This document shows, piece by piece, positions 1 to 64,000 of a stretch of 64,000 nucleotides of DNA. The translations under genes were made by a program, and so were the position numbers. The notes beneath the pieces are model-generated. The model was not told where the DNA came from and did no database searches. It was given only the letters and a program-made list of their open reading frames with translations. The first letter of the stretch is position 1. Each line of letters starts with the position of its first letter. Location of the stretch: positions 1 through 64,000 of IMG/VR virus record IMGVR_UViG_3300043464_002317; one strand, given 5' to 3'. This stretch comes from a virus.

Positions 1-20
1 TATTCCTTTTGTTTTCATAG

Positions 21-30
21 TGCAAAGATA
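21..30 (-). promoter_or_regulatory. Bacteroidetes sigma-A-type -7 promoter box (TATCTTTGCA)
   Basis: Reverse complement matches the TAnnTTTG consensus and lies just upstream of a minus-strand ATG at the window edge. Confidence 0.6.
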
Positions 31-63
31 AGTTTTTTAGTTTAAAAAAAGAAAATTTATTTG

Positions 64-300
64 TTAAAATTTAGTTCTAAAATAGCCTTGCTCAATCTTT
101 AACTGTAGCGAATTTAGCTTTGAAGCTACATAGCTTAATACCTCTAAAGAATTTAGCTCTATTGTCTCAGCTTTTTGTTTATTTACATACTTTCTATACT
201 CTACTATAAACGTCCCCTTGTCAGTTGGTTTATAGTTATTTACGTAAACTTGTCTACCAAAACGTGCTGTAAGATACTCTGTTAAAATATTTAATTCCAT
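64..300 (-). CDS. hypothetical protein (early region)
   Basis: 78 aa ORF with an A-rich leader, co-oriented with its neighbours. Confidence 0.7.
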   Translation of the reverse strand: MELNILTEYLTARFGRQVYVNNYKPTDKGTFIVEYRKYVNKQKAETIELNSLEVLSYVASKLNSLQLKIEQGYFRTKF

Positions 301-379
301 AACTTTTTTATTTGCACCTCCGTCTGTATCGCTCAGAATAAAGTCTTAAACTTTCGGAGGCTGATGAAAACCCAAAGAC

Positions 380-550
380 CTATTTTTCTATACCTAAAAG
401 CTTCTTTGCGCTAAAATATGCATAAGCTTTTTTCTGTGTTTCTGTTCCTGTCCTCTGAGGCTCAGGTAATAGATATTTGTTACCGTTAACTGTAGCCGAT
501 TTTTTACCTGATAAAATGGCTTGCTCTAATGTTTGAATTTGTTGTGTCAT
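380..550 (-). CDS. small hypothetical protein (56 aa, MTQQIQTLEQ...LLGIEK)
   Basis: Translated by hand; below the ORF-track cutoff; A-rich leader; fills an intergenic gap. Confidence 0.55.
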   Translation of the reverse strand: MTQQIQTLEQAILSGKKSATVNGNKYLLPEPQRTGTETQKKAYAYFSAKKLLGIEK

Positions 551-629
551 GTTTTTTATTTTTTAAAGGTTTATAATACAAACAGTTGTTAATATTGCTA
601 CACATATTGCAGCTGCATAAAAAGTTTTT

Positions 630-776
630 TCAGTCATTTTTAAAAGTTTTTATGTGTTTAAGAAAATCTAATATAGCATTTTTCACACTACTTTCAAAGT
701 ATGTCTTTGAAATTCTTTTGCCTCCGATAGTCTGACTTGCTATCAAATTGCCATCAATTGTTTTTGTTAAAATCAT
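630..776 (-). CDS. small hypothetical protein (48 aa, MILTKTIDGN...)
   Basis: Translated by hand; preceded by the promoter-like TACCTTTACA at ~795-804. Confidence 0.5.
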   Translation of the reverse strand: MILTKTIDGNLIASQTIGGKRISKTYFESSVKNAILDFLKHIKTFKND

Positions 777-831
777 AGTCTATTTGTTTTGTAATGTAAA
801 GGTATGTATTTTTTTTAAAAAAAGAAATATT

Positions 832-1014
832 TTAACTTTTTTTTGCAATGTGCCAAAATCCAATAAGACAAACAATATCTGTTATAGATAATAAGGCTAA
901 AACGCCATATTGCTCTAAATTGAAATTGAATAGGTTAAAGACGGCTATTACAATAATAAAAGCTAGATAAGCTAGTAAAAATAGTACAAATAGCCATGAA
1001 ATTAATTTTTGCAT
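832..1014 (-). CDS. small membrane protein
   Basis: 60 aa with two hydrophobic segments. Confidence 0.6.
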   Translation of the reverse strand: MQKLISWLFVLFLLAYLAFIIVIAVFNLFNFNLEQYGVLALLSITDIVCLIGFWHIAKKS

Positions 1015-1020
1015 GATAGT

Positions 1021-1452
1021 TTATTTTGAAAGTGAATAAATAGCTTCCCCGTTACTAAAAGTCCCTTGCTTCACCAATACGTCTGAGAAGTCTTTGAATT
1101 TTGCCTCAGCTTTGTGCCATACTTTGTTTATCCAATGCTCCGCTAACTGTTCTTTTGTGCTCCAATGACTGTTTGGACGTATACTTATTGAAACAAGTCC
1201 ACAATATTCACTAATAGCAATTTCAACAAGGTTATTTTCTAAAAATATAAAGACTTCGTTACCGTCCCATCTTTTACAGTTAGTCAAAGATGGAAATAAG
1301 TCTTTTAAACTACTTTCGATATTGTCTTTTAAGTCATCATACCAAAAATCGTCCTCTATTGTTTCGTTTGTCTCTTCATCTATCCATGTACTTTCTACAT
1401 GAAGATAACTTACTTTTGTAGCGTAACTGAGATAATTTACTGAACGTCCCAT
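1021..1452 (-). CDS. hypothetical protein (early region)
   Basis: 143 aa ORF with its own promoter-like box TATCTTTACA at 1481-1490. Confidence 0.75.
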   Translation of the reverse strand: MGRSVNYLSYATKVSYLHVESTWIDEETNETIEDDFWYDDLKDNIESSLKDLFPSLTNCKRWDGNEVFIFLENNLVEIAISEYCGLVSISIRPNSHWSTKEQLAEHWINKVWHKAEAKFKDFSDVLVKQGTFSNGEAIYSLSK

Positions 1453-1513
1453 AGTTTGTTGTTTTTTTGTTATTTGATAGTGTAAAGATAGTAATTTATT
1501 TTAAAGCGCAAAG

Positions 1514-1861
1514 TTAAAATTTGTGAAAATAATTGTAGTCAAAAGTATACAATTCCCCTTTATACTGTTCCCCAAAAGATAAATTGCCTTTGCCATCATA
1601 CTCATATGCAATAGAGTCTTGTTTTAATTTTGTAGCCACAACAATAAGCCCAAACAAAATATCCTCTTCTGTTCTATTTGTTTCTATTTCAACTATTAAG
1701 CAACGTTCCTTAATATTTTGCGCCTCATAAAAACTATTATCATTGATACATAATCTTTGAAACGTGCCTATATTAGATATAGAAGCAATAGTCTTATTCA
1801 GTTGATTAGTAGGTTCAGTATCGCCTACATTCAGACCGATATTTAAAATTAATTTTGCCAT
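1514..1861 (-). CDS. hypothetical protein (early region)
   Basis: 115 aa ORF with a canonical promoter upstream. Confidence 0.75.
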   Translation of the reverse strand: MAKLILNIGLNVGDTEPTNQLNKTIASISNIGTFQRLCINDNSFYEAQNIKERCLIVEIETNRTEEDILFGLIVVATKLKQDSIAYEYDGKGNLSFGEQYKGELYTFDYNYFHKF

Positions 1862-1890
1862 GTTATAAAGTTTTAATTATTATTTGATAG

Positions 1891-1923
1891 AACAAAGGTA
1901 TACTATTATACCAATAAACCAAA
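1891..1923 (-). promoter_or_regulatory. canonical Bacteroidetes promoter TTTG-N19-TACCTTTG
   Basis: Both the -33 and -7 elements are present at canonical spacing on the minus strand. Confidence 0.7.
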
Positions 1924-1989
1924 CTTAAAACTGTTAAGAAAATATAAAAAATAATAGCCTATATATATACATAAATAGAAACACTAGTC

Positions 1990-2400
1990 TACAGAAGACA
2001 AGCAAACAAAGACAAGCAAACATAAAATAATAAAGTATACATACATAGTGTACATACATTGTACATACATACTAAAATATGTAGTACATAGTCTTGCTTC
2101 TAAAAAATTAGTAATGTCAAAAATAAAATACCCCCTACACAAATGTTTTAAAACTTGCATAGGGGGGTAACCTCAGAAATTTTTATGGGGGGAGGTTTAC
2201 TATATATTATGTACGGTCACAATTACTGAGAGCCCCCAGCAAAATCAAATTAAATAAAACTTAATATTAAATCAAATTAAATAAAACTTGAAAGTGGTAG
2301 AAAGGCGAATCTTTTCCACTGGTAAAAACACTGTTCCTTTATATAGGGACAGTTCTTACAACCGTTCTTACAGCACCTGCCTCTTTTTAGCAGGAATTCT
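1990..2400. repeat. non-coding region with short direct repeats and several hairpins
   Basis: AGACAAGCAAACA x2, TACATACAT x3-4, AAATCAAATTAAATAAAACTT x2, GTTCTTACA x2; hairpins CCCCCTA..TAGGGGG, AGTGG..CCACT, CTGT..ACAG, CCTGC..GCAGG. Confidence 0.7.
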
Positions 2401-2562
2401 TTGGTGAGGGGTTTCATGCTGTATACTCTAAATGGAGGTGAGTTGGTACAAAGGTGTTTGGTTTACGTATTAGTTGGTAAATACAGTTGTTGGAGTAATA
2501 GAAGTCTAGGTTAGTTGGAGAGTCTATTTTACAGGATACTTTACTTACTGCTATTGTTTGTT

Positions 2563-3222
2563 TCATTTCTTATAGGTAAAGTCTAATATTTTTTGAACGA
2601 GGTCATGTCTGTGGTTTCCTTTTAGGTCTATTCTTTTAATTTCATCAAAGTGATTAGATAGGTTTATTACCCAAGATAAGCCGTCATTTTGAGAAGTTAT
2701 GTCCTTTTGTTGCAAATCTCCGAGCAACACTATTTTACCTGTTTTGCCAAGCCTTGTTACTAAAGCTTCCATCTCTTTTTGGGTACTGTTTTGAGCTTCA
2801 TCTACAATAACAAAATTAGAAAAAGTTTTTCCACGGACAAACTGCAAAGCTTGTTCCTTTATAATGTCTTTTTCAAGATATTCTTTTATTTTAGTTTTAT
2901 TAATTGAACATGTTTCAAGATTTTCTATAAACGCCTCAAAATACGGGGAGAGTTTGGATGTTAAATCTCCAGGCATAAAACCTAATGTTTTGCCTACTTC
3001 AACAGTTGGTCTAAATAAGACTATATTATCTGCCATTTTTTTAGCTAAGAAATGTAGAGCGCAATGAGCTGCACATAAACTTTTTCCGCTGCCAGGTCTT
3101 CCTGTAATAATTGTTATAGGATTTTCATAAATATATTTAGAAGCTAACTTTTGCTCCTCATTCAGTTGAATAGCATTAATCTCTTTAATTTCTGATTTTC
3201 TTTCTCTATTTGCCTCTTTCAT
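2563..3222 (-). CDS. phoH: PhoH-family ATPase
   Basis: Motifs GRPGSGKS (Walker A), RPTVE..LGFMPG, VRGKTF, IVDEAQN, TRLG and GDLQQKD. Confidence 0.95.
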   Translation of the reverse strand: MKEANRERKSEIKEINAIQLNEEQKLASKYIYENPITIITGRPGSGKSLCAAHCALHFLAKKMADNIVLFRPTVEVGKTLGFMPGDLTSKLSPYFEAFIENLETCSINKTKIKEYLEKDIIKEQALQFVRGKTFSNFVIVDEAQNSTQKEMEALVTRLGKTGKIVLLGDLQQKDITSQNDGLSWVINLSNHFDEIKRIDLKGNHRHDLVQKILDFTYKK

Positions 3223-3320
3223 TTCTTATTTTTAATTATACTCACTAATATTTCTACTCCTGCTATAAATAACGCCATTATTACTATTAATATAAATTCT
3301 TTCATAGTGTTTAACTGAAA

Positions 3321-3821
3321 TTATTTTAAAATTGTAGCTTTTACAATACTTGCAAGCTGCTCGGTTGTGAAATAAACATCTTCTCCATTCATCAGTTTTT
3401 TTCTTTGTTGTAATGAAATTCCTTTCGTCCCGAATATTTTTCGAGAATGGTTGGTCAATATCTTTTTAGATATTTCTAATTTAATTTGGTCTTCAGTAGT
3501 ACTTGGTTTTCCTTCAAAGCCTACGTATATTGGAGTAGATACCTGATGATATGCTCCTATGCAAGAGCCGATTATATGTTTTTTACACTGCGCTCTGATA
3601 AATAGCTCAAAAGCTGAGGAGTACAATTGCCCCCAGCCATATAAAATAGTGCGTTCTTTGTTTCTGTTTATAACTGATGAAGTTACAGCCATTATATCAT
3701 GGTCTCCTCCTTCAGAGTTTACATATAAATGTAATATATCGTTTTCTTGTAAGCTGTTATAAGCGTTGATAATCGCTTCTAAAAAGCTATCAGTAATTTC
3801 AGATTTTAAGTTAAGCCACAT
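3321..3821 (-). CDS. ClpP-like serine protease
   Basis: LYVNSEGG, YSSA (putative catalytic Ser), AYHQ (His) and a C-terminal DVYFTTEQ resembling ClpP. Confidence 0.7.
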   Translation of the reverse strand: MWLNLKSEITDSFLEAIINAYNSLQENDILHLYVNSEGGDHDIMAVTSSVINRNKERTILYGWGQLYSSAFELFIRAQCKKHIIGSCIGAYHQVSTPIYVGFEGKPSTTEDQIKLEISKKILTNHSRKIFGTKGISLQQRKKLMNGEDVYFTTEQLASIVKATILK

Positions 3822-4014
3822 TTTCTAATTCATTTAAAACTTGTTTAATTGCTTCTGCCATTTCATAATGCTCGATAATCTCAAATTTAGGGAGCATTTC
3901 TTTTAATACGTGAGAATCAAGATTCTTAGCCATCATATCTAAATAAATATCGTATTTTAGTTTAAGCACTTCTTGCTCAAACGGATTTTCTGATGTTAAA
4001 TCTTTTTCTTCCAT
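3811..4014 (-). CDS. hypothetical protein (possible UVR-like C-terminal helix pair)
   Basis: 67 aa, overlaps both neighbours; contains EHYEMAEAIK. Confidence 0.6.
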   Translation of the reverse strand: MEEKDLTSENPFEQEVLKLKYDIYLDMMAKNLDSHVLKEMLPKFEIIEHYEMAEAIKQVLNELENVA

Positions 4015-4321
4015 CGGTAAAAATTAGTATTCCTTTTTTGCGTATAGACCGTATAAATATATTTGGGTCTTCTTTAAACAGTCTTTTTAACATCACCATA
4101 TAAACATCAAAACTTCTTTTCTTTATTGTAGTAAATGGTTTATCATATCTTTCAATTATTTTTTCACGAGTTGTATAGTTGTTTTTATGAAACACCAGGC
4201 TTTCAAAAATATCTGCACATCTACTTGTCACTTTAAGTTTATCTCCGTTTGGGGCTGTTAAAATATTGTTCTGCAAACAAAATTTCCCTAAGAAGTATTT
4301 TTTATCTGGTTTACGGTTCAT
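3977..4321 (-). CDS. stand-alone OmpR/PhoB-type winged-helix DNA-binding protein
   Basis: TREKII...RSFDVYMVMLKRLFKEDPNIFIRSIRKKGI matches the Trans_reg_C pattern; no receiver domain. Confidence 0.75.
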   Translation of the reverse strand: MNRKPDKKYFLGKFCLQNNILTAPNGDKLKVTSRCADIFESLVFHKNNYTTREKIIERYDKPFTTIKKRSFDVYMVMLKRLFKEDPNIFIRSIRKKGILIFTDGRKRFNIRKSV

Positions 4322-4628
4322 GTATTTCTATAAAAGGCTCAATCATTTTTAAAAAAACATCTAAACCTAATCGGTAAATAACAGGGTCTTCTTGCCCATA
4401 TAGAAGTATTGATACTTTATTTTTACCTATATCGTTAAATCTATCTATGTCTGATAATCTTACATACTGATGTCCATGTACCTCTCCTTCGCAAGGGCAT
4501 TTAGTATTAATACCTAAACGCTCGTTTCTTTCTTTACATTTGTAGCAATCATCCCCTTCTTCTTCTGTAAGGTCAAAAAGAACTGGCAGTTTTAACCAGA
4601 TTTCTTTATTCATGTTGTTTTTGTCCAT
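4311..4628 (-). CDS. hypothetical protein with CxxC...CxC (possible Zn binding)
   Basis: 105 aa with CYKC and CPC; translationally coupled to neighbours. Confidence 0.65.
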   Translation of the reverse strand: MDKNNMNKEIWLKLPVLFDLTEEEGDDCYKCKERNERLGINTKCPCEGEVHGHQYVRLSDIDRFNDIGKNKVSILLYGQEDPVIYRLGLDVFLKMIEPFIEIHEP

Positions 4629-6199
4629 AATGTTGTAAAGTTATTTTCAATAAGAATTATTTGTTGCGCTTTCCCATCTGTATGTACAATAGTTGCTCCG
4701 TGTAACCAAGTTGTTAGCCCTTTATTGTACCCCATTTCATATTTTGTGCAAGTTCCGCTGGACAGACAACCGTCTTCTCTAAAAACTGTATGGTCATGGT
4801 TTTTTATTATCTTCGTAGAAAGCTTTCTAAAGGTCGTATTAGAGCCTTTTGCTCCGTTTGTACCTAAGTGCCCATGGAAACCTAATTCCCAGCCTAATAC
4901 CCTAAAAGAATCATCTACGCCAAGGGTTGTAATCTCTTTTCCATATCTTTCTTCTAAAATATAAGGTAATAAACCTTTAGGAGCTTTTTCTTCAAGAAGA
5001 ACTTGTAGAAATTTATTATATGTTAAAGCATTTACAGGGTCTTTTCTCCAATCTTGTCCGATAATATATTGGTCTAAGTGTTCGTCATGGTTTGACCTAA
5101 CTACTACTAAGCCATATTTTTTCCATTTATCGCAAAAATTAAAAACTTCTTGAAGCTCTTTTTCGATTAGATTTGTTTGGTATTTATGAGCTAAATACTC
5201 TTTCACTGGATTTTTAATATCGTGTTTACGTACAGAGTACATATCTACAATATCGTGAATTACAGTATAATCTGGTTTTAATACTTTTATAAGTTTTTCT
5301 TCTATAGTGTTTATCACAGCATCGTCATGTTTTCCTAAATGAAGGTCTCCAAGAACTATAGTAGAGATTTTTTTGTTTTTAGATACTTTCCCATTACGCA
5401 CAGTAAAATATAAATCGGTAAATTCGCCTTCTTCAGTGGATGTAACATTTCTCATATAAAAAATATTTTCATCTTTTATTTCCACTAAAACAAATCCGTA
5501 AGTGTGGTGTGCTTCTCCAACTTTTCCGCTATTACTGTCAGTATAATTTGCATAAGTGCAAGTTCCAGTAGTTATCATTACTTTTGGGTCGTAAGTTTTT
5601 AACCTTGGAACTGAACGAAGGTGTACTCGTGGATGCCCAACAATACAACTGTTCAAAGAGGACATTAACTCTTTAGCTTGTAAAGGATTAGAAGAAGTCG
5701 GTTGTACTTTTACATCCCCCAATAAAACCAATTTAGGGTGAATATGCTCTCTTCTTGCATGTAAATATTTAGTTATAGATTCATCCCATTTATCTACTTT
5801 TTTATCCGTGAATACTGAAGTTGGGTTTTTATAACGAAGAGGTATAACAATGATTTCAGCTTCTAAGAAAGCTGCATAAGCTTCCATATTCTTTAAAAAT
5901 TCTTCGTTAACTGGAGTAGCGTTTTGAGCGCACGTAATTAAGTAATACTTGCTTTTTTTCAACTTGTTCGTCATCGCCATTTTAAAATGCTCTCCGTGCT
6001 CAATTAAAGTAGTCGATTCTGACCTGTCGTCAAGGTTACTAGAAATAAATTTCGATAGTTTTCTTCTGAAATTGTCGTTGTAAGTCAATTTCATGTGTTT
6101 TGCAACAATCTCAGCTGTTTTTGTTATATTAAGGTTATTCTTAGAATAAACACTATTTATAAAAGCTTTGTGCGGTAAAAATGTACTTTCTTTTGCCAT
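4610..6199 (-). CDS. calcineurin-like metallophosphoesterase domain protein
   Basis: LGDLHLG, HDIVD, SNHDEH, FHGH and NHDH motifs in the C-terminal half. Confidence 0.75.
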   Translation of the reverse strand: MAKESTFLPHKAFINSVYSKNNLNITKTAEIVAKHMKLTYNDNFRRKLSKFISSNLDDRSESTTLIEHGEHFKMAMTNKLKKSKYYLITCAQNATPVNEEFLKNMEAYAAFLEAEIIVIPLRYKNPTSVFTDKKVDKWDESITKYLHARREHIHPKLVLLGDVKVQPTSSNPLQAKELMSSLNSCIVGHPRVHLRSVPRLKTYDPKVMITTGTCTYANYTDSNSGKVGEAHHTYGFVLVEIKDENIFYMRNVTSTEEGEFTDLYFTVRNGKVSKNKKISTIVLGDLHLGKHDDAVINTIEEKLIKVLKPDYTVIHDIVDMYSVRKHDIKNPVKEYLAHKYQTNLIEKELQEVFNFCDKWKKYGLVVVRSNHDEHLDQYIIGQDWRKDPVNALTYNKFLQVLLEEKAPKGLLPYILEERYGKEITTLGVDDSFRVLGWELGFHGHLGTNGAKGSNTTFRKLSTKIIKNHDHTVFREDGCLSSGTCTKYEMGYNKGLTTWLHGATIVHTDGKAQQIILIENNFTTLWTKTT

Positions 6200-6200
6200 T

Positions 6201-6647
6201 TTATTTATAATCTGATGAAAAGATTTTTCCTAATACGTTCTTGTTATAACAACCTTCAGTTTGCAGACAATCTGAACATAAAATAAATTTTAATTCCCAA
6301 GCTGTCATATTTCTTCTTGTTTTGCAAAACTGCAATATTTTTTTTATGTACTTATGCCCAATAGCTAGGTCTTCATTTAGCTCTTTGCATGAACCTGTAT
6401 AACTTTGCCAATTTGTTTCTGAAACATCAATCTTAAACTTTTTACGTTTGTTTTCTGGTAAGGCTTTTTCTTTTATTGTAAGCTTCTTTTTCCTGTAAGA
6501 ATAAAAAGATTTTTTCCCAATATAAATTTTATTATTTGTTAAGTTCTCAATTATGTATACAAAACCCTCATAACCTTCTGGAGCTTTTTTTACTGCCTTT
6601 TCAGATAAAGAGTCTATCCAATCTTGATGTAACTTCTTTTTAGGCAT
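6201..6647 (-). CDS. GIY-YIG-like endonuclease
   Basis: GFVYIIEN...KIYIGKK, WQSYTGS, WE and YN.N motifs. Confidence 0.75.
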   Translation of the reverse strand: MPKKKLHQDWIDSLSEKAVKKAPEGYEGFVYIIENLTNNKIYIGKKSFYSYRKKKLTIKEKALPENKRKKFKIDVSETNWQSYTGSCKELNEDLAIGHKYIKKILQFCKTRRNMTAWELKFILCSDCLQTEGCYNKNVLGKIFSSDYK

Positions 6648-6732
6648 TATAAAAATTTATATATAAAGTCAATAATTTTCTTACCTATTTTTGTTTGATA
6701 CATTGATACCAACAAAGATAATAAAAAGTATC

Positions 6733-7707
6733 TCATATTCCAAAATTATTTTTAATTTTATTTTCTAACTCGTTTGCAAACTCAGGATTATCTGTTAAAA
6801 ATTGTTTTACTTGAGCTGCTCCCTGACCTATTTTATTTCCATCTACAGAAAACCAAGAGCCGCTTTTTTGAATAAAATTTAACTCTTCTGCATATTGTAA
6901 AATCTCTGAGTTTTTATCAATACCTTTTCCAAAAACAATATCGTATTCGCATTGCATGAATGGAGCAGCTATTTTATTTTTTACTACTTTAGCTTTTCCT
7001 TTGCTATCTAAAAGATTACCTTCTTTATCTTTATTTCCTTGTGATTTACTTGTTTCTACTCGTATAGAAGCATAATATTTCAAAGCCTTTCCTCCTGTTG
7101 TGGTTGTAGGATTTCCAAACATTACGCCAATTTTATCTCGCATTTGATTTGTAAATATTAAAAGGGTGTTTGTACTAGCAACTATTCCTGTTAATTTCCT
7201 CATTGCTTGAGACATTAATCGTGCATGTAAACCCATCTTGGAATCACCCATATCCCCCTCTAGTTCTGCTTTTGGAACTAAAGCTGCTACAGAATCTATC
7301 ACACAAACATCAATAGCTCCAGATTTAATAAGTTCTTCTGCGATAGACAGTGCATCTTCTCCGCAGTCTGGTTGAGAAATTAAAAGTTCGTCAACGTTTA
7401 AACCTAAATTTTTTGCATATTGTTTATCGAAGGCATGTTCGGCATCAATGAATGCCACTACACCCCCCTTTTTTTGTGCTTCAATCATTGTGTGAATGCA
7501 TATTGTTGTTTTTCCAGATGATTCTGCACCATAAATTTCAACAATACGTCCTTTTCCCCATCCACCTCCTGTGGCTATGTCTAATCCAAGAGAGCCTGTA
7601 GATAATCTTTCAACTTCAAGAATTTCATTTCCTAAAATTGTTGCTCCTTTGCCGTACTTTTTTTCAAGTAATGCTCTAGTTTCCGATAACTTTTTTTGTT
7701 TGTCCAT
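6733..7707 (-). CDS. recA: RecA recombinase
   Basis: STGSLGLDIA, GAESSGKTT, IDAEHA, SQPDCGE, DSVAAL, ARLMSQAMRK, GGKALKYYASIR. Confidence 0.98.
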   Translation of the reverse strand: MDKQKKLSETRALLEKKYGKGATILGNEILEVERLSTGSLGLDIATGGGWGKGRIVEIYGAESSGKTTICIHTMIEAQKKGGVVAFIDAEHAFDKQYAKNLGLNVDELLISQPDCGEDALSIAEELIKSGAIDVCVIDSVAALVPKAELEGDMGDSKMGLHARLMSQAMRKLTGIVASTNTLLIFTNQMRDKIGVMFGNPTTTTGGKALKYYASIRVETSKSQGNKDKEGNLLDSKGKAKVVKNKIAAPFMQCEYDIVFGKGIDKNSEILQYAEELNFIQKSGSWFSVDGNKIGQGAAQVKQFLTDNPEFANELENKIKNNFGI

Positions 7708-7919
7708 TAAAACAATTTTTGTTTGAAATTACGTAATAGGGATTCTACCAAAACTGTAGCTTTATTTGCTGGAATGTCAATGTGATACATGGAAAAAATA
7801 AATTCTCGGAGAGGGTTATTTTCTACAGAGCCAAAGTTTATAACTACCAAACTGATATTACTCATAATGGTGTTGTAATAATCATCGAAATCAGGATAAT
7901 ATGTTGCGTTGTTTGACAT
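7707..7919 (-). CDS. hypothetical protein (likely start MSNNATYY at 7919)
   Basis: Coupled to the recA start; a promoter lies inside the longer ORF-track extension, which favours the shorter start. Confidence 0.6.
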   Translation of the reverse strand: MSNNATYYPDFDDYYNTIMSNISLVVINFGSVENNPLREFIFSMYHIDIPANKATVLVESLLRNFKQKLF

Positions 7920-7927
7920 AACCGATG

Positions 7928-7959
7928 CAAATATAGTAAAAACTTTTTTAACTTCCAAA
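7928..7959 (-). promoter_or_regulatory. promoter of the leftward operon, TTTG-N20-TATATTTG
   Basis: Matches the Bacteroidetes -33/-7 consensus. Confidence 0.75.
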
Positions 7960-8039
7960 TTTATTTTAATAAAAAACAAAAAAAGTTATTTGTTAAAAAA
8001 TGTTAATTATAGTTAAAAAATTTGGAAGTGAATATTTTT

Positions 8040-8280
8040 TTCCTATATTATATATTAGTATTTATATAGTAATAATATATTAGTTTATATACTGTATATA
8101 TAATTATATAACTTAGTATACTGTATTTGTAAGTTATATACTTAGTAGTAAATGTATATTATTAGTTATATTTCATAATTAAGATGTATAGTTATATAAT
8201 TATAATATTATAATTCTCTTAGTGTTTATATATAATAATAATAATAATATATAATATTATAAAAAAATAATCAATAAAAA
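8040..8280. other. extremely AT-rich non-coding region at the strand switch (possible replication origin)
   Basis: Near-pure A/T with TATA/TAA repeats between divergent operons. Confidence 0.35.
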
Positions 8281-8281
8281 A

Positions 8282-8313
8282 TTTGGTTTTTTGAAAAAAG
8301 TTTTTTATATTTG
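8282..8313 (+). promoter_or_regulatory. promoter of the rightward operon, TTTG-N20-TATATTTG
   Basis: Matches the Bacteroidetes -33/-7 consensus; ATG at 8322. Confidence 0.75.
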
Positions 8314-8321
8314 TACCAGAT

Positions 8322-8696
8322 ATGAGCAAGAACCCAATAACATTACCCATAAAATTGAAAGTTGCTGATAAAACAGATTTAATTTTCAAAGTTATAACCC
8401 TTTGGGGTGCTATAACAAGTCAATTGACTGAAAAAAACATTTCTGTGATTTCATTTATGATTTTGCATGATTCAAACAGTGCTGTTTTTCCAAACTTGTT
8501 GATAAAAAACGGAATTGTAAAAACCAAAGAACATTACAGAACCGAGATGAATCGTTTGCATAAAAAAGGTTTGATAAGTTACAACGAAAAAAGACAGAAA
8601 GTCCTTCATCCTAATCTGGAAATTTTAAAAAAATTGTTAAACGTAGATTTAGAAAACAATAACATTGCAATCCGTGTTGAGTACGAAAAAAAGTGA
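8322..8696 (+). CDS. hypothetical protein, possible winged-helix regulator
   Basis: RTEMNRLHKKGLISY resembles a wHTH recognition helix plus wing. Confidence 0.6.
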   Translation: MSKNPITLPIKLKVADKTDLIFKVITLWGAITSQLTEKNISVISFMILHDSNSAVFPNLLIKNGIVKTKEHYRTEMNRLHKKGLISYNEKRQKVLHPNLEILKKLLNVDLENNNIAIRVEYEKK

Positions 8697-9096
8697 TAGG
8701 GTTTTAACAACAAAAGAAATAATTAAAAGTTTTTGCGAGGATTATGGCTATGAAGAAGATTATGTTTATAAAATTTTTAAAACTGTACGAGACGATATAC
8801 TAAAAAACTTTGCAGAAGAGAAACCTGAGTTCAGAGTAAGAAAATTTGGAATGTTTTATTCTCCAGTTAAACTTACCGAGAGAACACTTAAGAAAACACG
8901 AGCAAAAGTAAAAGCAAGTGCTAAATACCCAAAGTTTCAAAAAAGGCATGACGACTTGAAAATCAAAGAGTTAAAACTTGAAAAAAGACTAGAAAACGCA
9001 AAGAAAAATAAAAAATTAATTGATAATTCAGTTCTTAGAATTAGAAATCCTTACGATAAAACAACAATGTCAATAAAAAGAATTAAAAATGCATAA
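8665..9096 (+). CDS. basic HU/IHF-like DNA-binding protein
   Basis: LTTKEIIK helix and EFRVRKFGMF resembling the HU 'I.GFGTF' motif; very Lys-rich. Confidence 0.55.
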   Translation: MQSVLSTKKSDRVLTTKEIIKSFCEDYGYEEDYVYKIFKTVRDDILKNFAEEKPEFRVRKFGMFYSPVKLTERTLKKTRAKVKASAKYPKFQKRHDDLKIKELKLEKRLENAKKNKKLIDNSVLRIRNPYDKTTMSIKRIKNA

Positions 9097-9685
9097 AATA
9101 AGACCTAAAAAAATAGCCGAAGGCTTTAGTAAAGCAGTTGTTTCTGCAACAATAGGGAACAAATCTGAAGAAGCTTCTTCTCGAATTTCTGTTTGCAATA
9201 ATTGCGAAAATTTAACAAAAATTAGAAGTTGCACTTTATGTGGTTGCCAAGTCGATGCAAAAGTAGAAGTTAATACAGAGTATTGCCCAGCAAATAAATG
9301 GGAAGATGTTAAAGTAATACCATCTTTAGGTGTAGGTATTAAAAACTTGTCTTCTGAAACAGCTACCTTGTCTCTTGCAGGCGAAAGAATTTATTTAGAA
9401 TTTAAACAAATTCAAAAACAAAATATCCCTGCTGAAATCAACTTACTTTTAATCAACGATAGGGCTAACTTTTTTGAAGAAAACCAAAAACTTACAAAAC
9501 TAAAATTAGTTGCCACTTGTGGGTGCACTATTTTAAACAAAATAAAGGAAGACCTTACAGATGGTGACGATACAGAAATAAAAGCTCAATACAACAATGC
9601 AGCATTAGGTACGTTTTCAAAAACTTTCATTATAAAATCAAACGAAATAGAATTTAGAATAACTTTAAAAGGAAAAACAGAATGA
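9089..9685 (+). CDS. Cys-rich Zn-ribbon-like domain fused to a DUF1573-like Ig domain
   Basis: CNNC..CTLCGC..CPANKW followed by ATCGCT...GTFSKTFIIKSN. Confidence 0.65.
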   Translation: MHKIRPKKIAEGFSKAVVSATIGNKSEEASSRISVCNNCENLTKIRSCTLCGCQVDAKVEVNTEYCPANKWEDVKVIPSLGVGIKNLSSETATLSLAGERIYLEFKQIQKQNIPAEINLLLINDRANFFEENQKLTKLKLVATCGCTILNKIKEDLTDGDDTEIKAQYNNAALGTFSKTFIIKSNEIEFRITLKGKTE

Positions 9686-9903
9686 GTGATGTAGTTAATA
9701 AAATGAGAAGAACTTTGATAAAAGATAAAGTTGGAGAATTAATTGATGAATGTCAAGACATGACTGTTCTTCAAGTTCTCTGCATAATCCTTAGAAAAGG
9801 TAACTTTAAAAATAAAAATTTAGACCTTTATCATCAAACAGACATCGAGTTAAACGAAATATTAACTAAATTATTAGAAGAAGTAAAACAAGAAGAAAAA
9901 TGA
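9682..9903 (+). CDS. hypothetical protein
   Basis: ATGA overlaps with both neighbours. Confidence 0.7.
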   Translation: MSDVVNKMRRTLIKDKVGELIDECQDMTVLQVLCIILRKGNFKNKNLDLYHQTDIELNEILTKLLEEVKQEEK

Positions 9904-10274
9904 AACAAGAAGAATTTGAAAAAGTCATAAATAATGGAGTAACTTATCACAGTGACCTTTATTTACAATTAAACAAAGAGCTTTCTGATATTGAAGATAA
10001 ACCAGAATACCTAAGTTTAAAACTAAGTATTGTTGGTTGGATGAATGTTTGTTTGATAAAATTAAAACTATTGCAACAAATATACGAGCCATTAGCAGGT
10101 AAAAAAATAACTCTTCAAGAAGAAATAGAATCAAAAGCATCTTTTATGCAAGAAGCTATTTTAAAATCTGACGGTTCTGTTGCTATACTTAACAATAAAA
10201 ATGAACCTGTATCTATAACACTATTAAAAGACACTATTGATTTAGCTTTAAAAACAAATGGCGACACCAAATAA
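9900..10274 (+). CDS. hypothetical helical protein (position compatible with terminase small subunit)
   Basis: Coupled ORF shortly upstream of terL; function suggested by position only. Confidence 0.6.
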   Translation: MKQEEFEKVINNGVTYHSDLYLQLNKELSDIEDKPEYLSLKLSIVGWMNVCLIKLKLLQQIYEPLAGKKITLQEEIESKASFMQEAILKSDGSVAILNNKNEPVSITLLKDTIDLALKTNGDTK

Positions 10275-10392
10275 TAGCAATACAATAAATCAACTAACAG
10301 AAGAAGATTTAAGAGATTTAAGAGAAATAATTTTAAATTCAAAAACTGTTACAATTAGAAGAGGTATTGAATTATTACAAAAATTAAAATAG
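10258..10392 (+). CDS. small hypothetical protein (44 aa)
   Basis: MATPNNSN...LQKLK translated by hand; its stop overlaps the 5' end of the tRNA. Confidence 0.4.
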   Translation: MATPNNSNTINQLTEEDLRDLREIILNSKTVTIRRGIELLQKLK

Positions 10393-10463
10393 CGAAGTAG
10401 AGCAGAGGTTAGCTTGCCAGCTTCATACGCTGGAGGTCGCAGGTTCAAATCCTGCCTTCGCAA
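10391..10463 (+). tRNA. tRNA-Met(CAT), initiator-like, CCA not encoded
   Basis: Full cloverleaf: acceptor AGCGAAG/CTTCGCA, D stem GAGC/GCTT, anticodon arm CCAGC-TTCATAC-GCTGG, T arm GCAGG-TTCAAAT-CCTGC. Confidence 0.93.
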
Positions 10464-10469
10464 CAAAAT

Positions 10470-13400
10470 ATGGAAACTATACAAAAACCAAAATTAGCTT
10501 ACAAAGATTTTCTAATCAATCAAAACCAACCTACAAGGGACAGCGCAGAGTATGTCCCTTTTTGGCTTAAACATATTGAATATTGCAAGTCTGGTGTTAG
10601 TGTAGGTGGAATAGAGATTTCTGGTTGGCTATATTGGCATTTAAATTTTTTCAAAATACCTGTAGATGAAAAAGATAAATACGGCAATAAGATACGTGTT
10701 ATCACATCACCACCTCTAAGAGATAACGAGTATTATTTGAATTGGGGGCGTGAAAAAGGTTACAAAGAACAAAAACCTATCATAATTTTCGGAAGTAGAC
10801 GTATTGCTAAATCAACTGTATTAGCCTCAGATATTTGTTATTCTCTATTTATTATGCTCAATAGTAATTCTGTTGTTATTGGAGCAAGTACAGTTGATAT
10901 TAATAATATTACAGATTATATTACATTTTTCTATTCAAATAGACCCGAATGTTTTTCAGATTTAATGAAATTTGGAGATTTTACAAGAGAAGGGGGCAAT
11001 GTAGAAATAGCTTTTAGTAAAAGAGAAACAACTAAAAAAGACCCAACAACAGGAAAGGCTGGACTTATTAATCCAATAACACCTCACTTGCTAAAAATAG
11101 GCAACGACAATAAATACATTTTTTCAACCCTTTCTGTTAGAAACTTAGAGTTTGGAACAAAGCACAATAAACAAGAAATGCTTGCAGGTATTACACCATC
11201 TAAGGTCATATTTGATGAGGTTGGTAAGTTTTCTTACTCTTTACCATTTTCAGCTTTAAAACCTGCCCTAATAGATTCTTTTGGAGAGTATCGTACAATC
11301 CCTATGTTTGTTGGGTGTTTAACAAAAGGAAATAAAGTATGGGACTCTGATGGAAATATGCTAAATATAGAGGATTTACAAAAGAACCAAGGGATAAAAG
11401 GATTTAGCATAAAAAATCAAGAGGTTACAAATGAAAAAATAACCTATTGGCAAAAACCATTTAAAAAACCATGTGTAAAAATTACAACAAATAAAGGTTT
11501 AGAAATAAGTTGCAGCACTGACCATCCTATTCTCTCAAGAAAATATTTAGAATCTCAAAAAAGAATTGGAAGAGCTATAAGTTTTGAAGAAGCCTCTAAA
11601 TTAAAAATCAATGATGTTGTTGCTGTTGCAGATATTATTCCCATTCAAGGGACTAAAAAAATGTGGAATCCATACTTAGTTGGTTGTTTAATAGGAGATA
11701 GCAGCTATGGTAAAGATAAAACACCAGTTCTTTCTAATGAGGATAATGAAATTTGGGAACATTTAGATAGTTTAAACATAAGTCATACAGTAGAAAAATC
11801 TTACACTACTAAAAAAAACAGATTATATAAAGAGGTAAGAATTAAAAGTATAACGCAAAAGTTACGAGAATTAGGAATTTATGGACAAACAAAAAAAGAC
11901 AAAGATTTGCCTATAAATATTCACTCTTATGATAAAGAATCTATATGTGAACTTATAGCTGGATTAATAGATACAGACGGTTGTATTTTAAATATTCCAT
12001 CAAACAGAAATATTACATTAACAAGTAGCTCTAAAAAACTTGTAGATAGTTTAAAACTTTTATTATTAAGAATCGGTATTCATTCAAATATTGATGTTAA
12101 AAGAGATAAAAGAATTGGCAGAAAAATAATGCCAAAAGAGGAGTTTTATTTGATAGGCATATATGATAAAGCATCCATAGATAGATTCTATGAAAATATT
12201 CCAATTAAAATTAACAGGAAAAAAGAAACTCTACAACAATTAGTCGACTACTATAAGAATAGAAAAAGTAAAAAAAGTCAGAAATATGCAGGTTTAAGGT
12301 TTGAAAAAATTTCAAAAATTGAAGATATAGGAGAACAAGAAGTCTATAATCTTACAGCTGGAACTACAAATACATATCTTGCTAATGGAATTGTTACCCA
12401 TAATACAGGGGGTGATATTGATAGCTCTAAAGACGCTGAAAGAGACTTCTTAAATGCGGAAGAAAATGGATTTCTAGCTGTAAATTCAGAAGAATATAAA
12501 AATTTAGTAACCGAGGGTAATTTTGAATACAAACAAAAAAGTAATTTAAAAACAGGTTTTTTTGCCCCTGCACAGATGTGTAATGCAGGAGGTGTGAAAA
12601 AAGAAATTCCTATATCCGCATACATTCGTAAATCTTATACTAATGAAGACTTAGAGGATTTAGAAGGTTTTATCATTCAAGTGACAGATTGGGTATCAGC
12701 TCCAGAGAACTTACAAAAAGAAATTCAAATAGAGGAGAAAAAATCAGATAAGGAAGGTAAAAAAGCTAAAATGTACTATCCTTTTCAACCAGAGGATTGT
12801 TTTTTATACTCTGGCAATAATCCTTTTCCAGTAGAAGAAGCTAAAGTTACCTTACAAAAAATAAAAGATTCTGGTAATATAGGAGAAAAAGTTATTTTAA
12901 AGCAAGAAATAAATGGAACTATAATTATTGAACCTTCAAGTAAGAGATTAATAGAAACCTACCCTTTTGAAGGAGGAACACACGATGCTCCATGTGTAAT
13001 GTACGAAAGACCAATTCATGATAACCCTTATGAAATTAGAAAAGGCATCTACGTAGCAGGATTTGACGGATATAAAATAGCAGAATCTAAAACAACAGAC
13101 TCTGTAGGTACTTTTTATATTTATAAGAGAATGTGTGGTTTGGATGGATTGCAAAATCAGATAGTGTTCAGTTTAGCAACTAGACCTCCAAAAGATGAAG
13201 ATTTTTATCAACAAGTTATGCTTGCTGTTTTAAAATATAACGCTGATTTACTTCCAGAACGAGATACTAATCTCTATAATTTTTTAGCAAATAAAAAAAT
13301 GGAACATCTTATTGTCAATTGTCAATCTGTTGTATTTAGATATACTCCAAACACAAATGCTAGTACAACCTATGGATTACCTGCCACACCGCAAAATAAA

Positions 13401-13712
13401 GAGCATTATCTTAAAATGATTCAAAAGTATTGTAATGATAATGTTTTAATAGGTTATACTGATAATGATGAACCTATAACCATAAAAGGAGTTGAAAGAA
13501 TAACAGACCCAATACTGTTAAAAGAGATAATAGATTATGGTAAAGAAAAAAATGCCGATAGATTAGCGGCTTTTGGACATGCCCTTGTTTGGGATAACGA
13601 GTTACAAACCAGAGGGGTTATCGCAACACAAGACCCATATAAACCACCAACACAAACAAAACCAGTTCGTAAACAATCCACATTTTCAACAATCATGGGA
13701 AGACACAGGTAA
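10470..13712 (+). CDS. terL: terminase large subunit with intein
   Basis: GSRRIAKS (Walker A), VIFDEVG (Walker B), VG|TGG, nuclease AGFDGY...DSVG and C-terminal ADRLAA; lies upstream of the portal. Confidence 0.92.
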   Translation: METIQKPKLAYKDFLINQNQPTRDSAEYVPFWLKHIEYCKSGVSVGGIEISGWLYWHLNFFKIPVDEKDKYGNKIRVITSPPLRDNEYYLNWGREKGYKEQKPIIIFGSRRIAKSTVLASDICYSLFIMLNSNSVVIGASTVDINNITDYITFFYSNRPECFSDLMKFGDFTREGGNVEIAFSKRETTKKDPTTGKAGLINPITPHLLKIGNDNKYIFSTLSVRNLEFGTKHNKQEMLAGITPSKVIFDEVGKFSYSLPFSALKPALIDSFGEYRTIPMFVGCLTKGNKVWDSDGNMLNIEDLQKNQGIKGFSIKNQEVTNEKITYWQKPFKKPCVKITTNKGLEISCSTDHPILSRKYLESQKRIGRAISFEEASKLKINDVVAVADIIPIQGTKKMWNPYLVGCLIGDSSYGKDKTPVLSNEDNEIWEHLDSLNISHTVEKSYTTKKNRLYKEVRIKSITQKLRELGIYGQTKKDKDLPINIHSYDKESICELIAGLIDTDGCILNIPSNRNITLTSSSKKLVDSLKLLLLRIGIHSNIDVKRDKRIGRKIMPKEEFYLIGIYDKASIDRFYENIPIKINRKKETLQQLVDYYKNRKSKKSQKYAGLRFEKISKIEDIGEQEVYNLTAGTTNTYLANGIVTHNTGGDIDSSKDAERDFLNAEENGFLAVNSEEYKNLVTEGNFEYKQKSNLKTGFFAPAQMCNAGGVKKEIPISAYIRKSYTNEDLEDLEGFIIQVTDWVSAPENLQKEIQIEEKKSDKEGKKAKMYYPFQPEDCFLYSGNNPFPVEEAKVTLQKIKDSGNIGEKVILKQEINGTIIIEPSSKRLIETYPFEGGTHDAPCVMYERPIHDNPYEIRKGIYVAGFDGYKIAESKTTDSVGTFYIYKRMCGLDGLQNQIVFSLATRPPKDEDFYQQVMLAVLKYNADLLPERDTNLYNFLANKKMEHLIVNCQSVVFRYTPNTNASTTYGLPATPQNKEHYLKMIQKYCNDNVLIGYTDNDEPITIKGVERITDPILLKEIIDYGKEKNADRLAAFGHALVWDNELQTRGVIATQDPYKPPTQTKPVRKQSTFSTIMGRHR
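11316..12404 (+). mobile_element. intein with LAGLIDADG homing endonuclease (363 aa)
   Basis: Starts CLTKG, block B STDHP, VGCLIGD and LIAGLIDTDG motifs, ends VYNLT...TYLANGIVTHN followed by Thr. Confidence 0.95.
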
Positions 13713-13715
13713 AAA

Positions 13716-13770
13716 CATAACATAAAAAGTTATATCTTACCAACTTTGTTTGATTTTTAGTATTTTCGCA
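13716..13770 (+). promoter_or_regulatory. palindrome-associated late promoter (portal)
   Basis: CATAAC-N7-GTTATA, then TATTTTCGCA 32 nt after GTTA. Confidence 0.65.
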
Positions 13771-13772
13771 CC

Positions 13773-16466
13773 ATGTCAGCATACAATGCCTTAATTTCAA
13801 GCACACGTTCGTCAGCAAATACTTTACCAGCCCAAGCTATACCTACAAAGGATAAAAATCAAACTTGGTTGGAGGATGTTTTAGATACATCTGAAAACAT
13901 AGGTATGGCTCAATACGAATACAATAAAAGAAAATTTGAAGATGCTTATGCTATCATAGACGGTTCGTTCAAATATAGCGATATTTCAAAATCTTCCCTA
14001 TTTTTAGCTGAAGTTGACTTTTTACGAAATCAAGCAGATTTATCTCAAAAATTAGAGAACTATGGTTTTATAGAACCCCTCGTCAATAAAATGACTATGG
14101 ATTTTATGAAAAAACCGCAACCTTTTATAATCACAGCTACAGACGAAATATCTACAAATGAGTATATTCGTGAAAAAACAGATAGACTATGGGAATATGT
14201 AGCTGGTAGATTGGAAGCTGAAATTAAAAAGAAAGCAATGAAGGCAGGATTTAATCCTGACCAAGAGTTTTCTTCTGAAGAAGAACAACAGCAATTTCAA
14301 CAACAATATCAAGAATTTTCAACTAAAAATACTCCAGAAGATATTGAAAGAGAAATGAACTCTTCTTGGAAAGCTCAGTATATAAAATGGGCAGAACTTA
14401 CTATCAAAGATGATTATAATAGATTTGATATTGATGAAATTGACAGGGATTTAGTTTACGATTATTTTATTACAGGTAGATGTTTTAAGCATTTTAAAGT
14501 ATCTTATGATAAATACTTTGTAGAAAGATGGTCTCCAATAGAGACTTTTGTTATTGGAGCACCAACAAGGTATCCAGAAGAAGCTGACGGTATTGGGCGT
14601 GTAAGACTTTTAACACCTACTAAGGTTTTAAAAGATTATGGGTATCTGCTAAACGAGAAGCAAACAGAAGAAATAACTGATAGCGATGACTATAAATCTA
14701 AACAAGGAGCTGGTAAAAGAATAGGTTCTGCAAAAGATTGGATTACTCAAGGCGGTGGAACATTAATGTACTCAGAACGACCAAATCCAATAAATAAAAA
14801 GAACTTAGAGTATATTCAATCTATTACAGGTATAGATTTAGGAATGACAGGGACATTTCCTAACGGAAATCTACCTTTATTTAACGAAAGAGAAGGTTTT
14901 TGGACAGTAAATCAAGTCCGAGTGACGGAGGTATATTGGACTTCTTTTCAAAAGATGTATGCTATCCGTATTAACGATAAAGTAGAAACTTTTTCTGATG
15001 AACTTTTACCAGAATTTTTTAAAGAAAATGGAATAAAAAAGCTTAAAGCTGTTTCTTTAGAACAATTTGAAAAAGACCCTCAAAACAACACTTACATAGT
15101 TTATTACCCACCACAAGTTTGGCAAGGAGTTAAAATATCAAAAGATAGTACAAACTTAGATGAAGATATATATTGGGGACAACCTTTAGATTTTCAGATT
15201 AAAGGGTTTAGTGATATTTATGATACACTACTACCTATTTCTGGGTTATTAGATAGAACAAGTGTAGTATCAAGGCTCGAAACATATCAACGAGATTATA
15301 ATATTGCAGTTAATATGGCTAGGGATTATATGGCTAAGGAATTAGGCAGCTTTTTGTTAATGGATTTTGCTTTTTTACCTACATATATTAAAGACTTAGG
15401 AGGGGATGAAGCTTTAGTAAAACTTATAGATACAGTAAAAGAACTAGGAATTTTACCTATTGACGGTTCAGCTCAGAATACTAAAGGCAGTAATTTTAAT
15501 CAATTTACAAGAGTTGATATAGATTACTCAAACAACATGCAAGGTAAACTTGCTTACGCATCAATGATAAAACAGCAAGCTTACGAACTTATTTTATCTA
15601 ATACAGCTGTAATGGGGCAGCAAAACGAACAATTAAGTCCAACAGGAGTTAAACAAGCAGTATCAGCCTCATTATCTCAAGTTGATTTTTGGTACGATAA
15701 GCTATCAAAAATGCAGTTAAGAGGCATACAAATACTTTTAAATGTTGCCCAATTTGCAAAAACAAATGGTAAAGATATTACTGTAAACTATGCAGATTCA
15801 GAAATCACAAGATATGTAATCAATAGTGTAGATAAATATATTACACTAAGACATTTCAGAATAACACCAGAAATAAACGCTAAAGGAAGAGCAGATTTAG
15901 AAATGCTAAAACAAACTTTCTTCCAAGATAATACTATTCAAAAAACATTAGAAGACATGACTCAGGTTATGTCTTCTGATAGTATCAGCCGAATATTGCA
16001 GTTGGCTAAACTAAGTAGACAACGTACAGAATTAATGCGGCAGCAAGAACAAATGGCACGGCAGCAAGAAATTCAAGCACAAGGAGAAGAACAAAGAAAA
16101 ACAGAAGAACTTCTACATGCTAATAAGTTAGAAGAAATTAGGTTAAAAGGTGAGATAGATTTAAATAAGCAAGCTATTCTTGCTTTAGGTTTTGCAGACG
16201 ATAAAGATGCAAATAAAAATAATGTACAAGATATTGTAGAACAATTAAATGCAGCTACAAACCGCCTTAAAGTAGAATACGGTAAAATATCTCAAGATAA
16301 TAAAATAGAGTCTGATAAATTAACTAAAGAAAGAGAATTTGCTCTTGAAAAAGAAGCCTTAATGGTGAAACAAGGAAATAACGAGGCTAAAAAATACGCA
16401 GCAGATAAAGCTTTAGAAATAGCAAGAGAAAACAAATACAGTTATGAAACAAATAAAAATAAATAA
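13773..16466 (+). CDS. portal protein (crAss-like)
   Basis: 897 aa between terL and the capsid genes; LPAQAIP..K...W N-terminus and coiled-coil C-terminus. Confidence 0.85.
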   Translation: MSAYNALISSTRSSANTLPAQAIPTKDKNQTWLEDVLDTSENIGMAQYEYNKRKFEDAYAIIDGSFKYSDISKSSLFLAEVDFLRNQADLSQKLENYGFIEPLVNKMTMDFMKKPQPFIITATDEISTNEYIREKTDRLWEYVAGRLEAEIKKKAMKAGFNPDQEFSSEEEQQQFQQQYQEFSTKNTPEDIEREMNSSWKAQYIKWAELTIKDDYNRFDIDEIDRDLVYDYFITGRCFKHFKVSYDKYFVERWSPIETFVIGAPTRYPEEADGIGRVRLLTPTKVLKDYGYLLNEKQTEEITDSDDYKSKQGAGKRIGSAKDWITQGGGTLMYSERPNPINKKNLEYIQSITGIDLGMTGTFPNGNLPLFNEREGFWTVNQVRVTEVYWTSFQKMYAIRINDKVETFSDELLPEFFKENGIKKLKAVSLEQFEKDPQNNTYIVYYPPQVWQGVKISKDSTNLDEDIYWGQPLDFQIKGFSDIYDTLLPISGLLDRTSVVSRLETYQRDYNIAVNMARDYMAKELGSFLLMDFAFLPTYIKDLGGDEALVKLIDTVKELGILPIDGSAQNTKGSNFNQFTRVDIDYSNNMQGKLAYASMIKQQAYELILSNTAVMGQQNEQLSPTGVKQAVSASLSQVDFWYDKLSKMQLRGIQILLNVAQFAKTNGKDITVNYADSEITRYVINSVDKYITLRHFRITPEINAKGRADLEMLKQTFFQDNTIQKTLEDMTQVMSSDSISRILQLAKLSRQRTELMRQQEQMARQQEIQAQGEEQRKTEELLHANKLEEIRLKGEIDLNKQAILALGFADDKDANKNNVQDIVEQLNAATNRLKVEYGKISQDNKIESDKLTKEREFALEKEALMVKQGNNEAKKYAADKALEIARENKYSYETNKNK

Positions 16467-16476
16467 CAAAGTTTGT

Positions 16477-16530
16477 TATAACTTTAAAAGTTACATATTT
16501 TAAAGATATACTTTTTGTAAGTATATTTGC
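16477..16530 (+). promoter_or_regulatory. palindrome-associated late promoter (scaffold/capsid operon)
   Basis: TATAAC-N7-GTTACA, then TATATTTG 32 nt after GTTA. Confidence 0.7.
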
Positions 16531-16563
16531 ATCACAACCAATCAAATAACCAATCAAAGACAT

Positions 16564-17673
16564 ATGGCTGAAAAAGAAGAAATCGTTCTTGGAGAGATTA
16601 ATCTCGAAGATATTACTGGAGAAGCACAAACGTTCTCACCTGTAGTCGAATCAGAAAAAGATAAAAAGAAAAACGAAACTGTTAAAAAACTAGAGGATAC
16701 TTTTTCTTTAGGAGAAAGTTTAACATTCGACCAAGAAGAAGAAGATACAGAAGAAAAAGCCGATAAGGAAAAAACAAAGACTGAAGAAGTTAAAACGGTA
16801 AAAGAGGTAGAGAATGATTCTGAATCTGATTTTACAAAAGAAGTAAAAAAACTAATAAAAAAAGGTCTTTTTGAAGATTTTGAAGTTTCTGAAGGTGTTA
16901 ATTTTTCTGAATTTGAAGGAGAAATAACTAAAGAAGAATACGAAGACATTCTTAAAAATCAAGAATCTTGGAAAAAAGAAAAACTTGAAGACGACCTTCT
17001 TTCCTCTTTAGAAGATGAAGAGAGAGAATTTATAGAGTTTAAGAAGAACGGAGGAAATCTTGACGATTTTGTTGCTACGTATAATTACAAAAAACAAGCA
17101 CAAAATCTTGAAATTGAAACAGATAACGGTAAAAAAAGAGTTATATATGCCTACTATAAAAATTTTGTAGGTTGGGATGATAACAGAATTTTAAAGTTCA
17201 TTGATAGAGAAGAAAAAGATTTAGGCTTAGACGATGAAGCCAAACGTGCTTACGATTTTATAAACAAACAATCCGAGCAAGCTCATCAACAAACTATAAA
17301 ACAACAGGAAGAGCTCCAAAAAAAACAACAAGAATTAGACGCTCAATATAAAGAGCAACTAAAAGATTCTTTGAAAAAAGAAGGAGTAGACTCAAAAAAA
17401 GTACAAACTATCGTTAAAGCCTACACGGAAAAAGATGAAAGAGGTTTAACAGAGGTAGATAAAATGTATATTTCTTTGAGAAATAACCCTGAAAAAACAA
17501 ACTTACTTTTCCAACTTTTAAGTAACCCAGAAGGTTTCTTAGAAGAAAAGAAGAAAAATATAAAAAACGACACTAAACTTGAAGAGGTTAAAAAAATAAT
17601 GTTTAGAAAACCAAAAGTAACTTCAGAAAGAGAGTCTCAATCAACAGATAGATTTAAAGAAATTTTCGGATAA
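16564..17673 (+). CDS. acidic coiled-coil protein, putative capsid scaffold
   Basis: E/D/K-rich 369 aa between portal and major capsid genes. Confidence 0.65.
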   Translation: MAEKEEIVLGEINLEDITGEAQTFSPVVESEKDKKKNETVKKLEDTFSLGESLTFDQEEEDTEEKADKEKTKTEEVKTVKEVENDSESDFTKEVKKLIKKGLFEDFEVSEGVNFSEFEGEITKEEYEDILKNQESWKKEKLEDDLLSSLEDEEREFIEFKKNGGNLDDFVATYNYKKQAQNLEIETDNGKKRVIYAYYKNFVGWDDNRILKFIDREEKDLGLDDEAKRAYDFINKQSEQAHQQTIKQQEELQKKQQELDAQYKEQLKDSLKKEGVDSKKVQTIVKAYTEKDERGLTEVDKMYISLRNNPEKTNLLFQLLSNPEGFLEEKKKNIKNDTKLEEVKKIMFRKPKVTSERESQSTDRFKEIFG

Positions 17674-17688
17674 AAACAAAAAAACAAA

Positions 17689-19353
17689 ATGAAATACCTA
17701 GGTCAATTTAACAACGGAAACGTTATCGCTTCTGTAAAAAAAGGTGAAATTAAAGATTTCAACTTTACAGATGCTACACTTTTAACAGAAAGTGGTATGG
17801 CTGGAGACGCTATGAATCTCGGCAATATTCAATTATTAGAAACAGCAGGGCTTATCAAAGTTCCTTTTTTGAAAGAACCATTTAAAAAAGCAGACCATAT
17901 CTATGTAAATGGATACAACGGAAGCTTTAAATATGACATCGAATTTCAAGATGAATTCCCTTGTATAGTTCAAGGAGCAGAGCAAGAAGGTAAACTAGGA
18001 TTAGGAGGAGCTTCTTTCCGTGTTAAACTTTCTCACGCTTATCGTAAAGGTGATATTTTGACTGACGACCCACAAGACGGTTTCCAAATCGTAGTTTCTG
18101 AAGAAGATGACGCTATTATTGACGAAGGAGATGGTTTTAATCACTTGGTAACTGTAGTTGGAGCTGATTCTGACTATGTACCTTCATCTAAACTTGAAAA
18201 AGGAAAGCAAATTATCAAAATCGGTAGCATTTCTGGTGAATTTGACCCTACATTCACTGGAATTGGAAATATCGGAAAAAATAGCAAAGTAACTCTTGAG
18301 TATGTACTTGGTGATATTACTGGTGTAGAAGTAGCTTGGACTGAATATGCAAATGCTCTCGAACTTGGTACTCAAGGTGCTGGTTCAGCAAAAGAAAATT
18401 CTTATCTTACCGAGATGTTGTTGAAACAACAACGTACTATGGACGGTGATTTTCTTGCAGTAATCAAACCAAACTCTAACGGCAAACTAACTACATCAGG
18501 TATTAAAGCTATCGGCTCTATCCTACCTATGCTTGCACAAGCAGAACTTTATAAAATTTTGGCAATGCAATTGATGTTTGCTAAAGGAGGTACTGTTACA
18601 GGTATCAACGGCAAAAAGCGTATCAATGAAGGTATTTATCATCAAATGCGTAGAGGTCACAGATTTACCTATGCAAATGCAGCAGAACTTAGAGATAGAA
18701 TCAAAGCAGCAGCAGATACAATCTTCAGAGGACTTCCAGTAGACCCAATGTTGCGTCAATTGAGATTTAAAGCTGGCTTTATGGCTTACAGTGAAGTAAG
18801 AGAACTATTTAAAACAGAATTTTTGAATAACTCTCCTCATGCTGTAGATGCAGATACTCTTATGCCTCACAAAATTCTATCTGGAAAAGATATGAATAAT
18901 CTAACATTCAGAACATTTGGTATCGAAACAGCATACTTGAATGGAATCGGAAATGTAACTATTGAGCACGACCCATCTTTGGACTTTGATATGGGAGACT
19001 ACCTTGAAAGAGGATTTAACAAAGGTTTCTCTAAACGTTCATGGTCTCTTGCAATCTGGGATGTTACTGACCCAATGTACTCTAACAGAATGGACAAAAA
19101 TGTTCTTCCAGACGGAGTAGATATTGACACTCGTTCTTCAAAAACAAGCAATATGTACCTAGTGCAACCTAAAGGACGCAGCGGTATAGCTTACGGCTCT
19201 GAAAAAGGAAGAGTATATGGTCAAGGGGTAGCTTCTACAAAAGCAACAATGGGAGAAACGTTCTGGGCTTATGGTCAAATAGGTGGATTTATTCCTGATT
19301 TGAGCCGAGTAGTTCTAATCGAAAGACCAGACAATACACCATACTTCGTATAA
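17689..19353 (+). CDS. major capsid protein (crAss-like)
   Basis: 554 aa; position after portal and scaffold; codon use suggesting high expression; followed by a hairpin. Confidence 0.8.
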   Translation: MKYLGQFNNGNVIASVKKGEIKDFNFTDATLLTESGMAGDAMNLGNIQLLETAGLIKVPFLKEPFKKADHIYVNGYNGSFKYDIEFQDEFPCIVQGAEQEGKLGLGGASFRVKLSHAYRKGDILTDDPQDGFQIVVSEEDDAIIDEGDGFNHLVTVVGADSDYVPSSKLEKGKQIIKIGSISGEFDPTFTGIGNIGKNSKVTLEYVLGDITGVEVAWTEYANALELGTQGAGSAKENSYLTEMLLKQQRTMDGDFLAVIKPNSNGKLTTSGIKAIGSILPMLAQAELYKILAMQLMFAKGGTVTGINGKKRINEGIYHQMRRGHRFTYANAAELRDRIKAAADTIFRGLPVDPMLRQLRFKAGFMAYSEVRELFKTEFLNNSPHAVDADTLMPHKILSGKDMNNLTFRTFGIETAYLNGIGNVTIEHDPSLDFDMGDYLERGFNKGFSKRSWSLAIWDVTDPMYSNRMDKNVLPDGVDIDTRSSKTSNMYLVQPKGRSGIAYGSEKGRVYGQGVASTKATMGETFWAYGQIGGFIPDLSRVVLIERPDNTPYFV

Positions 19354-19356
19354 AAC

Positions 19357-19388
19357 TAAATGGGGTGTTGAAATACACACCCCAATTT
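19357..19388 (+). terminator. hairpin after the major capsid gene (terminator/attenuator)
   Basis: TGGGGTGT-TGAAATAC-ACACCCCA followed by only a short T run. Confidence 0.55.
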
Positions 19389-19409
19389 CATAAAACCAAT
19401 CAAAAAAAT

Positions 19410-20297
19410 ATGTATTCAATTAAACCCAATCGCACGTATAGAATCGTAGAAAAAATCAATGCAGCCACACCAGAAGGATTAAAAGCCATAGGTAGAGTAA
19501 AAATGGGTAGCGGATTTTCAGAATTTATAGGTTGTCTTTATGACACCACAAATAATATAAACCGATACGATACAGGTTTAGATAAGACTTCGAGAGAGTT
19601 CTTTGGAAAGAAAAAAGAAGAGGTAGACAAAATCTTAGCAGACCGAGAAGATTTAATCGAATACTTTGAAATGATTAAAAATGGTAGAAGTAATGAAGAA
19701 TTTTTACCATCATTCACGCTTCAAATATCCCACAACACTTTGTTGGATACAAGTAATCCAGATACTTATTTGAAACTATTCTTGGCAATGCGTGGAAATT
19801 TAATATGCCCAGAAACAGAAATAGGTAATCCTAAACACAATGCTTCTAACTATATTCTTGTTGATAGCGATGAACAAAAAGATGTTCGTACCAAAGTTAA
19901 GGAGATGGAAATCGACATTCAAGAATGGTTATTCAAAACTTGGAGCGAAAATAAAGAAGAAGTTCTTGAATACTTGAGATACTCTGAAATATTAGCTTTA
20001 GATACAAAAGTTAATAGTAAAGTAGGAATTGTTCAAGCGGTTGAAATGGCAATTAAAAACTATGACAATCTACTTAAACTTCATACATCAATAAAAACCA
20101 AAACATTTAACGATGTTAAAAGGTTTAATCTTGTCCGAACAATGATAAGAAAAGGTCAAATAAAACGAGTAGGTCAACTTTATACTTACGAAGGTATCGA
20201 GTTAGGTACGGACGCTCACTCAGTAACAGCCTTCTTATTTGCAAAAGCAAACAAACAAGTAGCTGCAAAACTTTTAGAAAAATTTGAAGATGACTAA
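19410..20297 (+). CDS. conserved crAss-like structural protein after the capsid gene (start MYSIKPNR)
   Basis: Synteny; ATG at 19410 with an A-rich leader downstream of the hairpin. Confidence 0.65.
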   Translation: MYSIKPNRTYRIVEKINAATPEGLKAIGRVKMGSGFSEFIGCLYDTTNNINRYDTGLDKTSREFFGKKKEEVDKILADREDLIEYFEMIKNGRSNEEFLPSFTLQISHNTLLDTSNPDTYLKLFLAMRGNLICPETEIGNPKHNASNYILVDSDEQKDVRTKVKEMEIDIQEWLFKTWSENKEEVLEYLRYSEILALDTKVNSKVGIVQAVEMAIKNYDNLLKLHTSIKTKTFNDVKRFNLVRTMIRKGQIKRVGQLYTYEGIELGTDAHSVTAFLFAKANKQVAAKLLEKFEDD

Positions 20298-20971
20298 TGA
20301 AAGTCAATGAGATTTATGAACGTACTGTAATAAAAGCTAACCGTAACAAAGGAACACAAAATGTTTCTATTGATAAATATAGGTGGGTTCTTTCATATAA
20401 TGAAAATCGAATAAAGCGTATAGAATATCTTCTTGATAAAAAAAATGACGATGATGTCAGAGAAATACAAGAAGCGATAAAAAATAATACGGAGCTTATC
20501 AAAGTTCAAACTTTATCAGATAGGGTTCTATTTGAACTTCCTAAAGATTATTTAGATTTATCTTCTGCTTACGCTTATGTAAGCCAAAAAGATTGTAAAA
20601 ATCAAAAAATATACCTCTGGGAATTAAAAGACCAAAACTACGGAGAAATATTTCCCGATAGTTTTAATGAACCTTCTTTAGAATATGAAGAAAGCTTTTT
20701 TACAATACAAGGAGGAAATCTCGTAATCTTTAAAAAAGACGACCTTAAAATAGATAAAGTTTTTATAACTTACTATTTTTACCCACCTTTAGTAGATATT
20801 GAAGGATATATAAAATCCGACAATATTACAAATTCTTCTAATCAAGAAGAAATAATGAGCGACAGATTTATAAATAAAGTCGTTTCAATGGTTGTAGCAG
20901 ACTTTGCAAGAAACAACCAAGATGTCCAAGCAAAAAATCTTAATCAAGATAGAATAGTCACAAACTTTTAA
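20297..20971 (+). CDS. putative head-tail ring/adaptor protein
   Basis: FELPKDYL and ITYYFYP adaptor-like motifs; synteny. Confidence 0.6.
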   Translation: MKVNEIYERTVIKANRNKGTQNVSIDKYRWVLSYNENRIKRIEYLLDKKNDDDVREIQEAIKNNTELIKVQTLSDRVLFELPKDYLDLSSAYAYVSQKDCKNQKIYLWELKDQNYGEIFPDSFNEPSLEYEESFFTIQGGNLVIFKKDDLKIDKVFITYYFYPPLVDIEGYIKSDNITNSSNQEEIMSDRFINKVVSMVVADFARNNQDVQAKNLNQDRIVTNF

Positions 20972-20997
20972 AAAAAAACAAAAAACAAACAAATAAC

Positions 20998-23205
20998 ATG
21001 GGAAGAAGAGGAATCCAAGGTAGTTATAGCGATATTATCGCTCTATTACCTACCGCACCAAAAACAACAGGAGGCAATCTGCAACTTGCAGATGGTCAAA
21101 TCGGTCTTTTTAAAGACGAATCTGGCAATGACGGTTTGCCAGCAGTAAACAACATTACAACAACTCTTAATGCTAAGTACTACTTGGAAGTAGGTACTTC
21201 TATTAAGTCTAATAGCGGTGGTTACACTTCTAAAGGACTACGTTCTGTAGCATTTAAAGCAGAAGATGTATTGGATGTAAAGTTTAGCGAAAGCAAACCA
21301 GCTCAAGTAGCAAAAGTTTACCTTGGTTGGGATGGTCTTAACAGCAATAAATCAATTTCTTTGCAAAAAGGTCAAGTTAGTACAATTACAGTAAGACTTT
21401 CTGGAGAACCTATCGGTCATCTCGGATATTCTGATGGTGTTTTTGAACAAACTTATACAGTATCAGCTCCTTTTGAAGAAGCGTGTGAAGATAATTGCAC
21501 ACCAGCTTCATGCGAAACATTTTTGCTTCCAGTAGTAAATGATATTAAAAATACTTTGCTTAGAAGTGGTGTTAAATTGGAAGATATAATTGATGTTATT
21601 CCAGTTTCTAACTGTCTTCCTGACCAATCACCTACAGGTTCTGTAACTTTCTACACAATCACATTGTGTGATAATGGAGACGATGCAGCTTTAGGTTTAG
21701 TAGAAGGTCAAGTTAATGCTCCAGTGGTAAGAGTTTCTTATGTAGGTAACGTAAGTACTTATCAAGTGTACACTTCAAACGGAGCTCCAGAAGATTTTGT
21801 TTCACCTGCAAAAAGTGTTAAAACGGATTGTGAAGGAGACTGCCCAGACGGATTTGTAGCAGTAGGAGGCGGTTATGCTTATACATTTGCTATTGAAGAC
21901 GATGGTACAAATTTGGCAAGTACACTATTAGATACTATTGTAGAAGTTGCAGATACTGCGACAGCCATTGCAGGAGTAACTGTAGGAGCACCAGCTGCTC
22001 TTAGAGCCGCAGGAACTTATACAATAAACTCAGGATACACTACATCAGGTTCAGGTACTGGAGCTACATTCACTGTAGTGGTTAATGGTTCTGGAGCAGC
22101 AACTGTAACTATTAACAATCACGGAACAGGATTTGCTGTAGCAAATACAATAACAATACCAGATGCACTATTAGGAGCAGGAGGAGCAGTAGCTTTAGTT
22201 CTTACAGTTGCAACTTTAATTACTAATGTTGCTACAGTAACTAAATTAGGTCAAGTATTTGGACAAGGGAAGTACTTAGTTGTATCTTCAAGTCCACTAT
22301 CAACAGCTAGTTTAACAGATTTAACTACAGAAAACCCTACACTCGCATACGAAATTTCAGGATTTTCTGAAAGCATCTGTGTTGAAGAAGAACCAGCTAC
22401 AACAGAATGGGTAGAAGGAGATTCATGTGATACATTCCTTAAATCTTTCTTCATTGATTTGCAAGATACAGAGTGTGGAAATTCTCGTTTGGCAGAACTT
22501 CAAGCCGCTTATCCTGAACTTATGATAAGTGAAGATGAAGAAACAACTCCAACTACATGTCGTAGACGTTATGTGACAAGTGTTGTATCTGAATTTTTGT
22601 GTAGGGATTGCCATACTGATTTATATAAAGTAACAGCTCCTGCTAATTTTGGTGTAATTGCTTGGGAAGAAGTTCCAGCAGCAGCATCAGAAGAAGCGAA
22701 TTGCAAGTGCGGTATCCTTTTCCAAGGAAAAGAATTTAAACAATGCCCACCTAAAGAGCTTGCTCATGAAATTGCAACAAGAGTAGGACAAGTTAAAATC
22801 GAAGTTTCTGGTGGCGAAACTCCTCTTTATCTACCTGTAGGTTACAGAAATTATACAGGAGAACCTTTTGCAGTAACTCATGCTCAAAGACCTTTTGACG
22901 GAACTGGTTGGGGTTTTGAATATATTACAGCAGAAAAAGAAGCTTATAAGAGACTTGTAGGTGTTCCATCTGGAAATTCATACGCAGAACAATGGTTTAA
23001 AGGTACAACTTCTAAACTTGAGCCTTGCGAGCAATACGATACAATCTCTGTTAAAGTTAAAGCTAATAAACATATCAGTTCATTTGCTAACGTAACTTCA
23101 GCTGAACACAGATATATTTACATCGTGCCTAAAGGAACTAAACCTGTATTTCAATCTTTCTTCAACATGGTTGCAGCAGGAAACCCTAACGCTGGAAGTA
23201 TCTAA
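20998..23205 (+). CDS. putative auxiliary capsid/decoration protein, Cys-rich, with a G/A/T-rich inserted domain
   Basis: 735 aa; capsid-like codon use; followed by a strong terminator. Confidence 0.55.
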   Translation: MGRRGIQGSYSDIIALLPTAPKTTGGNLQLADGQIGLFKDESGNDGLPAVNNITTTLNAKYYLEVGTSIKSNSGGYTSKGLRSVAFKAEDVLDVKFSESKPAQVAKVYLGWDGLNSNKSISLQKGQVSTITVRLSGEPIGHLGYSDGVFEQTYTVSAPFEEACEDNCTPASCETFLLPVVNDIKNTLLRSGVKLEDIIDVIPVSNCLPDQSPTGSVTFYTITLCDNGDDAALGLVEGQVNAPVVRVSYVGNVSTYQVYTSNGAPEDFVSPAKSVKTDCEGDCPDGFVAVGGGYAYTFAIEDDGTNLASTLLDTIVEVADTATAIAGVTVGAPAALRAAGTYTINSGYTTSGSGTGATFTVVVNGSGAATVTINNHGTGFAVANTITIPDALLGAGGAVALVLTVATLITNVATVTKLGQVFGQGKYLVVSSSPLSTASLTDLTTENPTLAYEISGFSESICVEEEPATTEWVEGDSCDTFLKSFFIDLQDTECGNSRLAELQAAYPELMISEDEETTPTTCRRRYVTSVVSEFLCRDCHTDLYKVTAPANFGVIAWEEVPAAASEEANCKCGILFQGKEFKQCPPKELAHEIATRVGQVKIEVSGGETPLYLPVGYRNYTGEPFAVTHAQRPFDGTGWGFEYITAEKEAYKRLVGVPSGNSYAEQWFKGTTSKLEPCEQYDTISVKVKANKHISSFANVTSAEHRYIYIVPKGTKPVFQSFFNMVAAGNPNAGSI

Positions 23206-23221
23206 TTAATAACAAATATTT

Positions 23222-23268
23222 AAAGGAGGGGTTTCTGTAATAAAATTACAGACTCCTCCTTTTTTTTT
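23222..23268 (+). terminator. Rho-independent terminator
   Basis: AGGAGGGGTTTCTGTAAT-AAA-ATTACAGACTCCTCCT followed by a T run. Confidence 0.85.
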
Positions 23269-23281
23269 AAAATGTACAGCT

Positions 23282-24385
23282 ATGGCTTGGAATGGTAATT
23301 TAAAAGATAATAAAAAAGTAAAAGATATACTTGGCGAAAAAATTTTTAACAAAGTTGTTAAAATTTTAGACGCTTGTTGTGGAGGAATCTCAAAAGATGG
23401 CAATCCAAATGCTTTTCTTAATCAACAAGGGGAATGGGTAGAAGGAGGTGGAGGCTCTCAAGATTTACAACAAGTTACAGATGTAGGCAATACTACTGAT
23501 AATGATATTCAATTTGATGTAGGAGTTGGGATACTATTAGATAATAGTTCAAGACTAAGAGAGGGGACAATTGATGCAGGTTTAGGAGGGAATAAAGGTA
23601 TTGCACAAATTTGCGGTTTAGGTTATGAATTAAAATGGGAAGCAGGGTCATTGTATGTAATGAATGGTAGTGGTAATGGAATAAGACAATCATTATATAA
23701 TTTTACTACAGTACCAACAATAACAGATGATGATACAAAAGGATATACTGTAGGCTCATTATGGACTTTGGATAATAATGACACTTATGTATGTACTGAC
23801 GCAAGTACAGGTGCTGCTGTTTGGGCATTAAAACCTAGTTCTGGATATATTTATGAAATAGGTCAATATGTTGCAGCAGAAGGCGGTGTAATTGCTCATA
23901 GATGGTTATCTGCATCATCACTTGGTTCACCTACTTCTGGCACTATTCAAAATTATTTGGTTGTAGATACAGCAAATTTATCAACATCAGCTTTATGGGC
24001 TAGTTCAAATGTGAATATATCTAATGTTGAAAGTACTTGGGATGGAACAACTAATACAGCAAATTTAATTGCTGCTGGAGCAGGTGGAGGTATAACAGCA
24101 GGTACAGCAGCAGTTTTATGTAATAATAGCACAAACAATAGTAAATTAGATTGGTATCTTCCAGCTGTTGATGAGTTATCTAAAATATGGCAAAATAGAT
24201 GGGATATATCACAAGGTATAACTACTGCTAGTGGAACACAAATAGGATTTAACTTTTATTGGAGTAGTTCGGAGCTTGACACCACCTACGCTTGGGTTTT
24301 ATCCTTCTACGATGGGGTTGCCTATGACGGCTTCAGTAAGAACGCCACCTACTATGTGCGTGCAGTAAGAAAATTCAGTATTTAA
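23282..24385 (+). CDS. fibre/adhesin with C-terminal DUF1566 (Lcl, C-type lectin fold) domain; DGR target-like
   Basis: DWYLPAVDEL...YWSSSE...AW...K....YVRAVR; shares the N-terminal DACCGG module. Confidence 0.8.
   Translation: MAWNGNLKDNKKVKDILGEKIFNKVVKILDACCGGISKDGNPNAFLNQQGEWVEGGGGSQDLQQVTDVGNTTDNDIQFDVGVGILLDNSSRLREGTIDAGLGGNKGIAQICGLGYELKWEAGSLYVMNGSGNGIRQSLYNFTTVPTITDDDTKGYTVGSLWTLDNNDTYVCTDASTGAAVWALKPSSGYIYEIGQYVAAEGGVIAHRWLSASSLGSPTSGTIQNYLVVDTANLSTSALWASSNVNISNVESTWDGTTNTANLIAAGAGGGITAGTAAVLCNNSTNNSKLDWYLPAVDELSKIWQNRWDISQGITTASGTQIGFNFYWSSSELDTTYAWVLSFYDGVAYDGFSKNATYYVRAVRKFSI
24248..24376 (+). other. DGR variable-region-like segment
   Basis: 17 of 43 codons end in C (GAC ACC ACC TAC, GAC GGC TTC, AAC GCC ACC TAC) in a gene that otherwise uses A/T-ending codons. 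Confidence 0.65.
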
Positions 24386-24409
24386 TATAAATTTTAAAAA
24401 CCAAAAAAT

Positions 24410-24688
24410 ATGACAAACATAGAAAACTTAAAAGAAAACAGAAAAGTAAAAGATATTCTAGGCGAAAAAATCTTTAACAAAGTTGTAAAAATTTTAGATG
24501 CTTGCTGCGGTGGAATCTCAAAAAACGGAGATTCAGCAAAAGTCTTAACACAAACAGGAGAATTTCTTCCTACATCTGACGTATTATTTCTACTACCGTC
24601 ATATGCTGACGATGTAGCAGCTGGCGCAGGTGGTTTAGTTGAAGGACAATTATATAGAACAGCGAGTGTAGTTAAAGTTAAGCTTTAA
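24410..24688 (+). CDS. short structural protein with the DACCGG module
   Basis: N-terminus almost identical to the 23282 gene; C-terminal YADDVAAGAGGLVEGQLYRT. Confidence 0.7.
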   Translation: MTNIENLKENRKVKDILGEKIFNKVVKILDACCGGISKNGDSAKVLTQTGEFLPTSDVLFLLPSYADDVAAGAGGLVEGQLYRTASVVKVKL

Positions 24689-24735
24689 TAATCTTTATAG
24701 ACTAAATTTTAGTCTACACCCATATAAATAAAAAA

Positions 24736-26694
24736 ATGAGCCTCAATCAACAACAACCTGATAAGTTAAGATATTTTTTTGGGAATAACCTCTACTACAA
24801 GTTCAAAAAAGTTTTTGACGCTTGTTGTGGAGGTATCTCCTTTAAAGGAGATGAAAACAAATTTTTAAATCAACAAGGAGATTTTGTTGAAGCGACTGCC
24901 TCAGCTTCTATTGAAGACATTACCTATTTAGAACTATACAATCTTACAATAAATGAAGAATTAACACCTCTTCAATGGTATAGACTTACAGATTATAAAT
25001 CAGTAAATTTTCTTAATGGATGGCAAATAGCTAATGAAAATTCTAATTTTAACAACAATGCTCCAACCGACCCTAATTTTATTCCGAGAGAAGTTTATAC
25101 AGGAGATACAGAAGTTCTTTTACTTCAAGCAATTACAGAATCAGAAATTTCACCAATAGGTTATTCAGAAACTTATCCACAAGATATTATCCAGTATAAT
25201 CCTTTGGTAAATAAAATTGGAGTTGGTTTGTATATAAATAATGGTGCTACATTACCTAATTTATCAGTAGTTTCAGGCTTTGACCTTCAATGGGATGGCA
25301 CTAATGCTTATTTTGAAATGCCAATCGGTTATCCTGCTTTATTTGGACATTATTTTCGTATTTATTTTACTTTAGATAGTGGTAATGTTGTAAACGAGGG
25401 AGTATTTGAACCTTTAAATTCAGGAATAGCTACTTGTCAATTTCCCGAATCAACTGTAGTTACAAGAATTAAAGTAGAAAATGGAGGAACAAAAATTTTA
25501 CTGTTAGATATAACCCAACAGGATGTAAATGATTACGATATAAATACGCTTTTTGTTGAAACAGTAACAGCAATAGAAAACGCTTACGGTTGGATTGAAA
25601 GAAGACAAGATACAGAAAGAAATATAGATGTTCCTTTCGACTTTAGAGGTAGAAAATATCGTAGATTTGAAATAGATATGTCACCTATACACCCTTCATT
25701 TGGAATAGTTTATGCAGGTATTGGTGATGATTATAAAAATTTAGGTACTACTGGAAATTATAAAGACTTTCCATGTTTTAGTGAAACTAACTCAACTTTC
25801 GATATTCAATGGAACGATATGGGGAGTCCTGACTCTTACTATTTTAGAGGGTTAAATGATAATAATGTATTTCAAGGTGTTTTTGTAGCTAATAATTTAC
25901 AATGGACAGTGAGGGATAATACAGGTATTGAAGAAATAACTTTAAATCGCATTGAAAATTTTTTTTCGTTGAATATAATAGTTTCTATGTCATCGAACAA
26001 TATTAAAGATGGTTTTGAATCTAGTGTTATTGGCAATTATTTTTCCAACAATAACGTAAAAAGTGGTTTTTATAATAACGTAATAGTTAGAGATTTTTAT
26101 AATAACAATATAGGGGTAAGCTTTTATGATAACATAACAAGTCAATATTTTATTAATAACACAGTAGGAGATGAGTTTGCTAATAACATTACAGGTGAAT
26201 ATTTTACCCAAAACACTATAGGAAATTATTTTCAAGACAACGAAATAGGTGATAACTTTCAAAGTAATAACATAGGTAATGTATTTGACAATAACAATAC
26301 AGGTAATTACTTTGTTTACAACAACATAGGTAATGATTTTAAAAACAACGAAATAGGTAATAGCTTCTTCAACAATAACACAGGTAATTACTTTGCTAAC
26401 ACCAATGTAGGTAATAGTTTTGGAAACAACTATATAGGTGAGAGCTTTCTTTCTAACAACATAGGTAATGACTTCTTAAACAACAATGTAGGTAATGACT
26501 TCTTAAACAACAATGTAGGTAATGACTTTCGATTAAATACCACAAAAGCATTAGTAAACGGTATAAATTTTACATCTGCTACTCATGTTTATGGTAATTA
26601 CAATTGTGAAATATTTAAAGCAAGTAATTCAATTCTATATTTAAGTTATTTTAATGGTACAGCAGTTGTATACCCAGCATCAATAAACTCATAA
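24736..26694 (+). CDS. fibre/spike protein with Asn-rich 9-aa beta-solenoid repeats
   Basis: DACCGG module plus about 15-20 copies of (I/V)GNxFxNNN. Confidence 0.75.
   Translation: MSLNQQQPDKLRYFFGNNLYYKFKKVFDACCGGISFKGDENKFLNQQGDFVEATASASIEDITYLELYNLTINEELTPLQWYRLTDYKSVNFLNGWQIANENSNFNNNAPTDPNFIPREVYTGDTEVLLLQAITESEISPIGYSETYPQDIIQYNPLVNKIGVGLYINNGATLPNLSVVSGFDLQWDGTNAYFEMPIGYPALFGHYFRIYFTLDSGNVVNEGVFEPLNSGIATCQFPESTVVTRIKVENGGTKILLLDITQQDVNDYDINTLFVETVTAIENAYGWIERRQDTERNIDVPFDFRGRKYRRFEIDMSPIHPSFGIVYAGIGDDYKNLGTTGNYKDFPCFSETNSTFDIQWNDMGSPDSYYFRGLNDNNVFQGVFVANNLQWTVRDNTGIEEITLNRIENFFSLNIIVSMSSNNIKDGFESSVIGNYFSNNNVKSGFYNNVIVRDFYNNNIGVSFYDNITSQYFINNTVGDEFANNITGEYFTQNTIGNYFQDNEIGDNFQSNNIGNVFDNNNTGNYFVYNNIGNDFKNNEIGNSFFNNNTGNYFANTNVGNSFGNNYIGESFLSNNIGNDFLNNNVGNDFLNNNVGNDFRLNTTKALVNGINFTSATHVYGNYNCEIFKASNSILYLSYFNGTAVVYPASINS
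26455..26529 (+). repeat. 27-bp coding tandem repeat
   Basis: GGTAATGACTTCTTAAACAACAATGTA repeated nearly exactly. Confidence 0.8.
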
Positions 26695-26706
26695 AAATTA
26701 ACCAAT

Positions 26707-27051
26707 ATGAAAACATTAGTAGAAAAATCAATTAAAATTACAGGAGTACCAAAGTTTAACGCTAAAACTCTATTTGACTTAAATCAAATACCAATATTAG
26801 CAGAAGATGCAACCGAAGAACAAAAGAAAGAAGTTAAAGAAAAAGAATCTGAAAATAAAAGAATAACTTCTGATAGAGAATTTATCTCTTTAACTATTAT
26901 TTCAGGTAGGAAATTAGTTGTTCAATTTGAGTTTGAAGAGGAAGGTGTTAAAACAAAAGATAAAGTTTTAATCTCAATTCCAAAAACAGACTCAGAAGAA
27001 GAAATAAAAGAATTTATCATAAATGCAATAAACAGCCAAAAAGATAAATAA
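26707..27051 (+). CDS. hypothetical protein
   Basis: 114 aa ORF within the operon. Confidence 0.7.
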   Translation: MKTLVEKSIKITGVPKFNAKTLFDLNQIPILAEDATEEQKKEVKEKESENKRITSDREFISLTIISGRKLVVQFEFEEEGVKTKDKVLISIPKTDSEEEIKEFIINAINSQKDK

Positions 27052-27052
27052 A

Positions 27053-27529
27053 ATGAAAACACCAGCACAAGAAATAACATTTTCTGTTTTGCATATTAAA
27101 TCTTTTCCAGACTTTATATTTAATTTATTTGTGACAATATTTTCATTTTTTTTAGGGTACTTTCAAGTTATTACTGTAGGTAGCTCTAACCTTTTTATGG
27201 CTGTTGCAATTGTTGTTGTTATAGATTTTATTTTTGGCTCACTAAATGCTGTATTAGACCCTAAAAAACATTGGGAAACAAGAAAAGCTTTGAAAATAAT
27301 CTACTATTTATTTACATATTGGCTTATGGTTTTTATGGTTTTAGCTATTGAAAAAGCGCATCCAGCAGCATTTTTTCTCAGCGAAGCTATTATTCTACCT
27401 ATACTAATTTTTCAGACTATCTCAATATTAAAAAATATGTCTTTGTTAGGATTAATACCAAAAGGACTACTTTTAGAAATATTGAAAAATATTGATTCAT
27501 ACAAAACAAAACTTTCACAACAAGAGTGA
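27053..27529 (+). CDS. holin (Phage_holin_4_1-like)
   Basis: Several TM helices, IDFIFG and ISILKNMSLLGLIP pattern. Confidence 0.75.
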   Translation: MKTPAQEITFSVLHIKSFPDFIFNLFVTIFSFFLGYFQVITVGSSNLFMAVAIVVVIDFIFGSLNAVLDPKKHWETRKALKIIYYLFTYWLMVFMVLAIEKAHPAAFFLSEAIILPILIFQTISILKNMSLLGLIPKGLLLEILKNIDSYKTKLSQQE

Positions 27530-29265
27530 AACTAAAAGAATTTGATAAGGAAGAAGTAATTGAATTTTTTCGCTCTCTAAATAGAAAAATAGAGAGCTTA
27601 ACTTGTTTTGTAAAAGAGTGCTGTGAAAAAGTCCCTATAAATATAGGAAATGGTGCAAAAATTTATAAAAGGTTTTTTAATAATAAATGGGAATTTAAGA
27701 GTTTAATTCCTGGGGCTAATATCGGAATAACTGAGACTGAAAATGAAATAGTTGTTTCTAATACTATGCCTCCAGTAAGTTGTGATTATATTGAAAATTG
27801 TATTGGCATTACACCTTTAGGAGATGCAAATAAATACTTAAATGAACAAGGAGATTTTTTAACAATAACAGTTCCTCCTTCGTTTATACAGTCAATATCT
27901 GACACATCAAACATTGACCTTACTGTTACAGGAACAACTTTATCTGCCGATTTAACAAATACTACAGTTACACCTGCTACTTATGGAGATGCAAACAATA
28001 TTCCTCAAGTAACAGTAGATAGTAAAGGAAGAGTAACAAATGTTACAGATATTCCTATTACAATTCCACCTAATTTTATAGACAGTGTTTCTGATACTTC
28101 TTCTATAGATTTAACAGTTACAGGTACTACACTATCGGCAGATTTTATAAATAATGCAGGATATACAACTAACACAGGAACTGTTACTTCTGTAGATTTA
28201 ACAATGCCAAGCGCATTCACTGTATCTGGTAATCCAATAACAACTTCTGGAACTTTAGCAGTAACGGGTGCAGGATTAGTTAGTCAATATGTAAGGGGAG
28301 ATGGTACGTTAGCTAATTTTCCAGCATCAACAGGCGGAGGTGCTTCACAATCATTTTATTTGAATGGTTCGGTTTCGCAAGGTACTTTTGGAGGAATAGC
28401 ATGTAAAGAAATGGACAGAGTACCAATATTAGGCGCAGGTACTGATTTCACTATAAACACCAACGGATATATTCAATCTTTTATTACAGATGCTAACGTA
28501 CCTAATCAATTACAAATACCAGCAGGAAATTGGAACTTTGAAACCTATTTTAGTGCGTCAAGTGGTGGTGGTTCGCCATCTTTTTATGTAGAATTATACA
28601 AATGGGATGGAGCGACATTATCATTAATAGCTTCAAGTTCAGCAAATCCCGAAGGTATTACAAACGGAACGGCAATAGATTTATATTTAACTGCTTTAGC
28701 AGTTCCACAAACAGCATTATTAGCAACGGATAGATTAGCAGTTAGAATATATGTTAGTAACAGTGGTAGAACAATTAAATTGCATACAGAAAATGGTCAT
28801 CTTTGTCAAGTTATTACAACATTTTCAACTGGAATAACAGCATTGAATGGTTTAACCGACCAAGTTCAAAACTTATCAGTTGGTACAAGCGGAACTGATT
28901 TTGCGATTAGTTCAATAAGTCCAACGCATACATTTAATTTACCAACAGCAAGTGCATCAAATAGAGGTGCTTTGAGTTCAGCGGATTGGACAACTTTTAA
29001 TGGCAAAGTAAGTTCTGTTTCAGCAGGAACAAATATATCAATTACAGGAACGGCAACCAGTCCAATAGTTAATAAATTAAATTCTGAAAGACGTAATGAC
29101 TGGGTAGCACCTTATTCTTATTGTGGAACAGCTCCAAATGGTTCAGCAGAATCAGCATCAGTGTGGACAATATATAGAATACAAGTAGCAAGTGATGGAA
29201 CGGTGACTACATTATCAGCTACAAATGTAGCATGGACAGATAGATTAATAGCAATATATACATAA
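27526..29265 (+). CDS. tail/head fibre protein
   Basis: TVDSKGRVT, GTVTSV and NLPTASASNRGALSSADWTTFN fibre motifs; duplicated DTSxIDLTVTGTTLSAD. Confidence 0.75.
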   Translation: MKLKEFDKEEVIEFFRSLNRKIESLTCFVKECCEKVPINIGNGAKIYKRFFNNKWEFKSLIPGANIGITETENEIVVSNTMPPVSCDYIENCIGITPLGDANKYLNEQGDFLTITVPPSFIQSISDTSNIDLTVTGTTLSADLTNTTVTPATYGDANNIPQVTVDSKGRVTNVTDIPITIPPNFIDSVSDTSSIDLTVTGTTLSADFINNAGYTTNTGTVTSVDLTMPSAFTVSGNPITTSGTLAVTGAGLVSQYVRGDGTLANFPASTGGGASQSFYLNGSVSQGTFGGIACKEMDRVPILGAGTDFTINTNGYIQSFITDANVPNQLQIPAGNWNFETYFSASSGGGSPSFYVELYKWDGATLSLIASSSANPEGITNGTAIDLYLTALAVPQTALLATDRLAVRIYVSNSGRTIKLHTENGHLCQVITTFSTGITALNGLTDQVQNLSVGTSGTDFAISSISPTHTFNLPTASASNRGALSSADWTTFNGKVSSVSAGTNISITGTATSPIVNKLNSERRNDWVAPYSYCGTAPNGSAESASVWTIYRIQVASDGTVTTLSATNVAWTDRLIAIYT

Positions 29266-29277
29266 AATAAAAAAAAT

Positions 29278-29574
29278 ATGCCTTTAATAAGCACACAACC
29301 AACAATAGTAGACGGAAAAGAATATCCATTTTTAGCATTAAATATGGCGGTAAGTCCATTTTGGCAACCTCAATATGTAGGTGGTTCAATAGCTTTAAGA
29401 TTTACTCCATTTAGATATGATGAAAATCATAATGTAGAAAAATTAGAAAATCCTGATTATCAAAAAGTACTTAGCTTAATGGATGTATTTGATAATGGTA
29501 CAACCGAGGAAAAAGATATTGCAAATAAAATAATGCTACAAATTCAAGAATTAATTAATTATAAAGGTTTTTAA
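29278..29574 (+). CDS. hypothetical protein (possible fibre chaperone)
   Basis: 98 aa between fibre genes. Confidence 0.65.
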   Translation: MPLISTQPTIVDGKEYPFLALNMAVSPFWQPQYVGGSIALRFTPFRYDENHNVEKLENPDYQKVLSLMDVFDNGTTEEKDIANKIMLQIQELINYKGF

Positions 29575-30698
29575 TGGCAACTATAACATCAGCAGCAACA
29601 GGCAATTGGTCAGCAGGCGCTACATGGGTTGGAGGAGTTCCTCCTACATCAGTAGATGATGCTGTAATTGGTGCAGGACATACTGTAACACTTGACGTTG
29701 ATGCAACAGTAATTAGTTTAAGTGGTGCTGCTAATGCAGCTTCAAATTTAGCAATAACAACAAGCAGGAATTTTACTTGTACAGGGGCTAATGGAATAAC
29801 ATCTAAGACTGTATCAAATGGAGGTGCTTTAGTCAGAATAACAGGGGTGGGAACTACAGTTAATATTAATTCTAACATATCTCATACAGTTGCAGTTGCA
29901 GGAACAGGAACTTTTGCTTTACAGGTTTCAACAATATGCACAGTAAATATTGTTGGTAATATAATTGTAGGTGATAATATAAATCATGCTACTTTAGTTA
30001 TTGACGCTGCAACTGTTAATATAACAGGTAATGTAAGTGGTGGTAGCAATGCAATCAGAGTAAATGGAAATTCAACTCTTAATATAACAGGAAATGTTAC
30101 AGGTGGAGCTGCAGGCACACAAGCTACAATAGCTAACGCAACATCAGCTTGTACAATAAACATTACAGGAAATTGTACTGCTCAAACAAATATTGCATTA
30201 ACGTCTGCACAAAATAGTACAATTACAATAGTTGGAACAATAACAGCTAGTAGTACAGTAGTTGGAGTTAATATGTCATCTGGAAATATTACAATTTCCA
30301 CACCTTGTCTAAACGGCACAAATGGTGCAATGGCAGTATCAGCTCCAATTGTAAAAATATACAGTAGTGCAATTGCAAGTTGGGGATTTTTAACAGATAT
30401 TCCAGCAACTAATAAATTTCTTTATTCAGCAGGGGTAGCACTTGGCAACCCAGTAATAGGAGATGTTAGAGATGGAACAGTATATGGAGCATCAAATGAA
30501 TTAACAGGCTCATTAATTATGGCAGTACCAAGTGATGTAAGAAAAAGTGTTCCTACAGATGCAACAGTTGGAACAGCAGATTTAACAGCACAAGACATAT
30601 TTACAGAAATAGCAAGTAGTTCTGACCCTATTGCTGTAAGATTAAGAAACATAGCAACAGTACAAACTACTGGAGCACAATTAGCATCATATAATTAA
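29574..30698 (+). CDS. beta-helix spike/fibre protein, paralog A
   Basis: G8-like N-terminus (GNWSAGATWVGG), INITGNVTG repeats, C-terminus shared with the next gene. Confidence 0.7.
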   Translation: MATITSAATGNWSAGATWVGGVPPTSVDDAVIGAGHTVTLDVDATVISLSGAANAASNLAITTSRNFTCTGANGITSKTVSNGGALVRITGVGTTVNINSNISHTVAVAGTGTFALQVSTICTVNIVGNIIVGDNINHATLVIDAATVNITGNVSGGSNAIRVNGNSTLNITGNVTGGAAGTQATIANATSACTINITGNCTAQTNIALTSAQNSTITIVGTITASSTVVGVNMSSGNITISTPCLNGTNGAMAVSAPIVKIYSSAIASWGFLTDIPATNKFLYSAGVALGNPVIGDVRDGTVYGASNELTGSLIMAVPSDVRKSVPTDATVGTADLTAQDIFTEIASSSDPIAVRLRNIATVQTTGAQLASYN

Positions 30699-30700
30699 TT

Positions 30701-31888
30701 ATGGCTGATAAGTATCCTACAATAAATGGAAATTGGAGTAATCCTCTTATTTGGAATGGATTATCTAAACCCATTGCAGGAGACGATGTATATGCAGATG
30801 GTAAGACTGTAACTATTGATGAAAATGTAAATGTCGGAACTATTAGAAATACGCTTAGAAGTGGTGGTACAACAGGAGGTGCTTTCTTAGTTACTTCTGG
30901 AGGGTTTACCATAACAACTACATCCGCACAAGGCTTTTTCCCTAACATAGGTACATACCTATTACAGTTAAGCCACACTACAGGAACAAACATAATAAAT
31001 GGCTCGATAGTCTGTCCAGGTACATCTAATAATGGTATATCAATTAGTGGTGTAGGTGGGACTACTAATATCAACGGAAACATAACAACTAATGGAGCTT
31101 CGATTGCTCTTCTTGTTTCAGCGGCAGCTACGGTTAATATAGTTGGCAATTTACAAGCAGGCACTTCATCAATTTGTTGCTCTATTACAGCAGCAGCAAC
31201 TTTAACTGTAATTGGAAATGTAACAGGGGCAGCAGGAGGTGGTGGTGCTGGTATAAACAATGCATCAGTAGCAGCAACAATTACTATAACTGGCAATGTT
31301 ACAGGACAAGCAGGTGCTGGGATAAGTAGCAATCAAAACTCTACAATAAACATAACAGGTAATCTTACAGCAAATAATACAAATGCTGTATCATTAACAG
31401 CATCACCAACAACAACAGTAGTTGGAACAATTACTGCTTCAAACAGTGCAGTAGGTTTAAACCAAACAGGAGGAACAGTTACTTTTTCAGGAACAGCAAT
31501 TAATGCAAGTAATGGTGCAATGGCTATTTATTGTCCTACTATTAGATTATACAATGCTAATACAGTAGAATGGAGATTTAGGGATGAATTAGGTAATGTA
31601 AAAACATTATACAGTGCAGGAATAGCATTAGGAAACCCTGCTATTACAAACGTAAGAAGTGGAATTACTTATGGAGCATCATTAGAATTAACAGGAACAA
31701 TGATAGTTCCAAGTCCAAGTGATGTAAGAATTTCAGTACCAACAGATAATACAGTAGGAACAGGACAATTAACAGCAGCAGATTTTCTTGCTGCAATAGC
31801 TGCTTCATCTGACCCTATAGCTGTAAGATTAAACAATGTATCTACAGTAGATACAAGTGGAGCACAAATGGCAAGTTATAACGTATAA
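30701..31888 (+). CDS. beta-helix spike/fibre protein, paralog B
   Basis: Same architecture as the 29574 gene; shared LYSAGxALGNP...SSDPIAVRL...GAQxASYN. Confidence 0.7.
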   Translation: MADKYPTINGNWSNPLIWNGLSKPIAGDDVYADGKTVTIDENVNVGTIRNTLRSGGTTGGAFLVTSGGFTITTTSAQGFFPNIGTYLLQLSHTTGTNIINGSIVCPGTSNNGISISGVGGTTNINGNITTNGASIALLVSAAATVNIVGNLQAGTSSICCSITAAATLTVIGNVTGAAGGGGAGINNASVAATITITGNVTGQAGAGISSNQNSTINITGNLTANNTNAVSLTASPTTTVVGTITASNSAVGLNQTGGTVTFSGTAINASNGAMAIYCPTIRLYNANTVEWRFRDELGNVKTLYSAGIALGNPAITNVRSGITYGASLELTGTMIVPSPSDVRISVPTDNTVGTGQLTAADFLAAIAASSDPIAVRLNNVSTVDTSGAQMASYNV

Positions 31889-31899
31889 AAATTAAATAA

Positions 31900-32028
31900 A
31901 TGGCAAAAACAAAACAAACTTCTGTAGGAACTTACAATCCAAAACCTAAGAGTAAGGGAAAATACAAGAAAAAATTAAATAAATCTGAAAAACTTTCGAC
32001 CAAACCTTACGTTGGACAGGGAAGATGA
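31900..32028 (+). CDS. small basic protein ending YVGQGR (42 aa)
   Basis: MAKTKQTSVGTYNPKPKSKGKYKKKLNKSEKLSTKPYVGQGR translated by hand; A-rich leader. Confidence 0.7.
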   Translation: MAKTKQTSVGTYNPKPKSKGKYKKKLNKSEKLSTKPYVGQGR

Positions 32029-32044
32029 AATAAAAATAGTGTTT

Positions 32045-32099
32045 CATAACAAAAAAAGTTATGTTTTCCAATCGTGTCTTAATTTTCAGTATATTTACA
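32045..32099 (+). promoter_or_regulatory. palindrome-associated late promoter (lysis/tail operon)
   Basis: Perfect CATAAC-A7-GTTATG, then TATATTTACA 32 nt after GTTA. Confidence 0.7.
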
Positions 32100-32128
32100 A
32101 CAAAATAACCCAGATATGGGCATACACC

Positions 32129-32857
32129 ATGGAAAAAATTAATAAAAACAAGATTTTTATTGGCGGCTTACTTTTACTACTTGTAGTATTATTGTTTCTA
32201 TTTCTCAAAACTTCCTTAGAAGTACAGAAACAAAAAAACTTACTATTAGATAAGAAAATGGAGTATTTAAAGATAGAAAAAAATTTCTATATAAAACAAA
32301 ATGCTTCTCTTATAGAAAAAATTAATTATTTAAAAAATAAAGACTTAGTTTTAAATACAAAAAAACAAAAAGAAGTTAAAGTTTTAAATAAAATAAAAGT
32401 AGATAAAAAAGATAAACTAGAAAAAATAAAGAAGGATACTTCAGTAGTAAACCAACTAAACACATTTTCTAAAAACATAGAAGATAGTGCAAAACTAAAG
32501 GACGACTCTGTTTATTTCCACAAAGATAACCTAAACGAAATAAATTTTACTTTTGAAGAAAACTCCTATTTAAAACAAGAGGTTAAACAATACGCAAATA
32601 TTCTAATTACTTCAGACTCAATATATAATAATCAAATATCTATAAACACATCAAAATCGGTAGTTATAAAAAATCAAGAAAGTATAATATCACTCCATAT
32701 AGATGAGAACAATTTCTTGAAAAACGAAAATACGAACTTAAAGAAAATTCAAAAAAAGCAAAAAACAATAAATATCATCAAAAATATTGCGTTTTTTGCA
32801 GGAGGGAGTTTAATAGGAGTCACATCTGGATTTCTAATTTCTAAATTTGCATACTAA
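32129..32857 (+). CDS. membrane-anchored coiled-coil protein, spanin-like (start MEKINK)
   Basis: N-terminal TM, long coiled coil, C-terminal hydrophobic segment; directly before the endolysin. Confidence 0.55.
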   Translation: MEKINKNKIFIGGLLLLLVVLLFLFLKTSLEVQKQKNLLLDKKMEYLKIEKNFYIKQNASLIEKINYLKNKDLVLNTKKQKEVKVLNKIKVDKKDKLEKIKKDTSVVNQLNTFSKNIEDSAKLKDDSVYFHKDNLNEINFTFEENSYLKQEVKQYANILITSDSIYNNQISINTSKSVVIKNQESIISLHIDENNFLKNENTNLKKIQKKQKTINIIKNIAFFAGGSLIGVTSGFLISKFAY

Positions 32858-33384
32858 TGGGAGATATATTTGAATTAGTCAAGTATTACGAATCCCTACA
32901 CGATGGAGATTTAAAAACTATTGGATTGCAACCAAAAATTTGCCCAGCAGGTTATTGGACTATAGGTTATGGACGAGTTATTAAAAACGAAAAAGGAGAG
33001 ATGTTAACATACAAAACTCCTTATAAAGATGTATTGAAGTATACTTTAGAAGACGAAAACGAAGCTTTAGCTTTACTAAAAGAAGATTTTGAAGATTACA
33101 GAAAAACAGTTAAACAAAATATTCATCCAAGTATTTTTTTAAAAAAATATGAAGAAGATAGTTTAACATCTTTTTGTTATAATGTAGGAAGAGGTAATTT
33201 TTCTAAAAGTACACTAGTAAAGCTACTAAATAAGAACGACAGGGTAGGAGCAGCTAATGAACTCTTGAAATGGTGCAAAGCAAAAGACCCGAATACTGGG
33301 AAGATGATTATTTTAAAAGGATTAGAAAAAAGAAGAAAAGCCGAGAAACATTTTTTTGAAACAGGAACTGTGAAACTATTTTAA
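32857..33384 (+). CDS. endolysin, GH24 lysozyme
   Basis: YES...CPAGYWTIGYG, SFCYNVG.GNF.KSTLVK, GLEKRRKAE. Confidence 0.93.
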   Translation: MGDIFELVKYYESLHDGDLKTIGLQPKICPAGYWTIGYGRVIKNEKGEMLTYKTPYKDVLKYTLEDENEALALLKEDFEDYRKTVKQNIHPSIFLKKYEEDSLTSFCYNVGRGNFSKSTLVKLLNKNDRVGAANELLKWCKAKDPNTGKMIILKGLEKRRKAEKHFFETGTVKLF

Positions 33385-33386
33385 CC

Positions 33387-33938
33387 ATGAGTTTATTACC
33401 TACATTAAATTTCGATATATTGCCTACTTACGATTCAAGGATATTAGGTATTTATGATTCGTCAGATTGGAAACATTTATCTTCAGAAGAAGCGTATTTA
33501 GATGTGACCACACCAGGAAAAAAATTTCCAGTAACAAAAATATTTTATAAAAATAAAACAACAATCTATAATAGTGCGACATTTGAGTTAACTTGTACAG
33601 ATTGCCAAGATGATTTAATTCCATTACCAGACGGATTATATCATTTTAAACTTTTTATATGTGAAGGTTCTAAATTCAGCACTGAAAAGTATCATCTTAG
33701 AACAGTTAAGCTGTTAGCAAGGTTAGACCAAATTCTTATAGATGCTGATTTTGGAAGTTGTAACCCACATCTTTGTAATTTTGACCATCTTGTTGAAATA
33801 GACTTAATGTTAAAAGGAGCTCACGCTAATATAAGATTTGGAAATATAGAAGAAGGGATGATTATTTATAATAAAGTTTTGGATAAAGTTAAACAATTAG
33901 AGACATGTGCGGATGTACCAAACCTAAGAAGCCAATAA
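33387..33938 (+). CDS. putative structural protein (crAss-like tail hub/ring)
   Basis: LPDGLY motif; synteny. Confidence 0.55.
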   Translation: MSLLPTLNFDILPTYDSRILGIYDSSDWKHLSSEEAYLDVTTPGKKFPVTKIFYKNKTTIYNSATFELTCTDCQDDLIPLPDGLYHFKLFICEGSKFSTEKYHLRTVKLLARLDQILIDADFGSCNPHLCNFDHLVEIDLMLKGAHANIRFGNIEEGMIIYNKVLDKVKQLETCADVPNLRSQ

Positions 33939-33951
33939 AAAAACCAGCTAA

Positions 33952-34194
33952 ATGAATGAGTCAACTCAACTTCGTGAAAATACTGTACAGTCTGTTTTAA
34001 AAAAAATAGATATGTGGTATGCTGATAAATCTTCTAAATTAGTAAGAAATATTCGTTTCGATACTAAATATAAGATAGATTTAGATAGATTTATACTATT
34101 ATCTATGTATGACAGAGTTCTATGCAGTCCAGTAAGAAATGAAGTTGAATTAGAAGGAGAATTTTTAGAAAAAGTAAAAAAAGCAATTAAATAA
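33952..34194 (+). CDS. hypothetical protein
   Basis: 80 aa, coupled to the next gene. Confidence 0.65.
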   Translation: MNESTQLRENTVQSVLKKIDMWYADKSSKLVRNIRFDTKYKIDLDRFILLSMYDRVLCSPVRNEVELEGEFLEKVKKAIK

Positions 34195-34679
34195 TGAGTA
34201 GTAATAAAAATAAAAGAACTTGCAAAAATTGCAGAGATTATGTCACAATATCTTGTGGAGAAGGAAAAACTTTTGCTCCTTGTGTAGGAGTAGAATATGA
34301 TTTTCCTGATTTCTCTTCATTATTAGACGATGACGGAGACCCAATACAATGTGCAACATTACAAGATGTCGTTGAAGATGTTTACACTATTTTAGAAGAC
34401 TGGCAACTAGATTTAACAGAATACGATAAAAAATGTTTAGATATAGAAGAAGTAACGGAATTTAATATTCTACAAGGTCTTACAGATTTAATTTGCGAAC
34501 ACGAAGAAAGAATAGATGCATTAGAAAATGTATGTAACATTTTAAATAAAAATATAACAGCTTGTGGATTAGATTTAACATGTTTAGAAGGTACTGATGA
34601 TTGCGATAATCCTGTAAACCTCAACACCCTTAAAGATGTTTTACAAGCATTAATTAACAAACATTGCCCAACACCTTAA
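34194..34679 (+). CDS. Cys-rich acidic structural protein
   Basis: Many Cys residues; LQALINKHC helical ends. Confidence 0.65.
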   Translation: MSSNKNKRTCKNCRDYVTISCGEGKTFAPCVGVEYDFPDFSSLLDDDGDPIQCATLQDVVEDVYTILEDWQLDLTEYDKKCLDIEEVTEFNILQGLTDLICEHEERIDALENVCNILNKNITACGLDLTCLEGTDDCDNPVNLNTLKDVLQALINKHCPTP

Positions 34680-35383
34680 TTATGAGTACTAAAAATTGCA
34701 CAAACTGCGACCCAGTTTATATAGAAAAATGTGACAAAGACATCTGTGATATTGAAGTCCCAGCAAACTGTGTTATTGTAAATGAAAAATACCCTTGTAT
34801 AGGAGTTAATACAAAACCAACTAAATTAAGCGTATTTTTACAAAAATTAGTAGACTATCTTTGTAACTTAGTCTTAGAAAGTTCTTGTACAGTAGCTGTA
34901 TCCTCAGACGACACTTGCTGTGGGTATTTAGAAGATAAATTTGTTTCAGATACTTTAGATATAGAAACAGAAACAGATGAAAACGATTGCCAGAAAATTC
35001 GTTTAGAGTACAATAATTGTGGTTTAGATTGGCAGAATATTACGCTAAATCTACCTTTTACTGGTGTAACTACAATACCCCCTGCCCCAGCAGTACAAAC
35101 TGCACAATATGCAGTTGACAATTGTGGTAAGGTGTATTTTAGAGGTTCTTTTCTAATTCCAAATGGTACAGATACTTCTATAGATAGCTTATTCTTTACT
35201 TTACCTTCAGGAGCAAGACCTTTACTTACTAGAGGAGCTTTAAATATTCGCCCTGCATCAAATTCTGGCGATTCTTATACAACTACCTTTTTACCAGACG
35301 GGCAGGTTAGGATAAGAGAGACTGTTACTTTTGATAGTACAGCTTACGTTCTTTTAGACGGTTTTTCATACGAAATAAATTAA
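34664..35383 (+). CDS. Cys-rich protein with C-terminal fibre-tip domain, paralog A (likely start 34682)
   Basis: WQNITL...VYFRG...FTLPSGARP...DGQV. Confidence 0.65.
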   Translation: MPNTLIMSTKNCTNCDPVYIEKCDKDICDIEVPANCVIVNEKYPCIGVNTKPTKLSVFLQKLVDYLCNLVLESSCTVAVSSDDTCCGYLEDKFVSDTLDIETETDENDCQKIRLEYNNCGLDWQNITLNLPFTGVTTIPPAPAVQTAQYAVDNCGKVYFRGSFLIPNGTDTSIDSLFFTLPSGARPLLTRGALNIRPASNSGDSYTTTFLPDGQVRIRETVTFDSTAYVLLDGFSYEIN

Positions 35384-35392
35384 AAAATTAAA

Positions 35393-35974
35393 ATGAGTCA
35401 TCACTTAAATTCTTGCGGAGAACCAATAAAACCATGTTGTAATACACATGACGATTGTTTAGGCTGCACCCATTATCATACTACAGACTGCATTACAGTA
35501 AATGATGATTATGAATGCCTTGAAGTTGAAAAAGGAGACTTATTGTCTACCGTTTTAGAAAAATTGTGCGAACAATCAACTCAAAATTGTACTTTAACTT
35601 GGCAAGATATTACCGTTAAATCTGCATATACTGTACCTGCGGTATTCAGTACACTTGCATTACAAATACCACAATTTGCAAAAAATGAATGTACAAATCA
35701 AGTTTATTTAAGAGGCACATTTATGATTCCACAAGGTAATCCAGACCCTAATTCTGCCTCAGCCTTTACATTACCATCAGGTTTTAGACCAGTAACCAAC
35801 CGTTTATTTCCGAACAGCTTATTCCCTTTAGATGGTTTTGACACTGCATCACAAAAATATACGTTATTATTAATTAAACCTAATGGGCAAGTTATACCAT
35901 CAGAAATAGCTGGAAATTCAGCCAACAGAGATTTATATTATTGTTTAGACGGAATCGTATTTGAAACAGATTAA
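35393..35974 (+). CDS. Cys-rich protein with C-terminal fibre-tip domain, paralog B
   Basis: WQDITV...VYLRG...FTLPSGFRP...NGQV. Confidence 0.65.
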   Translation: MSHHLNSCGEPIKPCCNTHDDCLGCTHYHTTDCITVNDDYECLEVEKGDLLSTVLEKLCEQSTQNCTLTWQDITVKSAYTVPAVFSTLALQIPQFAKNECTNQVYLRGTFMIPQGNPDPNSASAFTLPSGFRPVTNRLFPNSLFPLDGFDTASQKYTLLLIKPNGQVIPSEIAGNSANRDLYYCLDGIVFETD

Positions 35975-35997
35975 AAGGTGTGATTGGTTGCCTTTTA

Positions 35998-36036
35998 GGG
36001 GGGAGAGCACTACGTGCTACTCCCTCTTTTTTTTTT
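35998..36036 (+). terminator. Rho-independent terminator
   Basis: GGGAGAGCAC-TAC-GTGCTACTCCC followed by a T run. Confidence 0.85.
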
Positions 36037-36090
36037 ATAACTAAAAAAGTTATGAATTATAATTGTAACAATTTTTGTTGTATATTTGCA
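36036..36090 (+). promoter_or_regulatory. palindrome-associated late promoter (tail operon)
   Basis: TATAAC-N7-GTTATG, then TATATTTGCA 32 nt after GTTA. Confidence 0.7.
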
Positions 36091-36092
36091 AG

Positions 36093-36779
36093 ATGACGAA
36101 TCGTGAATTTGTAAGCAAAGTTAGGCATACACTCAAAACGCTCAATATTGACGAGCGTATGAGTAATAGATTTATTCTGCAAGTTGGAAGAGATTATGTA
36201 CAAAATATTCTCGCTAATCGACCATTAAGCGATATTCTTCGAGACAATTCGTTTAGCACTGTTTTAGAGTGTTTTCCAATGGAAAAATTAGACACTGTTA
36301 AATGCGATGTTGTAGAGTTCAGAACATGCCAAACAGTCATGAAATCTAAAAAAAAGATTCCAGACTTGTTTAATTCTAAAATAGGTTTATCTGTCATATC
36401 TGTTATAAATATAGATAGAACTATTGAATATCAACCACTTAGAAATATAAAAGATTTTATAAATGAGTCTAAAAGAATGTTCGGTAAACATTCTAAATAT
36501 TATTATATAACTAATGGTTATTTATATGTATTAAACTCTGAAACAGAATTAGTGCATATAGAAGGTCTTTTTATAGACGAAAAACAAGTTAAAGAAGCTT
36601 CAGATTGCACAGACTGTCCTGCTTGCACCAAGATTCTTGATATGGAATTTAAATGTCCAGCTAAATTCTTGAGTGTTATTCACGAGCAAGTTGCAAATAC
36701 GTTAAGACTTCCAAGAACGATAATAGAAGATGAAAACCCAGACGGAGACAGTAACCAAAAGTCAGAAAAACAAGCATAG
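36093..36779 (+). CDS. tail ring protein (crAss-like; start MTNREF)
   Basis: YYITNGYLYV motif; synteny; the promoter lies within the longer ORF extension. Confidence 0.65.
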   Translation: MTNREFVSKVRHTLKTLNIDERMSNRFILQVGRDYVQNILANRPLSDILRDNSFSTVLECFPMEKLDTVKCDVVEFRTCQTVMKSKKKIPDLFNSKIGLSVISVINIDRTIEYQPLRNIKDFINESKRMFGKHSKYYYITNGYLYVLNSETELVHIEGLFIDEKQVKEASDCTDCPACTKILDMEFKCPAKFLSVIHEQVANTLRLPRTIIEDENPDGDSNQKSEKQA

Positions 36780-37269
36780 GACTTATTCAAGAAGTACTTA
36801 TGTAGATAGTTCTTTTAGTGCGCACTCTGGTGCTCTTTATAAAATGTTTATAAAAACATATCCAGAATATAATTATCTTTCTTATAAAGAAATAATTCAA
36901 ACTTTCAACGAATTATTAGAATATATTGGAGAAACATTAATCAATTCTGAGCATGGAATTATTTTAGAAGGTATCGGATATTTTGGAATGCCATCATATA
37001 ATAAAAAAAGAATTCTTTTACCAAAAGTTCGCTTTTTAGACGATATTTATATAAATGACAGAGATAAAACAGATATATATACATCCGCATTTTTCCCACA
37101 TCTTTACAAAAATCTCGATGCAATGGCTTGGAGATTTCAATTAGATTTAAAATGGAGAAGAAGAATGAGAGATGTTATTATTAAGGGACATAAATACACC
37201 TGCCATGCAGAAGTGTTTAAAAAAATAAAAAACAATGGTAGAACTCGTATCTTTGGAGAATCTTATTAG
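36730..37269 (+). CDS. IHF/HU-like protein of the crAss tail module
   Basis: GIILEGIGYF HU-like motif; crAss-like synteny. Confidence 0.55.
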   Translation: MKTQTETVTKSQKNKHRTYSRSTYVDSSFSAHSGALYKMFIKTYPEYNYLSYKEIIQTFNELLEYIGETLINSEHGIILEGIGYFGMPSYNKKRILLPKVRFLDDIYINDRDKTDIYTSAFFPHLYKNLDAMAWRFQLDLKWRRRMRDVIIKGHKYTCHAEVFKKIKNNGRTRIFGESY

Positions 37270-38116
37270 TGAGGTAGCCTCTCAACCTTATTTTAAAGAT
37301 AATCCTCATCTTATTGATAAAGCGGCAATTTATAGATGGGTTACAATGGCTCTTGGTAATTTTGGTAGAAATATCATGCAAAAACAAGAAGCTGTTATTC
37401 ATATTCAAAATTATAAAGGTCTGAAACCAAAAGGTTTTAAACAACTATCGTTAGCAATAAAATTAGATTTAGCTGGGATAAATGTAAATACAGAAGATAA
37501 ATCTGTAATGCAAGGTTCTTTTATGTGGAAAGAACGTATAGAAAAATACAACTTAGAAGATACTGTCGATTTTAATTGTGAAGAAACTTGCGAGAAAAAA
37601 ACCTGTGAAAAAACTATAGTTGAAAATTTTTATCTTCGACCAGATGTTTTAGCAACAGCTCGCTACATAAACCCTCTTTACTTAAAAATAGGTGATGATT
37701 TACTAGGTTCATGCGACTCCGATTGTGTAAACCGTTTTAATTATGACTCAAGATTTCAAATCAATATTAAAGGAGACTTTGTTAATGCAAACTTCAAAAA
37801 CGGAGTTATTTACTTACGCTATTGGGGATTACCAATAGATGATGATGGATTGCCATTAATCCCTGATACAGAAAATCATTCTGTTCAACACTATTTAGAA
37901 TACCTTATAAAGAGAAAATTGCTTGAACAAGCAATGTGGAGCAAAGATGCAGTTAATTTACAAGCAATGTTCCAATTCACTGTGCAAGAAGAAAAAAATC
38001 TACTTGGAACAGCTTTAAGAGACACAAGTCCTCTATCCATGAAAGCTTTGTGGAATGCAATAGATTTTAAAAGAAAAAATGTTTCTAAGTTTAATGTAAA
38101 TCTTGGTAATTATTAA
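37235..38116 (+). CDS. tail tubular/ring protein
   Basis: NFKNGVIYLRYWGLPIDDDGLPLIPD motif; precedes the stabilisation protein. Confidence 0.7.
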   Translation: MVELVSLENLISEVASQPYFKDNPHLIDKAAIYRWVTMALGNFGRNIMQKQEAVIHIQNYKGLKPKGFKQLSLAIKLDLAGINVNTEDKSVMQGSFMWKERIEKYNLEDTVDFNCEETCEKKTCEKTIVENFYLRPDVLATARYINPLYLKIGDDLLGSCDSDCVNRFNYDSRFQINIKGDFVNANFKNGVIYLRYWGLPIDDDGLPLIPDTENHSVQHYLEYLIKRKLLEQAMWSKDAVNLQAMFQFTVQEEKNLLGTALRDTSPLSMKALWNAIDFKRKNVSKFNVNLGNY

Positions 38117-41100
38117 TGGAAAAATCAAATCAAAATATAAATCAAGGTTTTAAAGGAATGAATAAAGACGTTCCTGTTGACACTAACAATCAACAAACCT
38201 ATACCTATATGCTTAACGGTAATATTGAAAGCATAGATGGTAATTCAGTAGGCATCCAAAATGAGCAATCAAATCTTTTATGTACGGTATTTCCTGAAGG
38301 TTATAAAGTAATAAATTATCAATTAGATATTACAGACGATACAGTTTATTATTTTTTAGTAAACCCAGATACAAATTGTTCAGAAATAGGTAAAATAAGA
38401 AATATTCAAAATATATCTAATTTATCTGATACAGAGATATTATGTGGTTGCGGTATAAAAATGGTTTTAGCAGAAGGTCTCGAAACACAAGAGCCAACTC
38501 CAATATGCAACTATGAAACGGTAATAAACGACTGTGATTGCAACGAATTAGAAGAAGGTTTAAGATGTTTAAATTTTAGTATTAACTACCCAATAGATTC
38601 TGAGATAAAAGATGAAAAATGTGGTAAGGTACTTTATTTTACAGATAATTATAACGAACGAAGAAGATTAGAAGTAGATAGTTTAGAACAGTATTATACC
38701 AAATTAGAATACTGCGAAGAAGGAGACGAAGATTGTAACGATTGCGGAACGAAAGAAGTTCAAGTATGTTTGAATTGCACAAAAATGCTTGTACAAGCTC
38801 CTTTTTCTATTCCTTGTATAGACGTAAAACCAATAGTTAACGGAGGAAATTTACGCCATGGACTTTATGTTTATTATGTAGCTTATTCTGATAAATTAGG
38901 TAATGAACTAACACGATATATGAGTGTTACAGGAGAAATTCCTGTAAAAGATTTAAACAGAAATATCTATCAACAAAATGAATTAGATGCAGTAACTAAT
39001 TTAGGCATCAAACTCGAAGTATCTAATTTAGATTTAAACTACAAATACTTTAAAATAGCTGTTGTAGAGAAAACATCTGTAGACGGAGCAGTGAGATACG
39101 TAACTGTAGGGACATATCCTATTGGAGAAAATGTAGTTTTTCATACAGCAAACAATTTAACTACAGAAGAAAAACTCTCTCGTGAAAGATTATCTTTAGA
39201 TTTTCCGCAATATAAAAAGAGTAAATATGTTCAGCAAATTGACAATAAACTCTTTTTTTCAGATTTAGAAGCACAAGATGAAATAAATCTGCAACCTGTT
39301 GTAAATTTAATAGGTCAATTTGCAAAATGGAGAACAGTTATTGCGGAAGAAGATATTTATAAGTCTTCTGATTTAGCTTCTAAGTATAGAAGTAATATGA
39401 GAGATGAAGTTATTCCATACGCCATACGATTCTTTACATCCGATGGATATGTAACAGCAAATTTCCCACTAATAAATAGAGTAGCTCAAGACCCTAATGA
39501 TTTATACTTTGATAATACGCACGCAGCAGACCCACAAGGCACTATAGAAACTCTTTTGGAAGAGTACAAAGATTCTCAAATACAACCAGAGAATACTTGG
39601 GAAAAAGATATTGTTTCAACTCTTGTAAATGGCAACTCAAATTGTGAGAGTTTAGAGCGTATTTACAAATGGCAATATTATAACACTGCAATAGTTGAAA
39701 TAGATGGTTTTGAAACAGTATTTTCTTCAGAATACCCAGATTGTCTTACTGGAGAAACAGAAACATTAGAAGACCAAGATGTTACAAAATATTGTATTAG
39801 TCAGTATTTTACAGACCAAGTTGGTAAAATAATTATTTCAAATTTTGAAGAAGGAGAAATATTTACAACATTAGAAGAGTATATAGAAGACCATCAAAAT
39901 GACCCAGACCCAGATGCTAATTTAGATTTTGCAGATAGCGGAATAACAACCATAAAAACATCAAATTATACTTCTAAAATTTGTTGTGTATGTGGAGAAC
40001 AAGACTGTGATTTAGCTTGTGAAGACTCTTCTTGTATAGATTGCGAAGTTAGTGAAGATTGTTTCGTACCTTGCATAGATGATGTAGTAGAAGTAAATAG
40101 TTGTGATTTATCAACTTTATTTCCAGAAGGTATTTGCGGAGAACCTTGTTATGATGAATCTAAAAGTAAAGCTTCTTTTGTAAAACTACATAAATGTGAA
40201 AACGAAATTTCTATTGTAAAAACCTACAAAGATTGCAACACTTACGATAGACAAGACGAACCTGTAAACTGTTATATATATCAACAGACAACAGGTGGTT
40301 TTACTAATCTAAATGTTTGTTGCCCAAATTGCTCTTCAGCAGAATGTACAAATGCAGATGGAGATAGTTGTGAAGAAACATCTCCTGGAGCTAATGATGG
40401 CGACCCATGTTGTGAATGGGAATATGCTCAAGTTATGGACACTTCAGGAACTGGAAATTGTAGAAGTTCCATGGAAGTATACGACAGAGTAGCTAACGCT
40501 TACGGAGGTAAAACTTGTGCAACAGCAAGCAATGTATTTCTCAATCAAATTTCAGCTTTAACTGCACATTTAATTCCTTATTACACAAATGCAGGAGCAA
40601 CAGATTTAGTTACTTCAGTAGTAGCAGGATACAGTGGAAATTATGGGACTTTGGCAACAATAAAAAGTTGTAATGCAGGTATTGGTAAATCTCAACCAAC
40701 AGGAGAAACAGCTATTTTTGATACAAACATACATAAAAATGCGCTGTGGTTTAAAGTAGAAAATATACCTACAGGAGTAGATAAAATAGTTTTAACTATA
40801 TCAGATTTAACAAATACCCCTTCTGGAACAACAGGAAAAGACTGTTTAATGTACAGCTCATACCACAGATTTTCACTTTATACAACATGTGGAACTCCAT
40901 TAGCAGGAGGATTAGTAGAAGAACCAGCCGAATTAGTAAATGACGTTAATAATTCTATTGACCAACCAAAAGCAGGTGTTTTATGTATTGATACACTATC
41001 GTTAAGAGATGACCCAGATGTACCTATCACAACAATATATATTGCAATAGATGCACCTTATTGGATAAACTCAGCTGATACTGATTATGGATATGTTGTA

Positions 41101-44100
41101 GGAACAGCATCTTGTTTTTCTATTTTAGCTAAATCGGCAGATATTGAATCAGTTACTGTAGACTTAGGTACTGCAAGATTAGAATATGAAAAGAAGTGTG
41201 CATACACAGCTAAATGTGATTTACAAATTTTTAAAGATGTAAAGTGCAATCCTGTTCCATTTTCAGAAGGAAAATTTGCATATTGGGAATCAATAGAAAA
41301 ATATCCAGACAACTCTTATTTATATAACAGTACTAACTTAGTTATAAATGAAGATGATATTCCATTAGATATACAAACAGAATTTGAAGATGTATTTACA
41401 AGTGATACTTTAGAAAATGGAGATTATGAATTGAACTTAGAAACTACAGATTTTAGATGCAAACCTATTCGTCATTTTAAATTCCCAGATAGTTGTATAT
41501 CTCCAGAACACGATGGTAATTTAGAATTTGGATTACAACCAAACTTTAATAAAAATAAAGTGTTCCCTATAGGACTTTATTTAGATAACAAAATTATCAA
41601 TGCATTCTTAGATGTTGCAGCAAAACCAGAAAATGCTCTAATAACTCCAGAATTTAGAGATAAAATAGTCGGCTATGAAATCTTTATAGGTAACATGATG
41701 TTAAACAGAAGTATTATTGGAAAAGGTCTTTTGTACGATATGTATAAATACAAAGAAGATAATAAAGATGTTTTATTTTCTAACTTCCCATTCAATACTT
41801 TAGGTAATAATAAATTGCTCTATAAAGATATGAGTAGAGCAGAATTTATTGACCACCCTTACAACTCAACAGAAAACGATAGGTTCTCTTTCTTATCTCC
41901 AGATTTTAGTTTTGACAGACCAAATTTACCTTTTGAAATGAAAATAGAACATTTCAAAATAGGAAATAGCCGAGGAAGATTTGCACAAGTAGAGGGACAT
42001 TCTAAAATGGTTCTACTTACTAAGAATGCTGAAATTATTGCTGCCGTATTAGCAGGATTAGAAGAAGCACTTTTAATAGTTACAAAAACACTAGATAGCT
42101 TAGTTGTAGCAGGGACAGGAACATTTGGTATAGGCGTATCAATTGCAGCTATATCAGCTACATTAGCAGCAGAATTAGTAGCTTCGTTTACATATCGAGG
42201 AGCTCAAAAAACATTCCAATGGTTACAAATATTTGACCAAAACGGGATACCAAATAATTTCGCTTCTTATTACGCTTCAGAAGGTTTATACAATGGATTT
42301 TCTTGTAGCGGAACAGAAGGGAATTTATTGCGAGGTCTACAAGGCAAACAATATATTCGTAATGGAAGATATTTATTCAATGAAAATTTTGAAGAAACTC
42401 GTATAAATAATTTTAACAGAGAAAGTTCTGTTTATTTGAACTTAGGAAAAGATTTTAAATTAGAATATCCGTCTCAAATAAAAACATACGATGATTCAAG
42501 AATTGATGAAGCTCCATCAGAAACAGAAGGAGAAGAAAGAAAAACATCAACAGAACAAATAAGAAATATTGCATCTGCATATGTATCTTTAAAAAATTAT
42601 ACTCCAGCTCAACATGGAACTATTAATTCTATCAGTTGGATAAGTACAAGTTACTGCGGTGATTTAACAAAAGAAAACACATGTGATACAGTTTTCGGTG
42701 GAGATACTTTTATTGTTAGACATACAGTTAAAAGAAAGTTTCCTTTCTTTATAGCTCCGATGATTAATGGTATAAATTCATTACCATCTTTAACACCTTT
42801 CAGTTATTCTTTACAAAGAAACATAGGAGCACCACGTTACTACGTTGATTATAAAACAGGACAAGTACCATTACTAGGTTTAGTTTCTTTTCCACCAATA
42901 AAAAGCTATTATTACTTAGATAATCAGGAAACTTCTTTCTTGTATGTAAAAGATACATCTAAGTTCTATTTATACGAATACGGTATAGCAAGTTTTATTT
43001 GCGAAACAAGAATAAACGAGAATTTTAGATACGCTGAAAATAGCCGAGAAAGAGATTTTTGGGGTAATCAAAATGATTATATAGCTTGGACGCAAGAAGA
43101 AAATGTTCCTATATTTGAAGATAATTATTATTTTTATAACAACACTTATAGTGCAGATAATTATATCTATGCATGGAGAGCATTAAGGGCTGACTTTGAC
43201 CCAGTACAATCCGCTTGTCAAGTAAATCATTGGGACAGAACAATCTATAGTATAGAAGATAATAATGAGCAAGATAATATAGATAACTGGCGTATATTTT
43301 TACCAAATAATTTTAAGGATTTTGGTAATAAATATGGAACTTTTTACGGAGTTAAACCTATTGAATCTTTAAAGTTAGTAGCTCGATTTGAAAATGGCTT
43401 TGCTATTTATCCATCAACAGCTACAGTACAAAGTTCGGCAGGTGATGTAACATTAGGAACAGCTGGTCTTTTCCAAGTAAAACCTTCAGATTTTGTTGTA
43501 TCAGATTTAGGTTACGGAGGCACACAACAATCAGCTTGGCTAAGTACAGAATACGGTCATTTTTGGGTAGATGCAAAACGAGGAAGAGTTCATAGATTAG
43601 AAGTACAAGCAGCAGGACAAGAAGAAATCTCTAAGAACGGAATGAAAAACTGGTTCAGAGAAAATTTACCTTTCAATATCTTGAAACAATTCCCTAACAT
43701 GTCCGTAGAGATGTTAGACAACCCTTATAAAGGAATAGGTATTGTTCTCGGTTGGGACAGCAGACACGAAAGAGTCTTCTTAACTAAGAAAGATGTAAAA
43801 TTAAAACAACAATATTTAAATAATGTTGTTATAGAAGGATTAGATTTTTATCTAGTAACTATAGAAGACGAAGAAGAAGTAAAAACATTAATACAACCTT
43901 CAGATGAAACTTACTTTACAGATACAAGCTGGACTTTAGCTTACAGCCCAAATCTTAAAACTTGGATTTCATACTATACATTTAAACCTAATTATTTCGT
44001 ACCGTTCCAACATTATTTTCAAACAGGTATAAACTGGGGAGCTAATACAGGACTATGGTCGCACTTACTAACAGATAACACTTCTTTCCAAGTTTTTTAC

Positions 44101-44622
44101 GGTAACTTAGAACCTTGGAAATTAGAAATACCTTATAAGAGCGATGTGTATTCTAAATATGGAGAAGATATAAACTATTCTTTAGAAACATTACGTTATG
44201 AAAATGAAAACGATTTTAAACATATTGTTGCTAACTTCAACCATGTAGTTATCTATAACAATCAAGAAAGCACAGGGAAATTAAATTTAATAAGACAAAT
44301 TCCAAATAATGCTAGATTTATATGTAATTATCCTAAATACAATGTTTATAACTCAGTAGATATTTTAGCGACTAACGAATACCAAGATTGGAGTTTTAAT
44401 TATCTATTTGACAATATTAAAAACAATACAAACATTCCTATTTGGATTCATACTCCGAGTGCAGACGATAAAGTTTTAAATCAAAATGCGCACGATTATA
44501 GACCAACATTTAAAAACCTACTAAGAGGTAAATATTTCTTGGCACGATTTACTCAAGAAACAGAGTCAAGAATTAAATTCATCTACAAGTGGAGCAGTTT
44601 ACAAAATAAATTGTTTGATTAA
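38116..44622 (+). CDS. tail stabilisation (muzzle, P22 gp10-like) protein with a large Cys-rich insertion
   Basis: FKGMNKD, YFTDNYN, MRDEV..YAI, IRHFKFPD, FGGDTFI, GYGGTQ, FWVDAKRG, SWTLAYS...WISYYTF. Confidence 0.85.
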   Translation: MEKSNQNINQGFKGMNKDVPVDTNNQQTYTYMLNGNIESIDGNSVGIQNEQSNLLCTVFPEGYKVINYQLDITDDTVYYFLVNPDTNCSEIGKIRNIQNISNLSDTEILCGCGIKMVLAEGLETQEPTPICNYETVINDCDCNELEEGLRCLNFSINYPIDSEIKDEKCGKVLYFTDNYNERRRLEVDSLEQYYTKLEYCEEGDEDCNDCGTKEVQVCLNCTKMLVQAPFSIPCIDVKPIVNGGNLRHGLYVYYVAYSDKLGNELTRYMSVTGEIPVKDLNRNIYQQNELDAVTNLGIKLEVSNLDLNYKYFKIAVVEKTSVDGAVRYVTVGTYPIGENVVFHTANNLTTEEKLSRERLSLDFPQYKKSKYVQQIDNKLFFSDLEAQDEINLQPVVNLIGQFAKWRTVIAEEDIYKSSDLASKYRSNMRDEVIPYAIRFFTSDGYVTANFPLINRVAQDPNDLYFDNTHAADPQGTIETLLEEYKDSQIQPENTWEKDIVSTLVNGNSNCESLERIYKWQYYNTAIVEIDGFETVFSSEYPDCLTGETETLEDQDVTKYCISQYFTDQVGKIIISNFEEGEIFTTLEEYIEDHQNDPDPDANLDFADSGITTIKTSNYTSKICCVCGEQDCDLACEDSSCIDCEVSEDCFVPCIDDVVEVNSCDLSTLFPEGICGEPCYDESKSKASFVKLHKCENEISIVKTYKDCNTYDRQDEPVNCYIYQQTTGGFTNLNVCCPNCSSAECTNADGDSCEETSPGANDGDPCCEWEYAQVMDTSGTGNCRSSMEVYDRVANAYGGKTCATASNVFLNQISALTAHLIPYYTNAGATDLVTSVVAGYSGNYGTLATIKSCNAGIGKSQPTGETAIFDTNIHKNALWFKVENIPTGVDKIVLTISDLTNTPSGTTGKDCLMYSSYHRFSLYTTCGTPLAGGLVEEPAELVNDVNNSIDQPKAGVLCIDTLSLRDDPDVPITTIYIAIDAPYWINSADTDYGYVVGTASCFSILAKSADIESVTVDLGTARLEYEKKCAYTAKCDLQIFKDVKCNPVPFSEGKFAYWESIEKYPDNSYLYNSTNLVINEDDIPLDIQTEFEDVFTSDTLENGDYELNLETTDFRCKPIRHFKFPDSCISPEHDGNLEFGLQPNFNKNKVFPIGLYLDNKIINAFLDVAAKPENALITPEFRDKIVGYEIFIGNMMLNRSIIGKGLLYDMYKYKEDNKDVLFSNFPFNTLGNNKLLYKDMSRAEFIDHPYNSTENDRFSFLSPDFSFDRPNLPFEMKIEHFKIGNSRGRFAQVEGHSKMVLLTKNAEIIAAVLAGLEEALLIVTKTLDSLVVAGTGTFGIGVSIAAISATLAAELVASFTYRGAQKTFQWLQIFDQNGIPNNFASYYASEGLYNGFSCSGTEGNLLRGLQGKQYIRNGRYLFNENFEETRINNFNRESSVYLNLGKDFKLEYPSQIKTYDDSRIDEAPSETEGEERKTSTEQIRNIASAYVSLKNYTPAQHGTINSISWISTSYCGDLTKENTCDTVFGGDTFIVRHTVKRKFPFFIAPMINGINSLPSLTPFSYSLQRNIGAPRYYVDYKTGQVPLLGLVSFPPIKSYYYLDNQETSFLYVKDTSKFYLYEYGIASFICETRINENFRYAENSRERDFWGNQNDYIAWTQEENVPIFEDNYYFYNNTYSADNYIYAWRALRADFDPVQSACQVNHWDRTIYSIEDNNEQDNIDNWRIFLPNNFKDFGNKYGTFYGVKPIESLKLVARFENGFAIYPSTATVQSSAGDVTLGTAGLFQVKPSDFVVSDLGYGGTQQSAWLSTEYGHFWVDAKRGRVHRLEVQAAGQEEISKNGMKNWFRENLPFNILKQFPNMSVEMLDNPYKGIGIVLGWDSRHERVFLTKKDVKLKQQYLNNVVIEGLDFYLVTIEDEEEVKTLIQPSDETYFTDTSWTLAYSPNLKTWISYYTFKPNYFVPFQHYFQTGINWGANTGLWSHLLTDNTSFQVFYGNLEPWKLEIPYKSDVYSKYGEDINYSLETLRYENENDFKHIVANFNHVVIYNNQESTGKLNLIRQIPNNARFICNYPKYNVYNSVDILATNEYQDWSFNYLFDNIKNNTNIPIWIHTPSADDKVLNQNAHDYRPTFKNLLRGKYFLARFTQETESRIKFIYKWSSLQNKLFD

Positions 44623-47600
44623 TGAAAAATAATAAATTAATAAGGTTTAGTTTAGAGCAAAATGGAGGGTCTGCACCAAAGTTAATGCAAGAAGGAAGAT
44701 TTTCTAATTATAATTGGAAAGAAAATAGAGAATATAAAAAAAACCCAGCTAATTTAAATAGTAGAGGTGGACTTGATGTAGGTGTTTCAAAAAATTTACC
44801 ATTAGGATTTAGAAGTTCTGCTGGTGTAGAGTTTGATGAAGGTAAAGTTAATTACAGAGGAGGTTTAGGATATAATAATAAAGGTCTTGATATAAACACT
44901 AATTATAATAGCAGCGGCAAACTTAATGCGAGTGTTAATTATGATAGCCCTGTTGGTCTTAAAGCAGGTTTTAGATATAGTGATAATAAAGGAGAAAAAA
45001 CTTATAGTGGAAATTTAGGTTATAGTGGTGAAAAAATACCTATAGGTTTAAATACTGGTTATACACATACATCTGAAGGACATAATGCAAATGCTGACCT
45101 TAACTTTAATACAAAAAATATTAATGGAAATTTTGGGTACGAGTATAATCAAGAAGGTAATAAAAATTCATTTAATGCAGGAGTAAATATTCCATTTGCT
45201 AATAAAAAAGGAAACATAGGCATCAACAGTAAGTATAATATAGGAGATAAACAACCATCTGTTAATATAGGAACTACTTTTAAATTTAAAAACGGAGGGG
45301 ATGTAAGCGATAAAAAAGACACATTATCTAAATTAAAAAAAGCTTTATCTTTAAGAGAAAACTTAGGTAATCTTGATACTGAACAAGGATATAATACTCC
45401 ATTAAAACAAGTTTTAAGAACTGCAATAGGATTAGAAGGAAAAGATTATAGTAATAAACCTATGTCATCTATTGCTAGAGAGCAAGATGCTTTTAGAATG
45501 TATTTAGGATTACCTTCTAGAACAGGAGCATTTGAACAAACAGGTTCTAATAAATATAGAATAAGGGATTATGGTCAGTTGTATCCTGAAACTATGCCTT
45601 CAGATGAAGCAGTATTATATTCTAATAAAATAAATAAGGCTGTTGAAATGGATAAATCTCCTGTAGATTTAAACAAACTAGTAGAGTTAACTCCTTATGC
45701 GGATATACTTATGGGCACCCATAATGTTGTTAAAGATAAAGATGCTAAAGGAGAATATTTAAAATACTACGATAGATTTGATTTTGACCCTACAAGATAC
45801 GCAAATCAATTTATTGATAGAAATGTTAACCCAACTATTGGTAAATATTTAAAAAAAGCAACTCCTGTATTAGATGAATTAGAGAGTCTAATATTTAACC
45901 CTTTTGAACTAGAAGATAAAGTTTATTACAACCCTAAAACAAAATTACGTTCAGATATTATTTTACAACAAAATAGACAAAGAGTAGTTCCAGGACAACC
46001 AATAGCTATCCCAGCAGATTTTCAAAGTGGTGGAGAAATGATAAAAAGAAATCTTTGGGATAATATAGGGAGTACTTTTAAGTTTCAAAATGCAGGGCAA
46101 AAAAACTCAACATATACTTGGAGTACACAAGAAGCATCAAAACCAAAAGGGACAGATGTAAAAGCTCCAAATGACACAAATATTACCAAAACAGATGTAT
46201 TAACTGATAAAGCTCAATTAGACGAGTACCGAGATTTTCTAAAATCTAAATATAAAAAACAAGACGAAGAATATAATAATCTACCTCTTGTAAAAATGCA
46301 ATCTTTATATAGCGATAAAATAGAAAACTTCTCACCAGAGACTAGGTTTGGAGAAATCCCAGAAAATCCTACAACAGTAAATTTAACACAAGGTAGATTT
46401 AATACAGCAAAAGTACCAACCTATGTTATTGACCAAGCAATAGAATCAGCAAAAAGAAATAATAGACCAGTAGGAGAATTATTAGCTCTTATAGGAAGAG
46501 AATCTACATTTGGTCAACAAAAAAGTGACATGAGAGGTACTGCAAATAAAAAAGACTTAATTTCTGGTTGGAATCTAGCTGAAAAATATGAACCTTACGA
46601 TTACATGCGTTTTTTAGCAGATAAAGGTGTTGAAGGTATTATTGCTGAAAAAGATAGATTAAGAACATATTATGACTTTGACCCAAATGGAGGAAGAGAA
46701 CAAGTTTTTGATTATGTCAATAGAAACCCAAAATTACTTGAAGAGTATAAGAAAAAATTAGAATCTCAACCTCAAATAGGAAATCAAGATTATTTTGATT
46801 TAGCTTATGAATTTCTCAAAGACAAAGGAATTAAGAAGTACAATCCAGGAGACCCAAAATATGAAAGTATGTATAACGAAGATTTTCAAACATTGGAAAA
46901 AGAACCTGCATTACAAGAATATTTAAAAAGCAAAGGAGTTTCATTTTCAAATACAAAATATCAACAAGGAGGCAACATTAATATAAATTCATTACAAATG
47001 CAAAACAACAATAAATTACAAACACCTTCAGAAGCCGTTTATTCTGCATTAAGTAACTCGTACAATATAAATACAGATATGGGTTTACCAGAACTAACTA
47101 CTTTAGAGCAATTTAAAAACGGAGGTTATAAAGTTATTCGCACTAACGAAAGAAAAGGTAAGACTCATAAAGTCATAGCACCAGATGGAAAAGTGCAATA
47201 TTTTGGCGATGCAAAATTAGGACAACATCCAAGAGACCCAGAAAGAAAAAAAGCTTTCTATGCTCGCCATAAAAAGAATTTAGAAAAAAACCCTTTATTC
47301 AGAGCATTCGCACGAGAAACTTGGCAAGATGGAGGAGAATTAAATAAACTAGGAGTAGAAAATTCTTTGTGGAATAATATCAGAGAAAATAGAGGCAGCG
47401 GAAGAAAACCTACAAAAGAAATGTTAGAACAAGAAAAGAAAATTAAAGCTAAAGAAATGCAATCTGGTGGTAGCGTACAAGATAAAGAAATGGTAGATGG
47501 TATTGCAAATATATTATCACAAATCAAAGACAAATCAAATAGAAAACAAGTAGCAAAAAATATGATAAAAGACTTTAACAACGAAAATGTAAATTTTAAT

Positions 47601-48968
47601 TACGATAATTTTTTACAAGCTATTAATCTTGATAGATTAAAAAACGGAGGAGGAATAGATTTAAACGAACAATTTATAGTAGGAAACTATCAAGGAGGAG
47701 GTATAAATTTAGACCCATCTAAAAAAGGTACTTTTAAAGTGCAAGCTACGAGAATGGGAGTATCTGTTCAAGAAGCAGCCAATAAAATTTTATCTGCGCC
47801 AGAAGGTGAATATTCTCCAGAAATGAGACGTAAAGCTAATTTTGCTCGTAATTTTGCAAAACAAGATGGAGGCGTGATGGACGATATGGTATATATTAAC
47901 GGAGCTTGGTATGATAAAACTACAATGCAAAACGGAGGTAATAAACAACCAGCCTATTCTTGGAGTACACAACAAGCACCATCCCAAGCAAACACAAGTA
48001 TACGAATCCCTACAACTTCAAAAAACAGAGGAATCATCGCAAGACCGCTAGCAGATTTTAATAAAGAATTAGAAGAAAAAAGACAAAAAAATATTAAATT
48101 AGAACAAGAAAGAAAAGCAGCTATAAATAGAGCTAATTTAGCTCAAAGCACACAAGGATTTCCTACAACACCAGAAGAATTAGCTGCTCAAGTAGCAGTA
48201 GAAGAAAAATTTACTATACCTTATACGTCTCCGCTTGCACCTTTAAATTATTTTAATGTTTTTAAAGGGATTGGTAGTATGTCTAATGAGTTAGCATATG
48301 CCCCATTAAATGTTAAAAGAGGTGAATATTTAAAAGCTGCTACAGCTGTAGCGCAACCACTATTATTAGGACATATTGCAGGAGCACATGGAAATATAGC
48401 GGCTAATTTAGTAAATCCTGTTGCAGGTGTAAAAAATGCTGTTACATCGCTTGCAAAAGGAGAAATAATGCCAGCAGCACAAGTTGCAGCTAAAAATTTT
48501 CTTAAAAAGTATTCTTCAGAAAATCCAGATTTAATTGATTTACCGTATGCAATAGATAAAAGATTCGTAACCACCAAAGAAGTTACACCAACAGCACAAC
48601 AACCACTTGTAGGTCAAAACGGAGGTCTTACGCCTAAAAAAGCCAGAGAAATTTTGCATGATGGCACAGTACATGGAAAACCAATAACTGAGCAACAACG
48701 CAAATATTTTGGCTATATTTCGTCTAAAAAACAAGACGGTGGAGCTGTAACTATGACGGGTTACAGACAAGATTCTCCAGATGTAAATAACGCATTTAAC
48801 TATATACCAAGCAAGAATATTTCTATGGGTAACGTAGTTGGCGATGTAAATGCCGTGGATAGATTTGGGAATGTAACTACTATGAAACCTAACGAAAACT
48901 ATGTTTTTCCTAACGGAGGAGTATTAGAATATAGACCTAAAAAAGGAAGAGTAAAATTCTCTATGTAA
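44622..48968 (+). CDS. modular cargo protein of [QK]xGG-delimited modules (beta-strand-rich, SLT-like and small basic domains)
   Basis: More than a dozen QNGG/KNGG/QSGG/QQGG/QDGG junctions separate unrelated segments. Confidence 0.75.
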   Translation: MKNNKLIRFSLEQNGGSAPKLMQEGRFSNYNWKENREYKKNPANLNSRGGLDVGVSKNLPLGFRSSAGVEFDEGKVNYRGGLGYNNKGLDINTNYNSSGKLNASVNYDSPVGLKAGFRYSDNKGEKTYSGNLGYSGEKIPIGLNTGYTHTSEGHNANADLNFNTKNINGNFGYEYNQEGNKNSFNAGVNIPFANKKGNIGINSKYNIGDKQPSVNIGTTFKFKNGGDVSDKKDTLSKLKKALSLRENLGNLDTEQGYNTPLKQVLRTAIGLEGKDYSNKPMSSIAREQDAFRMYLGLPSRTGAFEQTGSNKYRIRDYGQLYPETMPSDEAVLYSNKINKAVEMDKSPVDLNKLVELTPYADILMGTHNVVKDKDAKGEYLKYYDRFDFDPTRYANQFIDRNVNPTIGKYLKKATPVLDELESLIFNPFELEDKVYYNPKTKLRSDIILQQNRQRVVPGQPIAIPADFQSGGEMIKRNLWDNIGSTFKFQNAGQKNSTYTWSTQEASKPKGTDVKAPNDTNITKTDVLTDKAQLDEYRDFLKSKYKKQDEEYNNLPLVKMQSLYSDKIENFSPETRFGEIPENPTTVNLTQGRFNTAKVPTYVIDQAIESAKRNNRPVGELLALIGRESTFGQQKSDMRGTANKKDLISGWNLAEKYEPYDYMRFLADKGVEGIIAEKDRLRTYYDFDPNGGREQVFDYVNRNPKLLEEYKKKLESQPQIGNQDYFDLAYEFLKDKGIKKYNPGDPKYESMYNEDFQTLEKEPALQEYLKSKGVSFSNTKYQQGGNININSLQMQNNNKLQTPSEAVYSALSNSYNINTDMGLPELTTLEQFKNGGYKVIRTNERKGKTHKVIAPDGKVQYFGDAKLGQHPRDPERKKAFYARHKKNLEKNPLFRAFARETWQDGGELNKLGVENSLWNNIRENRGSGRKPTKEMLEQEKKIKAKEMQSGGSVQDKEMVDGIANILSQIKDKSNRKQVAKNMIKDFNNENVNFNYDNFLQAINLDRLKNGGGIDLNEQFIVGNYQGGGINLDPSKKGTFKVQATRMGVSVQEAANKILSAPEGEYSPEMRRKANFARNFAKQDGGVMDDMVYINGAWYDKTTMQNGGNKQPAYSWSTQQAPSQANTSIRIPTTSKNRGIIARPLADFNKELEEKRQKNIKLEQERKAAINRANLAQSTQGFPTTPEELAAQVAVEEKFTIPYTSPLAPLNYFNVFKGIGSMSNELAYAPLNVKRGEYLKAATAVAQPLLLGHIAGAHGNIAANLVNPVAGVKNAVTSLAKGEIMPAAQVAAKNFLKKYSSENPDLIDLPYAIDKRFVTTKEVTPTAQQPLVGQNGGLTPKKAREILHDGTVHGKPITEQQRKYFGYISSKKQDGGAVTMTGYRQDSPDVNNAFNYIPSKNISMGNVVGDVNAVDRFGNVTTMKPNENYVFPNGGVLEYRPKKGRVKFSM

Positions 48969-49019
48969 ACAAATATTGTTATAAATTATGAAGTTCATAA
49001 CTTTTTTTGTATTTTTGTC
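48965..49019 (+). promoter_or_regulatory. palindrome-associated late promoter (cargo operon)
   Basis: GTAAAC-N7-GTTATA, then TATTTTTG 32 nt after GTTA. Confidence 0.6.
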
Positions 49020-49037
49020 ACCTCTCATTATAACATC

Positions 49038-52000
49038 ATGAAAATCAAACGCAAAGTAAAATCTAAATTACCTAAGTATCAAAATAATCTTACAGATAAT
49101 ACTAATTTGTCAGGACAATCTCAAACAATAGATTTAAATCCAAACAATAGTGCTTTAGGTAATAATATGAGTTTAAGACAACAAGAAAATATTTCTACTC
49201 TTTCGCCTTTAACAACTCAAAGTTTATCACAAGCTAATCAATATACTCAACAACCTAACTTAGTTAAACAGCCCCAGCCTGCCATGGCTGGAACTACTAA
49301 AAAAGAACCTCAAGTATTACCTATTTGGATGGATAGCCCATTTGGAACAAACGAAGGTTTTACGTATGCTGGGAGAGGATTTGGAGCACTTAAACCTATT
49401 TCTAAAAATGAAAATTTAACACCAGAACAAAAGAAAGATTATAAAGCATTAGCAATAACAGAAGGAATTTCTGGGACTCTTGCAGGAGGGTTCGGAATGG
49501 CACGAGATTTTATGAGTGGTTTTTCTTCTAAAAGAGAAAATCAATTTCTTTCGCAAGAAGCTGTTGAAAATCAATTACGAGCAAATAGGCAATATAACAG
49601 AGGAGAACAAGATATAAATGCAAATAGAGGTTATGTTAATTCACAAAATGGTGGTATATTTCAAGCAGGAGGTGAAGTACCAATAGAAGAAATGTTAAGT
49701 GACAGAAGCGTTAAAGGATTACCAGAAGAAATGGAAGGTGTCGCTAATGCGGAACTTGAATCTAAAGAATTTTTAATATCTCAAGGAGATATAAGCCGAG
49801 TGGAAGGAAAACGTCATTCAGAAGGAGGAGAGAAATTTGCTCTGAAAGGAGGTGATAAAATAATATCTGATAATATTCTTATAGGAAAACAACTTGATAA
49901 GTTTTTTGATGATATGGGATTAAATACAAACCCTAAAAACTCTTTTGCTACAGTAATGGAAAAATTCCGTAAAAAAATCGGAATGACTGAACTTCAAAAA
50001 GAGCAAGAAGTATATTTCAAAAAACTTGAAAAAAATACTAAGCTACCTGATTCCGAAACAAAAACTAAAAATGAAGAGTTTATATCTTCTCAAATTAATG
50101 AGATAGAAGAACAAAAAGAAGATTTAAAAGCATTAGAATCATTTTTTGCAGATGTAGTTTATAATAAACAAGAAGATAGAAAAAAAGAAGGAGGCAATAT
50201 CTATAAAAATAAAGTAATTGACCAACCAATGCCAGAAGACGATTCTTATAATGGAGAAGTAATCATGGCTGCAAATGGAACTAAAATTCCTGTATATTTA
50301 GAAGATGGAGGTATTTTTGTAGATTCAGCAGATGATAATATAGCTCTTAAAAATTGGGCTAAAAATAAAGGCTTTACTACAGAAGAGCAAATGTATGATT
50401 ATCTTAGTCGTAAACAACAAGGTGGCGAACAAGAAAATCAATTAATGCAAGAAATTGCTTCAGCTCTTCAACAAGGTGCATCTCCAGAAGAAATTGTACA
50501 AGCTTTAGTTCAACAAGGAGCTTCAGAAGAACAAGCAGCAGCAATGATAGAACAAGTGACCATGCAAATGCAACAGCAACCTATGATGCAACAAGGGGGC
50601 GAGCAAGAAAATCAATTAATGCAAGAAATAGCCTCAGCTCTTCAACAAGGCGCATCACCAGAAGAAGTAGTGAGTGCTCTAATACAACAAGGAGCTTCAG
50701 AAGAACAAGCAATGGCAATAGTTGAGCAAGTAACTGCTCAAATGCAACAGCAACCTATGATGCAACAAGGTGGTGAACAAGATGTTATGACATACATATC
50801 AGACTCATTGCAACAAGGAGTAGACCCACAAGAAATTATGACTTCATTAGTTGAACAAGGGTTACAAGAAGAAGAGGTTACAGCAGCTATTCAACAAGTT
50901 ATGGCACAAATGCAACAACCTAATGAACAAATGATGCGTAACGGAGGAATGAAACTACCTATGTATGATAACGGGGGAGGAAAAGATACACCCCCTTACG
51001 ATGAAAAAGACGCTTATACTGAAGAAGGTGTTGCAAGACTAAACAGGTTTCTTAAAGAATATAATCTAAAAGAATTACCTAAAACAGCTACAAAATCAGA
51101 AGTAAAGGATGCAGCAAGTGCAATGCAAAAAAAAGCTCTACAAATAAATCCTGAACTAGTTACTCACTACCTATTAAATCAATCTCATCAGGCTGCTAAT
51201 AAATTTACATCTGTCTTAGATAAAAAGTATGGTTCAGCTGCCGATTATAAAAAAGATTGGACACAAGCTGAAAAACAAGCTTACGCAAGAGAAAAATATA
51301 AAACTGGAGATTTAAAATTTGATGAATTAGGAGATGCTTTTAATGATGCCTTATGGTGGTATCGTTCAGTATCTAATGATGTAAAAGCAGTGCCAAGACC
51401 AGAATATGAAAAATTTCTAAAAGATAATGCAGATAAACTTATAAAGCAAGCAGATGCAAGTGGTAATCCTTTGTACTATCTTTATAAAGGAGATGGTCAA
51501 TACGAAGCTTTAACACCATACGATGTAGAAACAACAAAAAAAGAAAAAGAGAAAATAGAGCAAGGAAAACAAGGCGACATGAAATCTTTTCAAGCAGCGG
51601 CTCAACAAAGAGCCGCAGGTTTTACACCAATTACGCCAAGATATAGAGAAATGCCAACTTCTATGCTACTACCTGGATATTTTCAAGAAACTCCAGAAGA
51701 TGTTGTAGCTCCAAAAGTATCACCTACAGAACAAATAGCTGCAATCACTGGAAGCGCAAGAAATGTTGCTGGACTTATGTCTGGAACTTCTGGTGCAGAA
51801 AAAATGGCTAATTTAGCATATCTACAAGCACAAGAAGCTGAACAAATTGATAAAGCTATTTCTGGAACTAATAGAGCTAACTTAGAATCTGAATTTAGCG
51901 CAAGACAAGCAAATAGAGCTAACAGACAAGGAGTTCAAACAAAAAATATCTCTTATGCAATACCTTACGTAGATAAAGCTAATCTTGCACAAATAAATAC

Positions 52001-52232
52001 CGAACAAGAATGGCAAAAATACTTTGCAGAAATGAGTGGGGACAGATTAAACAATATTAGAGAACAAAGAGCTTTACAAACTTACGCAAGCATGACACCT
52101 AATTATAGATATGATGCTGCAACAGGAATTACTTATGGAGCTGATGGAAAGCCTATAATTAATGAACAATTAGACCCAATAGCAATGGCAATTCTTGCTC
52201 AACAGCAACAACAAAATACTCCGAGAAAATAA
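49038..52232 (+). CDS. virion cargo protein with xxGG motifs and Q-rich repeats
   Basis: ANAELE...GKRHSEGG...IISD core and three Q/M-rich helical repeats. Confidence 0.7.
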   Translation: MKIKRKVKSKLPKYQNNLTDNTNLSGQSQTIDLNPNNSALGNNMSLRQQENISTLSPLTTQSLSQANQYTQQPNLVKQPQPAMAGTTKKEPQVLPIWMDSPFGTNEGFTYAGRGFGALKPISKNENLTPEQKKDYKALAITEGISGTLAGGFGMARDFMSGFSSKRENQFLSQEAVENQLRANRQYNRGEQDINANRGYVNSQNGGIFQAGGEVPIEEMLSDRSVKGLPEEMEGVANAELESKEFLISQGDISRVEGKRHSEGGEKFALKGGDKIISDNILIGKQLDKFFDDMGLNTNPKNSFATVMEKFRKKIGMTELQKEQEVYFKKLEKNTKLPDSETKTKNEEFISSQINEIEEQKEDLKALESFFADVVYNKQEDRKKEGGNIYKNKVIDQPMPEDDSYNGEVIMAANGTKIPVYLEDGGIFVDSADDNIALKNWAKNKGFTTEEQMYDYLSRKQQGGEQENQLMQEIASALQQGASPEEIVQALVQQGASEEQAAAMIEQVTMQMQQQPMMQQGGEQENQLMQEIASALQQGASPEEVVSALIQQGASEEQAMAIVEQVTAQMQQQPMMQQGGEQDVMTYISDSLQQGVDPQEIMTSLVEQGLQEEEVTAAIQQVMAQMQQPNEQMMRNGGMKLPMYDNGGGKDTPPYDEKDAYTEEGVARLNRFLKEYNLKELPKTATKSEVKDAASAMQKKALQINPELVTHYLLNQSHQAANKFTSVLDKKYGSAADYKKDWTQAEKQAYAREKYKTGDLKFDELGDAFNDALWWYRSVSNDVKAVPRPEYEKFLKDNADKLIKQADASGNPLYYLYKGDGQYEALTPYDVETTKKEKEKIEQGKQGDMKSFQAAAQQRAAGFTPITPRYREMPTSMLLPGYFQETPEDVVAPKVSPTEQIAAITGSARNVAGLMSGTSGAEKMANLAYLQAQEAEQIDKAISGTNRANLESEFSARQANRANRQGVQTKNISYAIPYVDKANLAQINTEQEWQKYFAEMSGDRLNNIREQRALQTYASMTPNYRYDAATGITYGADGKPIINEQLDPIAMAILAQQQQQNTPRK
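50415..50930 (+). repeat. 174-bp (58 aa) coding tandem repeat x3
   Basis: QQGGEQENQLMQEIASALQQGASPEE... with GG codons at 50421, 50595 and 50769. Confidence 0.9.
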
Positions 52233-54661
52233 TGGCTACATTTAACTCACAACCATACCAGTATGGAGAATATATTTCTCAATACCCTGTAGAATTAATT
52301 GGTAAATCTCTTTTGTACAAACAAGAGAAATACGATGTTAATAGACAAAAACTTCAGGATTTTTACAATAGAATGAATATGACTGACTTCTATAAAAAAG
52401 AAGACAGAGAATATTTTCAACAAAGATTAAGTGTATTATCAGAAGAAGTAAATAAAGCAGGAGCAGGTGATTTATCTATTGCAGCAAATTTAGATGGGGT
52501 AACTGGACATCTTTCTCAAGCGACAGATGAAAGAGTTATAAACGGTTATTTAGGTACACAACAGATTCGTCAATACCAACAAGAGTTTGAAAAACTAAGA
52601 GAAAAAGACCCTAAAAACTACAACGATTTAAATTATCAATACGGCTTAGTAAATGCACAAAAATGGGCTCAAGATGGAAAATCTGGTACAAGATTAGATT
52701 CTTACAAAGATTCAAGAATCGGAGCTGGAATAGGTAGAGTTACTCCATACAGAGATACAATGAAAGAATTACAGGAGGCAGCTGAAAAAATATCTCCAGA
52801 TATAAAAGTAGTTCAAACAGAACAAGGACTTCAATTTATAGATATTTACAATAAAACTGTAAGTGATTCGAGACTAAGAAATCTTGTAGAAATGAAAATG
52901 CAAGATTCTGGATTTTCAGAGCAAATGAATGTAAATGCTTGGGGTCAATACCGAGGCATGGATGACGGTACTTTTAAAAGTTATGCCAAGATAAATCTTG
53001 AAACGCAAAAAACACAATTACAAGACCAACTAAGTACATTGCAAACAGAAGCTACTAAATTAACAGGAGCTGAAAAACAGAAAAAAGATGCTGAAATAAA
53101 TATGGTTTCAGCAAATATGAATGCTATACAGAATAGAATGGTTAACTTAGATGTCGATTTAGATAAAGAACGAGCTCTTTTGGAAAGAAATATGCATGCT
53201 CAAGAATTAACTAACAATTTTGTAGATACCTACGGCTATTCTCAAGTAACAGATATTAAGTATCATACTAATGAGGCTAAAAAGTTGCTTTTTGACCACA
53301 ATCTTCAAACGGAAAGAATGAAGCTTAAAAATCAATATGATAAGGCAGCAGCAAAACAAAAAGAATCTGATGATTTATTAAAATTAGCTTATGCAAATGC
53401 AACAAAAGACCCAGAATTAGCACAATTATATAATCAAAGATTTAAAGGACTAACAGGTACTGAAGGACAACCTTCTCCTTTTGATAGAGATATAGCTGCT
53501 ACAGTTAAAAAAGAAACAGCAACAGCACAGATAGAACAATCAGTAAATAAAGCTCAACTGTTTAATCAAAACATAGACAATATAAGAGCAGCTAAAGAAG
53601 CTACAGGTATAGGCACTATTGACAGAGCAAATGAAATAATAAACGAATATACAGCTACTAAAAAATCAGGAAAAACAATACCTCAAGAATTAGCTAATAA
53701 TTATAAATTAGCTTTAAATTTTCAAACTAATAATGATGCTGAATTAATATCATTAGAAAGAAAAAAACAAGCAGAAGACGCATATGTAAATAAATGGATA
53801 AACGGTAAATTTGGTAAGGTTAATTTGAATTTTTCAAATAAAATAGAAAAAGAAAATGGAAAATTTATACTAACCACTAAGACAACTGAAGGATATGATG
53901 CAGCGACTGGAGTAGGTGAATTAAAAGAAACAAAAAGAGAATTAAGTAGAGGAGAATTTGCAAAATTAATAAGAGACGAAGTAAACAAACCTAACTCTAC
54001 ATTCAGAGAGGATTTTAATGGCTTTTTATCCGCACCTGCAAACAGAAATATATTACCTGCCCAAACATTTCAAACAAAAGTAGTCATCGGAGATGATATT
54101 AGTAGTGGGGATAAAGCTATCTTAAATGAAGCAGAAGCTTTAGGTTTTAAACCCTCAAAAGAAGACGATGGCAAATTAAAAGGAACAGTAGATGTACAAA
54201 TAAATGCTCAAGGTATAACTTTTATTCCATCAGACGACCCTAAAAATAGTAAAACTATTTCAGCTGAAAAAATAAATTCTCAATATCCGCAGTTAAGTGC
54301 AGTATACGGAGCAAATTTACAAAATCAACAACCAGAAGCATCAAAAATAGTTGTACAAGATTATTTTAATAGAGCTAAAAAAAGTGGAATTGGACATACT
54401 TATCAAATTCCTGATGCCTACACATTAAATGATGGTTCATCTATAGAAGGAGCATTTAGAATTGAAACTGGGGCTTCAGAGCAAGAAAACAAAATTTATT
54501 TTGATATTAATAGAACATATAAAGATAATACCCAAAAAGATATAATTATACCACCATTAACACAAGGAAATTTATCTGAAGTAGATTTCTTTAATCAAGC
54601 CAATTTATATTTTTTACAAAATATCAGTAAATACCCATTAAAAAATCCAATCAATCTTTAA
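52232..54661 (+). CDS. virion cargo (ejected) protein
   Basis: 809 aa, helical; position in the crAss-like cargo block. Confidence 0.65.
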   Translation: MATFNSQPYQYGEYISQYPVELIGKSLLYKQEKYDVNRQKLQDFYNRMNMTDFYKKEDREYFQQRLSVLSEEVNKAGAGDLSIAANLDGVTGHLSQATDERVINGYLGTQQIRQYQQEFEKLREKDPKNYNDLNYQYGLVNAQKWAQDGKSGTRLDSYKDSRIGAGIGRVTPYRDTMKELQEAAEKISPDIKVVQTEQGLQFIDIYNKTVSDSRLRNLVEMKMQDSGFSEQMNVNAWGQYRGMDDGTFKSYAKINLETQKTQLQDQLSTLQTEATKLTGAEKQKKDAEINMVSANMNAIQNRMVNLDVDLDKERALLERNMHAQELTNNFVDTYGYSQVTDIKYHTNEAKKLLFDHNLQTERMKLKNQYDKAAAKQKESDDLLKLAYANATKDPELAQLYNQRFKGLTGTEGQPSPFDRDIAATVKKETATAQIEQSVNKAQLFNQNIDNIRAAKEATGIGTIDRANEIINEYTATKKSGKTIPQELANNYKLALNFQTNNDAELISLERKKQAEDAYVNKWINGKFGKVNLNFSNKIEKENGKFILTTKTTEGYDAATGVGELKETKRELSRGEFAKLIRDEVNKPNSTFREDFNGFLSAPANRNILPAQTFQTKVVIGDDISSGDKAILNEAEALGFKPSKEDDGKLKGTVDVQINAQGITFIPSDDPKNSKTISAEKINSQYPQLSAVYGANLQNQQPEASKIVVQDYFNRAKKSGIGHTYQIPDAYTLNDGSSIEGAFRIETGASEQENKIYFDINRTYKDNTQKDIIIPPLTQGNLSEVDFFNQANLYFLQNISKYPLKNPINL

Positions 54662-57600
54662 TGAATACACCAGAATATTACGCTAAATTTGCAGCACCAA
54701 GCTCATTTGAAGGTAGTTATGTAGCCCCTCAGAAATCTTTTGATTTTGATGCTGTATATAACTATGCAGGTAAAAATTTAGGTTATATAACAAGGTATCC
54801 TGAATTAAGTCCTTATGGGGATTCAGAACAAATTCAAGCTGAAAAACAATCTGGATGGGATAAAGCATTAAATTCTGGTTTACAATTAGGAGCTTTAGCA
54901 ACTAATACGTTTGCAAATCATTTTTACAGTTATGGAAGACAAGCATCAGCCTTAACAAATCAAGATTGGAGTAAGCTATGGCAAGATGATTTTGGGCAAG
55001 AAAGTGCTCAAATGATACAAGGTGTCAGTGATTTATACCCTATATACGAAACAGAAGAACAACAAAGATTAAGAGATGAAGAAGGAGGTTTATCAACTTC
55101 ATTAAAACAATTTGTTCCGTTTACTGGTCGTGCTGGAAATGCTTGGGCAAATTTAGCAGGGCAATTAGGTTTTATGGCTGGTACAGCAGGAGCAGTAGCC
55201 TTAGAATCCGCAGGATTAGCTGCACTAACAGCTGCAACAGAAGGAGTAGCAGCTCCCCTAGCTTTGACTAAAACTGTTTCAAATGCAAAGCTATTAAAAT
55301 CAATGTACACCTTATATAAAAATGCACGTACAGGACTAACAGGTGTAAAAAATGCAGCACAATCAGCAGGATTAATAGGTAATATTGTAAAAAGCCCAGT
55401 ATTTACAACATATCGAATGTTAACAGCAGCTCAAGGTGAAGCGGCTATTGAGGCTAATATAAATGCATTAGAATACAAAAATAAACAGCTTGAAAAATAT
55501 GGAGTAAATGTTACTCCAGAACAAATGCAAGAAATAGATACAAGAGCAACAGAATTAGGTAATACAGTATTTAATTGGAATGCACCTGTTTTAATGCTTG
55601 GAAATGCAATGACTATTGGAAGTCTTTTCAGAGTTGGAAATTTAGGTAAATCAGCTACAAGTCAGCTAATCAAAGAAGAAGCAACAGGAGTAATAAAAAA
55701 GAAATTTGGAGAATTAACAACTAAAGAAGCTTTAAACCCTTTTATTAAAAAAACATGGGAATTTTCTAAAAAAGGAGGTAAATTTGTAGTTAATGAAAAT
55801 TTATATGAAGGTGTAGAAGAAGTTCTCCAAGGTATTGGAGGTAGAGCTGCTCAACATATGTACGAGACATATGATTCTGAAGGGGGTAAAGGTTTGGATG
55901 CATTTTTAACTGCGTTAGGAGAAGAAACTTCAAATACATTTAGTACAAGAGAAGGTTGGGATGAATTTGTATCTGGAGCTCTTACTGGTTATGGCATAAA
56001 AGGTATTACTTCTGTATACAATAGAGCAACAGGAGCAACAGCTAAAGAACAAGCAATACGAGACTTTACTCAAAAAGGGGTTGAACAAGATATTCAATCA
56101 GTAAATAATTATATGAAGTCTGTTTTAACTAATACAGACCCAAACACTAATTATGTAAAAAATCAAGTTGCTTCTATAGAACAACAAGAAACAGCAATAG
56201 CTGATGGTAATGTTAAAGTTGCAAAAGATGCGCAAGGTCAAACTAAAATAGGTTTATTTTCAAAGTTGCAAAAATACGGTACATCTGTATCAGACGATAT
56301 TTTTGATTTGTGGGGAGAAACCATGAAAGAAATGCAAAAAACCAACGAAACAGATTTCCGTCAAATGATGGGAGACAGAAACGTTGAAGAAGTTGTATCT
56401 AAATTAAAACAAGAAAATAAACAATTTAACGATGTTTATAATACCATAGATAAAAACGCAAAAAATCCGTATAACCAAAAAACAGACTCTAAAAATTATC
56501 AGCTTTATGAGCAAGCAAAACTTTTTGCTGCTGGAATGGAATACAATGCAAGAGACAGTAAAGAACGAGGTCAGGCAATTGTAAAAGATTTAACAACTAA
56601 TTTTGGTATAGATGAAACTTTAATTGCTTCCATGTTTGATGGAACAACTTTAAGGGATAATCTTACAACAGCTAAAAAACTTTTTAAATTACAAGAAGAA
56701 GCATTAAAAAATGCTGCAACCCCAGAAGAAAGGGAAGCTTTAGAACAAGAGCTTCTTAAATCAAAAGAAAAAGTAGAACTTCTTCAAGCAATAGAGACTG
56801 GAGCTTTTGATGAAAAAGGTAATCCTGTTTACGGAGAGAAAAATCCAGAAGAAACAGCAGCTATGTTTATTAAAGCTTATTACAGAGATAAGTCAGCTTT
56901 AGTACCAGACGAACTTAAAAAGAATATAGAAGATTTAATAACTTTAGAAACAGAATCTGAAGGCTATTTAGCAGCTTATAACTTTCTTTCAAACAAAGAT
57001 TATCTTGAAAAATTTGCCGAATCTTATTTAAATGAAGCAAATAAAAAAATAGCTCAATCTGAAAAAAACATAAGCAGAAATCAAAAAGCGGCTTCAAAAC
57101 CTATTATAACCCCAGAGGAAAAATACGATGATAATCAAGTTGATGAAGCTTTAACAGGAACTACAGCAAAGGCAAGCATAACAGATTTTTTAGAAGAGGT
57201 TCGTTCAAAAAAACAATCAGACGGAACATACCTACATAATGGTAAAAAATATAACACTGCAAAAGAATTAGCAGAAGACTTAAAAAAAGAAACTGAAGGT
57301 TTTGAAGATTTACTTGACCAAACAAATGATAAAGGTGAATCAATAGATTCTATCTTAGAAAAAGCTCTTAATAATTTAGAAGAAGAGTTAACAGAACCAG
57401 GAGATGCGGTAAGAAAAACAGAAGGGCAACCAAAGCAAGTTATCCAACCAAAAACTAAAACACAATCAGAAGCCGAAATTAAAAAAGGTTTTTGGCAAAA
57501 ATCTTCTCCATATAACACAAAAGTACATAGCTTTGATTTAGTTATCTCGTTTCTATTTCCTAAAGATTTAAGTTATCTTTTTGATAGTCTTGTTAAGGCA

Positions 57601-60600
57601 AATCAAAACGATGTACTTAACGTCATACAAAATGGATTATCAAGAATTGGTCGTGGGGCGAGAGTAACTATGATAAATCTTGCAGATGAGACAGTTATTG
57701 ATGTTTCAAGGATAAACAATCCAGAACAAATTGAAGTTATATCAGATGGAATTCGTTTTTATATAATTACTCCAGCAGATGTAGCTCCAAACGTAGTTAT
57801 TAAAGAGCAACTAGGCTTAGAAGTTGGAGATGCAGAAAGAAAGTTTACAACAATACGAAATGATAAGGGAACTGTAATCTCATCACCATTCAGAGCTGCA
57901 AATCAAATTACTCCAGCTTCAGACGATGTTATTCACTCATTGAAAATAGATGATGAAGTAGAAATTTTTGTTGCAGATAATCAATATAATAGGGATTTAC
58001 AAGATAAGAGAAATAACAACGAAATAACAGAACAAGAATATACAGATAAGTTGGTTCTTTCTGTTGTAAAGAATGGTGAAATTATCGGAGTTCTAAGAGC
58101 AGCAGACTTTCTATTTGAACAAGAAGAAAATCAAGCTCAAATGGACGAATTCCGTTCGCAATTCGCAAATCGAGAATTAGGCGATAGAATTGGTTCTACA
58201 CCAGTACAAGGTTTTGAAGTTGCTCGTGGCTATAATTATGTAAATGGTCAGATTCAATACACAACATTAAACGAATACAATCCTGTAAACTATAGCACAT
58301 CTTTTTATTTTGTAAAAGAAGATGGAACTATTATTGATGAACAAGGTAATGAAGTTCAAGAAGACTTTTTTGACCGAGGGAGTTTTGCGCAAGGCGGTGT
58401 CTATATGCGTGTTGATGGAGTAAATAATAAAAAGAATCATACAGTTCAAGTTCTACGTAGTGATAACGATAACTCTGTATTTACTGAAGAAGAATTTACA
58501 AGCGGTAAATTTAAAGAAATAGGGCAAACAAGCCTATCGGATGAACCTATTATTTCTAAGCGTATATCTATTTCTTTGAGACAAGTAAAAGATACTGATA
58601 CTACACACAGTGAAGGTATAAAAGAACAAGTTCAGAATATTACTGATAATAAAGTTTTATCTCAAGAAGAGGAAAAAGAAGTAGCTAAATTGGAAAAAGA
58701 TTTAGCTAAAAAACAAGAATCTTTAGATAAAGTAAATAGGCAAATTGACGAGAATAAAGAAAGAGTAAAAAAATACAACGAAAGCGGAGTATTGGGTCAA
58801 GCGGAGTATAAAAAACTTACTAAAAAAGATATTGATTTAAATATATCTAAACAATCTCTTGAAAAAGATATTCAAGATATAAATCAAAAAATAAAATTAA
58901 TTAAAGGTGACAGAGCAGTAATTGAAGATGTTAACGGAGCTCAAACTGTAGTAGATTCTGTTGTAGAATCAGAAAATGAAACTGTTTTAATATCAGTTAA
59001 CGGAGAAACTGTAGAAGTTAAACTTTCTGAAATCAGTTCAGTAGAACCTGTAGAAACAAGTAGTGATGGTGTAGGGGGGGAAGATGTAGATGTAAAAGAT
59101 GATATAGAAAGAAGAAGACAAGAAAAATTAAGTCAAATTAAACCTGATGGTAAAACTTCTAAAGATAGAAGAAAAGTTTTAATGTTAAACGAAGATTCTG
59201 ATAAAACATTTGATGAATCTTTACAAGAAGCAGGGTATGTAAATGTACAAGGGGTTTGGGTTGAACCAGATATAAACATAGAATTACTAAAAAGTTTACC
59301 TCAAATTTTTTGGGAATACTTATTTGATAAACAAGTTATTTTAGTAAATGACACTACTAAAGAAAGAGGTGGGCAAAGTGCAGACAGAACATTTAAAAAC
59401 GAATCAAGACCTGTTATTTCTTTAGGTAAAAATTCTTCTACGAAAGGAACTTTACAGTTAATTGCACATGAACTTGGTCATTTTGAGTTTAGAAAATTAT
59501 CTGAACAAGAAAAAAACTCTTTAAAAAACTATGGTACAGCATCTACTTGGTATGTAAAAGGTTTAGAAGAAGGAACTTACAAATCAGCAGCAGAAAATTA
59601 TGAAGAAAATTTTGTTGAAAATTATGCAGCAGATTTATTACAAAAAATGGGAATTTCTAAAGGTGTAGATAGAGCTGAAATAAAAATTAATTCCATTTAT
59701 AAAACTATTTTTGATAAAATCAATGCCAAATATGATGCAGAACTAGATGCTTTACAACAACCTAACGAAGAAACAATAGTTTCAGAACAACAACTACCAG
59801 CAGAACAAGTACAAACAGCACCTACAGAACAAGATGCTAACAAATGGATAGCTCAAAATGCTAAAACAGGTGATAAATTAATATTAACAGATGGAACTGA
59901 AATAGAAATAGTTTCTAATGAAGATGGTGTAATAACTATTAAAAGAACTAAAAATGATACTACTGTACAACAAGTATTTCGAGTTTTACCTGATGGTACT
60001 GTTGTTTCAGATGAACCATTATCTTTAGAAAAAGCTGAAGAACCATTAGCTCTACCAAGAAAACCACAAGATACTACAGTTATAGACTCTTTCAGAGAAA
60101 GATTAAGAAAACATGGGATAGAATCAGAAGTTGTTTTATCAGCTTTATCTCAAGTATATCAAAAATCTATAAATGAAGGCAATCCTATAACAAATCTTGA
60201 CGATTTGATTGAAGCTTCTGGATTGACAGCAACTCAAAAAGAACAGTTACAAATGGTTCTTACTCCAGTATATAGAATGGGTGTATGGCAATTCTTAACT
60301 AATTCTGATACTATTTTTGATATTGCTCAACAAGAAAGATGGGCAGCATTTCAAACAACCATCAAAAGTATTCTTGAAGAATCTAGCACTGTAGAAAGTT
60401 CCCTACCTACTGACAACTTAAAAAATGAATTTAAATTAAACGTAATAGATGCCCTTTCAGATGTATTTAATAATTTCAAAATCGGTATCAAAAACATTGA
60501 AATAGCTAATACATTTACTTTACCTGATTGGAATAAAATAACATCAGCTTTAAGTGCAGCAGTTAACACTATAAATCCAAGAGAAGCTATTGTTAAGTTA

Positions 60601-61284
60601 CAACAAGACTTAGCTGAGTTAGGATTACAAGTATACGCAAAAGGACTAATTCAAGTAGCTAGAGTTTCAAGAGCTTCATTAGGTAGAAATCCGCAAGTAG
60701 CTACAGACTATAACAATGTATACACAGATTTATCCATGGCAAATGTAGATGGTAAAATATTTGTTCGTAACGAAAAAGACGGTCTTTTTGTAGAAGTTAA
60801 AGCAACTAAGAAAAAATTTTCAGAAAATGTTATAAATATTCAAAAAGATTTATTATCTTTGTTGGGAGTAAAATTCCCATTAGAATATTTAAACGCATAT
60901 CAACGTATAAACGGAGATTTTGCAGCATTAAAAGAAAGAGCCATATATGAACAACAAAGAGCCGATGCTTTACCTAATTTCTCTTTCTCAGAGATTAAAC
61001 CAGAAAGTATATCATTTGTCACTGAGGATTTATTCGTATCTAAATATTCTGCTAGTACATTAAGTCTTGATGGTAAAAAATATTATAATCTACTGACACT
61101 TGAAAATGGAGAAACTGTTTATGCACCTATAAATAAACGTTTAAACTCAGCAGAAGTAAGAAACTTACTAAAGAGAAACGGGCTTAATGTAGGTAAAATT
61201 GTAAGAAAAGACCAATCATTCGCAGAAAGATTATCTAAAATAGCAAAAATTAAAAAACAATTAGAAAAAATAACTTGTAACTAA
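54661..61284 (+). CDS. giant virion cargo protein with hydrophobic N-terminal helices and an inserted zincin cassette
   Basis: 2207 aa; GEAAIEA and EGVEEVLQ motifs; HELGH at ~59467. Confidence 0.75.
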   Translation: MNTPEYYAKFAAPSSFEGSYVAPQKSFDFDAVYNYAGKNLGYITRYPELSPYGDSEQIQAEKQSGWDKALNSGLQLGALATNTFANHFYSYGRQASALTNQDWSKLWQDDFGQESAQMIQGVSDLYPIYETEEQQRLRDEEGGLSTSLKQFVPFTGRAGNAWANLAGQLGFMAGTAGAVALESAGLAALTAATEGVAAPLALTKTVSNAKLLKSMYTLYKNARTGLTGVKNAAQSAGLIGNIVKSPVFTTYRMLTAAQGEAAIEANINALEYKNKQLEKYGVNVTPEQMQEIDTRATELGNTVFNWNAPVLMLGNAMTIGSLFRVGNLGKSATSQLIKEEATGVIKKKFGELTTKEALNPFIKKTWEFSKKGGKFVVNENLYEGVEEVLQGIGGRAAQHMYETYDSEGGKGLDAFLTALGEETSNTFSTREGWDEFVSGALTGYGIKGITSVYNRATGATAKEQAIRDFTQKGVEQDIQSVNNYMKSVLTNTDPNTNYVKNQVASIEQQETAIADGNVKVAKDAQGQTKIGLFSKLQKYGTSVSDDIFDLWGETMKEMQKTNETDFRQMMGDRNVEEVVSKLKQENKQFNDVYNTIDKNAKNPYNQKTDSKNYQLYEQAKLFAAGMEYNARDSKERGQAIVKDLTTNFGIDETLIASMFDGTTLRDNLTTAKKLFKLQEEALKNAATPEEREALEQELLKSKEKVELLQAIETGAFDEKGNPVYGEKNPEETAAMFIKAYYRDKSALVPDELKKNIEDLITLETESEGYLAAYNFLSNKDYLEKFAESYLNEANKKIAQSEKNISRNQKAASKPIITPEEKYDDNQVDEALTGTTAKASITDFLEEVRSKKQSDGTYLHNGKKYNTAKELAEDLKKETEGFEDLLDQTNDKGESIDSILEKALNNLEEELTEPGDAVRKTEGQPKQVIQPKTKTQSEAEIKKGFWQKSSPYNTKVHSFDLVISFLFPKDLSYLFDSLVKANQNDVLNVIQNGLSRIGRGARVTMINLADETVIDVSRINNPEQIEVISDGIRFYIITPADVAPNVVIKEQLGLEVGDAERKFTTIRNDKGTVISSPFRAANQITPASDDVIHSLKIDDEVEIFVADNQYNRDLQDKRNNNEITEQEYTDKLVLSVVKNGEIIGVLRAADFLFEQEENQAQMDEFRSQFANRELGDRIGSTPVQGFEVARGYNYVNGQIQYTTLNEYNPVNYSTSFYFVKEDGTIIDEQGNEVQEDFFDRGSFAQGGVYMRVDGVNNKKNHTVQVLRSDNDNSVFTEEEFTSGKFKEIGQTSLSDEPIISKRISISLRQVKDTDTTHSEGIKEQVQNITDNKVLSQEEEKEVAKLEKDLAKKQESLDKVNRQIDENKERVKKYNESGVLGQAEYKKLTKKDIDLNISKQSLEKDIQDINQKIKLIKGDRAVIEDVNGAQTVVDSVVESENETVLISVNGETVEVKLSEISSVEPVETSSDGVGGEDVDVKDDIERRRQEKLSQIKPDGKTSKDRRKVLMLNEDSDKTFDESLQEAGYVNVQGVWVEPDINIELLKSLPQIFWEYLFDKQVILVNDTTKERGGQSADRTFKNESRPVISLGKNSSTKGTLQLIAHELGHFEFRKLSEQEKNSLKNYGTASTWYVKGLEEGTYKSAAENYEENFVENYAADLLQKMGISKGVDRAEIKINSIYKTIFDKINAKYDAELDALQQPNEETIVSEQQLPAEQVQTAPTEQDANKWIAQNAKTGDKLILTDGTEIEIVSNEDGVITIKRTKNDTTVQQVFRVLPDGTVVSDEPLSLEKAEEPLALPRKPQDTTVIDSFRERLRKHGIESEVVLSALSQVYQKSINEGNPITNLDDLIEASGLTATQKEQLQMVLTPVYRMGVWQFLTNSDTIFDIAQQERWAAFQTTIKSILEESSTVESSLPTDNLKNEFKLNVIDALSDVFNNFKIGIKNIEIANTFTLPDWNKITSALSAAVNTINPREAIVKLQQDLAELGLQVYAKGLIQVARVSRASLGRNPQVATDYNNVYTDLSMANVDGKIFVRNEKDGLFVEVKATKKKFSENVINIQKDLLSLLGVKFPLEYLNAYQRINGDFAALKERAIYEQQRADALPNFSFSEIKPESISFVTEDLFVSKYSASTLSLDGKKYYNLLTLENGETVYAPINKRLNSAEVRNLLKRNGLNVGKIVRKDQSFAERLSKIAKIKKQLEKITCN

Positions 61285-64000
61285 TGGCTTGTATTTTAAA
61301 AGATAAAAACGGAAATGTAACTTCAGTAACAGCTGACAATGGAAAACCATCTCAACTATTTGATGCAATTAATAAAATACCAGTTTTTGAAAATAGAAAC
61401 AAAGCAGCAGAATTTTATGCTTATATTGTCTCTGAAAAGTATAATCAACAAAAAGATTTACTATTAGATAATAATGGAGAGCCAGTTTTATTTTTTAAAG
61501 ATTTAACAACAACTACAGACCCTGCATCTGGTCAATTTAAATATGAAACAGACTTTTTAATTTCGTTTAATAAAGACAAAGATTCAAAAGGTATACAAAT
61601 AGGTTTTTTAAAAGGAACTGAAACTCAAACAGATTCGGCTAAAAACTTTGTACAAATAGAAAAATTTGAAAGAAATTTAAATCCAAGAACATACTCTGGT
61701 TTTATTGAAAACATGTTGAGCAGAGGTGTACAGCTGACGACTAAAACTGAGAGTGAGCCATCTCAAGCAGGTAGTGTTGGGAAATTGAATGTTGTTGACA
61801 AAACTAAGGATATATTAGACGAAGTTACTGATGAAAAAATAGGTGAAAAAAAGTATCAAGACTTTTCTATTGATTTTGAAGACGGGGCAAGAGCTTTTGG
61901 GACAATTGAAAATGGAGTTGCAAATATTTCAGGCATCAATGCACCTAAAAAAGAAGACAGCGTTATTGAGCCAAAAAGAGGAACAAAAACATACGAAAGA
62001 GTAATTGAAAAGTTAAAAGAAAATGGAATAAAAACCATTAAGGTATCTTTACAATCACAAGACAGTCAAACAGCACTATCTAAGTTAGTTGAAAAAGGTA
62101 TATTGTCAAACCCAAGAGATATGCAAGGGGTGAGCGACAGTCAATTTGCTACCACTTTTGATATACAATCCCTCAAAGAAACACTCCAAGCAGGTAGTGT
62201 TGGTGTAGGGGGAGATGTGAAGCAACAAGAATTGGATGCACAGAGGGTTAACAAAGAAGCAGGTGTAGATATTTATGTAGCAAGACAAGATGTGGATGCG
62301 AATGGCAGTACATACACATTATCGCAAATAAAGGAGAATGGGAATACCAATACATTTTTAATTGAAGATGCCAATGGTAATGAAGTTGGGAAAGCACAAT
62401 TAAGTGTAGATGGTAATTATTTAGAGAATATAAGGATTGACGAAAATCACAGAAGAAAAGGACTTGCAAGTAAGGTATACGATTTTATAGAATTACGAAA
62501 AGGTATTGAATTAAAGCCTTCACCAAATAAGCAATCAAAAGAAGCTAAAGCGTTGTGGGATAATCGTAATTTAAAAAAATCAGAACAACCCCTCAAAGAA
62601 CAACAGACTCAAACTACTCCAGAAAAAACTTTATTTGACAGAGCTGTTGATTCATTAAAATCATTTGTAGCTTTTAAGGATACTAACGTAACAACTGACG
62701 ACACTAATTTGAAAAAAGCTTTGAACGCTGTAGATTTAAAAACTCCAAAAGGAGAAATCTACGGTGCATCTTATGTCAATGCAGACGGGCAACAAGAAAT
62801 TTATATCAATCCTGAAAAACTTTCAATCGAGTCATTAATCCATGAAAATTTTCATCCGTTTCAAGTAGCACTTAGAGAAGCAGCTAAAAGCGGAGACCCA
62901 CAAGCAAAAGCATTTATAGACAGAATGCTTGAACTTGCAAAACAAGAAGTAAAAGATAATTTTGCACCTGCCGAAGCCGAGCAGATTTTGGCGCAGTTTG
63001 AAAATAGGTTGACAAAAACATCTATGCCAGAAACAACCCCTGTAAACTTCTTTGCAATAGGTCAAAGAGGTGCTATGGCTCTTGATAAAATAGAAGGAGG
63101 ATTTAATAGATTAAAAAGACTAAAAGAAGCAAAAGAATTAGAAAGTTTAGGAAAATCTAACGCATACATAAAATTTTTGACAGGTTGGGAAAGACAAGAT
63201 GGTAAATGGAAAACAGAAATTGATGATTTTACTGATTTAAAAACAACCCCAGAACAAATTCTTAATCTCAGAGAAAATATAGGAGCAACAACAACCGTAA
63301 AAGAATTTTTTAATAATAATGCAGCAATTGTTTTACAAGCATTTCCTAAAATAGGAGATATAACTGTAAGATACGATGACAATGCTACAGGAGCTTATGC
63401 ACATTATGACCCTATAAATAAAGAAATAGTCTTTTATAAAGATTATTTAGATAGACCAGTAAATGATATTAAAAGTTCATTTCTTCATGAAATACAACAC
63501 GCTATCCAACAAATAGAAGGTTTTGATTTTGGAGCTGACGAAAATATGCAAAAGATTTTGTCAGATATGCATAAAATAACTACAAATGATGCATATTTTA
63601 GGTCAGCTAGTGAAGTTGAAGCAAGAAACATACAAAAACGTATGTTGATGTCAGCTAAAGATAGATTACTTACTGAATTAGATGCTACAGCAGATGTTTT
63701 ACCAGAAGATAGGCTTTTTATAGCAGATGCTTTAGATGCAACAAATAAAGCTATAGTCAAGTTATCTGATGTTAACTTCGTAAGAAATATGGAAGTTAAA
63801 CCAATAGCCAATGAAATAGATGTTGTAAACGGATTTTATTCTCCTATTGAAAAAATATTAACTGAAACAAAAATTGAAAAACAGAGTGGAGCGAAGTGGC
63901 TTTCAGTAGTAGGTAAAGGTGACGAGGCTACATGGACAGGAGTTAAAAATTGGTTAGAAGAAAATTCACAAAAACAAATTTCAAAATCTGAAATTCAGCA
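61284..64000 (+). CDS. giant polyvalent cargo protein, 5' part (two GNAT-like cassettes, zincin, LPD23-like/MPTase); truncated by the window
   Basis: Not in the ORF track because it has no stop; translated by hand from MACILKDKNG. Contains IRIDENHRRKGLASKVY, IHENFH, TGWERQDGKWKTEIDD and LHEIQHAIQQIEGF..EVEARNIQKR. Confidence 0.85.
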   Translation, partial: MACILKDKNGNVTSVTADNGKPSQLFDAINKIPVFENRNKAAEFYAYIVSEKYNQQKDLLLDNNGEPVLFFKDLTTTTDPASGQFKYETDFLISFNKDKDSKGIQIGFLKGTETQTDSAKNFVQIEKFERNLNPRTYSGFIENMLSRGVQLTTKTESEPSQAGSVGKLNVVDKTKDILDEVTDEKIGEKKYQDFSIDFEDGARAFGTIENGVANISGINAPKKEDSVIEPKRGTKTYERVIEKLKENGIKTIKVSLQSQDSQTALSKLVEKGILSNPRDMQGVSDSQFATTFDIQSLKETLQAGSVGVGGDVKQQELDAQRVNKEAGVDIYVARQDVDANGSTYTLSQIKENGNTNTFLIEDANGNEVGKAQLSVDGNYLENIRIDENHRRKGLASKVYDFIELRKGIELKPSPNKQSKEAKALWDNRNLKKSEQPLKEQQTQTTPEKTLFDRAVDSLKSFVAFKDTNVTTDDTNLKKALNAVDLKTPKGEIYGASYVNADGQQEIYINPEKLSIESLIHENFHPFQVALREAAKSGDPQAKAFIDRMLELAKQEVKDNFAPAEAEQILAQFENRLTKTSMPETTPVNFFAIGQRGAMALDKIEGGFNRLKRLKEAKELESLGKSNAYIKFLTGWERQDGKWKTEIDDFTDLKTTPEQILNLRENIGATTTVKEFFNNNAAIVLQAFPKIGDITVRYDDNATGAYAHYDPINKEIVFYKDYLDRPVNDIKSSFLHEIQHAIQQIEGFDFGADENMQKILSDMHKITTNDAYFRSASEVEARNIQKRMLMSAKDRLLTELDATADVLPEDRLFIADALDATNKAIVKLSDVNFVRNMEVKPIANEIDVVNGFYSPIEKILTETKIEKQSGAKWLSVVGKGDEATWTGVKNWLEENSQKQISKSEIQ

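What the first reader, a model, noticed from the sequence alone, without database searches (positions are those of the whole stretch)
61761..62610. Tandem in-frame effector cassettes bounded by conserved DNA junctions in a giant ejected protein
Seen: two ~420 bp units each open with CAAGCAGGTAGTGTTGG (61764, 62187; QAGSVG[VGGDV]) and close with CAA(T/C)CCCTCAAAGAA (62166, 62586; QSLKE/QPLKE). The interiors are not similar at DNA level and look more G-rich than the surrounding gene. Unit 2 has a clear GNAT acetyl-CoA motif (IRIDENHRRKGLASKVY...SKEAKALW); unit 1 looks like a divergent GNAT. Established: polyvalent phage proteins carry GNAT and zincin domains into the host. Inference: the junctions are recombination handles for an integron-like, in-frame domain-swapping system that diversifies host-modifying or anti-defence enzymes injected with the DNA, possibly using the phage RecA.
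Basis: partly seen in the sequence, partly recalled or inferred. Interest (0 to 1): 0.85.

Follow-up and report, generated by a model that had tools for sequence, protein, structure and literature searches.

The report
Conserved junctions swap phage effector domains
Inside a giant virion protein of a lake-water phage, two enzyme-sized domains are bordered by a short DNA junction that is kept letter for letter in otherwise very different phages from lakes and oceans, and related genomes switch partners exactly there, so it looks like a universal in-frame splice point for exchanging effector domains.

Summary
The 17-mer is exact at 61764 and 62187 and the 15-mer stands at 62166 and 62586; the interiors are unrelated.

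The gene is a 2100-aa polyvalent virion protein (61284 to contig position 67586). Unit 2 is a GNAT. Unit 1 is an unnamed domain family, not a detectable GNAT.

The junction has two halves: GAA CAA TCC [C/A]TC AAA GAA (EQS[L/I]KE) and GCA GGT AGT GTT GGT GTA GGG GGA GAT GTG (AGSVGVGGDV). It recurs at domain borders of giant ORFs: 42 opening cores in 33 sources here, and more in 4 MAG contigs. Portals of these phages are 26-36% identical or undetectable.

Conservation is at nucleotide level and includes rare codons. Codon-blind patterns gave 7 of 8 opening cores identical; closing halves in frames chosen by the opening pattern gave 16 of 18.

Nine of nine scorable non-duplicate related pairs pass from 87-100% identity to random inside the motif. 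The same GNAT cassette sits in five contexts. One homologue has a unit-1-type domain where another has the GNAT, and an ortholog lacks unit 2.

Best reading (0.7): short in-frame homology linkers for general homologous recombination. No integrase was found. This is a new variant of motif-mediated exchange.

The parts
61284..64000 (+). 5' 905 codons of a 2100-aa polyvalent virion protein gene; it continues to contig position 67586
   Evidence: ORF lists and translations. Pfam: GNAT aa 354-403, LPD23 aa 610-648, zincin-like DUF6782 aa 683-757, second GNAT aa 1972-2051.
61764..61780 (+). Opening half-junction, copy 1 (left part only, QAGSVG). It is joined directly to unit 1.
   Evidence: Exact 17-mer. 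P0010 carries the same cassette at 98% identity behind EQSLKETPQAGSVG.
61764..62180 (+). Unit 1: a 139-aa cassette of an unnamed domain family with conserved motifs (K/R)RGFF, LQSxDS, NPR and HPTxFDI
   Evidence: 63 representative homologues at E up to 0.001, both stand-alone (127-185 aa) and embedded in proteins up to 4000 aa at varied positions. No Pfam, PDB or GNAT match.
62166..62180 (+). Closing half-junction, copy 1: CAA TCC CTC AAA GAA (QSLKE)
   Evidence: The same 15-mer is in G001 (twice) and many other loci.
62187..62219 (+). Opening half-junction, copy 2, full form: CAA GCA GGT AGT GTT GGT GTA GGG GGA GAT GTG (QAGSVGVGGDV)
   Evidence: 62166-62206 is 40 of 41 nt identical to G001. 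The core GGTGTAGGGGGAGA recurs in 42 places in 33 sources.
62220..62582 (+). Unit 2 interior: GNAT acetyltransferase cassette (Pfam match covers about 62343-62492)
   Evidence: Pfam Acetyltransf_1. The same cassette, 79-90% aa identical, sits in P0006, P0007, P0008 and the L029 protein in different contexts. It is about 89% nt identical to L029 only between the junction halves.
62583..62600 (+). Closing half-junction, copy 2: GAA CAA CCC CTC AAA GAA (EQPLKE)
   Evidence: Homology with L029 ends after AAAGAA.
59043..59081 (+). Diverged opening half-junction (SSDGVGGED) in the upstream 2207-aa gene, before a zincin-like stretch
   Evidence: Repeat family D1, 77% identical to 62177-62215. GGTGTAGGGGGGGA at 59068. 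Weak Peptidase_M78 hit at aa 1573-1617, below the cut-off.
6733..7707 (-). UvsX-like recombinase: a candidate, not a demonstrated, catalyst of the exchanges
   Evidence: phrog_97, E 1.2e-87. Homologues in G003 and G005 only, 2 of 5 other records.

Best explanation
The region holds two unrelated, enzyme-sized domain cassettes fused in frame inside a 2100-aa polyvalent virion protein. Unit 1 is an unnamed family; unit 2 is a GNAT acetyltransferase. Each cassette is bordered by a two-part inter-domain junction. The closing half is GAA CAA TCC [C/A]TC AAA GAA (EQS[L/I]KE). A variable spacer of 2 to about 22 residues follows. The opening half is GCA GGT AGT GTT GGT GTA GGG GGA GAT GTG (AGSVGVGGDV). 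The two halves, about 18-30 nt each, act as portable patches of DNA homology, always read in the same frame. General homologous recombination between any two copies (in co-infecting phages, or between genes) joins whatever lies left of one copy to whatever lies right of the other without breaking the frame. Effector domains (GNAT, ParB-like, ADP-ribosyltransferase, zincins, many unknown) are thereby inserted, lost or swapped between polyvalent proteins of very different phages. Repeated exchange keeps the junction DNA homogeneous while everything around it diverges. The encoded peptide, a hydrophobic-K-E helix end followed by a Gly-rich stretch, is probably a neutral linker that tolerates any neighbour. 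SHOWN: nucleotide-level conservation, variable content, and breakpoints inside the motif. INFERRED: the enzyme (UvsX-like, another phage recombinase, or host RecA), selection for exchangeability, and delivery of the protein into the host.
For: (a) Nucleotide-level conservation.
- The codon-blind pattern GGNGTNGGNGGNGA gave 6 of 6 hits as GGTGTAGGGGGAGA in five other records. In G000 it gave 2 hits, one of which differs at one synonymous site.
- CARWSNHTNAARGAR gave 10 hits. The 6 in junction context are all CAATCC[C/A]TCAAAGAA.
- Cross-ascertainment: in frames chosen only by the opening DNA pattern, 16 of 18 Q[SP][LIVM]KE peptides use CAA-[T/C]CC-[C/A/G]TC-AAA-GAA. In frames chosen only by the closing pattern, 4 of 5 GS[VI]G / G[VI]GG[DE] peptides use GGTAGTGTTGGT.
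- The codons used are rare in these genomes: TCC 4-7% of Ser, CTC 1-8% of Leu, ATC 7-14% of Ile, GGG 5-20% of Gly. The chance of the consensus codons is 1e-4 to 3e-3 per copy.
- Control: in backbone domains shared by G000 with G001 or G002, identical residues share a codon only 44-63% of the time, and the longest exact nt run is 8-15. Across the junction, G000 and G001 match at 40 of 41 nt.
- Portals are 36% (G001) and 26% (G003) identical, or not detected in 3 of 5 records.

(b) Breakpoints.
- G000 against L029 is about 89% identical only from GGTAGTGTTGG to AAAGAA.
- G003 and G005 are 100% identical downstream and random upstream. G005 and L156 are 100% identical upstream and random downstream. 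Both crossovers lie inside the shared 28 nt.
- Among 42 cores, 11 pairs reach 70% identity on one side. Nine are one-sided, with the other side at 0.28-0.34. One could not be scored. The single two-sided pair has two records of the same length (63,549 nt) that match 100% on both sides, apparently one contig held in two collections.
- At the closing half, L159 against L160 is 0.94 upstream and 0.34 downstream.

(c) Variable content.
- There are 34 downstream and 40 upstream sequence types.
- Pfam on 20 downstream stretches found ART-PolyVal in 4 stretches from 3 loci and ParB_N in 2.
- The GNAT cassette sits in five contexts at 79-90% aa identity, while the shared backbone is 54-60% identical.
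- Unit 1 at 98% identity sits in a different context in P0010.
- P0012 and P0015 show absence and replacement of cassettes.

(d) The arrangement is real.
- Contigs from two other studies bridge it: X2, 1592 nt over 61721-63312 with 1 mismatch; X5, 2891 nt over 60800-62663.
- Other contigs in the same runs match only 62165-62215 and then continue into unlike sequence.
Against: - No recombination was observed directly. All breakpoints are inferred from assembled contigs, and one of the G003/G005/L156 trio could be an assembly chimera at the shared repeat.
- The three L155/L159/L160 pairs are not independent events.
- The DNA patterns used select for the consensus codons. Only searches are codon-blind or cross-ascertained.
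- The residue at the L/I/V position changes only to other hydrophobic residues. The peptide is therefore also under selection, and a peptide-level role could be the primary reason for conservation.
- A UvsX homologue is missing from 3 of 5 other records, so no common enzyme is identified.
- The first locus list includes L152, a probable chance hit in a short ORF.
- Whether 26-41 nt of identity suffices for efficient exchange in these phages is assumed from general knowledge of phage recombinases.
Confidence: 0.7

Rival explanations
1. The junction is conserved for what the peptide does. One option is a maturation-protease cleavage site: [L/I]-K-E followed by T or Q resembles the L/I-x-E site of T4-type prohead proteases (recalled, not from a call). 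That would cut the polyprotein into separate effectors. Another option is a packaging or ejection signal, or a structural linker. Recombination there would be a by-product, and the nucleotide identity would reflect recent spread.
For: - The variable residue is always hydrophobic: L, I or V, through first-position changes only.
- An extended peptide, AYHKAKADG(S/T)NPELVKAVEQS[L/I]KE, recurs before many junctions.
- Iyer et al. 2017 (PMC5512222, passages seen) propose autoproteolytic release of domains from polyvalent proteins by their zincin domains, and zincin-like domains are present here.
- Within one cassette lineage (G000 against L029) the junction is no better conserved than the cassette itself: 1 of 27 and 2 of 18 differences, against about 10% in the cassette.
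Against: - A peptide constraint does not explain why rare codons are kept at synonymous sites across phages whose other shared domains have saturated synonymous sites.
- It does not explain why every scorable related pair breaks there.
- The motif is truncated at different points (QAG, GSVG, GSVGV, GSVGVG), which is odd for a recognition site.
- No prohead protease was identified among the ORFs scanned.
Confidence: 0.15
2. A dedicated enzyme acts on the junction DNA. This would be an integron-like site-specific recombinase, or a sequence-specific nuclease (homing-endonuclease style) that cuts the motif and provokes repair from another copy.
For: - The nucleotide sequence itself is conserved, including rare G/C-rich codons in genomes of 32-39% G+C.
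- The tight junction can fold into a hairpin pairing UCCCUC with GGGGGA: -19.4 kcal/mol, z -2.56, 5 of 200 shuffles as good.
- The 148-aa ORF next to the recombinase has weak hits to homing-endonuclease PHROGs, E about 1e-5.
Against: - No integrase was found among the 27 G000 ORFs scanned.
- The two hairpin arms lie in halves whose spacing varies from 2 to about 22 codons, and the common L-to-I variant (CTC to ATC) breaks the stem.
- The conserved sequence is cut off at different points in different copies, unlike a fixed crossover point.
- The carrier phages differ in size and gene content, with CheckV completeness from 63 to 100%.
Confidence: 0.08
3. The rare-codon cluster is a translational pause at domain borders that helps each domain of a giant protein fold before the next emerges.
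For: Rare codons (TCC, CTC/ATC, CCC, GGG) cluster exactly at domain borders.
Against: The common codons in the motif are equally invariant (CAA, AAA, GAA, GGT, GTT, GTA). Pausing explains neither the breakpoints nor the identity across phages.
Confidence: 0.03
4. Artefact or trivial origin: a simple tandem duplication within this gene, or chimeric metagenome assemblies joined at a short repeat.
For: Two units of equal size stand side by side. Assemblers can mis-join at repeats. G003 and G005 have adjacent sample numbers in their contig names.
Against: - The units share no similarity beyond the junction.
- Independent studies' contigs bridge both units.
- Cassettes shared between contexts are 87-95% identical rather than 100%, so they come from different populations.
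- The junction is found in IMG/VR, JGI, ENA, TARA and MAG records.
Confidence: 0.02

Closest known systems
Polyvalent proteins of phages and conjugative elements (Iyer, Burroughs, Anand, de Souza, Aravind 2017, PMC5512222; passages seen)
   Same: A giant phage protein that strings together unrelated effector or enzyme domains: GNAT, zincin, ParB-like, ART-PolyVal, LPD23. It lies next to genes with PHROG virion-structural matches. The paper raises 'recombinational variability' for one kinase-linked system.
   Different: In that paper's main text 'linker' and 'shuffl' occur 0 times. A nucleotide-conserved junction that marks domain borders and breakpoints is not described in the passages I saw.
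Glycine-rich motifs and His boxes of T-even tail-fibre adhesins gp38/gp37 (Trojet et al. 2011, PMC3157838, abstract and passages seen; it cites Tetart et al. 1996, 1998)
   Same: [quoted passage not shown] That is in-frame motif-mediated shuffling in a phage protein.
   Different: There the motifs form the structural core of a single domain and shuffle short loops of a receptor-binding protein among close relatives. Here a two-part linker separates whole enzyme domains of unrelated folds, and it is shared by phages with barely related or undetectable portal homology.
Polymorphic toxin junctions (CdiA VENN, Rhs PxxxxDPxGL) with orphan cassettes (mechanism recalled; only the search listing was seen, e.g. 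PMC4725963, PMC6336857)
   Same: A conserved peptide and DNA motif marks where a variable effector domain begins, and provides homology for replacing it by recombination.
   Different: Those systems have one variable C-terminal position, each toxin is paired with an immunity gene, and they are bacterial. Here there are several internal positions per protein, both sides of a cassette carry junction halves, no immunity genes were seen, and the carriers are phages.
Integron gene cassettes (attC x attI, IntI); features recalled, not from a call
   Same: Discrete cassettes of varied function are bounded by recognisable conserved ends and drawn from a shared pool. The ends could serve as PCR handles to harvest cassettes.
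   Different: No integrase was found. The cassettes are in-frame protein domains, not promoterless genes. The ends are not attC-like folded sites with constant geometry.
Modular theory of phage evolution with conserved linker or boundary sequences (Botstein 1980, cited in PMC3157838 as seen; Susskind and Botstein 1978 and Clark et al. 2001 recalled only)
   Same: Short conserved sequences at module borders let homologous recombination reassort modules between distantly related phages.
   Different: The classical examples lie between genes. Here the linkers are inside reading frames, keep the frame, and act at the level of protein domains.

Membership tests
Polyvalent protein (Iyer et al. 2017) | One polypeptide with several unrelated enzymatic or effector domains | tested here: met
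   Pfam on the 2100-aa protein: Acetyltransf_1 (aa 354-403), LPD23 (610-648), DUF6782 zincin-like (683-757, below cut-off), Acetyltransf_10 (1972-2051).
Polyvalent protein (Iyer et al. 2017) | Carries a 'large polyvalent protein associated domain' (LPD) | tested here: inconclusive
   LPD23 scores 27.6 bits against a cut-off of 27 on the 905-aa part, but 26.1 bits on the whole protein. This is borderline.
Polyvalent protein (Iyer et al. 2017) | Encoded by a phage or conjugative element, in a virion or late-gene context | tested here: met
   Terminase, portal and structural PHROGs on the contig. Three of the 5 neighbouring giant genes scanned match 'virion structural protein' PHROGs.
Polyvalent protein (Iyer et al. 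2017) | Delivered into the host cell with the DNA | not testable with these tools
   Inferred from gene position only.
GNAT acetyltransferase (unit 2) | Match to a GNAT profile above the curated cut-off, including the acetyl-CoA motif region | tested here: met
   Acetyltransf_1, 32.5 bits against 20.7, aa 354-403, covering IRIDENHRRKGLASKVY.
GNAT acetyltransferase (unit 1) | Detectable homology to GNAT by profile or fold | tested here: not met
   0 of 20 family members hit a GNAT Pfam model at E up to 1. hhalign against unit 2 gives probability 0.18%. PDB profile search gives a best E of 0.054 to an unrelated protein.
Integron | Adjacent IntI-type tyrosine recombinase | tested here: not met
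   No integrase match among the 27 G000 ORFs scanned with PHROGs. The contig is only 54% complete, so absence from the phage is not proven.
Integron | attC-type folded recombination site of constant geometry at each cassette end | tested here: not met
   The hairpin of the tight junction has z -2.56. Its arms lie in halves with variable spacing, and the L-to-I variant breaks it.
Polymorphic toxin system | Conserved motif marking the start of a variable effector domain | tested here: met
   34 downstream sequence types follow one conserved core.
Polymorphic toxin system | Single C-terminal variable toxin with a cognate immunity gene and orphan cassettes downstream | tested here: not met
   The cassettes are internal and multiple per protein. 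The gene downstream of P0003 is another giant protein, 1735 aa.
Motif-mediated adhesin shuffling (T-even gp38/gp37) | Exchanges located within or next to the conserved motifs | tested here: met
   9 of 9 scorable non-duplicate related pairs break within about 21 nt of the core.
Motif-mediated adhesin shuffling (T-even gp38/gp37) | Occurs in tail-fibre adhesin genes, with motifs that are part of the fold | tested here: not met
   The host protein is a multi-enzyme polyvalent protein. The motif lies between domains.

The most novel reading that the evidence does not exclude
The junction is more than passive homology. It would be a recognised recombination signal, cut or paired by a dedicated enzyme that may be carried in the virion. 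That would make these polyvalent genes an in-frame, protein-level counterpart of the integron, through which phages of Bacteroidota across lakes and oceans draw on one common pool of injected effector domains. The rare, G/C-rich codons would then be kept because the enzyme reads them.
Probability: 0.12. Interest if true: 0.9.

Novelty: new variant of a known kind. Interest (0 to 1): 0.72.

Why it matters
Polyvalent proteins are thought to carry a phage's first-strike enzymes against host defences. How their domain sets change so fast has been described only as 'mosaicism'. Here the seams are visible. One short DNA junction, kept letter for letter in phages from lake water, the TARA ocean survey and other metagenomes, marks where domains are exchanged.

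- It gives a concrete and testable mechanism for effector diversification.
- It gives a rule for cutting giant uncharacterised phage proteins into functional units.
- It gives a practical handle. Primers on the two junction halves should amplify unknown effector cassettes straight from viromes, as attC primers do for integron cassettes.
- It suggests a natural adaptor for building multi-domain cargo proteins in frame.

Tried and rejected
Rejected readings:
- Simple tandem duplication.
- Unit 1 as a GNAT: not supported.
- G-richness of the interiors: within one sd of the gene.
- A functional hairpin: considered, but the spacing varies and a common variant breaks it.
- An internal start or Shine-Dalgarno reading of GGGGGAGATGTG: considered from the sequence and dropped. 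The spacing to the in-frame GTG is 2 nt.

Searches that gave little:
- The exact 17-mer in viral contigs gave 10 stretches, of which only L013 (G001) had the junction context.
- The search for related loci with the junction peptide alignment A2 failed for lack of a conserved stretch.
Three were clear relatives (L079, L084, L091). L063/L066/L134 and L065/L090 were left unresolved.
- GenBank phages hold no match to the 66-nt junction. They hold no close relative of the protein, only domain-level hits below 60% identity.
- Pfam gave nothing for unit 1, the G003 cassette, the G004 protein or P0009.
- Thirteen of 20 downstream stretches had no Pfam hit at E up to 0.001.
- Chance or unrelated hits set aside: in the viral scans L151, L152, L158, L163 and 12 of 26 closing-pattern loci; in the metagenome scan L189, L191, L194; in the genome scan L202, L203, L205.
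- Depth differences between contigs in run X4 (21 against 67-88) and uncovered bins in X3 are not used as evidence, because they are contig-wide figures.
- Host: 2 of the 4 true MAG hits are labelled Bacteroidota (Saprospiraceae, Bacteroidetes). The other two are labelled Brocadiaceae and Gammaproteobacteria and may be mis-binned. No host claim beyond 'probably Bacteroidota' is made; portal similarity to Cellulophaga phages is 28.5%.

Literature: searches found no paper describing a conserved nucleotide junction in polyvalent proteins. Supplements were not available and were not consulted.

Full report
WHAT IS THERE

The window is bases 1-64000 of an 81,322-nt IMG/VR viral contig with estimated completeness 54%. 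The finding lies in an ORF that starts at 61284 and runs off the window. On the contig it ends at 67586 and encodes 2100 aa.

The 17-mer CAAGCAGGTAGTGTTGG is exact at 61764 and 62187. One search found 2 matches at up to 3 mismatches against 0.06 expected. CAA(T/C)CCCTCAAAGAA is at 62166 and 62586. One search found 2 matches at up to 1 mismatch against 0.01 expected. Both are read in frame as QAGSVG and Q(S/P)LKE.

The two interiors share nothing:
- No blastn hit is better than E 0.7, and blastp aligns only QAGSVG.
- hhalign of a 20-member unit-1 profile against unit 2 gives probability 0.18%.

Unit 2 is a GNAT: Acetyltransf_1, 32.5 bits against a cut-off of 20.7.

Unit 1 belongs to an unnamed family:
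- It has 63 representative homologues at E up to 0.001.
- Some are stand-alone proteins of 127-185 aa. Others are embedded at varied positions in proteins of up to 4000 aa.
- It has no Pfam, PDB or GNAT match.

The claimed G-richness is within one sd of the gene.

CONTEXT

The contig encodes a terminase, a portal, virion proteins and a UvsX-like recombinase. Upstream of the finding is a run of giant genes, several of which match 'virion structural protein' PHROGs. The portal is 28-31% identical to those of Cellulophaga phages phi17:2 and phi4:1 and of a gut phage, csAssE-Sib.

The protein itself carries GNAT, LPD23, a zincin-like stretch and a second GNAT. This is the make-up of a polyvalent protein as defined by Iyer et al. 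2017 (PMC5512222, passages seen).

The DNA occurs in lake-water metagenomes from many studies. Contigs from two other studies bridge both units, so the arrangement is not an assembly accident:
- X2: 1592 nt over 61721-63312, with 1 mismatch.
- X5: 2891 nt over 60800-62663.

THE JUNCTION ELSEWHERE

The exact 17-mer led to one true relative, G001 (134 kb). In a 2357-codon open frame there, the stretch CAA TCC CTC AAA GAA ACA CCC CAA GCA GGT AGT GTT GGT GT matches window 62166-62206 at 40 of 41 nt. The flanks are unrelated. What follows carries a DGQHR motif that I read as ParB-like, with no Pfam support. It closes with a second EQSLKETPQ before a methyltransferase-like domain.

A word search with aa 280-330 found four proteins, P0006-P0009. 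A cassette search found L029, in record G002. Further copies came from:
- a codon-blind DNA pattern;
- two junction patterns in viral contigs;
- one pattern in metagenome contigs, where 14 of 17 loci are true, including two TARA ocean scaffolds;
- the same pattern in genome contigs, where 4 of 7 are true, two of them in Bacteroidota MAGs.

In the set analysed (before the genome-contig scan) the opening core occurs 42 times in 33 sources. L152, a probable chance hit in a short ORF, is one of these. Nearly all the others lie in open frames of hundreds to thousands of codons on both sides.

The junction has two halves:
- Closing half: (AAA GCA GTA) GAA CAA TCC [C/A]TC AAA GAA.
- Opening half: GCA GGT AGT GTT GGT GTA GGG GGA GA(T/G) GT(G/T).
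- Between them is a spacer of 2 to about 22 residues.

IS IT DNA OR ONLY PEPTIDE?

The evidence from codon-blind tests is as follows.
- GGNGTNGGNGGNGA gave 6 of 6 identical hits in five other records. In G000 it gave two hits, one of which differs at one synonymous site.
- CARWSNHTNAARGAR gave 10 hits. The 6 in junction context are all CAATCC[C/A]TCAAAGAA.
- Cross-ascertainment: in frames picked only by the opening DNA pattern, 16 of 18 Q[SP][LIVM]KE peptides use the same codons. One has TCT in place of TCC and one is unlike. In frames picked only by the closing pattern, 4 of 5 opening-type peptides use GGTAGTGTTGGT, and the fifth is an unrelated peptide.

The codons are rare in these genomes: TCC 4-7%, CTC 1-8%, ATC 7-14% and GGG 5-20% of their families. 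The consensus codon string has a chance of 1e-4 to 3e-3 per copy.

As a control, I looked at backbone domains that G000 shares with G001 or G002. There, identical residues share a codon only 44-63% of the time, and the longest exact run is 8-15 nt.

Amino-acid changes do occur (L/I/V, S/P, G to V) while the neighbouring synonymous sites stay put. A few copies show synonymous drift: G001 at 95273 and G000 at 59068. This fits homogenisation with occasional decay better than an absolute constraint.

BREAKPOINTS

- G000 and L029 are about 89% identical from GGTAGTGTTGG to AAAGAA and random outside.
- G003 and G005 are 100% identical from AAGCAGGTAGTG onward and random before it.
- G005 and L156 are 100% identical up to GGGGGAGA and random after it. 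Together these three form a mosaic whose crossovers lie in the shared 28 nt.
- Among all core occurrences, 11 pairs reach 70% identity on at least one side. Nine are one-sided, with the other side at 0.28-0.34 against a background median of 0.32. One could not be scored. The only two-sided pair, L156 and L188, has two records of the same length (63,549 nt) that match 100% on both sides, apparently one contig held in two collections.
- At the closing half, L159 and L160 are 0.94 identical upstream and 0.34 downstream. That 100-aa ParB_N-type cassette therefore has both borders mapped, as does the GNAT cassette.

CONTENT

There are 34 downstream and 40 upstream sequence types.

The GNAT cassette, at 79-90% aa identity, sits in five different places:
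- near the N-terminus of P0003;
- after the HDLFGH region in P0006;
- mid-protein in P0007;
- at the N-terminus of P0008, whose remainder I took by eye to resemble P0004 (not tested);
- mid-protein in the 4211-aa L029 protein.

The backbone that P0003 shares with P0006 and with the L029 protein is only 54-60% identical.

Other comparisons point the same way:
- Unit 1 at 98% identity lies between two EQSLKETPQ copies in the 4000-aa P0010.
- P0015 has a unit-1-type domain where the L029 protein has the GNAT, after the same peptide KLITPLLEKE.
- P0012 aligns with aa 1-301 (N-terminus plus unit 1) at 50%. Its sequence after unit 1 resembles, by eye, what follows unit 2 here. I read this as an ortholog that lacks unit 2.

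Pfam on 20 downstream stretches found ART-PolyVal in 4 stretches from 3 loci, ParB_N in 2 and a weak Kelch_3 in 1. Thirteen had no hit.

MECHANISM

The simplest account is general homologous recombination between short, identical, in-frame linkers.

For it:
- The crossovers are compatible with any point in the motif.
- The conserved sequence is cut off at different points in different copies: QAG, GSVG, GSVGV, GSVGVG.
- The spacing of the halves varies.
- No integrase was found among 27 ORFs.

A UvsX-like recombinase is present here and in G003 and G005, but was not found in G001, G002 or G004. No single enzyme can therefore be named.

The peptide is also constrained, because the variable position stays hydrophobic. 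A role as a linker or as a protease site ([L/I]-K-E; the resemblance to T4-type sites is recalled, not tested) remains open and is compatible with the recombination reading.

The tight junction folds at -19.4 kcal/mol with z -2.56. However, its arms sit in separable halves, and the frequent CTC-to-ATC variant breaks the stem.

COMPARISON WITH WHAT IS KNOWN

- The protein is a polyvalent protein by composition. The source paper does not use the words 'linker' or 'shuffl' and mentions recombinational variability only in passing.
- Another is the junction motifs of polymorphic toxins (recalled; only the listing was seen).
- This case differs from both. It exchanges whole enzyme domains at several internal positions. 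It uses a two-part junction. It is shared by phages whose portals are 26-36% identical or undetectable, from lakes, oceans and other habitats.
- Four literature searches found no description of it. The scan's own index held no look-alike stretch.
I confirmed that motif.

VERDICT

Interest is 0.72.

Noticed in passing
window 63004-63043: In run X5 a 1778-nt contig matches 62737-63004 and 63043-63349 but holds 740 other letters in place of 38. The net gain is 702 nt, or 234 codons, so it is in frame. This is a possible further domain insertion polymorphism in the same gene, at a place without the junction motif.
   Followed up: no
window 62179-62215 (loose ends in run X2): A 200-nt contig from another lake sample matches only the junction. 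It is preceded by a variant closing peptide (ESLLSKE). After GGGGGAGA it continues directly with GCAACCCCTCAAAGAAAC, so an opening half is followed at once by a closing half. This may be an 'empty' cassette site.
   Followed up: no
L144 (G004), L161, L173, L196, L197, L206; P0007: Many cassettes end with a longer conserved peptide, AYHKAKADG(S/T)NPELVKAVEQS[L/I]KE, and many begin with GVGGDV-E-x-T-x-KALE. The 12 nt before the closing half (AAAGCAGTAGAA) are identical in several loci. Pfam has no model for either.
   Followed up: partly
window 10470-13712: The terminase large-subunit ORF is 1080 aa. Its N-terminal part (aa 298-598) matches a helicase PHROG, ahead of the TerL match (aa 641-1046).
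   Followed up: no
window 6201-6647 (-): The 148-aa ORF next to the UvsX-like gene best matches a PHROG named 'NAD synthetase' (E 4e-25). It has weak hits to homing-endonuclease PHROGs, E about 1e-5.
   Followed up: no
L143 10270-10713 (G003) and L145 (G005): A 143-aa cassette between AGSVGVGGEV and VVEQSIKEQPK has no Pfam match. It is identical in two phage records whose giant proteins differ completely upstream.
   Followed up: partly
L201 and L207 (genome contigs): Junction-bearing giant ORFs lie on contigs binned into MAGs labelled Brocadiaceae and Gammaproteobacteria. These are probably phage contigs mis-binned into those genomes.
   Followed up: no
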